Source: Schmidtea polychroa (Eukaryota). From it: a stretch of DNA of 64,000 bases. The notes below the pieces were generated by a model that saw nothing but the letters and a program-made list of their open reading frames with translations, made no database searches and was not told the DNA's origin. Of the stretch, positions 1 to 64,000 are shown one piece after another (within the stretch, counting starts at the first letter, position 1; each line of letters starts with the position of its first letter). The position numbers and the translations under genes are program-made. The DNA is taken from assembly GCA_044892525.1 (NCBI GenBank), contig CM097885.1:18106001-18170000 (forward strand). Direction: 5' to 3'.

Positions 1-170
1 AAGTTGTCAATATAAATATCGATAATCCCATGTATTTACCAATAGCAAGTTCATGTATAAACAATATAGAAATAAATATTCGTGATGATAGTGGAAAACT
101 TATAAACTTTCCAAAAGGTTCAAAAACTCATTTGACATTACATTTTCGTAAAGTAGATGGCAAATTCTGA
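1..170 (+). CDS. Polinton/adintovirus penton (minor capsid), C-terminal part, copy A
   Basis: Identical to the end of 30240..31313 (IEINIRDDSG...HLTLHFRK). Confidence 0.8.
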   Translation, partial: VVNINIDNPMYLPIASSCINNIEINIRDDSGKLINFPKGSKTHLTLHFRKVDGKF

Positions 171-520
171 TATTATTAGTATGTATAGTGGTAGCCAATC
201 TGGTGGCGAATTACCATATTTTATTGGTAAACAGTACGGATCGTGATGGTTGAGAACAATTGGTAGATTTGCATTGCCTATTCTTAAACGTATTGGTAGT
301 TTTGGTATGAAAACTGCAAAAGACGTTATTATGAATGAACAGAAAATATTACCATCTCTAAAAACAAATGCTTTAGCTGAATTAGGGAAAGTCTTACCAG
401 GGGTTGCAGGTATGTTTCAAAAAATCTCCAGCTCCCGCTCCTGTTCCAAAACGTAAAAGACATGGAATATCACGTATAAACAAACGAATGAAAGGACATG
501 GAACTATATTTGCAAAATGA
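157..520 (+). pseudogene. Polinton small basic/amphipathic core protein, copy A (nonsense TGA at 244-246)
   Basis: Same as 31300 ORF but GGA>TGA; also has the shared frameshift in the A-run at ~419-424. Confidence 0.7.
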
Positions 521-643
521 TTTGTGGTAAATCTGAATTATGTATATTTGATAGACCGTCGCCCCAGGCTGTAATAGAATTTGGGGCATTTGAGGAAGTT
601 TTTCCTATGAATTCAATTACCGATAGTAGAAATGATATAGAGT
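517..643 (+). pseudogene. Hexon (major capsid) N-terminal fragment, truncated by retroelement sequence (also 31660..31786, 55229..55355)
   Basis: MICGKSELCIFDRPSPQAV...NDIE, 3 mismatches seen versus 6401..6527. Confidence 0.85.
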
Positions 644-2264
644 AAATCAAAGTACAGGAGAGACCCCTTTTTACTTGATGTATTTAAGGAAAAATAATAT
701 GCCGATTGATCTCAAATTCCAACCACCAATTTCACAATATATGGAGATACCCGATTATAAAGCAGGTTTGACAATAAAGCACAACCAAGAGAAATATAAA
801 GAATCATACGATAAAAAAGCACATGCGCATGGCATAAAGATTGGAGATCTAGTATATCTGAACAGACCGGAACCTCTCAAAGGTTTATCGCCTAAATTGC
901 AAAGACCATTTAAAGGACCCTACAAAGTGTGCGACACCACCGAAACCAATTTGAAGTTATTACCATTCAGGAGTAAAAAGGCTAACCCGATGATTGTGCA
1001 TGCAAATCGATGTAAACTAGTGCCAGAGGAAGATGAATCTAGATACCCCTTAAGATCCAAGCAGAATAAAGTAACGGGTCAAACAAAATTGAAACAGAAA
1101 TTCACGAAAAATCCAACACCAGTCAGCTACATCAATAAGATATTATATGTAGCAATAATGCTGATGTTAGTAACAGTTGCGAGCGGCAAAAAGATTGATT
1201 TACCATATGCGGTAAACAAAATCCGAGGAATGGAGAAAATACATATATATTCCACTCTAACAAATATAGTATGGAGCTGTAAATGCGAGATCGCAGACCA
1301 AATAGAAATTATTAATTTACTAGCCAATACGGCACCAGTGGTAGAACTGAATTATGATAAAGATATAGTTGCGGTACGAAAGTTAAAGCCAAATTACAAA
1401 TACCAATGGCTGTTGAGACAGAACATGTCAAAGTGGTACACGCAAATTCCGATAGAAGTGCACACAAAAGAGATGCGAAACTTGATCGAGATAGAACCAG
1501 AGATAAACGGAATCAATATATATTGGAAGCCAGTGGACTTGGTGAAAGTGCGACTCACATTTCAAGGGTTAAATGTCGACACCCTTAACTCGCGAAAATC
1601 ATTTATCCGCTACGAGAAATTGAAAATGAATCAAAATTATTCAGTTAATGCAAACTACTACGAGAACATATGCCTCGAAAATGGAACGGTAGTGAGAAAC
1701 CAGTGGTCACGATTTAAGAGTGAGACCCAGTCTATCTATCTCAGAGACGAGTCAAATCGTATAACCCTTATATAGAAACGATATATAGTATAAACGATAT
1801 ATAGAAAATCAGGAAATGATGAAAGAGTTGTTATTATCTACAAACAAAAAACCCTGACTATATTAGATGCCGGTAATCATTTTTTTACACTTTACACTTC
1901 TGATTTAGAGACGGCATGGGAATTAACAGTTAAATATCAGCGATGGATAACCGATCCAGGCAGATGGCAAACAGTTTTCGTGGAAGTCAAGACAATCAAT
2001 GAATCGAAACGAAAATCATATACAACCACATCACCTTTCCAATTACCGACCCAAGAGACGACAAAACCTAACTCAAACAAACTAATGATGATAAATTCGG
2101 ATTTGACAGTCAACTATTGTGAATATCTCATTTACATTTTAATAACAGGTTTTCTCATCTTATCAATAACATTCATAATCATCACCATCTTGATATGTGT
2201 AAAAGAGAGACAACTAACTATCCTTCAACCACCATCATATTCATATTATGAGACAAGACTATAA
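642..2264 (+). mobile_element. Gypsy-type retroelement 3' part: integrase C-terminus fused in frame to an env-position membrane protein, copy A
   Basis: STGETPFYLMY, IGDLVYL, SPKLQRPFKGPYKV (GPY/F), VHANRCK, RYPLRS; then hydrophobic ILYVAIMLMLVTVASG. ORFs 675 and 1980 share one frame, separated by stops at 1773 and 1791; C-terminal TM. Confidence 0.8.
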
Positions 2265-2446
2265 ATTGTGATCTGCATGAATAGTGTATAAAAAAAAATA
2301 TATATTACATTTATATTAACAATGTGCATGTTTTATAAGTACCATAGGATGAACTGTGTAATTTGTTTGAGATTCGAAGCGAGGTGTTGATGCTTTGCGA
2401 ATAAAGAGTGATACAAAAAAAAATAACTATCATTTAATTTCAGAGA

Positions 2447-2692
2447 ATGCAAGAAGCCTCGGAGATGACATGCAAAGAGTGTAAAACAAGTACGCAAGAA
2501 CTAAAACAAAAGTTTCGTAGCATGCAGGGCAGAATAACAGATTTGGAGGAAGAAAACTTCCGTCTGAAAAGGCGGTTGGACCGTTTGGAAATCTTATTGT
2601 TTCAACACGAAGCCGATTTCGCGATGTTTCGAATGAGAGTAGAAGAAATGGAGGAATCGGAAGATGATGGTGAGATAAATCAATTAGACTAA
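2447..2692 (+). CDS. Small coiled-coil protein with CxxC and acidic tail (also 33590..33835, 57159..57404)
   Basis: Heptad ITDLEEENFRLKRRLDRLE; preceded by acceptor-like tttcag; coding-like composition. Confidence 0.55.
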   Translation: MQEASEMTCKECKTSTQELKQKFRSMQGRITDLEEENFRLKRRLDRLEILLFQHEADFAMFRMRVEEMEESEDDGEINQLD

Positions 2693-3145
2693 AAAAATAA
2701 ATTATTTAAACGGACCCTGTTGGTGTTTTTTCGTCCTCGAGAAAAAAAAATAATAGTTAAATAATTATAAGTAAATTAACAAATAATCAAATGAATAAAC
2801 AAATTGATATAAATAAATAAGTAAAAAAGTGATAAATTAAATGAATGAATAATAGATAAAAATGAACAAAGTTAAACGAGCAAATAGAATAACTCAAATA
2901 AATGTTGCAAATAATGAAATGACTACCTTAAATGAGCATTAGAAATAAATAATATGGCTGATTAGTAATTAATGAATTAGCATAACTATATAGCAATGGG
3001 TAACCCACTGGGCGAGAGAACAAAATTTTAAATAAGTAAGGAATAATTTAGTAGTAACAAAGACTAATCGCGAAGAGGGACACAATTACCCCACCCTTTC
3101 TAGCATAAATTAAAAACAAAGGTATGCTGAACATTTATTCAAAGT

Positions 3146-3450
3146 TTATTCGTCATCAGAGTCCAACAGAACGGGACTTTGGATGCCACAGTCCCATTCC
3201 CTGCGTACATTGCAAGGCGGGCGTCGTTCAAACCTACTGCCTGTATCCACACAGGCAAAGGTACGTTTCAATCCCTTTCGACGCGGTGGTAAAGGGACCC
3301 TGAAAAAGAAATTAAAAAAACCTGTTAGTATGGCAGTTAAATAACCATTGCATAACATCGAGATGTTCAAACTTAGGTTCTGGCACAGCCTAAAATAGTA
3401 AGGGTTGAAAAGAAAAAACGAAATAAATACTATGTAAAACTCCGTACCAT
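3146..3450 (-). CDS. Small spliced antisense gene of unknown function (also 34289..34593, 57858..58162)
   Basis: GT-AG introns 3390..3447 and 3300..3345 join to MAVPEPKFEHLDVMQWVPLPPRRKGLKR...VLLDSDDE*. Confidence 0.5.
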
Positions 3451-3720
3451 GGCGCCCTCGACAAATAATTAGTGCAGGGAAGTAATTGATTTTAAGAATT
3501 ACGTAATAAATTAATAAGTATAAATACGGCTAAAATTGTCAGAAAAATACGAGTAGCTGTAATTAGAGGTTTGCTTTTAGTATAAATACAAAATCAAAAA
3601 TCAAAAATATATGACCCAAAACATGAGTGTAGGTAGTTGCATAAACAAATTAACGAATTAAAATTAAAAAGTAAATAAGTTAATTTAATAAGCATCAATA
3701 AGTTAATTTAATATGCAACA

Positions 3721-3776
3721 CGAGCACTTGCAATCACCGGGGTTTGGCTACCCTGGACAGCGATTGCAAGTGTTCG
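3721..3776 (+). other. GC-rich stem-loop (also 34864..34919, 58433..58488)
   Basis: cgagcacttgcaatc pairs with gattgcaagtgttcg (15 bp, 1 G-U); inner ccggggt/accctgg stem. Confidence 0.7.
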
Positions 3777-3989
3777 GTTACTATGAGGGTAGTTGAGGAC
3801 AGCATGGTAAAAAGAATCACAAATACAAAAAATAACAAAAGATAGTTAATCACTTACGTCCATAGTAATTGAGGGATGGCGTTACTAAAATTCAAAGAAA
3901 AATATGAAAAAGAAAAATAAAATATAAAATGCTTACTTCAAGATTGGCAAGACAAAACTAACGAAAAGTGGTAAAGCAGAAACTTATAT

Positions 3990-4128
3990 AGAACGCTTAT
4001 CAGTACAGACTACGTTGACAAACTACAGAGTAATTAATTAGAAAGCTTATCAGCACGGCTACGTAAGAAACCACAGGGTAATTAATTATAGAGCCTATCG
4101 GTATCGGCTACGTCAAAAACCGCAGGAT
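3990..4128. repeat. Three diverged ~50-bp tandem repeats, enhancer-like
   Basis: gcttatcag..ctacgt..aaac.acag.gtaattaatta repeated, third copy partial. Confidence 0.65.
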
Positions 4129-6400
4129 AAGAAAAAATTCATTCGGAATATTAATGTTCATCGCAGATACCTTATCAGGCTGAGTAAACAGTCGGTCGGT
4201 GCGGGGGAGATTAACTTTTTACCATGCTGCGAGCGAAATAAACCAACAAGTTATTAATAACAAAAAAAAAATTATTTTTAAATCATAATATTAATAATAA
4301 TAGTAATAATGATGAAAGGAAAAAAAAAATAATAAAATAAATAAATTACCTTGCAACTGAGAATAAATTAGGCATATATTCTGCACATAAAAATCGATTT
4401 CCGCAATCAATAAAATAAAAAAAATTTTATCAGTGGTTTATCAAAATAAAAGCACCAGAAAATTCGAGTCACAATGGCTTCCAAAATTCAATATGCGCTC
4501 CCTAGAAATATTTAAAACCAACCAATTCTGTTATTGGGTTGAGCTAATTTTTGTTCCCGGGTCGATAATAAAATTTGCGGTTGTGTCTGATAAGTAGAAT
4601 GACTGACCAATCAGATTGAAATACATTCACCATTGGGATGAATTTTGAAGAAAATTGACACACACATACACGCAAGTGCACTCATTTATAGATACACACA
4701 AAGAACCCCGATTAATGTACAAGTACCGTGAACTACTTAATCGTAAAGACACACACACAGACAGACACACAAGCATGATTCCAACAAAATATAATTTAAT
4801 TTAAAAATTTTTTTGAAACAACTAAATAACTTTTTATGATTGCAATTTTTTTATGAATTAATTATTCAAATCAAACTTTATTTTCATCTCAGAGAATTAA
4901 AATTTTTATGAGAATTTACGTGGATAATAAAATTAAAACAACTTTTGAATGTTAAATGAATATGTAGACCACATAATTTAGCTAATTGAATGTCTTTAAT
5001 TTGGCCATTTTGCTTCAATTTCCACTTTTGTATAAAGAAATTATATTAAATCAATTTCACCTTTAATACTTTTTCAGTGTTCTGTACCTCAGAATACTCA
5101 AATGAAATACTGTACGACACCATTTTTGAGTAATTCACATTTTGCGATTAAATAGTTTCATTTATTTTTAATTACCTCCTAATGAAGATTTTTAAGTAAA
5201 ATAATTTTCACTATGTTTTCAATTTTTTTTAAAATAATAATCTAATTAAAATATTTAATATGAATTAATCATAAAACTTAAATTTTTGAAGAAGTTTATG
5301 TTTCACGTAGATCATCAATTCTTAACATTCCTCAATCATTGCTTCTAACTGCATAGCATTCTGGAACCATATATTCATATCTCTAATAAATTCATCATTT
5401 ATTCTGAGAGAGGTTTTAACTACAATAACCTTACCAGACTGTCTTTGGTCTACTCGACCATTTGAAAGATCCTGAAAATGTCTAATATCAGATAATATCT
5501 TTAACTGTGTTTCGGATCAGAATTAAATAACTGTATCCTGAAAAAAAAAGGATCAGATAATATCCTAAAAATCAATGCCAACAGTAGATACGAAAGCTGA
5601 CGTAAAACTATCACCAGCACAACGAAATAAAAATGAAGTTTTCCCAACTGAATTATTTTTAGCATACATTGTTGAACGTCTGGAATAAAATTGGTGCGTG
5701 GTCCGCAAACGGTTAAATTGATTTCTTTCTTTTCTTCACAATGACTTGGTGAAACAGCTAAAAATTTACATCGATATAAATATTATATAACCAAATTCGG
5801 GTGCCATTACAAAATTACCTAAAACAATCGGTCGCCGATAGTTGACTAACAAAATATATGAGGCATAATCAAGTTAAATATTATTTAATAGTATATATTA
5901 CATAAAAGTTTTTATAATCTTGTAAATGAAACCAAAAAAAAAATATTTCTTGCCAAATATTGATTCGATTGATAACATTGATCACATTTGGATATTCAGT
6001 CATATTATTTTTACACAAAATATATAAACCTAAATTCAAGTTGCAAAATTAAAATTGAAATCATGTTTCACTACCATTCAAAATACTATCTTGATCAATG
6101 AACTCTTGGTAATATAAATAATATAAGCCTTGTTCGGTTCGGAACGAAATCAATTTTTCAACATCACTGATAAACTAATTACCAAAAACGGAACACGATT
6201 TTCCAATAATTAAAATTTTAAACATAATCAGAGTTTTGATCTTGCTTTCTTGATTTTGGAATCGTAATAATCTGATCAGAACTAAATAACTGTACTGTCA
6301 ATCTGAGGGAAATTTCAAATACATATGGGAAATGGCTCAACGAATCACACGAAGAGGATTTATTCGTGCTCACAATTTTTCATTGGACTATATTTGCAAA

Positions 6401-7622
6401 ATGATTTGTGGTAAATCTGAATTATGTATATTTGATAGACCATCGCCCCAGGCTGTAATAAAATTTGGGGCTTTTGAGGAAGTTTTTCCTATGAATTCAA
6501 TTACCGATAGTAGAAATGATATAGAGTTTTATATTAATGGTTCGCAAACTGAATATTTAGATTTGAACGATACTTTATTGACTGTTCAGATCAAGGTTGT
6601 AGATAAAGATAGAAAAGTTTTGGATGCCAATGCAGATGTAATACCGAACAATTTCCTGTTTCATACTCTTTTTAAATGCAGTGTTGGGATTTAATAATAT
6701 CAAGATTGAGGGTGGAAATAATACATTCATTCACAAGGCATTAATAGAAACTATTTTAAATTACAATTCCGATACTAAAAATACATGCCTTACTCCTATG
6801 GGTTATGCAGCAGCAGATGATGAAAGAAAAAAGTGGGTTAAAGGCTCAAAGGTTTTCACCATGTGCTCATCATTACAACTCGATTTTATGGATCAACCGA
6901 AATATTTACTACCGGGAGTTAATGTACATATTAGACTGAAAAGGTCTGATTCTGTATTATCTCTTACTAGTGCAAATGGTGCACCAATATGTCAATTAGT
7001 TGATGCAAAATTATTGGTGAGAAGAGTTAGAGTAGACCCCTTAGTATTAGCTGGTCATCAATTAGGTCTTAATTCAAAACATGCAATTTATCCATTAAAA
7101 ACAAAGGAAATTGTACAATTCGCTATTGCTAAAGGTGCTTCATCATTCTATAAAGAACAAATATTTGGTGACAGAAGAATGCCTAATTTTATTCTGATAA
7201 CATTTCAAAGTGAAGCACAATATAATGGATCATATATTGCGTCCAGCTCAATTTTCAAAAACTTTGGTGTTACATCATTGACTTTGTCGAAAAATACTGA
7301 TTATAGAGAAACATATATTCAAGATTTCGAAAATGACAATTACTGTGCGACATATATGCAGAGTATTGTTAGAAATCTGGGTTATTTAGATAAAAATTTG
7401 AATTGTGGAATAACTCTAGAAGAATTTAAAAGCAAATACCCATTTTTTACATTTGTTTCAGCCCCTGATTTTGATTTAAATCAGAGTCAATTACCTCAAA
7501 ATGGAAATTTACGACTGGATATAAAGTTTGCAAAAGCTATTACTGAACCAGTACATGTTACAATATATGGAGTATTTGAAAATGAAATTCAAATTACTGC
7601 AAATAGAACTGTGTTGGTATAA
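6401..7622 (+). pseudogene. Polinton/adintovirus hexon (double jelly-roll major capsid), one frameshift at ~6676-6686, copy A
   Basis: KSEL.IF, IEFYING..EYLDLNDTLL, QPKYLLPGVNVHIRLKRS, GNLRLDIKFAKA motifs; split over ORFs 6332 and 6681. Confidence 0.85.
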
Positions 7623-7649
7623 ATGTATATTGAAACACAAAAAGTTGTC

Positions 7650-8033
7650 ATGGAGTAAGTTTTTTTATACTGTTTAATTTATTAAAGTAGTTCTGTTCAG
7701 GTTAATCGAATTGGAAAACAAATATTGGGAAATGAATTTGTTGGAGTTTTTCCTCTTGATAAAATTCCATATTTGAGCAATAATCAAGCAATAATCGTCA
7801 ATACTCAATCGTCTCATCTTGGTGGAGAACATTGGATAGCTATATATATGAAACCTGGTAATATATTCGTGTTCGATCCTATGGGTTTTTATTACCCAGC
7901 TTTGTTGATATCAAAACTACAAACAATGGGGAAACCTATCGTGTATAATAAAACTATGTTTCAAAATCCATTGACCCAAACATGTGGTCAACATTGTTTA
8001 GCTTGGTTGTTGTATAAAAAATTTGATGTTTAA
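7650..8033 (+). CDS. Adenain-like cysteine protease (Polinton PRO) with a 36-nt intron, copy A
   Basis: FVGVFP.D, IVNT..S..GGEHWIAI, FDPMG, FQ...TQTCGQHC (His/Asp/Gln/Cys); intron 7655..7690. Confidence 0.88.
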
Positions 8034-8061
8034 TAAATGTATCCTTTCCTTTGTTGTTGTG

Positions 8062-8069
8062 ATTATTAA

Positions 8070-8103
<34 letters not shown>

Positions 8104-8157
8104 TTTTATTAAATTTATTATTATTATTATTAATATTATTATTAATATTATTATTAA

Positions 8158-8197
<40 letters not shown>

Positions 8198-8215
8198 TTC
8201 AAAAATATTATTATT
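8062..8215. repeat. (TAT)n microsatellite; length differs among the three units
   Basis: Direct reading. Confidence 0.95.
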
Positions 8216-8532
8216 TTAAATTAGGTTTATTATTATTTAGATAAATATTATTATCATTTTGTCATAAAGACATCACATGCATGGAGCATGCACAGTGCAT
8301 GTTAACAAAGGCATGACTAACAAAGGCAGTCACATGAAATTTCAATGTGATTACCAATGCATGCATGCATGTGTAGATGTAATATGATTGGTTTCTATGT
8401 GTGTGTGTCTAGATTCTCATTGGCTGGGACAGGAAAATATTCATTCTCTTTATAAACATTTACAAATCTAAAATTTGTCACAATTTTTTAAATATTTCAA
8501 ATTCTAAATTTCAACTATTAAAATTTTTCATA

Positions 8533-9079
8533 ATGGCAAAGAATAACAACAACATATTAAGAAGTCTATTGACTAGTGGTAATTTTATTATTTATTTATT
8601 TATTATATTTTATTCTTTATTTTTTAGATGTGTTCGATTGGTATCAAGTTACTGAGGACGAAAGAATTCTGAATGTGGATAAGATTTTTGGTAATTTTAA
8701 TATTTTTACTGTTTATAAAATTAATTTTTCATTTAGATCCGATTTTTATTAGCGATGACGACGATGATGTCGTATTTATTGGGCAAACTAATGCCCCAGT
8801 TTCCTGTAAATTTTTCAATAAACAAAGTAAATTTATTTTATTTTAGTAAATTATTTTTAAAAAACATTTTAGAGTTAAATGTCGATTTGGATGCAGATAC
8901 CACAATTAATAATGATGAGGAAAACAATGTGGAAAATGCCCTCACTTTTATTGAGTAGAATAATGCCCTCACTTCTATTGAGGAGAATAATGCCTTCACT
9001 TTTATTGAGAAGAATAATGCCCTCACTTCTATTGAGGAGGTAGCTGATAATGAATCTGATTCCGACATGGAATCACGAT
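8533..9079 (+). pseudogene. Spliced acidic protein gene with 27-bp coding repeats and an in-frame TAG at 8956 (also 39679..40225, 63253..63799)
   Basis: Exons 8533-8578, 8628-8690, 8737-8826, 8873-9079 with GT-AG introns of 46-49 nt, all phase 1. Confidence 0.6.
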
Positions 9080-9189
9080 GTTAGTATTTATTTATTTTTA
9101 TATATTTATTTTTATATATTTATTTTTTAAAAACCTTTTAAATTTCTTAAATACTTTTAAACATTTTCTTAAAAACTTATTTATAAAAA

Positions 9190-9322
9190 CTTATTATGAA
9201 AATGAAGAAAATATTATGATGAAATTGAAAATGTTATGATGACTAAAATGATGAAAATATTATGAGGAAGAAATGATGAAAATATTATGATGAAGAAAAT
9301 GATGAAAATATTATGAAAATGT
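9190..9322. repeat. Low-complexity minisatellite (gatgaaaatattatga-like)
   Basis: Direct reading. Confidence 0.7.
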
Positions 9323-9644
9323 TTAAAAAGTTGCGATGTACTTTTTTTAATAAACTATGATTGTATATTTATTATCTATATTATTTCGATTAGTTTTTAA
9401 AAATCAAAATTTTAAAAGTGAAAAAAACCTGACAGTGACAGATTAATAACGTGGGTAAGAATAAAAAAATTAATTCGCTCGCCGTGAACAAACAACTTAA
9501 ACTTCTGGTCACTGTAAGCAAAAATAAATCTTGACTATCATTATTTTAGAAAAATCAAATAAAAGTTAAAACTTCAAAAACTGCACTTTTTTCTTGAAAA
9601 TTTGGAAAATATTGTGAAAACGGAAAGACGATAGATTTACATCA

Positions 9645-9708
9645 TCCGGGTCATAGTTAACCAGGAGACGGGAGACTCTCGGTAAAAACGGGAGAGTTGG
9701 CAAGCCTA
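9645..9708. mobile_element. Lone hAT-like transposon terminus (also ~40791..40854)
   Basis: cgggaga subterminal repeats followed by gttggcaagccta (reverse complement TAGGCTTGCCAAC); partner end not found. Confidence 0.5.
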
Positions 9709-10040
9709 ATATTAATAGTAAAATTGAAATTTCATAAAATTGAAAAGCTCATTAATTGAATTTTAATTAGGGTTCAAATTTTCCAAAAAAATATTCTTTT
9801 ATATCAAAAAATGTACACAACATTTAAATTTCACTGACACGACTTTTTATTTAGTTTGAAATTCAAAATTCATTAATTTCTCAATTTAAAAATTTTTATG
9901 TTCAATATTTTAAAATGTTTGAACTATTTTGACGTAAGTTGTTTTACGAACTCATTAAAATACTATATAACTTAGAAGTTGATCTACAATTTCAAAATTT
10001 TGTATATCAAGGTCACGATTTTTATTGATTAATAAGAAAA

Positions 10041-11796
10041 ATGTCAATTATTTATCAATCGAAAATGCATCAAATGTGCCATATTGATCAAGAATTAAAA
10101 GATACAATAAAAAAAATTTCTTATCCATTAATATTTGGTACAATTGGTTATGCGGGATATTGTTACTATCGTAGCAATCGTAACAATGCTCAGATTAAAG
10201 AAAAGCAAAAGGAATTAAGTCATAAGAAAAGTGAACTGTTGAAAAAACTAAAAGATCTTGGAACTCCAATAAATAATATGGATAAGATTACGAATTTGAA
10301 ATTGAGTGATTTACATGAAGCTATTGAAAAAGGAGAATTTACATCACTTGATGTTCTTCAAGCATACCAAGCAAAAGCTCTAATAATGGATAAGGAATAT
10401 AATTTTATAACTGATTTGAATCCCAATGCAGAATTAGATATTTCTCGTGAATCAGTCGACAAGAAAATCATTAACATTCCAATAAGTGTGAAAGAATGTT
10501 TTGTGTTGAAACATTGTGATTGCACTAATGGAATGCTAGATCAAGTTTCTAATCCAGCAAAGGAAGATGAGATTATAATTCAAATTTTGAAGTTACACGG
10601 ATTTATTCCATTTCTTAAAACCAATCTCAGTCAAGGTTGTCTTGCTATAGAATCTTCAAATCCTATCTATGGGGAAACGTTAAATCCATTCAATAAAGGT
10701 CGAACAAGTGGAGGCAGTTCAGGCGGAGAGGGAGCTATATTAGGATGTGGTGCATCGTTGATAGGATTAGGAAGTGACAGTGGAGGAAGTATTCGTATTC
10801 CTTCTCATTATTGTGGGATATATGGATTCAAACCCAGTTCACCAAGGATTAGTAAACGCGATTCCAAATGTATGTTCCCATATCCAAATTTCGTTTGTGA
10901 ATCCTATGGGCCAATGGCGCGTCATATTGATGATTTAGTTGCTGTTTATAAAATGATGACAAACAGAGATTCGTTTCAATTGGATCCATATTGCCCTCCT
11001 ATATGCTTTAATACTAATGTTTTCGAAGACAAACGGCCATTAAAAATAGGTTATTATATTCATCTAGGGGGCAGTCAGGTGACTCCAGTCCCAGCTGTAG
11101 AACGGGCGGTTTTGATGGCAAAAAAGGCATTAGAATCAGCTGGACACAAATTGGTGGAATTCCAAATACCAGAGGTTGATTCTGTAGTATTGGAATTATT
11201 TTTGAGAAGTCTATTAAATGACGGTGGTGAAGGTTTCAAAAAAGAATGTTTGAAAAATAATCCCGTTGATCACTGCATTAGAAATGTTGTTACAATATTA
11301 AAAATACCAAATTTGCTTAAAAAATGTTTAAGTTTTCTACTTTATCCATTCGATAAGAGCTCGAGTATTTTATTGAATGCAACCATGGCGATACCTTCCG
11401 TTTATAAACTATGGCAATTTAAAGATAGGGTTATTGATTATCGCGAAAAGGTTTTAGTCCACTGGCAAAATGAGAAATTGGATGGTTTAATTTGTCCGAC
11501 ATTGCCAATATGTGCTCCACCATTACACAAATCTCAAGAGCTGGAAAGTGTTACTACATATACATCAATCTACAATTTACTGGATTATCCAGCGGGATCT
11601 ACACCTGTTACCACCGTAAATCAAAATGACAGATAGCCTCCTGGCAAATTACCCAAGAGATAGTAAAATCCACCGTAAGATTCTGGAATATCAAAAGGAT
11701 TCTATTGGTATGCCCATAGGAGTACAAAGCGTCTCAATGATGTGGCGAGAGGAGGTATGCCTTAGAATTATGAAAGACATCGCAACAAATATCTAA
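10041..11796 (+). pseudogene. FAAH-like amidase, copy A, 2-bp deletion at ~11632 removing the C-terminus
   Basis: gacAgatag versus gacATTgatag in copy B. Confidence 0.85.
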
Positions 11797-13779
11797 TGAA
11801 AATATTATTTTCCCAATTTTTAGTAATTATTTGAATTATGACTTCATTATTGTTGACTAGTGTGATAACAGTTATTATTAACCTATTATTTGTCTATTTA
11901 TGAAACCTTTAGTATCGTCTGATTTATGATATGAAATACGATGTAAATGTTGCAGTTTAAATTGGTTAGGTTAATTTTATTTTTTTATCAATGTATGTTT
12001 TGTTTTAATCGGTCAATTTAATTGATTTTTTTATCGAAGTGCAAGGACATTTGGAAATGAGGTAATTATATTCCTTGAAACATTTAGTAATTCTTTTTAA
12101 TAAATATTTCCACATCTATAAAATTGTAATTTAGTTTTTATTAATTCAATTTATGTATTTCATTTCTCCCCTTCGGCCTTATGGCTAGTATGTATTATTA
12201 AAATAAAATTTGATTTTTTTTTACTAATCACTTCTCATAGGCCAATGTCATTCATGATTTACTACCTCGTAGTTTATAATGGTGACTGTGGGGCTAAAAA
12301 TGTTTAGCGATTTTATTGTATGAAAGTGAATTCGTCTTTTGAAAATAACAAAATAAAATAAAAATTCGATTCAAAACTTTAATCGCATATTAAACATTCG
12401 GAGTTACATATACATAAACTAATGCAAATCCTTAGTTCTTTAAGCTAGCACAAATTCAGATAAATTTGGTCTACCCAAAATTTCAGCATCAAATTGTGAC
12501 TGAAATGCGTCAGTATTTATAGTCTCATTTTGGTGAGTGAGTATGTCTCAGTGCACTGATTTAGTAAGACAAATTTGAATTATTTTAATTCTGATTAATT
12601 TTCAATTATAATTTTATAAATTTTGATGGAAATTTTTTATACTTAATTGTTTATTTTATTTTCTGATCTTTATATTTTATTTAATTTTAATTAATTGCGT
12701 CGCCATGATGGATATAGCCATTTTCTAGAATATTCGATGCTACTTTAATAATTTGATTATATAATTCCTATTTCTTTTAATTCTTACGTTATTTTATTCT
12801 AGTTTGTGGTAATTTCATTTCTAAATTTTTATATTTTTACTTAACTTCAACTAACTTTTGGCGGCCATGATGGATTTCACCATTTTCATAGAATATTCTA
12901 GCATTTCCTATCATTTCAAATATAATTTTGACTCCTAATTCACCTTTTAATAATAAATCTTTTCCGTTTTCATTCCTACTTTCTTTTATCGACACTGTTT
13001 CACATTGGTTTACTTCTGTTGTGCCTATGTTATTTTGTATCTGTTGAGGTTCTCAAATCTCAACTTGATATTTTCTATATAAATAAGAACACAAACACTG
13101 GTTCTATAAATTTATTTGATTATCACAATTACAAATTATATAATATAAAATTAACAATCACCTCAAAATTATCAGAATTTTTATATATATATGTATATGC
13201 GTGTGTATGTGTATGTGTATGTGAATGCTTGCAGCTTCCTGAGCTCGGATGTGTAAAATAGGTATGCTCTAAATTACATTGCAATATTGATTTCTGAATT
13301 TGCAATTCTTCTTGGAAGCTTTTATTTTTTGGGTGCTTTGACTGACTAAGTCGACTTATATATAAAATCCCTGTTGACACTCTATTTCTAATGTCAATAC
13401 TGATAAAGTTCTGATAAAATCGATAGAATTTCTGTTTTAAAAGTGCAGATTTTAATTGTTACTATTTTTGGAATTATCCCTTTGTCCAGCATCTTTAATG
13501 TATTTTTGTTTCTCATTGATATAAAACAATTAATCAATAAGTATTCCTAATAATTCAATAAAAGATTCAAACTATATGTTGATTTGAACAATGTCAAAAT
13601 AATTTTCATTGTATTCGATTTTGTATGTCTTCATGATATTTTATTAAATAATCAAATAATTTTTGTAATTTATCATCAGATAAGGGGGTTGTTTTTAGCT
13701 GAAATTCTTAGTTTTTTCAAATTGGCATATGTACTAGAAATTTCTATTGTAATTTGTTTTGCGGCATTTGTAAAATTAG

Positions 13780-14104
13780 CTCTCTGTTCAATTAACTGCT
13801 GACGCTAAGATTTAATTGAACTTTTATTTGGAATGAGACTCTTACTCTTTTCTGTCATATCGATGACTTGAGCTCCTTCATTGGCATCAACAACAACAAA
13901 CTATTAAAAGTGAAATTATTAATTTCGACATTTATTTGATATTTATTGACTTACAAAAATTTCAACACTAAATACACCCGTTTGCGAAATATAACAGCCT
14001 ATAATCTAAAAAAAAATCAATAAATATATATTATAGGAACACACAAACTTACCTGTGTGTAAAAATTTAATGCTGCGAAAGTTAACATATTTATTATAGG
14101 AATC
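13780..14104 (-). CDS. Exons of an unidentified small spliced gene (also ~44928..45252)
   Basis: Two 51-nt phase-0 exons (IPIINMLTFAALNFYTQ, IIGCYISQTGVFSVEIF) with gtaagt donors, then FVVVDANEGAQVIDM; ends uncertain. Confidence 0.4.
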
Positions 14105-14464
14105 TAAAAAGTGAGAGAAAATCATTTAGCATACAAACACAGCACACATAATGAAAAATACATACAAAATTAATAAAGTGTTTTTTTCGCGAAATTAACA
14201 TTGATTAACATATAATTAACATATTAATATTTTCAAATTATTTAAAAAATTATGCACAAAAAAACTTTTCAATCAGTTTCCGACTGCTCTACCTTGAGCT
14301 TTAGAGAAAAAGAAGAAAATACATCATAAGATTTAATTATAAAATAATTTAGAATATAAAATTTCTTTAGATTTACAGATATTGAAGAATGTCCTTCGAC
14401 ATCTTTGAATTTGCAGGAAAAAAATCGCAAATCGTAGCACTGCTTCCATGCCAATAATAATCAC

Positions 14465-14512
<48 letters not shown>

Positions 14513-14542
14513 GTATAAAGTGATGATTTCTTGGTAGCAGCA

Positions 14543-17220
14543 TTTATTATTTAAAACAATAAAGTGATAATTTAAGCCTTTTGCTGCGAATAATGTATTA
14601 AATGAAAAAATTAGTCGTTGTCAATCTCCTGGAATTTAGCAATCTCCTTCCCGAAAATACATTTCTATCTTTCTTTTATTTCTTTTTTCTTAATTCTCAT
14701 TGGGTATAAATATAATATAATGATATACTTTCTTTTTTTTAAATTTATTATATTTTTTATATATTTTCAGTTATTCTCAAGGTCAATGACAACAGATCAA
14801 ATTGATGATTTCATTGATTTCTTCTTTAGTGTTGATTTTTGGCCGTCTGTTTATGATGAGAATTGCTTCTTTGAATCTGACATTTTTCTTTTGGATGTTT
14901 CCATTAACTATGATTTCGATTGAAATATTTTTCTTCCTCTCTGTTGGTTGACATTGTTGCAGATGTCTGTTTATCGAGGATGTTCACCAGGATCTAGATG
15001 TTCTTTAACTCTTTGGTGCAAGGTCCTGAGTGTACTTCCAATGTTGATTTCATTGCATACATTGCACGTGATGCAATAGACGATGTTTTTTCTAAAGCAC
15101 ATATCTTTTGGTGTCTGGGAGCTTTTCATTGTGCAATTGTTTTCTCTATTTATGTTACCTGCCAGAGCCCTTCTCGATGTCCAAGATTTATGTGCTATCC
15201 GAATTGGAAGACCGGTACGTTTAAGTTCTTTCAGGATCTTGAAATTTTATTTATTTATTAGAAAATTTAGAATTATTAGTGATGATGAAGCAATTCATGA
15301 TGATGATGATTTTTCAGCTATTCATGATGATGATGATGTTCTAGCAATTAATGAAGCAATTAATGATGATGATACAGAATCTTGCATTATAGAGAAACAT
15401 ACAAGGATGACAGCCGCATGTCACCAAACACCATCGAAATGAAGATCAACAAAGTATGAAAAGTCATAGCTTTGGAAATGAAGCTCAACAACAGAATAAC
15501 CAGCACTTTCGTCACAAAATTTCTGATCTTCCCAACTTCTACCACCTAATTAAAACTCACAAAGAGGCTCCTGGTATCAGAATTAGACCTATAGTGTCCA
15601 ACACAAATGGACCAACAACTAAAACAAGTTGGCTCCTTTCAAAGATCTTGAAACTTTTATTGGACACGATACCACCCCATCTTCAAAGCAGCGACTGCCT
15701 CGTGACAAGATTAAATAATAACATAACTTCTCATAGAGAATTCAAATACTCATTCAGTCTTGATGCCGTATCACTATACACATCTATCGAACCAAAAGAG
15801 GCTATTCAATGTTTAGAAAATAAATTAAGAGAAAACAATTTGTTAATAAAGGAAATAAATATGGAGAATATCACCAAACTGCTTACTGTTATCCTCAAGA
15901 ACACCTATTTTACCTTTGAGCAAAATATCTATAAACAAGTTAAAGGTCTGTCTTTGGGTTCTAGCATATCATGACTGCTAGCCATCATCTTTATGGATAA
16001 CCTCAAACTACAGACACGGATACTATACAACCCATCGGTTTCTATGCAAGATATGTTGATGATATCTTCATCACGACTAAAAGCAGAAAAGAAGCGGAGG
16101 AAATATTTCATACATTCAATACGGTTCACCGAGATATTAAGTTCGAAATCGAATATCCGGAATAAGATAGATCCCTCAATTTATTGGATTTTAGAAATAA
16201 AATAGAAGCAAATACTCCAACATACGGGTACTACAGAAAACCAGCTCGCAAAAAAATATTTATGCACCAAAGATCAGCGCTTCCATACTTACAGAAAGTA
16301 CATGTCATAAGAAACGAGAAACGAATAATAACCAATAGATGCATTGAAGAAAACGAAAACTTAAAACAACAATCAAATTTCAATAAAAACCTACACAGAA
16401 ACGGACACCAAGGTGAGGCATTGAAAGAATGAATTCTACCCCAAGAAGATCTAGGGAATTAACACAAAAGAATCAGAAATATTTCTATCTTAATATCCCA
16501 TTCATCAGTGACATACTCGACTTCAAGATCCTGAAAGAACTTAAACGTACCGGTCTTCCAATTCGGATAGCACATAAATCTTGGACATTAGGAAAAGCTC
16601 TGGCAAAGAACATAAATAGAGAAAACAATTGCACAATATAAAACTCCCAGACACAGAAAGATATGTGCTTTAGAGAAAACATCGTCTATTGCATCACGTG
16701 CAATGTATGCAATGAAATAAACATTGGAAGTACACTCAGGATCTTGCACCAAAGAGTTAAAGAACATCTAGATCCTGGTGGATCATCCTCGACAAACAGA
16801 CATCTGCAACAATGTCAACCAACAGAGAGGAAGAAAAATATTTCAATCGAAATCATAGTTAATGAAAACATCCAAAAGAAAAATGTCAGATTCAAAGAAG
16901 CAATTCTCATCATAAACAGACGGCCAAAAATCAACACTAAAGAAGAAATCAATGAAATCATCAATTTGATCTGTTGTCATTGACCTTGAGAATAACTGAT
17001 AATATATAAAAAATATAATAAATTTAAAAAAAAAGAAAGTATATCATTATATTATATTTATACCCAATGAGAATTAAGAAAAAAGAAATAAAAGAAAGAT
17101 AGAAATGTATTTTCGGGAAGGAGATTGCTAAATTCCAGGAGATTGACAACGACTAATTTTTTCATTTAATACATTATTCGCAGCAAAAGGCTTAAATTAT
17201 CACTTTATTGTTTTAAATAA
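14543..17220 (+). mobile_element. Degenerate Penelope-like element (RT + GIY-YIG) with inverted ~700-bp terminal repeat, copy A
   Basis: PNFYHLIKTHK, IRPIVS, SLDAVSLYTSI, YKQVKGL.LGS, RYVDDIF (~16050), NIVYCITCNVC..NIGST..LHQRVKEH; several stops and frameshifts; 14543..15244 is the reverse complement of ~16521..17220; (AAT)n at both ends. Confidence 0.9.
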
Positions 17221-17639
17221 TAATAATAATAATGATAATAATAATAATAATAATGACAATAATAACAACAATAATAACAACAATAATAACAACAATAATA
17301 ATAATTATTATTATTATAACAATAATAATTAAGAATAACAACTTAAAAAATAATAATAACACTCAGAAAATTTTAAATAAGAATATATTAGTATTATTCA
17401 TAACTTTAAATAAAATTGTAAATTGGTTTACTTTTTAATATAAGATTTCCCCAAGAACCGATAAATCAATAAAAATAAAATATATAATTCCAGCTTGATA
17501 ACATAACTTAGTCACATTCAAATTGGTAATAATCACAATATAATAATGTTTATCCCATTAATCACATAGATACATGTATTTTTTTCTATTATGTAATATT
17601 TAAGTTTCAAAATCTTTCGTGTTCGTCCATCTTCTAACA

Positions 17640-17756
17640 TAACTTAAGATTGCAAGGTTGTAATTTTTGATGGTTCATAAATTCCTTAGTTATGTAATAA
17701 TTTTTAGTTATGAATCCCAAGGACATATATACTATCATAATTCAGTTTCTTAATTT
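17640..17756 (-). pseudogene. Diverged fragment of the ETS gene large exon (also ~48792..48908)
   Basis: Aligns by eye with ~19218..19336 (aacttaagattg.aaggttgtaatttttgatg...ggacatatat..actatcataattcagttt). Confidence 0.75.
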
Positions 17757-18698
17757 TTCTACCCTTTCTTGAATTCTAACATAAATTATAAAGCGCAACT
17801 TCTACTTAATTTTTAACACACAGGTCAATAGAACTGTTTTTTTTGTTATTTTTATATTATAAATGGTTTTTAAACAGGGGTATAATAAATGTTTCTAAGG
17901 CGCAATTTTTCTTATTTAATTTATTTTACGTTAATATTTTAAGTGTGACATTGAATTTTATTAATATTACAAATTATATTTCATGCTTTTAATAAAATTA
18001 TCTGTAAAAATATTTCTTAAAATTTCGTCAGAATAGAATTTTCTCTTGTTTTTAAAAATAAATTAAACTAAATTAAAATTTACTAAATTAAAACTGGTTA
18101 TTTCTTTATATATGTTGAAAATGTTAATATAGTTAACGAGGTAAAGATACATTTTCAATTTAAACCGCACGCAGAATTCTCTAAATAAAGAATAGCATTC
18201 ACTCACATTTAGGAACATTTAACCAAAGAACTAAATCAAATAGCGGTCCTCATCCTCAATTAAAATCATAAAAATTCTTTTACTTTCATAAAGGAGTAAA
18301 ATTAAATTAAATTAAAAAATTAAAGTTTATTGAAACAATTCGTTCTGATAATAATTTTTAATATATTTGATAACGATTCCTTCGCCTTAGAATAGCTTGA
18401 TACCCTGCCTGTCTATAATAAATGAGAATGATTAAATTTAATAGAATTAATCTTATCTTAGATCCTTTCAACTCTAGCCCTTGAGATTTCAACGATATCT
18501 TTTTCATGTCTGATTGGAAATTATGAAGCACAACGGGGTCAATAAAAATAGATAACAATATTAAGTTTATTAATTGATTAATTTAAATTAATTAGTAAGT
18601 TATTATTCCTCATTGGATCTATTATAAAACCTTAATAGAATATTCAAAATGAATATGCTTATTTCCCCATTGTGCTTCACCTTTCCTCCAAACTTGAA

Positions 18699-20351
18699 TC
18701 AGTTATTGTCCTCTGTCAAACAACTCTTGTCAAATATATAACTTTTCCTAAGTTTATATTTCTTCAATATTCCATTGTTGTAATAATATCTAGAAAGTAA
18801 ATATGATTGAAATGGAAAAGGTAAACAAATGAAAACCTCAAATTTCTTGACATGGATTCGTAAGTCATAGTTTCATTGCCTTGAAATATTCCCCATAAAG
18901 CGGCAATCTTTTTAGTATTTTTGATGATGAAAGATCCTTCTTGTTCGTCTATCCACGCGACTCCCATGTCATGTTGTCTTGCACATTTATCTTTTAGAAC
19001 AAATAAGAAGAATTGCCACATTTCCATCCGACATGAAATGTTGTCACGAACGTTCTCAATAATTTCTATTTGTTTTCTTGTTAACTCAAAATAAAATTTC
19101 GATTTTTTCGGAATGGGTCTCAAACTGATGTCTTTTACTGATCTTGAAGGTTTTGAACATTTCCTGATGTCATTAGAGGAAGAGTCAGAAACTTTTTCAT
19201 TATATCTATTATTTTGTAACTTAAGATTGGAAGGTTGTAATTTTTGATGATTTATCAATTCCTTAGTTATGTAAGAATCTGCAGTCATGAATCCCGAGGA
19301 CATATATCCACTATCATAATTCAGTTTTGGTAATTTATAATTATTATCATTATTATTTTCATTTCCATCAAAATGGCAATTATCAAAACTTCTTTTTTTG
19401 TCAGTAGATAAAATCGAATTGTTTAATTCTTTCGGTTTGATTAGTCTATGAATTAGTTTTGGTTTTTTCTTCGTATGAATTTGATTTTGAATATTTACAA
19501 AATCATTAGGAGCAGATTCATATACATAATTTTCAGTCATATAACCAGACATGTTATTTGCCATTGGTGTATATAAATGGGCGTTGGAATAATTTGGATA
19601 GTTACTGTTAGGTAGACTTATATATCCGGATGGGATTCCGAAAGGTTGGGGCATAAATTGTAGGTCATTGTTATTGTGACTGTTGAATAATTGATGATTG
19701 TTGTTTATGTTCAATAAATTTTGATTCGAAATAAATTGGTTATTATTATTATTATTATAATCATTTTGCAATGAAGTATTATTGTTTATTCCAAATGTCG
19801 ATTCATATTGATTATAATTCTGATTGTAAGGATTATAAATAAAGTTATTAGACATTGATGGGGTCAATGGATCTTGAGGAAGAGATTGATTGATTAATGG
19901 ACTGAACTCTAAAATAACAATGAATAAAGTCAGTGAATTTTTTAAATATTACCAGGTAAATCTTTAATGATTTCATCGAATACTAAAGAAATTAGAACAT
20001 ATAATTTAAATGGTATACTTAATAAATTGCTTACGCTCATTGTCGGGCAAAAAGCTATCAGATTGATCTAAATTTAAATAAATTAAATAAAGTTAATTAA
20101 AATATTTAATAATTACCTTTAAAAATCTCGTCGAACCAAGCTTGATCATCCTGGTTCATTGTATCTGAATGATGGATATTTCAATTAAATACTCATGATA
20201 GGATATATAATCTCTTACCTAATACATTTCCAAATAAATCACAGTTGCTTTGAAAATGATTTTTCTTGTTTAAATTATCGGTAATAATATTATTCTGAAA
20301 CGATATATAAATTGAATATTATACAAATGATAAACTGACATTGTTTTGCAT
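18699..20351 (-). CDS. ETS-domain transcription factor, 7 exons, ~453 aa, copy A1
   Basis: MWQFFL..., AWID, IAALWG, MTYESMSRNLR|YYYNNGILKK; introns 20295-20339, 20165-20218, 20068-20116, 19983-20034, 19909-19952 and 18790-18836 keep the frame. Confidence 0.9.
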
Positions 20352-21146
20352 TTTAATCGTTTAGTTATTATTGAATCTGCGAATTCTTATATAGCAGAAA
20401 TATTCAATAAAAATAAAGAATAGAAGGATTGAAATTTGAAAGGATTGGTTTTCCATTTCATTTGATATTGCAGCAAAATACATTGAATTTCTTGTATAGA
20501 TAGTTGTTTTATAAAATTGTTATCCATCTTGATTAATTTACAAATTAAATTCATAGATTTTGGTAGGCTTGATTTTAATATTCGACACTTTCTAACAGAA
20601 GTTTATCGTTATCATATTAAAAATATTGATTTTTAAAAATCTTTGATAACTCAAAATTGTCCTAGTAACAAATAATATGATGTCATATGAAATAACACTA
20701 ATAAAATTTATTGATTGTTATTCCGGTTAACGATATTCAGTAAAATTTGTCGTTCAATGTTATAAAGTAAAATCATAATAATTTATATGTGAATATTAAA
20801 CATTTGATCTACATTATTTTTATTGAATATTGTTAAAATTTATCGTGTTTCCTGTTTGTAATTAATTTCTTTTTTTAATGTTACGCATTAATTTTATTAT
20901 TTTCCAATGAGATTTCAATAAGTTAACAGAAACTAAATAAACATATGAGTTAAGATAATGATACTTTCCAAAGGCTGATTTGATACGAAATTTTGTTCCC
21001 TTTGGATAATATGCCCAGTGGAGGATCAAAAGTCGTATCAACGGTATATATATATATATATAAAAACAGTTGTATGGAGTGGTCCAGTATCCATGACCAG
21101 ATCGAGTAACCCTTTTTTAACCCTTTTACTGACAAAACGATTGTAA

Positions 21147-21695
21147 CATACCTGTTTGCATGGAATAAAATCGAAAAATGGCGAAAATTGCTATGAATTT
21201 GGAAGGTTACTCAGAATCACCCAAAAATCGATTGGAACAATAATATAAAAATACAAAAAATATGGATAAATCTTCAAAGGAAAGACGCCGCAAAAAGCAA
21301 ATTGTTTTAGAAGAACAGGGAAATAAATCTGTGTTTGGTAATTAATTATAGTTAAAAATATATCTAATTTATATCAAAATAATTCCAAGATAATTGTCAT
21401 GTATACATTCCCAAAAAACAGCTGAAAAGTAATTGAAAATAAATTATAATACAAATGTTGACTAAAAGTAATATATAAGAGCTTGAGTAATGATCTCATA
21501 ATTACATATAAAATCAAAATTTAAGCCTTAAAATTTACTAAAAATTAAAATTCTCCTTTGAGAACCAGTTATAAAATAGCTAAAATGAATAAACTTATAA
21601 ATTAACTTCATTTCATCACAAATAAACAGTCATCTATAATTGAGGTACACACCAACCAGTATGATATTTGCTTTTGTAACGTGCAAACAGGTGTA
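21147..21695. mobile_element. Possible Tc1/mariner-type non-autonomous element
   Basis: Imperfect inverted ends acctgtttgca / tgcaaacaggt. Confidence 0.3.
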
Positions 21696-22599
21696 TCAAC
21701 ATCTTTTTCTAAAAGCACAAATGCACTTGCTTAGTAAAATATTACTCTTTATATATTTAATAAAAGATATAGTTGCCAAATAAAGTAGGAGATATTCATA
21801 ATGTTTTATGATGGAGTAGGTGAACTGTTCAAATGAACGAGGAAGATCAAATTAATGGTTTAGCAGAGATTTTTGTTTCAGCGATTTTCGAATTTTGACG
21901 GAATAAACACCACTGAAAGAAGTACATCAACTGAGAACTTTTTTCAAAATTTCGAAATAGAGCAATTAAAAATGGTTCAACAGGTCTCAGTATTGATGTC
22001 AGACCACGCGTAATCAAAATAGCTGATAACCAAATGCATGGTACCAGTGTGTTAAACACGTGTTCTACATAGATACTTGTTCAATTCAAGAACGTTGGAA
22101 TTTGGAAGTTAGGGTACACATTTTATGACGTTGTCATCTAAAGCGCCATTAAGAAATCTAGTGTGCTGATAGTTATTTACTTAAATAAGGACGCCGCAAA
22201 AACTGATCACGCTTAAAGAGGAGGGCAGAAAATGTATAGGTTTGGTTTATATTTAAATTTCTTTGACAATAGTGCCCAAAAAACTGACTAGGAACAGTTT
22301 GAGAAAAATCGTGATAATATTAGAACAAATAGCTAGTTGTAGTGGTAACATTTAGTGTACCTTAAGCATTCGAAAGGACTTTCATACTAAAATATCTAAT
22401 AATACCAAATCTTGTTGCTGTGTGGATATTGTCTAACTCAGTCAATAGCGACGAGGTTTCATTTGGTGGATGTTCATTTAATCATGACGCCTGTTAAGAA
22501 GCAAATTATTTTAGATAATAATGATTTCAGGGCAACATTTCACCAGAAAAATTAGATAATATTGTAAAATTTTGTAAACAAACATTATATTAATACAAA

Positions 22600-23255
22600 T
22601 GAAAATACTGAACTTTTATATATCGATATTAATAATTTGTACAACTGTGCTCTTAGCCAAAAAACTTACTAGGGTGAGTTTTCTTAGGTGATAGATGAGC
22701 CCAAATTAAGTAATTTATTAAAAGACTGAATCTATTGATCTACATTCACTTTCATGTGTGTATACTATGGAAGTGGATTTAGATATTCCAACATCTATTC
22801 ACGATAAACTGGATGATTTTCCGGTTGCGGCTGAAAGGGTGTGTGCTCCATGATCTAAAGTGGAAAAGTTGATGCTCACGCATTTGCCAAAGAAGAACAA
22901 TGTTCTTCATTGGAGACTTTTCCAACTTTATCTTTCTCTTGGAGTAAAGGTTACTCAAATTCATATGGATATCAAATTTCATCAATATACTATATTCAAA
23001 AAATATATTGGCACAAACACTCAACTTCGGGCTGTGTCAACAAATAATCTCGACACAAATTATTTAAAACTTCGAAATAATAGTTTATATGGAAGACAGT
23101 TGAAAACTTGAAGAAGCGAATGACTTTGAGATTATGTAACTCAACTTCTAAACTATTTCCAATTAAAAATATAAAATTAGCCCTAACAAATTATGATGAT
23201 AAGAGGCATTTGATAAGTAAAAATAAAGGTTTAGCCTATGGGCATTATTAAATAG
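22600..23255 (+). pseudogene. Polinton protein-primed family B DNA polymerase remnant (polymerase domain and C-terminus)
   Basis: YIDINNLY..ALSQKL (motif A), EVDLDIP.SIHDKLDDFPVAAE, KLRNNSLYG (motif B), ALTNYDDKRH...LAYGHY. Confidence 0.85.
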
Positions 23256-25259
23256 GTAACACAGTTATGGGTAATGTCAACAATGTTGAAGTAAATGTTC
23301 CGGACGAAGAAAATGATGAATATATTCATCCACATTTCCCAGACGATGAATATGTTCACCCTCATTTTAAGTACGAAAAAGATAATCAATATGCACTTCA
23401 ACAATTCTCGGATAAATTTTGAATTAAAATAAAGTTTATTAAATAGTGGGCAATTATTAAATAATTAATTGGTACGGTGTCACCAGGAAATATGGCACCA
23501 TCAGCCAATAATATTTTGCTTGAAAATTCTCACGATATAAAAGATTAAACACTTACCCCGATGGTAACGGAAATCTTAGATGATGTCACAGAAGGAATCA
23601 ATCATTCGAGATGCCAAACAAAACAATAACAAGATCAGGCAGGCGTATGATTCCGCCTTCTCAGTTCAACGACTATGGATGAAGGATGTTGTAAATAAGT
23701 TTGTGCAAATATTCTAAATATCACCAAATTCAGGATATTTAAATTAGTGAATAAAACATGTCTTCAAGTTTCAAATTAGTTCTTGTTCAGTTTTTTATTT
23801 CAATTTATATTATCATTACAAACAAGAAATAATTACAGTAAAATGGTGTCAGAAGATAAACATATGTCAACAATAACAATTTTGATTGTTTTCATCAATG
23901 AGAATGAAATTGTTGCATTTATTTCCAGCTTTTATGTTATTTATTCGAGTTTCGAGGAGCATCCCAGGGAAATATGAGATGTAGAACTACTTGTAACAAT
24001 TGTTGGTCAATTTTATAACTATTTGAGACTGATATCAATTACAATAAATGTCACAGTTAGAAACATAGCATCTAATGTAGCTCTCGGTCCTTTACAGTCC
24101 GAACCAAATGTTTTAGAAACGTTGCTGTATTAGGTTTATACTTGCCGTCTGCACTTTTATATAACATCAATTCAAGAAATCTACATTGAAATTAGTTCAC
24201 CTTTTAACACAATCATCGGCATTACATATTCAAATATGACATTTTGGAAATGAATGTCACACAAAATATTAAATGGCTTCAATCCATTGATGCTGTTGTC
24301 CATAAAACTCAGGTAGAAGCATTTTTGTGATTCTTTACACGAAATATATCTACAAAATTAAAACTACTAGAAATCACATAGAAACAGAACTCCTCTTATT
24401 TTTGTGAAAAGACGATAGATGGAAATGGGTTCATTTTGAATTTATTCTGCAGTAGTGACACTTATTCAAGACATTGTAGTTATTAATTAACTTGACTATG
24501 AATCGGGAAGTATATCGATATTTTTGATATATTTACTGATTCATAGTCAAACCTTTTAATAAATACAATGTCAATGGAAAAGAAATCAGTAGTGAAATTT
24601 GACAAAAAAGTTCTTATAATACTTATTCAAGAGCTTAGATTATAAACAAATCTCTAAATGTTCATTCTCCTTTCACTTTAGCTAAAGCGCCATAGTTACT
24701 GCAATATCTCAAATTATAACATAACAGTTCTCTCTAACTTACCTCCAAAGGTTTAATCTAAAACAATAATTCACAAGACTACAAAATCGAATATGCCAAA
24801 AGTGCAGAAAGAAACAATAATTTCATGAATGATCAAGGTTCTGAGACTAACTCAAATGAAAATTACGCCTATTAAAACAATTTCAGATTCATGATGAAAC
24901 AAATAGTCCAGAGACAAACACAACAATTCCAAAGAATACTCGGAATTTGGAAAGTACTTGCAATCCAAGATTAGATCAAAAAACATACGAATCGAACATA
25001 TCAAACTAGTTCAAATATCTAACTATTCAACAAAATAGATATCCTTCGCATATTGGAAAAGTGAAAGAAAAATACTCTTACGTAGTCAAATATTTATTAA
25101 TAAAAATGTACAATTACATAATGAATATGTAAGAAATAAATACAGTGAATTCTCTTGTCTGCCATTTTAACGACGCTGGCACTTATACACACACACATAC
25201 ACACGCAGTCAAAGATAAACAAAAGTTAATCAATAAGCATCGTACAGCCTTGGGAGTTA

Positions 25260-25800
25260 GTTACTAAGGTGGTCAATGTTAAAGTGGTGGAGGATACGAC
25301 AAATGTCAAGAAGAATGGTCGTAGTTTCCACATTAAAGATCCAAAAAAACAGAATAAAATCATCACGACATTGATGAAATGTCGTTTCAAAATCATTCAA
25401 AAAAGGGTTATTGATGGAAGTATAGTTATTTCTCCACTTTCCAATCAATAAAACTCTTCTTTCAAATCAGATACTAACTGACAAATTTATGAAACAATAT
25501 TAAAAAACCCAGTTAAAGATCATGATCATTTCACTGGAAAATATTCAGGTACAAGCTATTCAATATGTAATTTAGCAAGACGAATTAGGCTACGCTTACC
25601 AATCGTATTTCCTAATTCGAGAGAATAGGATATACATTCTTTTATAAAGAATGATTGGAATAAATTTGAACATAGGAAAAAGTCTTATTTCAGTTAGGAC
25701 TAGTTTGTAAAGCCAATCGTTCATTGTAAAAAGTGCATTTATTGATTGTTATCAGTTCGTCAATGACTCAAAATGCTTCGAGCTATTTATTTAATCTCTA
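25260..25800 (+). pseudogene. Polinton pPolB N-terminal remnant (endonuclease VII-like plus exonuclease start)
   Basis: VKDHDHFTGKYSG...CNL, PIVFPN, FIDCYQF; frameshifted. Confidence 0.7.
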
Positions 25801-26237
25801 TAAACCAATTTTAATGAGAAATCATGGAAAGAATGTGAAACAAAATTAAATTAAAAAATTAAAGTTTATTGAAACAATTCGTTCTGATAATAATTTTTAA
25901 TATATTTGATAACGATTCCTTCGCCTTAGAATAGCTTGATACCCTGCCTGTCTATAATAAATGAGAATGATTAAATTTAATAGAATTAATCTTATCTTAG
26001 ATCCTTTCAACTCTAGCCCTTGAGATTTCAACGATATCTTTTTCATGTCTGATTGGAAATTATGAAGCACAACGGGGTCAATAAAAATAGATAACAATAT
26101 TAAGTTTATTAATTGATTAATTTAAATTAATTAGTAAGTTATTATTCCTCATTGGATCTATTATAAAACCTTAATAGAATATTCAAAATGAATATGCTTA
26201 TTTCCCCATTGTGCTTCACCTTTCCTCCAAACTTGAA

Positions 26238-27890
26238 TCAGTTATTGTCCTCTGTCAAACAACTCTTGTCAAATATATAACTTTTCCTAAGTTTATATTT
26301 CTTCAATATTCCATTGTTGTAATAATATCTAGAAAGTAAATATGATTGAAATGGAAAAGGTAAACAAATGAAAACCTCAAATTTCTTGACATGGATTCGT
26401 AAGTCATAGTTTCATTGCCTTGAAATATTCCCCATAAAGCGGCAATCTATTTAGTATTTTTGATGATGAAAGATCCTTCTTGTTCGTCTATCCACGCGAC
26501 TCCCATGTCATGTTGTCTTGCACATTTATCTTTTAGAACAAATAAGAAGAATTGCCACATTTCCATCCGACATGAAATGTTGTCACGAACGTTCTCAATA
26601 ATTTCTATTTGTTTTCTTGTTAACTCAAAATAAAATTTCGATTTTTTCGGAATGGGTCTCAAACTGATGTCTTTTACTGATCTTGAAGGTTTTGAACATT
26701 TCCTGATGTCATTAGAGGAAGAGTCAGAAACTTTTTCATTATATCTATTATCTTGTAACTTAAGATTGGAAGGTTGTAATTTTTGATGATTTATCAATTC
26801 CTTAGTTATGTAAGAATCTGCAGTCATGAATCCCGAGGACATATATCCACTATCATAATTCAGTTTTGGTAATTTATAATTATTATCATTATTATTTTCA
26901 TTTCCATCAAAATGGCAATTATCAAAACTTCTTTTTTTGTCAGTAGATAAAATCGAATTGTTTAATTCTTTCGGTTTGATTAGTCTATGAATTAGTTTTG
27001 GTTTTTTCTTCGTATGAATTTGATTTTGAATATTTACAAAATCATTAGGAGCAGATTCATATACATAATTTTCAGTCATATAACCAGACATGTTATTTGC
27101 CATTGGTGTATATAAATGGGCGTTGGAATAATTTGGATAGTTACTGTTAGGTAGACTTATATATCCGGATGGGATTCCGAAAGGTTGGGGCATAAATTGT
27201 AGGTCATTGTTATTGTGACTGTTGAATAATTGATGATTGTTGTTTATGTTCAATAAATTTTGATTCGAAATAAATTGGTTATTATTATTATTATTATAAT
27301 CATTTTGCAATGAAGTATTATTGTTTATTCCAAATGTCGATTCATATTGATTATAATTCTGATTGTAAGGATTATAAATAAAGTTATTAGACATTGATGG
27401 GGTCAATGGATCTTGAGGAAGAGGTTGATCGATTAATGGACTGAACTCTAAAATAACAATGAATAAAGTCAGTGAATTTTTTAAATATTACCAGGTAAAT
27501 CTTTAATGATTTCATCGAATACTAAAGAAATTAGAACATATAATTTAAATGGTATACTTAATAAATTGCTTACGCTCATTGTCGGGCAAAAAGCTATCAG
27601 ATTGATCTAAATTTAAATAAATTAAATAAAGTTAATTAAAATATTTAATAATTACCTTTAAAAATCTCGTCGAACCAAGCTTGATCATCCTGGTTCATTG
27701 TATCTGAATGATGGATATTTCAATTAAATACTCATGATAGGATATATAATCTCTTACCTAATACATTTCCAAATAAATCACAGTTGCTTTGAAAATGATT
27801 TTTCTTGTTTAAATTATCGGTAATAATATTATTCTGAAACGATATATAAATTGAATATTATACAAATGATAAACTGACATTGTTTTGCAT
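26238..27890 (-). pseudogene. ETS transcription factor copy A2, nonsense mutation inside the ETS domain
   Basis: Offset 7539 from A1; AAG>TAG at 26447-26449, before the recognition helix. Confidence 0.9.
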
Positions 27891-28744
27891 TTTAATCGTT
27901 TAGTTATTATTGAATCTGCGAATTCTTATATAGCAGAAATATTCAATAAAAATAAAGAATAGAAGGATTGAAATTTGAAAGGATTGGTTTTCCATTTTAT
28001 TTGATATTGCTGCATAATACATTGAATTTCTTGTATAGATAGTTGTTTTATAAAATTGTTATCCATCTTGATTAATTTACAAATGAAATTCATAGATTTT
28101 GGTAGGCTTGATTTTAATATTCGACACTTTCTAACAGAAGTTTATCGTTATCATATTAAAAATATTGATTTTTAAAAATCTTTGATAACTCAAAATTGTC
28201 CTAGTAACAAATAATATGATGTCATATGAAATAACACTAATAAAATTTATTGATTGTTATTCCGGTTAACGATATTCAGTAAAATTTGTCGTTCAATGTT
28301 ATAAAGTAAAATCATAATAATTTATATGTGAATATTAAACATTTGATCTACATTATTTTTATTGAATATTGTTAAAATTTATCGTGTTTCTGTTTGTAAT
28401 TAATTAATTTTTTTAATATTACGCATTAATTTTATTATTTTCCAATGAGATTTCAATATGTTAACTGTAATTAAATAAAAATATGAGTTAAAATAACGAT
28501 ACTTTCCAAAATAATAAACAAGGCTGATATGATTTTTTTCACAAAAATGAAATAGGAGGGTGTATAAACGGGAGATTTGTTTAATATGTTTCAATAAATA
28601 ATTTTTAATGATCAAAATTATTCTGCTATTTTTGATATTTGTAATTTCGGTTACTTAGAAATATGTATGATTTAATTTCGAAGGAAGACTGACATTGACA
28701 AAATTTGACATAAAACTTGTAAATTTAACGAACTCTATTATTAA

Positions 28745-28948
28745 CCACTTGCCTGGCGCGCGCTCAAAAATGTGTACCATTTCAGACGAGCGCTCACATG
28801 TGAGCGCAAACTCATATAGAAAAAATATTGTCCTTTGAACTCGGAAAATTGAAAAAAAATATTTACGTTATATTTTGATTATATTAATGATTTAAAAAAA
28901 TAGTTTTTTTTTGACCGAAAACATGAAAAAAAATCGCCCGGCAAGTGG
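28745..28948. mobile_element. piggyBac-type MITE, 204 bp
   Basis: TTAA on both sides; TIR ccacttgcc(t/g)ggcg, 13/14 match; internal palindrome gcgctcacatgtgagcgc. Confidence 0.85.
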
Positions 28949-29889
28949 TTAAGTTACAAAACCAAATAACTGATCATAGTTATTATGAGATAATACAATG
29001 AGCTATTATAAATAACAATCTGAAATTACTTTCAAATGTTTGTTGCTGGAGAGAGCTGCAATTGTGTTTGAACACAGGGTTTTTGTTGACTTTACGCCTG
29101 CTAATGTTAAAGCTAGTTTTGAAAAGTCTAGCCATTTTGCGAAGTTCCATTTTCATAGGTGAAATAGTTAGGGATATTCGGTTTTGTGTTTATAATTAAA
29201 TTTATAGAAAATGGGTTAAACTGAGGATAAGAATTGTCGTTCATTAGTGGAGTATTTTCTTCATTTATGTTTGTGGAGCCTTCGAATGTTCGGTTGCCTT
29301 CTTGTCAAAAGAGGTTGTTTGCGTTTGTTTGTATTAGCTGTTAATGTTTGTTTATGTTCTAAAGAAATTAGTTTAATTCAGGATATGGCTTACTGTGTTC
29401 AGCCAAAAGTACCACTATTCTTAACACATCTATATTAGGTATCTATATTAGGGATTGTGGTCGAAAAATAAATTTCGCGAGTGTGTTTTGTATTTTTGCT
29501 TCTGAAACCAGTTATATTGTAAAATGTTTATGTCTACGTTTATAATGTATGTTATGTTATTAATGTTTGCTTGTAGAGTGAAGAGATATGTAGGGTCCAA
29601 CAGAGTCTCATTTAAAACTTGTATTTAGATAGTTGGGGTGAATGTATATCTAATTTGTGTGCCTGTGTAGATTTTAAGAATGTGAAAAACAAATAAAAAT
29701 TATTATCCATTTAACATAAAACGCACTGAAACAAATGTTTACAACTTTTATTGAAATAACAAAATAGAAAAAAACCTTTAGATTTGGATCATAAACATAT
29801 TTTTAGATTTCATCATTTTTTCTTTAAATTTGCATTCTTTTCTAAATCCTACTAGTATTTTTTTAATATTAACTTTTTTAATAATATTT

Positions 29890-30068
<179 letters not shown>

Positions 30069-30159
30069 GTAGTATATAATGAGGACTCCAGGAATATAGG
30101 TCAATTGAATCATTTATTATTATTATTATTTTTTTTTAAATTAACATTTTATTTAATAA

Positions 30160-30294
30160 ATTCCTTCTCCAAAAGTATTTAGAATTCAAAAAATATTGAA
30201 AACTAAAAAGGTCGGCAAGGATAAACAATACTATGTCAAATGGCATGGTTATCAAAACCCGTCATGGATATCAGCAAAAGACCTAGTAAAGTGA
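30160..30294 (+). pseudogene. Chromodomain C-terminus of the Polinton retroviral-like integrase (also 53729..53863)
   Basis: [36 protein letters not shown]; not in the ORF track; stop overlaps the probable penton start. Confidence 0.8.
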
Positions 30295-31313
30295 ATTTTT
30301 ATACTATTTTGCCGAGCAATAGTTGCTCATTAATTCATCCAGACAATCAAGCCAGTAAATTTATGGTCAATCTCCAGAATCCGATTTCTTTAAATGGTGA
30401 CTGGGAAGTTGCACTGCAAGATTTTACATTCGTGTACAACACATTCCCATTTTATAGTCAATGTAAGATTGATTTCAAAAGGAATATTGTGAAAACATGT
30501 AGCGGTATCTTTATTATCAGTAATTATGATAAAACATATCATATTCCGAATCAAATATTAGATTCGCATTGCTATATGTTTTACAAGGATGGATTAAATA
30601 TCAGTTGTGATTTTAAACCATTTACAATAACATTCGAAACTATTGAAGATGCCAAACGAATGGGTTGCAATAAGTTGAAAAATATTGTTACAGAGATCGA
30701 GTATTTATTACGTTTTAATCTATTTGAAGCAAACAGTGTAATGAAAGAAGAAATCAAAATATCGGTCTCGTATAATGATGAAGTTGAAGAATCATTTACC
30801 TTTGCTGATGAATTATATTTTGATAAACTCGATGTATTACTTAAATATTTAAAGTTCAATTGTTCACACATATTTAAAAATTTGGAAATTGTGAAAGATT
30901 TGATGTTTACCTTCAGTTTGAATGATGATATTTGCGAAGTTACATTTGATAAAAATTTGGCAAATTCACTTGGATTAGATAAGCAAAAATATCGAGAAAA
31001 ATCGACTGGTATACGCAAACCAAGAATACTAGAACATCATCAACAAATGTTCATATATACTAACATTATCGAACCCATAATTGTTGGTGATTCCAATGTT
31101 CCTCTTTTGAAATCGGTATGGATTGGCAAATATGAACATGATGAAGTTGTCAATATAAATATCGATAATCCCATGTATTTACCAATAGCAAGTTCATGTA
31201 TAAACAATATAGAAATAAATATTCGTGATGATAGTGGAAAACTTATAAACTTTCCAAAAGGTTCAAAAACTCATTTGACATTACATTTTCGTAAAGTAGA
31301 TGGCAAATTCTGA
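30240..31313 (+). CDS. Polinton/adintovirus penton (minor capsid), copy B; homologous start probably 30291
   Basis: FYTILPSNS..HPDN..SKF.V.L..PI.L.GDWEVAL; FIYTNIIEPIIVGD..VPLLK; IEINIRDDSG..F..G..LTLHFR. Confidence 0.85.
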   Translation: MAWLSKPVMDISKRPSKVNFYTILPSNSCSLIHPDNQASKFMVNLQNPISLNGDWEVALQDFTFVYNTFPFYSQCKIDFKRNIVKTCSGIFIISNYDKTYHIPNQILDSHCYMFYKDGLNISCDFKPFTITFETIEDAKRMGCNKLKNIVTEIEYLLRFNLFEANSVMKEEIKISVSYNDEVEESFTFADELYFDKLDVLLKYLKFNCSHIFKNLEIVKDLMFTFSLNDDICEVTFDKNLANSLGLDKQKYREKSTGIRKPRILEHHQQMFIYTNIIEPIIVGDSNVPLLKSVWIGKYEHDEVVNINIDNPMYLPIASSCINNIEINIRDDSGKLINFPKGSKTHLTLHFRKVDGKF

Positions 31314-31663
31314 TATTATTAGTATGTATAGTGGTAGCCAATCTGGTGGCGAATTACCATATTTTATTGGTAAACAGTACGGATCGGGATGGTTGAGAAC
31401 AATTGGTAGATTTGCATTGCCTATTCTTAAACGTATTGGTAGTTTTGGTATGAAAACTGCAAAAGACGTTATTATGAATGAACAGAAAATATTACCATCT
31501 CTAAAAACAAATGCTTTAGCTGAATTAGGGAAAGTTTTACCAGGGGTTGCAGGTATGTTTCAAAAAATCTCCAGCTCCCGCTCCTGTTCCAAAACGTAAA
31601 AGACATGGAATATCACGTATAAACAAACGAATGAAAGGACATGGAACTATATTTGCAAAATGA
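31300..31663 (+). pseudogene. Polinton small basic/amphipathic core protein, copy B; basic tail frameshifted
   Basis: Y..SQSGGELPYF.G.QYGSGWLRTIGRFALPILK; alternate frame PAPVPKRKRHGISRINKRMKGHGTIFAK* overlaps the hexon ATG. Confidence 0.7.
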
Positions 31664-31784
31664 TTTGTGGTAAATCTGAATTATGTATATTTGATAGACC
31701 GTCGCCCCAGGCTGTAATAGAATTTGGGGCATTTGAGGAAGTTTTTCCTATGAATTCAATTACCGATAGTAGAAATGATATAGA

Positions 31785-33407
31785 GTAAATCAAAGTACAG
31801 GAGAGACCCCTTTTTACTTGATGTATTTAAGGAAAAATAATATGCCGATTGATCTCAAATTCCAACCACCAATTTCACAATATATGGAGATACCCGATTA
31901 TAAAGCAGGTTTGACAATAAAGCACAACCAAGAGAAATATAAAGAATCATACGATAAAAAAGCACATGCGCATGGCATAAAGATTGGAGATCTAGTATAT
32001 CTGAACAGACCGGAACCTCTCAAAGGTTTATCGCCTAAATTGCAAAGACCATTTAAAGGACCCTACAAAGTGTGCGACACCACCGAAACCAATTTGAAGT
32101 TATTACCATTCAGGAGTAAAAAGGCTAACCCGATGATTGTGCATGCAAATCGATGTAAACTAGTGCCAGAGGAAGATGAATCTAGATACCCCTTAAGATC
32201 CAAGCAGAATAAAGTAACGGGTCAAACAAAATTGAAACAGAAATTCACGAAAAATCCAACACCAGTCAGCTACATCAATAAGATATTATATGTAGCAATA
32301 ATGCTGATGTTAGTAACAGTTGCGAGCGGCAAAAAGATTGATTTACCATATGCGGTAAACAAAATCCGAGGAATGGAGAAAATACATATATATTCCACTC
32401 TAACAAATATAGTATGGAGCTGTAAATGCGAGATCGCAGACCAAATAGAAATTATTAATTTACTAGCCAATACGGCACCAGTGGTAGAACTGAATTATGA
32501 TAAAGATATAGTTGCGGTACGAAAGTTAAAGCCAAATTACAAATACCAATGGCTGTTGAGACAGAACATGTCAAAGTGGTACACGCAAATTCCGATAGAA
32601 GTGCACACAAAAGAGATGCGAAACTTGATCGAGATAGAACCAGAGATAAACGGAATCAATATATATTGGAAGCCAGTGGACTTGGTGAAAGTGCGACTCA
32701 CATTTCAAGGGTTAAATGTCGACACCCTTAACTCGCGAAAATCATTTATCCGCTACGAGAAATTGAAAATGAATCAAAATTATTCAGTTAATGCAAACTA
32801 CTACGAGAACATATGCCTCGAAAATGGAACGGTAGTGAGAAACCAATGGTCACGATTTAAGAGTGAGACCCAGTCTATCTATCTCAGAGACGAGTCAAAT
32901 CGTATAACCCTTATATAGAAACGATATATAGTATAAACGATATATAGAAAATCAGGAAATGATGAAAGAGTTGTTATTATCTACAAACAAAAAACCCTGA
33001 CTATATTAGATGCCGGTAATCATTTTTTTACACTTTACACTTCTGATTTAGAGACGGCATGGGAATTAACAGTTAAATATCAGCGATGGATAACCGATCC
33101 AGGCAGATGGCAAACAGTTTTCGTGGAAGTCAAGACAATCAATGAATCGAAACGAAAATCATATACAACCACATCACCTTTCCAATTACCGACCCAAGAG
33201 ACGACAAAACCTAACTCAAACAAACTAATGATGATAAATTCGGATTTGACAGTCAACTATTGTGAATATCTCATTTACATTTTAATAACAGGTTTTCTCA
33301 TCTTATCAATAACATTCATAATCATCACCATCTTGATATGTGTAAAAGAGAGACAACTAACTATCCTTCAACCACCATCATATTCATATTATGAGACAAG
33401 ACTATAA
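31785..33407 (+). mobile_element. Gypsy integrase tail plus membrane protein, copy B
   Basis: Duplicate of 642..2264. Confidence 0.8.
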
Positions 33408-36400
33408 ATTGTGATCTGCATGAATAGTGTATAAAAAAAAATATATATTACATTTATATTAACAATGTGCATGTTTTATAAGTACCATAGGATGAACTGT
33501 GTAATTTGTTTGAGATTCGAAGCGAGGTGTTGATGCTTTGCGAATAAAGAGTGATACAAAAAAAAATAACTATCATTTAATTTCAGAGAATGCAAGAAGC
33601 CTCGGAGATGACATGCAAAGAGTGTAAAACAAGTACGCAAGAACTAAAACAAAAGTTTCGTAGCATGCAGGGCAGAATAACAGATTTGGAGGAAGAAAAC
33701 TTCCGTCTGAAAAGGCGGTTGGACCGTTTGGAAATCTTATTGTTTCAACACGAAGCCGATTTCGCGATGTTTCGAATGAGAGTAGAAGAAATGGAGGAAT
33801 CGGAAGATGATGGTGAGATAAATCAATTAGACTAAAAAAATAAATTATTTAAACGGACCCTGTTGGTGTTTTTTCGTCCTCGAGAAAAAAAAATAATAGT
33901 TAAATAATTATAAGTAAATTAACAAATAATCAAATGAATAAACAAATTGATATAAATAAATAAGTAAAAAAGTGATAAATTAAATGAATGAATAATAGAT
34001 AAAAATGAACAAAGTTAAACGAGCAAATAGAATAACTCAAATAAATGTTGCAAATAATGAAATGACTACCTTAAATGAGCATTAGAAATAAATAATATGG
34101 CTGATTAGTAATTAATGAATTAGCATAACTATATAGCAATGGGTAACCCACTGGGCGAGAGAACAAAATTTTAAATAAGTAAGGAATAATTTAGTAGTAA
34201 CAAAGACTAATCGCGAAGAGGGACACAATTACCCCACCCTTTCTAGCATAAATTAAAAACAAAGGTATGCTGAACATTTATTCAAAGTTTATTCGTCATC
34301 AGAGTCCAACAGAACGGGACTTTGGATGCCACAGTCCCATTCCCTGCGTACATTGCAAGGCGGGCGTCGTTCAAACCTACTGCCTGTATCCACACAGGCA
34401 AAGGTACGTTTCAATCCCTTTCGACGCGGTGGTAAAGGGACCCTGAAAAAGAAATTAAAAAAACCTGTTAGTATGGCAGTTAAATAACCATTGCATAACA
34501 TCGAGATGTTCAAACTTAGGTTCTGGCACAGCCTAAAATAGTAAGGGTTGAAAAGAAAAAACGAAATAAATACTATGTAAAACTCCGTACCATGGCGCCC
34601 TCGACAAATAATTAGTGCAGGGAAGTAATTGATTTTAAGAATTACGTAATAAATTAATAAGTATAAATACGGCTAAAATTGTCAGAAAAATACGAGTAGC
34701 TGTAATTAGAGGTTTGCTTTTAGTATAAATACAAAATCAAAAATCAAAAATATATGACCCAAAACATGAGTGTAGGTAGTTGCATAAACAAATTAACGAA
34801 TTAAAATTAAAAAGTAAATAAGTTAATTTAATAAGCATCAATAAGTTAATTTAATATGCAACACGAGCACTTGCAATCACCGGGGTTTGGCTACCCTGGA
34901 CAGCGATTGCAAGTGTTCGGTTACTATGAGGGTAGTTGAGGACAGCATGGTAAAAAGAATCACAAATACAAAAAATAACAAAAGATAGTTAATCACTTAC
35001 GTCCATAGTAATTGAGGGATGGCGTTACTAAAATTCAAAGAAAAATATGAAAAAGAAAAATAAAATATAAAATGCTTACTTCAAGATTGGCAAGACAAAA
35101 CTAACGAAAAGTGGTAAAGCAGAAACTTATATAGAACGCTTATCAGTACAGACTACGTTGACAAACTACAGAGTAATTAATTAGAAAGCTTATCAGCACG
35201 GCTACGTAAGAAACCACAGGGTAATTAATTATAGAGCCTATCGGTATCGGCTACGTCAAAAACCGCAGGATAAGAAAAAATTCATTCGGAATATTAATGT
35301 TCATCGCAGATACCTTATCAGGCTGAGTAAACAGTCGGTCGGTGCGGGGGAGATTAACTTTTTACCATGCTGCGAGCGAAATAAACCAACAAGTTATTAA
35401 TAACAAAAAAAAAATTATTTTTAAATCATAATATTAATAATAATAGTAATAATGATGAAAGGAAAAAAAAAATAATAAAATAAATAAATTACCTTGCAAC
35501 TGAGAATAAATTAGGCATATATTCTGCACATAAAAATCGATTTCCGCAATCAATAAAATAAAAAAAATTTTATCAGTGGTTTATCAAAATAAAAGCACCA
35601 GAAAATTCGAGTCACAATGGCTTCCAAAATTCAATATGCGCTCCCTAGAAATATTTAAAACCAACCAATTCTGTTATTGGGTTGAGCTAATTTTTGTTCC
35701 CGGGTCGATAATAAAATTTGCGGTTGTGTCTGATAAGTAGAATGACTGACCAATCAGATTGAAATACATTCACCATTGGGATGAATTTTGAAGAAAATTG
35801 ACACACACATACACGCAAGTGCACTCATTTATAGATACACACAAAGAACCCCGATTAATGTACAAGTACCGTGAACTACTTAATCGTAAAGACACACACA
35901 CAGACAGACACACAAGCATGATTCCAACAAAATATAATTTAATTTAAAAATTTTTTTGAAACAACTAAATAACTTTTTATGATTGCAATTTTTTTATGAA
36001 TTAATTATTCAAATCAAACTTTATTTTCATCTCAGAGAATTAAAATTTTTATGAGAATTTACGTGGATAATAAAATTAAAACAACTTTTGAATGTTAAAT
36101 GAATATGTAGACCACATAATTTAGCTAATTGAATGTCTTTAATTTGGCCATTTTGCTTCAATTTCCACTTTTGTATAAAGAAATTATATTAAATCAATTT
36201 CACCTTTAATACTTTTTCAGTGTTCTGTACCTCAGAATACTCAAATGAAATACTGTACGACACCATTTTTGAGTAATTCACATTTTGCGATTAAATAGTT
36301 TCATTTATTTTTAATTACCTCCTAATGAAGATTTTTAAGTAAAATAATTTTCACTATGTTTTCAATTTTTTTTAAAATAATAATCTAATTAAAATATTTA

Positions 36401-37543
36401 ATATGAATTAATCATAAAACTTAAATTTTTGAAGAAGTTTATGTTTCACGTAGATCATCAATTCTTAACATTCCTCAATCATTGCTTCTAACTGCATAGC
36501 ATTCTGGAACCATATATTCATATCTCTAATAAATTCATCATTTATTCTGAGAGAGGTTTTAACTACAATAACCTTACCAGACTGTCTTTGGTCTACTCGA
36601 CCATTTGAAAGATCCTGAAAATGTCTAATATCAGATAATATCTTTAACTGTGTTTCGGATCAGAATTAAATAACTGTATCCTGAAAAAAAAAGGATCAGA
36701 TAATATCCTAAAAATCAATGCCAACAGTAGATACGAAAGCTGACGTAAAACTATCACCAGCACAACGAAATAAAAATGAAGTTTTCCCAACTGAATTATT
36801 TTTAGCATACATTGTTGAACGTCTGGAATAAAATTGGTGCGTGGTCCGCAAACGGTTAAATTGATTTCTTTCTTTTCTTCACAATGACTTGGTGAAACAG
36901 CTAAAAATTTACATCGATATAAATATTATATAACCAAATTCGGGTGCCATTACAAAATTACCTAAAACAATCGGTCGCCGATAGTTGACTAACAAAATAT
37001 ATGAGGCATAATCAAGTTAAATATTATTTAATAGTATATATTACATAAAAGTTTTTATAATCTTGTAAATGAAACCAAAAAAAAAATATTTCTTGCCAAA
37101 TATTGATTCGATTGATAACATTGATCACATTTGGATATTCAGTCATATTATTTTTACACAAAATATATAAACCTAAATTCAAGTTGCAAAATTAAAATTG
37201 AAATCATGTTTCACTACCATTCAAAATACTATCTTGATCAATGAACTCTTGGTAATATAAATAATATAAGCCTTGTTCGGTTCGGAACGAAATCAATTTT
37301 TCAACATCACTGATAAACTAATTACCAAAAACGGAACACGATTTTCCAATAATTAAAATTTTAAACATAATCAGAGTTTTGATCTTGCTTTCTTGATTTT
37401 GGAATCGTAATAATCTGATCAGAACTAAATAACTGTACTGTCAATCTGAGGGAAATTTCAAATACATATGGGAAATGGCTCAACGAATCACACGAAGAGG
37501 ATTTATTCGTGCTCACAATTTTTCATTGGACTATATTTGCAAA

Positions 37544-38765
37544 ATGATTTGTGGTAAATCTGAATTATGTATATTTGATAGACCATCGCCCCAGGCTGTA
37601 ATAAAATTTGGGGCTTTTGAGGAAGTTTTTCCTATGAATTCAATTACCGATAGTAGAAATGATATAGAGTTTTATATTAATGGTTCGCAAACTGAATATT
37701 TAGATTTGAACGATACTTTATTGACTGTTCAGATCAAGGTTGTAGATAAAGATAGAAAAGTTTTGGATGCCAATGCAGATGTAATACCGAACAATTTCCT
37801 GTTTCATACTCTTTTTAAATGCAGTGTTGGGATTTAATAATATCAAGATTGAGGGTGGAAATAATACATTCATTCACAAGGCATTAATAGAAACTATTTT
37901 AAATTACAATTCCGATACTAAAAATACATGCCTTACTCCTATGGGTTATGCAGCAGCAGATGATGAAAGAAAAAAGTGGGTTAAAGGCTCAAAGGTTTTC
38001 ACCATGTGCTCATCATTACAACTCGATTTTATGGATCAACCGAAATATTTACTACCGGGAGTTAATGTACATATTAGACTGAAAAGGTCTGATTCTGTAT
38101 TATCTCTTACTAGTGCAAATGGTGCACCAATATGTCAATTAGTTGATGCAAAATTATTGGTGAGAAGAGTTAGAGTAGACCCCTTAGTATTAGCTGGTCA
38201 TCAATTAGGTCTTAATTCAAAACATGCAATTTATCCATTAAAAACAAAGGAAATTGTACAATTCGCTATTGCTAAAGGTGCTTCATCATTCTATAAAGAA
38301 CAAATATTTGGTGACAGAAGAATGCCTAATTTTATTCTGATAACATTTCAAAGTGAAGCACAATATAATGGATCATATATTGCGTCCAGCTCAATTTTCA
38401 AAAACTTTGGTGTTACATCATTGACTTTGTCGAAAAATACTGATTATAGAGAAACATATATTCAAGATTTCGAAAATGACAATTACTGTGCGACATATAT
38501 GCAGAGTATTGTTAGAAATCTGGGTTATTTAGATAAAAATTTGAATTGTGGAATAACTCTAGAAGAATTTAAAAGCAAATACCCATTTTTTACATTTGTT
38601 TCAGCCCCTGATTTTGATTTAAATCAGAGTCAATTACCTCAAAATGGAAATTTACGACTGGATATAAAGTTTGCAAAAGCTATTACTGAACCAGTACATG
38701 TTACAATATATGGAGTATTTGAAAATGAAATTCAAATTACTGCAAATAGAACTGTGTTGGTATAA
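37544..38765 (+). pseudogene. Hexon, copy B, same frameshift
   Basis: Duplicate of 6401..7622. Confidence 0.85.
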
Positions 38766-38792
38766 ATGTATATTGAAACACAAAAAGTTGTC

Positions 38793-39176
38793 ATGGAGTA
38801 AGTTTTTTTATACTGTTTAATTTATTAAAGTAGTTCTGTTCAGGTTAATCGAATTGGAAAACAAATATTGGGAAATGAATTTGTTGGAGTTTTTCCTCTT
38901 GATAAAATTCCATATTTGAGCAATAATCAAGCAATAATCGTCAATACTCAATCGTCTCATCTTGGTGGAGAACATTGGATAGCTATATATATGAAACCTG
39001 GTAATATATTCGTGTTCGATCCTATGGGTTTTTATTACCCAGCTTTGTTGATATCAAAACTACAAACAATGGGGAAACCTATCGTGTATAATAAAACTAT
39101 GTTTCAAAATCCATTGACCCAAACATGTGGTCAACATTGTTTAGCTTGGTTGTTGTATAAAAAATTTGATGTTTAA
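38793..39176 (+). CDS. Adenain-like protease, copy B
   Basis: Duplicate of 7650..8033. Confidence 0.88.
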
Positions 39177-39212
39177 TAAATGTATCCTTTCCTTTGTTGT
39201 TGTGATTATTAA

Positions 39213-39249
<37 letters not shown>

Positions 39250-39303
39250 TTTTATTAAATTTATTATTATTATTATTAATATTATTATTAATATTATTAT
39301 TAA

Positions 39304-39343
<40 letters not shown>

Positions 39344-41186
39344 TTCAAAAATATTATTATTTTAAATTAGGTTTATTATTATTTAGATAAATATTATTAT
39401 CATTTTGTCATAAAGACATCACATGCATGGAGCATGCACAGTGCATGTTAACAAAGGCATGACTAACAAAGGCAGTCACATGAAATTTCAATGTGATTAC
39501 CAATGCATGCATGCATGTGTAGATGTAATATGATTGGTTTCTATGTGTGTGTGTCTAGATTCTCATTGGCTGGGACAGGAAAATATTCATTCTCTTTATA
39601 AACATTTACAAATCTAAAATTTGTCACAATTTTTTAAATATTTCAAATTCTAAATTTCAACTATTAAAATTTTTCATAATGGCAAAGAATAACAACAACA
39701 TATTAAGAAGTCTATTGACTAGTGGTAATTTTATTATTTATTTATTTATTATATTTTATTCTTTATTTTTTAGATGTGTTCGATTGGTATCAAGTTACTG
39801 AGGACGAAAGAATTCTGAATGTGGATAAGATTTTTGGTAATTTTAATATTTTTACTGTTTATAAAATTAATTTTTCATTTAGATCCGATTTTTATTAGCG
39901 ATGACGACGATGATGTCGTATTTATTGGGCAAACTAATGCCCCAGTTTCCTGTAAATTTTTCAATAAACAAAGTAAATTTATTTTATTTTAGTAAATTAT
40001 TTTTAAAAAACATTTTAGAGTTAAATGTCGATTTGGATGCAGATACCACAATTAATAATGATGAGGAAAACAATGTGGAAAATGCCCTCACTTTTATTGA
40101 GTAGAATAATGCCCTCACTTCTATTGAGGAGAATAATGCCTTCACTTTTATTGAGAAGAATAATGCCCTCACTTCTATTGAGGAGGTAGCTGATAATGAA
40201 TCTGATTCCGACATGGAATCACGATGTTAGTATTTATTTATTTTTATATATTTATTTTTATATATTTATTTTTTAAAAACCTTTTAAATTTCTTAAATAC
40301 TTTTAAACATTTTCTTAAAAACTTATTTATAAAAACTTATTATGAAAATGAAGAAAATATTATGATGAAATTGAAAATGTTATGATGACTAAAATGATGA
40401 AAATATTATGAGGAAGAAATGATGAAAATATTATGATGAAGAAAATGATGAAAATATTATGAAAATGTTTAAAAAGTTGCGATGTACTTTTTTTAATAAA
40501 CTATGATTGTATATTTATTATCTATATTATTTCGATTAGTTTTTAAAAATCAAAATTTTAAAAGTGAAAAAAACCTGACAGTGACAGATTAATAACGTGG
40601 GTAAGAATAAAAAAATTAATTCGCTCGCCGTGAACAAACAACTTAAACTTCTGGTCACTGTAAGCAAAAATAAATCTTGACTATCATTATTTTAGAAAAA
40701 TCAAATAAAAGTTAAAACTTCAAAAACTGCACTTTTTTCTTGAAAATTTGGAAAATATTGTGAAAACGGAAAGACGATAGATTTACATCATCCGGGTCAT
40801 AGTTAACCAGGAGACGGGAGACTCTCGGTAAAAACGGGAGAGTTGGCAAGCCTAATATTAATAGTAAAATTGAAATTTCATAAAATTGAAAAGCTCATTA
40901 ATTGAATTTTAATTAGGGTTCAAATTTTCCAAAAAAATATTCTTTTATATCAAAAAATGTACACAACATTTAAATTTCACTGACACGACTTTTTATTTAG
41001 TTTGAAATTCAAAATTCATTAATTTCTCAATTTAAAAATTTTTATGTTCAATATTTTAAAATGTTTGAACTATTTTGACGTAAGTTGTTTTACGAACTCA
41101 TTAAAATACTATATAACTTAGAAGTTGATCTACAATTTCAAAATTTTGTATATCAAGGTCACGATTTTTATTGATTAATAAGAAAA

Positions 41187-42944
41187 ATGTCAATTATTTA
41201 TCAATCGAAAATGCATCAAATGTGCCATATTGATCAAGAATTAAAAGATACAATAAAAAAAATTTCTTTTCCATTAATATTTGGTACAATTGGTTATGCG
41301 GGATATTGTTACTATCGTAGCAATCGTAACAATGCTCAGATTAAAGAAAAGCAAAAGGAATTAAGTCATAAGAAAAGTGAACTGTTGAAAAAACTAAAAG
41401 ATCTTGGAACTCCAATAAATAATATGGATAAGATTACGAATTTGAAATTGAGTGATTTACATGAAGCTATTGAAAAAGGAGAATTTACATCACTTGATGT
41501 TCTTCAAGCATACCAAGCAAAAGCTCTAATAATGGATAAGGAATATAATTTTATAACTGATTTGAATCCCAATGCAGAATTAGATATTTCTCGTGAATCA
41601 GTCGACAAGAAAATCATTAACATTCCAATAAGTGTGAAAGAATGTTTTGTGTTGAAACATTGTGATTGCACTAATGGAATGCTAGATCAAGTTTCTAATC
41701 CAGCAAAGGAAGATGAGATTATAATTCAAATTTTGAAGTTACACGGATTTATTCCATTTCTTAAAACCAATCTCAGTCAAGGTTGTCTTGCTATAGAATC
41801 TTCAAATCCTATATATGGGGAAACGTTAAATCCATTCAATAAAGGTCGAACAAGTGGAGGCAGTTCAGGCGGAGAGGGAGCTATATTAGGATGTGGTGCA
41901 TCGTTGATAGGATTAGGAAGTGACAGTGGAGGAAGTATTCGTATTCCTTCTCATTATTGTGGGATATATGGATTCAAACCCAGTTCACCAAGGATTAGTA
42001 AACGCGATTCCAAATGTATGTTCCCATATCCAAATTTCGTTTGTGAATCCTATGGGCCAATGGCGCGTCATATTGATGATTTAGTTGCTGTTTATAAAAT
42101 GATGACAAACAGAGATTCGTTTCAATTGGATCCATATTGCCCTCCTATATGCTTTAATACTAATGTTTTCGAAGACAAACGGCCATTAAAAATAGGTTAT
42201 TATATTCATCTAGGGGGCAGTCAGGTGACTCCAGTCCCAGCTGTAGAACGGGCGGTTTTGATGGCAAAAAAGGCATTAGAATCAGCTGGACACAAATTGG
42301 TGGAATTCCAAATACCAGAGGTTGATTCTGTAGTATTGGAATTATTTTTGAGAAGTCTATTAAATGACGGTGGTGAAGGTTTCAAAAAAGAATGTTTGAA
42401 AAATAATCCCGTTGATCACTGCATTAGAAATGTTGTTACAATATTAAAAATACCAAATTTGCTTAAAAAATGTTTAAGTTTTCTACTTTATCCATTCGAT
42501 AAGAGCTCGAGTATTTTATTGAATGCAACCATGGCGATACCTTCCGTTTATAAACTATGGCAATTTAAAGATAGGGTTATTGATTATCGCGAAAAGGTTT
42601 TAGTCCACTGGCAAAATGAGAAATTGGATGGTTTAATTTGTCCGACATTGCCAATATGTGCTCCACCATTACACAAATCTCAAGAGCTGGAAAGTGTTAC
42701 TACATATACATCAATCTACAATTTACTGGATTATCCAGCGGGATCTACACCTGTTACCACCGTAAATCAAAATGACATTGATAGCCTCCTGGCAAATTAC
42801 CCAAGAGATAGTAAAATCCACCGTAAGATTCTGGAATATCAAAAGGATTCTATTGGTATGCCCATAGGAGTACAAAGCGTCTCAATGATGTGGCGAGAGG
42901 AGGTATGCCTTAGAATTATGAAAGACATCGCAACAAATATCTAA
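41187..42944 (+). CDS. FAAH: Fatty-acid amide hydrolase-like amidase, intact, intronless, 585 aa
   Basis: N-terminal hydrophobic anchor; PISVKE (catalytic Lys), GGSSGGEG, GSDSGGSIRIPS (amidase signature), GMPIGVQ..WREEVCLRIM. Confidence 0.9.
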   Translation: MSIIYQSKMHQMCHIDQELKDTIKKISFPLIFGTIGYAGYCYYRSNRNNAQIKEKQKELSHKKSELLKKLKDLGTPINNMDKITNLKLSDLHEAIEKGEFTSLDVLQAYQAKALIMDKEYNFITDLNPNAELDISRESVDKKIINIPISVKECFVLKHCDCTNGMLDQVSNPAKEDEIIIQILKLHGFIPFLKTNLSQGCLAIESSNPIYGETLNPFNKGRTSGGSSGGEGAILGCGASLIGLGSDSGGSIRIPSHYCGIYGFKPSSPRISKRDSKCMFPYPNFVCESYGPMARHIDDLVAVYKMMTNRDSFQLDPYCPPICFNTNVFEDKRPLKIGYYIHLGGSQVTPVPAVERAVLMAKKALESAGHKLVEFQIPEVDSVVLELFLRSLLNDGGEGFKKECLKNNPVDHCIRNVVTILKIPNLLKKCLSFLLYPFDKSSSILLNATMAIPSVYKLWQFKDRVIDYREKVLVHWQNEKLDGLICPTLPICAPPLHKSQELESVTTYTSIYNLLDYPAGSTPVTTVNQNDIDSLLANYPRDSKIHRKILEYQKDSIGMPIGVQSVSMMWREEVCLRIMKDIATNI

Positions 42945-45612
42945 TGAAAATATTATTTTCCCAATTTTTAGTAATTATTTGAATTATGACTTCATTATTG
43001 TTGACTAGTGTGATAACAGTTATTATTAACCTATTATTTGTCTATTTATGAAACCTTTAGTATCGTCTGATTTATGATATGAAATACGATGTAAATGTTG
43101 CAGTTTAAATTGGTTAGGTTAATTTTATTTTTTTATCAATGTATGTTTTGTTTTAATCGGTCAATTTAATTGATTTTTTTATCGAAGTGCAAGGACATTT
43201 GGAAATGAGGTAATTATATTCCTTGAAACATTTAGTAATTCTTTTTAATAAATATTTCCACATCTATAAAATTGTAATTTAGTTTTTATTAATTCAATTT
43301 ATGTATTTCATTTCTCCCCTTCGGCCTTATGGCTAGTATGTATTATTAAAATAAAATTTGATTTTTTTTTACTAATCACTTCTCATAGGCCAATGTCATT
43401 CATGATTTACTACCTCGTAGTTTATAATGGTGACTGTGGGGCTAAAAATGTTTAGCGATTTTATTGTATGAAAGTGAATTCGTCTTTTGAAAATAACAAA
43501 ATAAAATAAAAATTCGATTCAAAACTTTAATCGCATATTAAACATTCGGAGTTACATATACATAAACTAATGCAAATCCTTAGTTCTTTAAGCTAGCACA
43601 AATTCAGATAAATTTGGTCTACCCAAAATTTCAGCATCAAATTGTGACTGAAATGCGTCAGTATTTATAGTCTCATTTTGGTGAGTGAGTATGTCTCAGT
43701 GCACTGATTTAGTAAGACAAATTTGAATTATTTTAATTCTGATTAATTTTCAATTATAATTTTATAAATTTTGATGGAAATTTTTTATACTTAATTGTTT
43801 ATTTTATTTTCTGATCTTTATATTTTATTTAATTTTAATTAATTGCGTCGCCATGATGGATATAGCCATTTTCTAGAATATTCGATGCTACTTTAATAAT
43901 TTGATTATATAATTCCTATTTCTTTTAATTCTTACGTTATTTTATTCTAGTTTGTGGTAATTTCATTTCTAAATTTTTATATTTTTACTTAACTTCAACT
44001 AACTTTTGGCGGCCATGATGGATTTCACCATTTTCATAGAATATTCTAGCATTTCCTATCATTTCAAATATAATTTTGACTCCTAATTCACCTTTTAATA
44101 ATAAATCTTTTCCGTTTTCATTCCTACTTTCTTTTATCGACACTGTTTCACATTGGTTTACTTCTGTTGTGCCTATGTTATTTTGTATCTGTTGAGGTTC
44201 TCAAATCTCAACTTGATATTTTCTATATAAATAAGAACACAAACACTGGTTCTATAAATTTATTTGATTATCACAATTACAAATTATATAATATAAAATT
44301 AACAATCACCTCAAAATTATCAGAATTTTTATATATATATGTATATGCGTGTGTATGTGTATGTGTATGTGAATGCTTGCAGCTTCCTGAGCTCGGATGT
44401 GTAAAATAGGTATGCTCTAAATTACATTGCAATATTGATTTCTGAATTTGCAATTCTTCTTGGAAGCTTTTATTTTTTGGGTGCTTTGACTGACTAAGTC
44501 GACTTATATATAAAATCCCTGTTGACACTCTATTTCTAATGTCAATACTGATAAAGTTCTGATAAAATCGATAGAATTTCTGTTTTAAAAGTGCAGATTT
44601 TAATTGTTACTATTTTTGGAATTATCCCTTTGTCCAGCATCTTTAATGTATTTTTGTTTCTCATTGATATAAAACAATTAATCAATAAGTATTCCTAATA
44701 ATTCAATAAAAGATTCAAACTATATGTTGATTTGAACAATGTCAAAATAATTTTCATTGTATTCGATTTTGTATGTCTTCATGATATTTTATTAAATAAT
44801 CAAATAATTTTTGTAATTTATCATCAGATAAGGGGGTTGTTTTTAGCTGAAATTCTTAGTTTTTTCAAATTGGCATATGTACTAGAAATTTCTATTGTAA
44901 TTTGTTTTGCGGCATTTGTAAAATTAGCTCTCTGTTCAATTAACTGCTGACGCTAAGATTTAATTGAACTTTTATTTGGAATGAGACTCTTACTCTTTTC
45001 TGTCATATCGATGACTTGAGCTCCTTCATTGGCATCAACAACAACAAACTATTAAAAGTGAAATTATTAATTTCGACATTTATTTGATATTTATTGACTT
45101 ACAAAAATTTCAACACTAAATACACCCGTTTGCGAAATATAACAGCCTATAATCTAAAAAAAAATCAATAAATATATATTATAGGAACACACAAACTTAC
45201 CTGTGTGTAAAAATTTAATGCTGCGAAAGTTAACATATTTATTATAGGAATCTAAAAAGTGAGAGAAAATCATTTAGCATACAAACACAGCACACATAAT
45301 GAAAAATACATACAAAATTAATAAAGTGTTTTTTTCGCGAAATTAACATTGATTAACATATAATTAACATATTAATATTTTCAAATTATTTAAAAAATTA
45401 TGCACAAAAAAACTTTTCAATCAGTTTCCGACTGCTCTACCTTGAGCTTTAGAGAAAAAGAAGAAAATACATCATAAGATTTAATTATAAAATAATTTAG
45501 AATATAAAATTTCTTTAGATTTACAGATATTGAAGAATGTCCTTCGACATCTTTGAATTTGCAGGAAAAAAATCGCAAATCGTAGCACTGCTTCCATGCC
45601 AATAATAATCAC

Positions 45613-45663
<51 letters not shown>

Positions 45664-45691
45664 GTATAAAGTGATGATTTCTTGGTAGCAG

Positions 45692-48372
45692 CATTTATTA
45701 TTTAAAACAATAAAGTGATAATTTAAGCCTTTTGCTGCGAATAATGTATTAAATGAAAAAATTAGTCGTTGTCAATCTCCTGGAATTTAGCAATCTCCTT
45801 CCCGAAAATACATTTCTATCTTTCTTTTATTTCTTTTTTCTTAATTCTCATTGGGTATAAATATAATATAATGATATACTTTCTTTTTTTTTAAATTTAT
45901 TATATTTTTTATATATTTTCAGTTATTCTCAAGGTCAATGACAACAGATCAAATTGATGATTTCATTGATTTCTTCTTTAGTGTTGATTTTTGGCCGTCT
46001 GTTTATGATGAGAATTGCTTCTTTGAATCTGACATTTTTCTTTTGGATGTTTCCATTAACTATGATTTCGATTGAAATATTTTTCTTCCTCTCTGTTGGT
46101 TGACATTGTTGCAGATGTCTGTTTATCGAGGATGTTCACCAGGATCTAGATGTTCTTTAACTCTTTGGTGCAAGGTCCTGAGTGTACTTCCAATGTTGAT
46201 TTCATTGCATACATTGCACGTGATGCAATAGACGATGTTTTTTCTAAAGCACATATCTTTTGGTGTCTGGGAGCTTTTCATTGTGCAATTGTTTTCTCTA
46301 TTTATGTTACCTGCCAGAGCCCTTCTCGATGTCCAAGATTTATGTGCTATCCGAATTGGAAGACCGGTACGTTTAAGTTCTTTCAGGATCTTGAAATTTT
46401 ATTTATTTATTAGAAAATTTAGAATTATTAGTGATGATGAAGCAATTCATGATGATGATGATTTTTCAGCTATTCATGATGATGATGATGTTCTAGCAAT
46501 TAATGAAGCAATTAATGATGATGATACAGAATCTTGCATTATAGAGAAACATACAAGGATGACAGCCGCATGTCACCAAACACCATCGAAATGAAGATCA
46601 ACAAAGTATGAAAAGTCATAGCTTTGGAAATGAAGCTCAACAACAGAATAACCAGCACTTTCGTCACAAAATTTCTGATCTTCCCAACTTCTACCACCTA
46701 ATTAAAACTCACAAAGAGGCTCCTGGTATCAGAATTAGACCTATAGTGTCCAACACAAATGGACCAACAACTAAAACAAGTTGGCTCCTTTCAAAGATCT
46801 TGAAACTTTTATTGGACACGATACCACCCCATCTTCAAAGCAGCGACTGCCTCGTGACAAGATTAAATAATAACATAACTTCTCATAGAGAATTCAAATA
46901 CTCATTCAGTCTTGATGCCGTATCACTATACACATCTATCGAACCAAAAGAGGCTATTCAATGTTTAGAAAATAAATTAAGAGAAAACAATTTGTTAATA
47001 AAGGAAATAAATATGGAGAATATCACCAAACTGCTTACTGTTATCCTCAAGAACACCTATTTTACCTTTGAGCAAAATATCTATAAACAAGTTAAAGGTC
47101 TGTCTTTGGGTTCTAGCATATCATGACTGCTAGCCATCATCTTTATGGATAACCTCAAACTACAGACACGGATACTATACAACCCATCGGTTTCTATGCA
47201 AGATATGTTGATGATATCTTCATCACGACTAAAAGCAGAAAAGAAGCGGAGGAAATATTTCATACATTCAATACGGTTCACCGAGATATTAAGTTCGAAA
47301 TCGAATATCCGGAATAAGATAGATCCCTCAATTTATTGGATTTTAGAAATAAAATAGAAGCAAATACTCCAACATACGGGTACTACAGAAAACCAGCTCG
47401 CAAAAAAATATTTATGCACCAAAGATCAGCGCTTCCATACTTACAGAAAGTACATGTCATAAGAAACGAGAAACGAATAATAACCAATAGATGCATTGAA
47501 GAAAACGAAAACTTAAAACAACAATCAAATTTCAATAAAAACCTACACAGAAACGGACACCAAGGTGAGGCATTGAAAGAATGAATTCTACCCCAAGAAG
47601 ATCTAGGGAATTAACACAAAAGAATCAGAAATATTTCTATCTTAATATCCCATTCATCAGTGACATACTCGACTTCAAGATCCTGAAAGAACTTAAACGT
47701 ACCGGTCTTCCAATTCGGATAGCACATAAATCTTGGACATTAGGAAAAGCTCTGGCAAAGAACATAAATAGAGAAAACAATTGCACAATATAAAACTCCC
47801 AGACACAGAAAGATATGTGCTTTAGAGAAAACATCGTCTATTGCATCACGTGCAATGTATGCAATGAAATAAACATTGGAAGTACACTCAGGATCTTGCA
47901 CCAAAGAGTTAAAGAACATCTAGATCCTGGTGGATCATCCTCGACAAACAGACATCTGCAACAATGTCAACCAACAGAGAGGAAGAAAAATATTTCAATC
48001 GAAATCATAGTTAATGAAAACATCCAAAAGAAAAATGTCAGATTCAAAGAAGCAATTCTCATCATAAACAGACGGCCAAAAATCAACACTAAAGAAGAAA
48101 TCAATGAAATCATCAATTTGATCTGTTGTCATTGACCTTGAGAATAACTGATAATATATAAAAAATATAATAAATTTAAAAAAAAAGAAAGTATATCATT
48201 ATATTATATTTATACCCAATGAGAATTAAGAAAAAAGAAATAAAAGAAAGATAGAAATGTATTTTCGGGAAGGAGATTGCTAAATTCCAGGAGATTGACA
48301 ACGACTAATTTTTTCATTTAATACATTATTCGCAGCAAAAGGCTTAAATTATCACTTTATTGTTTTAAATAA
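45692..48372 (+). mobile_element. Degenerate Penelope-like element, copy B
   Basis: Duplicate of 14543..17220. Confidence 0.9.
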
Positions 48373-49850
48373 TAATAATAATAATGATAATAATAATAAT
48401 AATAATGACAATAATAACAACAATAATAACAACAATAATAACAACAATAATAATAATTATTATTATTATAACAATAATAATTAAGAATAACAACTTAAAA
48501 AATAATAATAACACTCAGAAAATTTTAAATAAGAATATATTAGTATTATTCATAACTTTAAATAAAATTGTAAATTGGTTTATTTTTTAATATAAGATTT
48601 CCCCAAGAACCGATAAATCAATAAAAATAAAATATATAATTCCAGCTTGATAACATAACTTAGTCACATTCAAATTGGTAATAATCACAATATAATAATG
48701 TTTATCCCATTAATCACATAGATACATGTATTTTTTTCTATTATGTAATATTTAAGTTTCAAAATCTTTCGTGTTCGTCCATCTTCTAACATAACTTAAG
48801 ATTGCAAGGTTGTAATTTTTGATGGTTCATAAATTCCTTAGTTATGTAATAATTTTTAGTTATGAATCCCAAGGACATATATACTATCATAATTCAGTTT
48901 CTTAATTTTTCTACCCTTTCTTGAATTCTAACATAAATTATAAAGCGCAACTTCTACTTAATTTTTAACACACAGGTCAATAGAACTGTTTTTTTTGTTA
49001 TTTTTATATTATAAATGGTTTTTAAACAGGGGTATAATAAATGTTTCTAAGGCGCAATTTTTCTTATTTAATTTATTTTACGTTAATATTTTAAGTGTGA
49101 CATTGAATTTTATTAATATTACAAATTATATTTCATGCTTTTAATAAAATTATCTGTAAAAATATTTCTTAAAATTTCGTCAGAATAGAATTTTCTCTTG
49201 TTTTTAAAAATAAATTAAACTAAATTAAAATTTACTAAATTAAAACTGGTTATTTCTTTATATATGTTGAAAATGTTAATATAGTTAACGAGGTAAAGAT
49301 ACATTTTCAATTTAAACCGCACGCAGAATTCTCTAAATAAAGAATAGCATTCACTCACATTTAGGAACATTTAACCAAAGAACTAAATCAAATAGCGGTC
49401 CTCATCCTCAATTAAAATCATAAAAATTCTTTTACTTTCATAAAGGAGTAAAATTAAATTAAATTAAAAAATTAAAGTTTATTGAAACAATTCGTTCTGA
49501 TAATAATTTTTAATATATTTGATAACGATTCCTTCGCCTTAGAATAGCTTGATACCCTGCCTGTCTATAATAAATGAGAATGATTAAATTTAATAGAATT
49601 AATCTTATCTTAGATCCTTTCAACTCTAGCCCTTGAGATTTCAACGATATCTTTTTCATGTCTGATTGGAAATTATGAAGCACAACGGGGTCAATAAAAA
49701 TAGATAACAATATTAAGTTTATTAATTGATTAATTTAAATTAATTAGTAAGTTATTATTCCTCATTGGATCTATTATAAAACCTTAATAGAATATTCAAA
49801 ATGAATATGCTTATTTCCCCATTGTGCTTCACCTTTCCTCCAAACTTGAA

Positions 49851-51503
49851 TCAGTTATTGTCCTCTGTCAAACAACTCTTGTCAAATATATAACTTTTCC
49901 TAAGTTTATATTTCTTCAATATTCCATTGTTGTAATAATATCTAGAAAGTAAATATGATTGAAATGGAAAAGGTAAACAAATGAAAACCTCAAATTTCTT
50001 GACATGGATTCGTAAGTCATAGTTTCATTGCCTTGAAATATTCCCCATAAAGCGGCAATCTTTTTAGTATTTTTGATGATGAAAGATCCTTCTTGTTCGT
50101 CTATCCACGCGACTCCCATGTCATGTTGTCTTGCACATTTATCTTTTAGAACAAATAAGAAGAATTGCCACATTTCCATCCGACATGAAATGTTGTCACG
50201 AACGTTCTCAATAATTTCTATTTGTTTTCTTGTTAACTCAAAATAAAATTTCGATTTTTTCGGAATGGGTCTCAAACTGATGTCTTTTACTGATCTTGAA
50301 GGTTTTGAACATTTCCTGATGTCATTAGAGGAAGAGTCAGAAACTTTTTCATTATATCTATTATTTTGTAACTTAAGATTGGAAGGTTGTAATTTTTGAT
50401 GATTTATCAATTCCTTAGTTATGTAAGAATCTGCAGTCATGAATCCCGAGGACATATATCCACTATCATAATTCAGTTTTGGTAATTTATAATTATTATC
50501 ATTATTATTTTCATTTCCATCAAAATGGCAATTATCAAAACTTCTTTTTTTGTCAGTAGATAAAATCGAATTGTTTAATTCTTTCGGTTTGATTAGTCTA
50601 TGAATTAGTTTTGGTTTTTTCTTCGTATGAATTTGATTTTGAATATTTACAAAATCATTAGGAGCAGATTCATATACATAATTTTCAGTCATATAACCAG
50701 ACATGTTATTTGCCATTGGTGTATATAAATGGGCGTTGGAATAATTTGGATAGTTACTGTTAGGTAGACTTATATATCCGGATGGGATTCCGAAAGGTTG
50801 GGGCATAAATTGTAGGTCATTGTTATTGTGACTGTTGAATAATTGATGATTGTTGTTTATGTTCAATAAATTTTGATTCGAAATAAATTGGTTATTATTA
50901 TTATTATTATAATCATTTTGCAATGAAGTATTATTGTTTATTCCAAATGTCGATTCATATTGATTATAATTCTGATTGTAAGGATTATAAATAAAGTTAT
51001 TAGACATTGATGGGGTCAATGGATCTTGAGGAAGAGGTTGATCGATTAATGGACTGAACTCTAAAATAACAATGAATAAAGTCAGTGAATTTTTTAAATA
51101 TTACCAGGTAAATCTTTAATGATTTCATCGAATACTAAAGAAATTAGAACATATAATTTAAATGGTATACTTAATAAATTGCTTACGCTCATTGTCGGGC
51201 AAAAAGCTATCAGATTGATCTAAATTTAAATAAATTAAATAAAGTTAATTAAAATATTTAATAATTACCTTTAAAAATCTCGTCGAACCAAGCTTGATCA
51301 TCCTGGTTCATTGTATCTGAATGATGGATATTTCAATTAAATACTCATGATAGGATATATAATCTCTTACCTAATACATTTCCAAATAAATCACAGTTGC
51401 TTTGAAAATGATTTTTCTTGTTTAAATTATCGGTAATAATATTATTCTGAAACGATATATAAATTGAATATTATACAAATGATAAACTGACATTGTTTTG
51501 CAT
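49851..51503 (-). CDS. ETS transcription factor copy B, intact, chimeric between A1 and A2
   Basis: Same exon structure; A1-type variants on the left, A2-type variants on the right. Confidence 0.9.
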
Positions 51504-52357
51504 TTTAATCGTTTAGTTATTATTGAATCTGCGAATTCTTATATAGCAGAAATATTCAATAAAAATAAAGAATAGAAGGATTGAAATTTGAAAGGATTGG
51601 TTTTCCATTTTATTTGATATTGCTGCATAATACATTGAATTTCTTGTATAGATAGTTGTTTTATAAAATTGTTATCCATCTTGATTAATTTACAAATGAA
51701 ATTCATAGATTTTGGTAGGCTTGATTTTAATATTCGACACTTTCTAACAGAAGTTTATCGTTATCATATTAAAAATATTGATTTTTAAAAATCTTTGATA
51801 ACTCAAAATTGTCCTAGTAACAAATAATATGATGTCATATGAAATAACACTAATAAAATTTATTGATTGTTATTCCGGTTAACGATATTCAGTAAAATTT
51901 GTCGTTCAATGTTATAAAGTAAAATCATAATAATTTATATGTGAATATTAAACATTTGATCTACATTATTTTTATTGAATATTGTTAAAATTTATCGTGT
52001 TTCTGTTTGTAATTAATTAATTTTTTTAATATTACGCATTAATTTTATTATTTTCCAATGAGATTTCAATATGTTAACTGTAATTAAATAAAAATATGAG
52101 TTAAAATAACGATACTTTCCAAAATAATAAACAAGGCTGATATGATTTTTTTCACAAAAATGAAATAGGAGGGTGTATAAACGGGAGATTTGTTTAATAT
52201 GTTTCAATAAATAATTTTTAATGATCAAAATTATTCTGCTATTTTTGATATTTGTAATTTCGGTTACTTAGAAATATGTATGATTTAATTTCGAAGGAAG
52301 ACTGACATTGACAAAATTTGACATAAAACTTGTAAATTTAACGAACTCTATTATTAA

Positions 52358-52561
52358 CCACTTGCCTGGCGCGCGCTCAAAAATGTGTACCATTTCAGAC
52401 GAGCGCTCACATGTGAGCGCAAACTCATATAGAAAAAATATTGTCCTTTGAACTCGGAAAATTGAAAAAAAATATTTACGTTATATTTTGATTATATTAA
52501 TGATTTAAAAAAATAGTTTTTTTTTGACCGAAAACATGAAAAAAAATCGCCCGGCAAGTGG
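52358..52561. mobile_element. piggyBac-type MITE, copy B
   Basis: Duplicate of 28745..28948. Confidence 0.85.
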
Positions 52562-53502
52562 TTAAGTTACAAAACCAAATAACTGATCATAGTTATTATG
52601 AGATAATACAATGAGCTATTATAAATAACAATCTGAAATTACTTTCAAATGTTTGTTGCTGGAGAGAGCTGCAATTGTGTTTGAACACAGGGTTTTTGTT
52701 GACTTTACGCCTGCTAATGTTAAAGCTAGTTTTGAAAAGTCTAGCCATTTTGCGAAGTTCCATTTTCATAGGTGAAATAGTTAGGGATATTCGGTTTTGT
52801 GTTTATAATTAAATTTATAGAAAATGGGTTAAACTGAGGATAAGAATTGTCGTTCATTAGTGGAGTATTTTCTTCATTTATGTTTGTGGAGCCTTCGAAT
52901 GTTCGGTTGCCTTCTTGTCAAAAGAGGTTGTTTGCGTTTGTTTGTATTAGCTGTTAATGTTTGTTTATGTTCTAAAGAAATTAGTTTAATTCAGGATATG
53001 GCTTACTGTGTTCAGCCAAAAGTACCACTATTCTTAACACATCTATATTAGGTATCTATATTAGGGATTGTGGTCGAAAAATAAATTTCGCGAGTGTGTT
53101 TTGTATTTTTGCTTCTGAAACCAGTTATATTGTAAAATGTTTATGTCTACGTTTATAATGTATGTTATGTTATTAATGTTTGCTTGTAGAGTGAAGAGAT
53201 ATGTAGGGTCCAACAGAGTCTCATTTAAAACTTGTATTTAGATAGTTGGGGTGAATGTATATCTAATTTGTGTGCCTGTGTAGATTTTAAGAATGTGAAA
53301 AACAAATAAAAATTATTATCCATTTAACATAAAACGCACTGAAACAAATGTTTACAACTTTTATTGAAATAACAAAATAGAAAAAAACCTTTAGATTTGG
53401 ATCATAAACATATTTTTAGATTTCATCATTTTTTCTTTAAATTTGCATTCTTTTCTAAATCCTACTAGTATTTTTTTAATATTAACTTTTTTAATAATAT
53501 TT

Positions 53503-53637
<135 letters not shown>

Positions 53638-53808
53638 GTAGTATATAATGAGGACTCCAGGAATATAGGTCAATTGAATCATTTATTATTATTATTATTT
53701 TTTTTTAAATTAACATTTTATTTAATAAATTCCTTCTCCAAAAGTATTTAGAATTCAAAAAATATTGAAAACTAAAAAGGTCGGCAAGGATAAACAATAC
53801 TATGTCAA

Positions 53809-54882
53809 ATGGCATGGTTATCAAAACCCGTCATGGATATCAGCAAAAGACCTAGTAAAGTGAATTTTTATACTATTTTGCCGAGCAATAGTTGCTCATT
53901 AATTCATCCAGACAATCAAGCCAGTAAATTTATGGTCAATCTCCAGAATCCGATTTCTTTAAATGGTGACTGGGAAGTTGCACTGCAAGATTTTACATTC
54001 GTGTACAACACATTCCCATTTTATAGTCAATGTAAGATTGATTTCAAAAGGAATATTGTGAAAACATGTAGCGGTATCTTTATTATCAGTAATTATGATA
54101 AAACATATCATATTCCGAATCAAATATTAGATTCGCATTGCTATATGTTTTACAAGGATGGATTAAATATCAGTTGTGATTTTAAACCATTTACAATAAC
54201 ATTCGAAACTATTGAAGATGCCAAACGAATGGGTTGCAATAAGTTGAAAAATATTGTTACAGAGATCGAGTATTTATTACGTTTTAATCTATTTGAAGCA
54301 AACAGTGTAATGAAAGAAGAAATCAAAATATCGGTCTCGTATAATGATGAAGTTGAAGAATCATTTACCTTTGCTGATGAATTATATTTTGATAAACTCG
54401 ATGTATTACTTAAATATTTAAAGTTCAATTGTTCACACATATTTAAAAATTTGGAAATTGTGAAAGATTTGATGTTTACCTTCAGTTTGAATGATGATAT
54501 TTGCGAAGTTACATTTGATAAAAATTTGGCAAATTCACTTGGATTAGATAAGCAAAAATATCGAGAAAAATCGACTGGTATACGCAAACCAAGAATACTA
54601 GAACATCATCAACAAATGTTCATATATACTAACATTATCGAACCCATAATTGTTGGTGATTCCAATGTTCCTCTTTTGAAATCGGTATGGATTGGCAAAT
54701 ATGAACATGATGAAGTTGTCAATATAAATATCGATAATCCCATGTATTTACCAATAGCAAGTTCATGTATAAACAATATAGAAATAAATATTCGTGATGA
54801 TAGTGGAAAACTTATAAACTTTCCAAAAGGTTCAAAAACTCATTTGACATTACATTTTCGTAAAGTAGATGGCAAATTCTGA
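53809..54882 (+). CDS. Penton, copy C
   Basis: Duplicate of 30240..31313. Confidence 0.85.
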   Translation: MAWLSKPVMDISKRPSKVNFYTILPSNSCSLIHPDNQASKFMVNLQNPISLNGDWEVALQDFTFVYNTFPFYSQCKIDFKRNIVKTCSGIFIISNYDKTYHIPNQILDSHCYMFYKDGLNISCDFKPFTITFETIEDAKRMGCNKLKNIVTEIEYLLRFNLFEANSVMKEEIKISVSYNDEVEESFTFADELYFDKLDVLLKYLKFNCSHIFKNLEIVKDLMFTFSLNDDICEVTFDKNLANSLGLDKQKYREKSTGIRKPRILEHHQQMFIYTNIIEPIIVGDSNVPLLKSVWIGKYEHDEVVNINIDNPMYLPIASSCINNIEINIRDDSGKLINFPKGSKTHLTLHFRKVDGKF

Positions 54883-55232
54883 TATTATTAGTATGTATAG
54901 TGGTAGCCAATCTGGTGGCGAATTACCATATTTTATTGGTAAACAGTACGGATCGGGATGGTTGAGAACAATTGGTAGATTTGCATTGCCTATTCTTAAA
55001 CGTATTGGTAGTTTTGGTATGAAAACTGCAAAAGACGTTATTATGAATGAACAGAAAATATTACCATCTCTAAAAACAAATGCTTTAGCTGAATTAGGGA
55101 AAGTTTTACCAGGGGTTGCAGGTATGTTTCAAAAAATCTCCAGCTCCCGCTCCTGTTCCAAAACGTAAAAGACATGGAATATCACGTATAAACAAACGAA
55201 TGAAAGGACATGGAACTATATTTGCAAAATGA
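54869..55232 (+). pseudogene. Small core protein, copy C
   Basis: Duplicate of 31300..31663. Confidence 0.7.
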
Positions 55233-55353
55233 TTTGTGGTAAATCTGAATTATGTATATTTGATAGACCGTCGCCCCAGGCTGTAATAGAATTTGGGGCA
55301 TTTGAGGAAGTTTTTCCTATGAATTCAATTACCGATAGTAGAAATGATATAGA

Positions 55354-56976
55354 GTAAATCAAAGTACAGGAGAGACCCCTTTTTACTTGATGTATTTAAG
55401 GAAAAATAATATGCCGATTGATCTCAAATTCCAACCACCAATTTCACAATATATGGAGATACCCGATTATAAAGCAGGTTTGACAATAAAGCACAACCAA
55501 GAGAAATATAAAGAATCATACGATAAAAAAGCACATGCGCATGGCATAAAGATTGGAGATCTAGTATATCTGAACAGACCGGAACCTCTCAAAGGTTTAT
55601 CGCCTAAATTGCAAAGACCATTTAAAGGACCCTACAAAGTGTGCGACACCACCGAAACCAATTTGAAGTTATTACCATTCAGGAGTAAAAAGGCTAACCC
55701 GATGATTGTGCATGCAAATCGATGTAAACTAGTGCCAGAGGAAGATGAATCTAGATACCCCTTAAGATCCAAGCAGAATAAAGTAACGGGTCAAACAAAA
55801 TTGAAACAGAAATTCACGAAAAATCCAACACCAGTCAGCTACATCAATAAGATATTATATGTAGCAATAATGCTGATGTTAGTAACAGTTGCGAGCGGCA
55901 AAAAGATTGATTTACCATATGCGGTAAACAAAATCCGAGGAATGGAGAAAATACATATATATTCCACTCTAACAAATATAGTATGGAGCTGTAAATGCGA
56001 GATCGCAGACCAAATAGAAATTATTAATTTACTAGCCAATACGGCACCAGTGGTAGAACTGAATTATGATAAAGATATAGTTGCGGTACGAAAGTTAAAG
56101 CCAAATTACAAATACCAATGGCTGTTGAGACAGAACATGTCAAAGTGGTACACGCAAATTCCGATAGAAGTGCACACAAAAGAGATGCGAAACTTGATCG
56201 AGATAGAACCAGAGATAAACGGAATCAATATATATTGGAAGCCAGTGGACTTGGTGAAAGTGCGACTCACATTTCAAGGGTTAAATGTCGACACCCTTAA
56301 CTCGCGAAAATCATTTATCCGCTACGAGAAATTGAAAATGAATCAAAATTATTCAGTTAATGCAAACTACTACGAGAACATATGCCTCGAAAATGGAACG
56401 GTAGTGAGAAACCAATGGTCACGATTTAAGAGTGAGACCCAGTCTATCTATCTCAGAGACGAGTCAAATCGTATAACCCTTATATAGAAACGATATATAG
56501 TATAAACGATATATAGAAAATCAGGAAATGATGAAAGAGTTGTTATTATCTACAAACAAAAAACCCTGACTATATTAGATGCCGGTAATCATTTTTTTAC
56601 ACTTTACACTTCTGATTTAGAGACGGCATGGGAATTAACAGTTAAATATCAGCGATGGATAACCGATCCAGGCAGATGGCAAACAGTTTTCGTGGAAGTC
56701 AAGACAATCAATGAATCGAAACGAAAATCATATACAACCACATCACCTTTCCAATTACCGACCCAAGAGACGACAAAACCTAACTCAAACAAACTAATGA
56801 TGATAAATTCGGATTTGACAGTCAACTATTGTGAATATCTCATTTACATTTTAATAACAGGTTTTCTCATCTTATCAATAACATTCATAATCATCACCAT
56901 CTTGATATGTGTAAAAGAGAGACAACTAACTATCCTTCAACCACCATCATATTCATATTATGAGACAAGACTATAA
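55354..56976 (+). mobile_element. Gypsy integrase tail plus membrane protein, copy C
   Basis: Duplicate of 642..2264. Confidence 0.8.
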
Positions 56977-59900
56977 ATTGTGATCTGCATGAATAGTGTA
57001 TAAAAAAAAATATATATTACATTTATATTAACAATGTGCATGTTTTATAAGTACCATAGGATGAACTGTGTAATTTGTTTGAGATTCGAAGCGAGGTGTT
57101 GATGCTTTGCGAATAAAGAGTGATACAAAAAAAAATAACTATCATTTAATTTCAGAGAATGCAAGAAGCCTCGGAGATGACATGCAAAGAGTGTAAAACA
57201 AGTACGCAAGAACTAAAACAAAAGTTTCGTAGCATGCAGGGCAGAATAACAGATTTGGAGGAAGAAAACTTCCGTCTGAAAAGGCGGTTGGACCGTTTGG
57301 AAATCTTATTGTTTCAACACGAAGCCGATTTCGCGATGTTTCGAATGAGAGTAGAAGAAATGGAGGAATCGGAAGATGATGGTGAGATAAATCAATTAGA
57401 CTAAAAAAATAAATTATTTAAACGGACCCTGTTGGTGTTTTTTCGTCCTCGAGAAAAAAAAATAATAGTTAAATAATTATAAGTAAATTAACAAATAATC
57501 AAATGAATAAACAAATTGATATAAATAAATAAGTAAAAAAGTGATAAATTAAATGAATGAATAATAGATAAAAATGAACAAAGTTAAACGAGCAAATAGA
57601 ATAACTCAAATAAATGTTGCAAATAATGAAATGACTACCTTAAATGAGCATTAGAAATAAATAATATGGCTGATTAGTAATTAATGAATTAGCATAACTA
57701 TATAGCAATGGGTAACCCACTGGGCGAGAGAACAAAATTTTAAATAAGTAAGGAATAATTTAGTAGTAACAAAGACTAATCGCGAAGAGGGACACAATTA
57801 CCCCACCCTTTCTAGCATAAATTAAAAACAAAGGTATGCTGAACATTTATTCAAAGTTTATTCGTCATCAGAGTCCAACAGAACGGGACTTTGGATGCCA
57901 CAGTCCCATTCCCTGCGTACATTGCAAGGCGGGCGTCGTTCAAACCTACTGCCTGTATCCACACAGGCAAAGGTACGTTTCAATCCCTTTCGACGCGGTG
58001 GTAAAGGGACCCTGAAAAAGAAATTAAAAAAACCTGTTAGTATGGCAGTTAAATAACCATTGCATAACATCGAGATGTTCAAACTTAGGTTCTGGCACAG
58101 CCTAAAATAGTAAGGGTTGAAAAGAAAAAACGAAATAAATACTATGTAAAACTCCGTACCATGGCGCCCTCGACAAATAATTAGTGCAGGGAAGTAATTG
58201 ATTTTAAGAATTACGTAATAAATTAATAAGTATAAATACGGCTAAAATTGTCAGAAAAATACGAGTAGCTGTAATTAGAGGTTTGCTTTTAGTATAAATA
58301 CAAAATCAAAAATCAAAAATATATGACCCAAAACATGAGTGTAGGTAGTTGCATAAACAAATTAACGAATTAAAATTAAAAAGTAAATAAGTTAATTTAA
58401 TAAGCATCAATAAGTTAATTTAATATGCAACACGAGCACTTGCAATCACCGGGGTTTGGCTACCCTGGACAGCGATTGCAAGTGTTCGGTTACTATGAGG
58501 GTAGTTGAGGACAGCATGGTAAAAAGAATCACAAATACAAAAAATAACAAAAGATAGTTAATCACTTACGTCCATAGTAATTGAGGGATGGCGTTACTAA
58601 AATTCAAAGAAAAATATGAAAAAGAAAAATAAAATATAAAATGCTTACTTCAAGATTGGCAAGACAAAACTAACGAAAAGTGGTAAAGCAGAAACTTATA
58701 TAGAACGCTTATCAGTACAGACTACGTTGACAAACTACAGAGTAATTAATTAGAAAGCTTATCAGCACGGCTACGTAAGAAACCACAGGGTAATTAATTA
58801 TAGAGCCTATCGGTATCGGCTACGTCAAAAACCGCAGGATAAGAAAAAATTCATTCGGAATATTAATGTTCATCGCAGATACCTTATCAGGCTGAGTAAA
58901 CAGTCGGTCGGTGCGGGGGAGATTAACTTTTTACCATGCTGCGAGCGAAATAAACCAACAAGTTATTAATAACAAAAAAAAATTATTTTTAAATCATAAT
59001 ATTAATAATAATAGTAATAATGATGAAAGGAAAAAAAAAATAATAAAATAAATAAATTACCTTGCAACTGAGAATAAATTAGGCATATATTCTGCACATA
59101 AAAATCGATTTCCGCAATCAATAAAATAAAAAAAATTTTATCAGTGGTTTATCAAAATAAAAGCACCAGAAAATTCGAGTCACAATGGCTTCCAAAATTC
59201 AATATGCGCTCCCTAGAAATATTTAAAACCAACCAATTCTGTTATTGGGTTGAGCTAATTTTTGTTCCCGGGTCGATAATAAAATTTGCGGTTGTGTCTG
59301 ATAAGTAGAATGACTGACCAATCAGATTGAAATACATTCACCATTGGGATGAATTTTGAAGAAAATTGACACACACATACACGCAAGTGCACTCATTTAT
59401 AGATACACACAAAGAACCCCGATTAATGTACAAGTACCGTGAACTACTTAATCGTAAAGACACACACACAGACAGACACACAAGCATGATTCCAACAAAA
59501 TATAATTTAATTTAAAAATTTTTTTGAAACAACTAAATAACTTTTTATGATTGCAATTTTTTTATGAATTAATTATTCAAATCAAACTTTATTTTCATCT
59601 CAGAGAATTAAAATTTTTATGAGAATTTACGTGGATAATAAAATTAAAACAACTTTTGAATGTTAAATGAATATGTAGACCACATAATTTAGCTAATTGA
59701 ATGTCTTTAATTTGGCCATTTTGCTTCAATTTCCACTTTTGTATAAAGAAATTATATTAAATCAATTTCACCTTTAATACTTTTTCAGTGTTCTGTACCT
59801 CAGAATACTCAAATGAAATACTGTACGACACCATTTTTGAGTAATTCACATTTTGCGATTAAATAGTTTCATTTATTTTTAATTACCTCCTAATGAAGAT

Positions 59901-61111
59901 TTTTAAGTAAAATAATTTTCACTATGTTTTCAATTTTTTTTAAAATAATAATCTAATTAAAATATTTAATATGAATTAATCATAAAACTTAAATTTTTGA
60001 AGAAGTTTATGTTTCACGTAGATCATCAATTCTTAACATTCCTCAATCATTGCTTCTAACTGCATAGCATTCTGGAACCATATATTCATATCTCTAATAA
60101 ATTCATCATTTATTCTGAGAGAGGTTTTAACTACAATAACCTTACCAGACTGTCTTTGGTCTACTCGACCATTTGAAAGATCCTGAAAATGTCTAATATC
60201 AGATAATATCTTTAACTGTGTTTCGGATCAGAATTAAATAACTGTATCCTGAAAAAAAAAGGATCAGATAATATCCTAAAAATCAATGCCAACAGTAGAT
60301 ACGAAAGCTGACGTAAAACTATCACCAGCACAACGAAATAAAAATGAAGTTTTCCCAACTGAATTATTTTTAGCATACATTGTTGAACGTCTGGAATAAA
60401 ATTGGTGCGTGGTCCGCAAACGGTTAAATTGATTTCTTTCTTTTCTTCACAATGACTTGGTGAAACAGCTAAAAATTTACATCGATATAAATATTATATA
60501 ACCAAATTCGGGTGCCATTACAAAATTACCTAAAACAATCGGTCGCCGATAGTTGACTAACAAAATATATGAGGCATAATCAAGTTAAATATTATTTAAT
60601 AGTATATATTACATAAAAGTTTTTATAATCTTGTAAATGAAACCAAAAAAAAAATATTTCTTGCCAAATATTGATTCGATTGATAACATTGATCACATTT
60701 GGATATTCAGTCATATTATTTTTACACAAAATATATAAACCTAAATTCAAGTTGCAAAATTAAAATTGAAATCATGTTTCACTACCATTCAAAATACTAT
60801 CTTGATCAATGAACTCTTGGTAATATAAATAATATAAGCCTTGTTCGGTTCGGAACGAAATCAATTTTTCAACATCACTGATAAACTAATTACCAAAAAC
60901 GGAACACGATTTTCCAATAATTAAAATTTTAAACATAATCAGAGTTTTGATCTTGCTTTCTTGATTTTGGAATCGTAATAATCTGATCAGAACTAAATAA
61001 CTGTACTGTCAATCTGAGGGAAATTTCAAATACATATGGGAAATGGCTCAACGAATCACACGAAGAGGATTTATTCGTGCTCACAATTTTTCATTGGACT
61101 ATATTTGCAAA

Positions 61112-62333
61112 ATGATTTGTGGTAAATCTGAATTATGTATATTTGATAGACCATCGCCCCAGGCTGTAATAAAATTTGGGGCTTTTGAGGAAGTTTTTCC
61201 TATGAATTCAATTACCGATAGTAGAAATGATATAGAGTTTTATATTAATGGTTCGCAAACTGAATATTTAGATTTGAACGATACTTTATTGACTGTTCAG
61301 ATCAAGGTTGTAGATAAAGATAGAAAAGTTTTGGATGCCAATGCAGATGTAATACCGAACAATTTCCTGTTTCATACTCTTTTTAAATGCAGTGTTGGGA
61401 TTTAATAATATCAAGATTGAGGGTGGAAATAATACATTCATTCACAAGGCATTAATAGAAACTATTTTAAATTACAATTCCGATACTAAAAATACATGCC
61501 TTACTCCTATGGGTTATGCAGCAGCAGATGATGAAAGAAAAAAGTGGGTTAAAGGCTCAAAGGTTTTCACCATGTGCTCATCATTACAACTCGATTTTAT
61601 GGATCAACCGAAATATTTACTACCGGGAGTTAATGTACATATTAGACTGAAAAGGTCTGATTCTGTATTATCTCTTACTAGTGCAAATGGTGCACCAATA
61701 TGTCAATTAGTTGATGCAAAATTATTGTTGAGAAGAGTTAGAGTAGACCCCTTAGTATTAGCTGGTCATCAATTAGGTCTTAATTCAAAACATGCAATTT
61801 ATCCATTAAAAACAAAGGAAATTGTACAATTCGCTATTGCTAAAGGTGCTTCATCATTCTATAAAGAACAAATATTTGGTGACAGAAGAATGCCTAATTT
61901 TATTCTGATAACATTTCAAAGTGAAGCACAATATAATGGATCATATATTGCGTCCAGCTCAATTTTCAAAAACTTTGGTGTTACATCATTGACTTTGTCG
62001 AAAAATACTGATTATAGAGAAACATATATTCAAGATTTCGAAAATGACAATTACTGTGCGACATATATGCAGAGTATTGTTAGAAATCTGGGTTATTTAG
62101 ATAAAAATTTGAATTGTGGAATAACTCTAGAAGAATTTAAAAGCAAATACCCATTTTTTACATTTGTTTCAGCCCCTGATTTTGATTTAAATCAGAGTCA
62201 ATTACCTCAAAATGGAAATTTACGACTGGATATAAAGTTTGCAAAAGCTATTACTGAACCAGTACATGTTACAATATATGGAGTATTTGAAAATGAAATT
62301 CAAATTACTGCAAATAGAACTGTGTTGGTATAA
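61112..62333 (+). pseudogene. Hexon, copy C, same frameshift, one V>L change
   Basis: Duplicate; AKLLLRR versus AKLLVRR. Confidence 0.85.
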
Positions 62334-62360
62334 ATGTATATTGAAACACAAAAAGTTGTC

Positions 62361-62744
62361 ATGGAGTAAGTTTTTTTATACTGTTTAATTTATTAAAGTA
62401 GTTCTGTTCAGGTTAATCGAATTGGAAAACAAATATTGGGAAATGAATTTGTTGGAGTTTTTCCTCTTGATAAAATTCCATATTTGAGCAATAATCAAGC
62501 AATAATCGTCAATACTCAATCGTCTCATCTTGGTGGAGAACATTGGATAGCTATATATATGAAACCTGGTAATATATTCGTGTTCGATCCTATGGGTTTT
62601 TATTACCCAGCTTTGTTGATATCAAAACTACAAACAATGGGGAAACCTATCGTGTATAATAAAACTATGTTTCAAAATCCATTGACCCAAACATGTGGTC
62701 AACATTGTTTAGCTTGGTTGTTGTATAAAAAATTTGATGTTTAA
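62361..62744 (+). CDS. Adenain-like protease, copy C
   Basis: Duplicate of 7650..8033. Confidence 0.88.
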
Positions 62745-62780
62745 TAAATGTATCCTTTCCTTTGTTGTTGTGATTATTAA

Positions 62781-62820
<40 letters not shown>

Positions 62821-62874
62821 TTTTATTAAATTTATTATTATTATTATTAATATTATTATTAATATTATTATTAA

Positions 62875-62917
<43 letters not shown>

Positions 62918-64000
62918 TTCAAAAATATTATTATTTTAAATTAGGTTTATTATTATTTAGATAAATATTATTATCATTTTGTCATAAAGACATCACATGC
63001 ATGGAGCATGCACAGTGCATGTTAACAAAGGCATGACTAACAAAGGCAGTCACATGAAATTTCAATGTGATTACCAATGCATGCATGCATGTGTAGATGT
63101 AATATGATTGGTTTCTATGTGTGTGTGTCTAGATTCTCATTGGCTGGGACAGGAAAATATTCATTCTCTTTATAAACATTTACAAATCTAAAATTTGTCA
63201 CAATTTTTTAAATATTTCAAATTCTAAATTTCAACTATTAAAATTTTTCATAATGGCAAAGAATAACAACAACATATTAAGAAGTCTATTGACTAGTGGT
63301 AATTTTATTATTTATTTATTTATTATATTTTATTCTTTATTTTTTAGATGTGTTCGATTGGTATCAAGTTACTGAGGACGAAAGAATTCTGAATGTGGAT
63401 AAGATTTTTGGTAATTTTAATATTTTTACTGTTTATAAAATTAATTTTTCATTTAGATCCGATTTTTATTAGCGATGACGACGATGATGTCGTATTTATT
63501 GGGCAAACTAATGCCCCAGTTTCCTGTAAATTTTTCAATAAACAAAGTAAATTTATTTTATTTTAGTAAATTATTTTTAAAAAACATTTTAGAGTTAAAT
63601 GTCGATTTGGATGCAGATACCACAATTAATAATGATGAGGAAAACAATGTGGAAAATGCCCTCACTTTTATTGAGTAGAATAATGCCCTCACTTCTATTG
63701 AGGAGAATAATGCCTTCACTTTTATTGAGAAGAATAATGCCCTCACTTCTATTGAGGAGGTAGCTGATAATGAATCTGATTCCGACATGGAATCACGATG
63801 TTAGTATTTATTTATTTTTATATATTTATTTTTATATATTTATTTTTTAAAAACCTTTTAAATTTCTTAAATACTTTTAAACATTTTCTTAAAAACTTAT
63901 TTATAAAAACTTATTATGAAAATGAAGAAAATATTATGATGAAATTGAAAATGTTATGATGACTAAAATGATGAAAATATTATGAGGAAGAAATGATGAA

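Follow-up and report, generated by a model that had tools for sequence, protein, structure and literature searches.

Flatworm GAG-ENV-POL "errantiviruses" with an HSV/gB-type env were described by Chary and Hayashi (eLife 2026; PMC13524379), in which the elements were classed by GyDB profiles and 215 copies of Smed_errantivirus_2 were listed. According to the Discussion of that paper, the entry of gB-type elements is unexplained, since herpes gB needs gD, gH and gL (PMC13524379). In the available text on the Atlas virus of hookworm (Belpaoviridae), a single Gag-Pol-Env polyprotein contains a GN attachment-like protein and a GC fusogen; GN is the more variable of the two, as attachment proteins tend to be (PMC9094657). 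The accessible portions of two further reports describe HTLV-1 Env, which uses a class I PDZ motif with DLG1 for cell-cell fusion (PMC4810129), and sORF2 of MDG1-group retrotransposons, which is an extra transmembrane protein linked to cell-to-cell transfer (PMC11952523). The locus analysed here belongs to an enveloped-type Ty3/gypsy clade with the GAG-ENV-POL layout that encodes two surface proteins in one polyprotein, as seen from domain order, predicted fold and conservation: a viral-type fusogen before pol and a membrane protein with fibronectin type III (FN3)-like domains behind the integrase.

The window is the whole stretch of DNA that was analysed (64,000 nucleotides). An internal gypsy fragment was located on its forward strand at positions 641–4398 by alignment to an open natural copy at L013 (96.8% identity over 3813 columns), and comprised the membrane protein between the end of the integrase and a portion of the 3′ region. 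The fragment was 5′-truncated and carried a short in-frame deletion near 765. It had no LTR and no integrase core; hence, the window piece is a dead fragment, carried as a passenger in a tandem segmental duplication. The sequence-only reading of the locus had proposed that a gypsy integrase continues in frame into a membrane protein. This fusion is supported, the membrane protein being of type I, and all of the motifs named in that reading were found in a single frame (window 651–2262): STGETPFYLMY at 651, GPY at 915, RYPLRS at 1041, NIVW at 1263, LKPNYKY at 1383, NIYW at 1515, LKMNQNY at 1620, the tail QPPSYSYYETRL at 2226 and the stop codon at 2262. The further claim that the frame has no interruptions other than two stops (1773 and 1791) within a local duplication was borne out in the window sequence, where a 13-nt unit was duplicated at 1776 and 1792. 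Among 12 family loci compared at the lesion site, six were open, one was out of frame, and five carried the two stops, all of the latter from the tandem array.

The features of the fragment followed one another on the forward strand. The C-terminal part of the integrase, with the GPY/F module, the deletion near 765 and no catalytic core, occupied 641–1037 (weak MLVIN_C match, E 0.11). A basic linker at 1038–1139 ended in a cross-family motif (KFTKNP at 1098) and may contain a protease site. The predicted internal signal peptide at 1140–1187 had small residues at −3/−1 in all lineages, as judged by eye. FN3-like domains 1, 2 and 3 were assigned to 1224–1472, 1476–1748 and 1746–2015 (residues 13–95, 97–187 and 187–275 of the structural model), and the third was the one broken by the two stops. 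A Thr/Pro/Ser-rich stalk at 2016–2123 was poorly conserved in the alignment and coincided with low pLDDT from model residue 275 onward. It was followed by the predicted transmembrane helix at 2124–2201 (hydropathy 2.8 in the open copy) and by the cytoplasmic tail at 2202–2264, with PPSY at 2229 (family A, i.e., the window's family, only) and the terminal class I PDZ-binding motif ETRL at 2250. Two natural lengths of the tail (window 2226–2261) occurred among the open family copies. The window has the longer one, which was also present in all four sequencing runs compared (X1, X3, X7 and X16). In the 3′ region, a small 81-aa coiled-coil-like ORF at 2447–2692 on the same strand was also present in the open copy and gave only sub-threshold coiled-coil matches in Pfam.

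The fragment was present three times in the window, with the later copies at offsets of 31143 and 54712 from the first. The second copy (31784–35541, forward strand) differed at 1 of 3758 bases and had the same two stops at 32916 and 32934; the third (55353–59110, forward strand, end approximate) had them at 56485 and 56503. These copies lie in a tandem segmental duplication at 18.04–18.17 Mb of contig G000:C1, with units of 23.6–31.1 kb at 99.6–99.9% identity, which could be genuine or an expansion in the assembly. The units also hold an amidase (FAAH-like) gene, an exon of an Ets gene and an RT fragment with inverted repeats. The 5′ truncation, the LTR absence, the deletion near 765 and the triplication had escaped the earlier reading. 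To the left of the fragment (window 1–645), and also at 6381–8033 and 30225–31313, Maverick/Polinton-like remnants with an adenain-type protease (PF00770) were found; their capsid-like ORFs, which gave no Pfam match, are taken by us to encode capsid. The start of one such ORF (517–645) directly adjoins the gypsy fragment where the duplication breakpoint lies. A Maverick-gypsy hybrid was ruled out by the array's first copy, 55 kb upstream, in which gag, fusogen and pol follow an ordinary 5′ LTR, the same two stops are present and no Maverick DNA lies upstream. Position 640/641 is thus probably a duplication breakpoint, because this first copy is a normal gypsy element without Maverick DNA before it. 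Since the copy in the window is disrupted and lies at the breakpoint of a rearrangement, the fusion might be regarded as an accidental juxtaposition or as a host exon captured neutrally; we assign this a negligible probability. The protein was found in frame in many open copies, in six families and in a distant lineage, and its pN was far below pS; these sequence comparisons refute both versions.

A genome search with a 225-aa query gave 1211 candidates, of which 150 were scored; all of these were 94–100% identical, 136 had no stop within the query, and 17 lay in open frames of at least 3200 aa by hand count. The downstream ORF was therefore kept in intact relatives, both in these copies (136/150 stop-free in the query) and in six families. 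The open natural copy (L013/L014), read as separate stretches, had a single frame of ~3334 aa in the order gag, ubiquitin-like domain, Bcl-2-like domain, fusogen, PR-RT-RH-IN and then the membrane protein. Its Pfam matches were gag, three zinc knuckles, ubiquitin and Bcl-2 (both weak), a Monjiviricetes fusion glycoprotein, protease, RT, RNase H and integrase. Two signal-like and two transmembrane segments were seen in the polyprotein, and one of each belonged to the FN3 protein; the signal-like segment and transmembrane helix proposed from the window alone were thus both recovered in the open copy as hydrophobic segments. LTRs of ~1.06 kb with TG...CA ends were paired at 99.5–99.9% identity in L013/L014 and in five of seven further copies, the remaining two giving no LTR match within the stretches taken. 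Target-site duplications of 4 bp were seen by eye in four of five LTR-paired copies. The primer-binding site was complementary to tRNA-Trp(CCA) genes of the host, and a purine tract preceded the 3′ LTR. The tRNA-Trp(CCA) pattern itself matched 856 times genome-wide; a long tandem gene array with a 284-bp period lies on G000:C4 from 55.02 Mb (L085), and not all of the matches are inside it. LTRs, the primer-binding site and polypurine tract, gag and the pol order PR-RT-RH-IN were all present, in agreement with the definition of Metaviridae (Ty3/gypsy) used here, which asks for a gag with CA and NC and for a pol arranged as PR-RT-RH-IN (PMC7879559). The near identity of the LTR pairs indicates recent activity, and family A is, by these sequence measures, young and high-copy. 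The stretch at 4420–10000 of L013 was also contained in sequencing runs X1, X3, X7 and X16, which bear three organism labels. A 9754-nt contig of X3 included the integrase and the membrane protein as well as some of the 3′ region, and differed at 73 of about 3830 bases. None of the runs listed as containing the stretch was an RNA run, and the contigs had no splice joint with good support; neither observation informs on expression. Recent cross-species spread would be indicated if the run labels correspond to distinct species.

The gB/chuvirus-type fusogen (PF24664) lay between the zinc knuckles and the protease, with E 6e-93 in family A. It scored above the cut-off in all five families scanned by Pfam (E 6e-93 to 2e-86) and was identified in family G by alignment; a profile search by sequence gave no match of this fusogen to a solved structure. 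The sequence-only reading had suggested that the FN3-type protein stands in for a classical fusogen as env, and its canonical env position downstream of the integrase agrees with that view. This part of the reading failed, because a gB/chuvirus-type fusogen was found between gag and protease in every full-length family checked and was the better conserved of the two proteins, and the array's own first copy carries it as well. Replacement is refuted for this clade; it could hold only in a lineage without an upstream fusogen, and we consider it extremely improbable. The FN3 protein accompanies the fusogen and is not a substitute for one.

Six families of the genome (A, B, C, D, F and G) encoded the membrane protein in frame behind the integrase with 38–69% mutual identity; families other than A came to light in a genome search with a distant homologue, P0001. 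This homologue was the only match to the protein among 1.84 billion representatives, and the protein databases as a whole gave no matches beyond P0001 and P0002. Both entries represent a single lineage, for which no loci were found in metagenome or viral contigs. P0002 derives from a 2.8-kb metagenome contig, too short to include the 5′ part with the fusogen region, in which the integrase and the protein share one frame (68–71% identity in the integrase, 22–23% in the C-terminal part). In all 15 family pairs, pN of the ectodomain was 0.17–0.43 against a pS of 0.54–0.80, with synonymous sites near saturation, indicating that the membrane protein is under purifying selection between families. 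The corresponding pN was 0.05–0.18 for the fusogen and 0.03–0.11 for the integrase. In terms of identity between families, the FN3 protein (38–69%) was the most variable of the three, followed by the fusogen (69–90%) and the integrase (80–94%). Recent copy-to-copy pairs gave dN/dS values from 0.17 to 1.1, a spread expected because post-insertion decay mixes with selection, and these values were not used as evidence. The integrase, fusogen and FN3 trees had compatible topologies that set (B,C),A apart from D, G and F, which gives modest support for co-divergence of the three proteins across the 5–6 taxa compared.

The C-terminal ends were ETRL in A, ETTV in B, ETFV in D, ETWV in F and G, and STLV in the P0001/P0002 lineage. 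The class I PDZ-type motif proposed earlier was therefore present in six of seven lineages, whereas S/T-x-V/I/L occurred in 17 of 454 random ORF ends of the window. Because the lineages are related, this represents conservation and not six independent events, and the tail is a candidate class I PDZ ligand. Outside the motif, the tail, which is about 6–23 residues long overall, has diverged. In family C, the motif was absent from all five copies seen, three of which are fully open frames, so the tail is dispensable there. The PPxY motif of the earlier reading is indeed present at 2229 of the window; as it occurred in one of seven lineages, family A only, it is unlikely to be a conserved function.

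The fold of the FN3 protein, about 355 aa long, was evaluated by AlphaFold2 with 31 natural rows from about six lineages. The model contained three beta sandwiches at pLDDT 77 and pTM 0.69, compared with pLDDT 32 for the single-sequence model. The best PDB matches in Foldseek were three-domain fibronectin fragments (E 4e-9), followed by Tie2, CD45 and RPTPs, and the named matches in the viral structure library were mostly FN3, Ig-like and phage tail proteins. VIA-align gave Z 8–9.2 to fibronectin and tenascin, the best being fibronectin (Z 9.2, rmsd 4.4 over 163 residues). Domain 3 also resembled other Ig-like sandwiches (Z 9.8, rmsd 2.0, 77 residues); Z values of 8–9.8 only just exceed common values. 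Whole-chain TM-scores to the fold matches were low, at 0.2–0.3, because the inter-domain angles differ. In hhalign, domains 2 and 3 were recognised as an internal repeat with a probability of 89, and the repeats of domain 1 with domains 2 and 3 were not significant. The FN3-like assignment is made despite the modest Z values because Foldseek, the Atlas feature fn3 (0.92, a feature of low recognition value) and the repeat of domains 2 and 3 agree. The guess of tandem FN3 domains was thus right about the fold, as seen by AlphaFold2, Foldseek and VIA-align, and wrong about the number, which is three beta domains and not two. No fusogen fold was among the fold matches listed for the ectodomain in the PDB and viral libraries. 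With the downstream ORF kept in intact relatives, neither of the outcomes named by the earlier reading as refuting it was seen. At the sequence level, Pfam fn3 (PF00041) matched 0 of 31 rows at E 0.1, and neither the remaining Pfam search nor the search of PDB sequences was informative for the ectodomain. A search for a host donor of the domains covered the 30 best of 104 host fn3 matches, which yielded 338 ORF pieces, and found none (best E 0.026). The protein is therefore FN3-like by its predicted fold and outside Pfam fn3 membership. The missing Pfam fn3 match and host donor suggest that its origin is old or that it has diverged heavily.

The presence of IFNAR1, IL-22R1, gp130, CD45 and Tie2 ectodomains among the fold matches raises the possibility of a host-modulating receptor mimic, that is, a decoy, a signalling mimic or a superinfection block on the infected cell, as an accessory without a role in entry. 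Bcl-2-like, ubiquitin-like and, in two families, ISG20-like domains are carried by the same elements, and fast divergence of the protein would also fit a host conflict. In addition, the available text on a planarian nidovirus reports host-type fibronectin (type II) modules with a proposed role in host modulation (PMC6211748). Nevertheless, fibronectin and tenascin scored as well as or better than the receptors, the tail of about 6–23 residues has no signalling domain, and the protein would be made one-to-one with the fusogen from a single frame. On balance, a receptor mimic is considered unlikely.

The accessory domains were traced individually. The Bcl-2-like domain lies directly 5′ of the fusogen signal peptide (L014 3960–4397, minus strand, and matching parts of L058, L059, L060, L064 and L086). 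It matched the PDB profile of Bcl-xL at E 6e-4 and Pfam at E 0.006–0.025, with an Atlas score of 0.92 for Bcl-2-like 15/BID, and was found in all five families aligned, as a weak match mostly in the BH2 region. One ubiquitin-like domain, or perhaps two, lies between gag and the Bcl-2-like domain (L014 4710–5642, minus strand; L058 and L059), with Pfam ubiquitin at E 1e-5 in family A and at 4e-4 and 0.02 in two others. In families D and G, a second ORF 3′ of the FN3 protein was similar to ISG20/ISG20L2-like exonucleases (E 7e-12), at L086 3265–4725 (minus strand), L089 2–1216 and L090/L091; family A has only the 81-aa ORF at this place. Planarians keep adult pluripotent stem cells. The FN3 protein might accordingly be part of a selfish cell-fitness module, in which it alters the adhesion or niche position of a stem cell that carries the element, the Bcl-2-like domain ensures that this cell survives, and carriers spread within the animal. 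Such a module would draw on the Bcl-2-like domain in all five aligned families and on a PDZ tail suited to junction scaffolds, but the Bcl-2 match is weak (best E 6e-4, mostly BH2 region), and this reading is quite improbable.

Pol-less derivatives of family D were found at L046, L047, L048, L049, L056 and L088–L091, and one form was present in at least seven places, given by six exact matches and L049. The spacer behind the fusogen was joined in frame to the second signal peptide, and this junction was common to all five copies compared. The copy at L088/L089 had both LTRs, a target-site duplication and an open frame of 2263 aa in which both membrane proteins were kept. An independent in-frame pol deletion was seen in family G at L086. 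A mainly structural role was also considered, in which the ectodomain would act as a spacer, and the second signal and transmembrane helix would serve to anchor pol or to assist budding. The topology would tether pol at both ends, and family A has PPSY. However, the ectodomain has three folded domains whose invariant residues persist down to 20% identity. PPxY is confined to one of seven lineages, and the spacer between the fusogen transmembrane segment and the protease (L014 aa ~1745; L058 aa 1819–1824) has P[ST]AP in three of six families and a loose YPxnL in six of six. These late-domain-like motifs behind the fusogen are better candidates than PPSY, and a mainly structural role is very unlikely.

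In the reading that we favour, the FN3 protein would serve the fusogen as a partner for attachment or adhesion, and PDZ scaffolds would position it where cells touch; we regard the matter as evenly poised. The polyprotein would enter the ER membrane twice, each time as a type I protein. An internal signal 3′ of the Bcl-2-like domain would open the fusogen, the transmembrane segment of which would return PR-RT-RH-IN to the cytosol, and a second internal signal 3′ of the integrase would open the FN3 protein. Signal peptidase would then free the fusogen and the FN3 protein, and the element protease would free the gag and pol parts, with pol tethered between the fusogen transmembrane segment and the second signal until it is cut. 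Both glycoproteins would be made one-to-one unless spliced RNAs exist. On the particle or the producer cell, the FN3 protein would act as an attachment or adhesion component beside the class III fusogen, and its tail may bind PDZ scaffolds, which would concentrate the protein at cell contacts or polarised membranes and so serve spread from cell to cell. The attachment reading is favoured because the fusogen lies upstream in five of five families, the ectodomain has three FN3-like domains under purifying selection, and the trees are compatible. It is also favoured by the FN3 protein varying more than the other two, a tendency of attachment proteins, by the widespread PDZ motif, the distant P0002 fusion, the spread of pol-less derivatives with both membrane proteins, and the recent activity. 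Several points weigh against it. A shared fold shows no function because the roles of FN3 domains are diverse. One deletion junction in three would be in frame by chance, and the retention of both proteins in pol-less copies may be passive. Moreover, the tail is dispensable in family C, and class III fusogens can act alone, as rhabdovirus G and baculovirus GP64 do. A more ambitious version is offered tentatively and is rather less probable. It supposes a two-part entry machine from unrelated sources, with a viral class III fusogen before pol and a captured animal-type FN3 adhesion receptor after it. Together with the Bcl-2-like, ubiquitin-like and ISG20-like domains and helper-dependent pol-less derivatives, this would make a complex retrovirus that spreads via PDZ-organised contacts, possibly between species.

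Family A is apparently Smed_errantivirus_2 of Chary and Hayashi. The published element has the same GAG-ENV-POL layout, and its env segment differed from that of L014 at ~5 of 251 residues by eye, which points to a planarian as the likely host. No primer tRNA is listed in the available entry, whereas tRNA-Trp was identified here (PMC13524379). The words fibronectin and Bcl were absent from the searchable text of that paper and of seven supplements, and FN3, ubiquitin and PDZ were also absent from the supplements. No description of a retroelement integrase that continues into a membrane protein with FN3 domains was found in the literature searched, outside subscription journals, Repbase and Dfam. 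The GAG-ENV-POL backbone was already published, while earlier descriptions of the second surface protein and of the remaining accessory domains appear to be lacking. The FN3 protein provides a concrete candidate partner that shares the fusogen's reading frame, and the family encoding it is high-copy, recently active and found in tractable animals, so that the entry question becomes testable. If the attachment reading is true, a retroelement carries a cellular-type adhesion receptor beside a viral fusogen. It also follows that gag-pol-env annotation overlooks accessory genes at both ends of pol.

In canonical Errantivirus elements, the env fusogen is downstream of the integrase, whereas here the downstream protein is FN3-like and the fusogen is upstream. 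Tandem FN3-like sandwiches, a stalk and one transmembrane helix are shared with cellular receptors and adhesion proteins such as fibronectin, tenascin, RPTPs, Tie2 and class II cytokine receptors. The retroelement protein differs from these in having 8–16% identity in structural alignments, no sequence-level match, a very short tail and a polyprotein origin. Like sORF2, as far as described in the accessible text, it is an additional transmembrane protein encoded by an LTR element. sORF2 is a short FAST-like protein that takes the place of Env, whereas the FN3 protein accompanies a fusogen. A C-terminal S/T-x-hydrophobic motif on a viral membrane protein is likewise known from HTLV-1 Env and other viral envelope proteins in the portions of the literature available, but in HTLV-1 it is the fusogen that carries the PDZ motif. 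In the present elements, the motif belongs to a protein distinct from the fusogen, because the fusogen tail continues into the protease. The Atlas virus, judged from the available text, is similar in having one polyprotein with two glycoproteins, one attachment-like and one a fusogen. Both of its glycoproteins come from one phlebovirus-like cassette after pol, with a class II fusogen, whereas the elements described here combine a class III fusogen before pol with a cellular-type FN3 protein after it.
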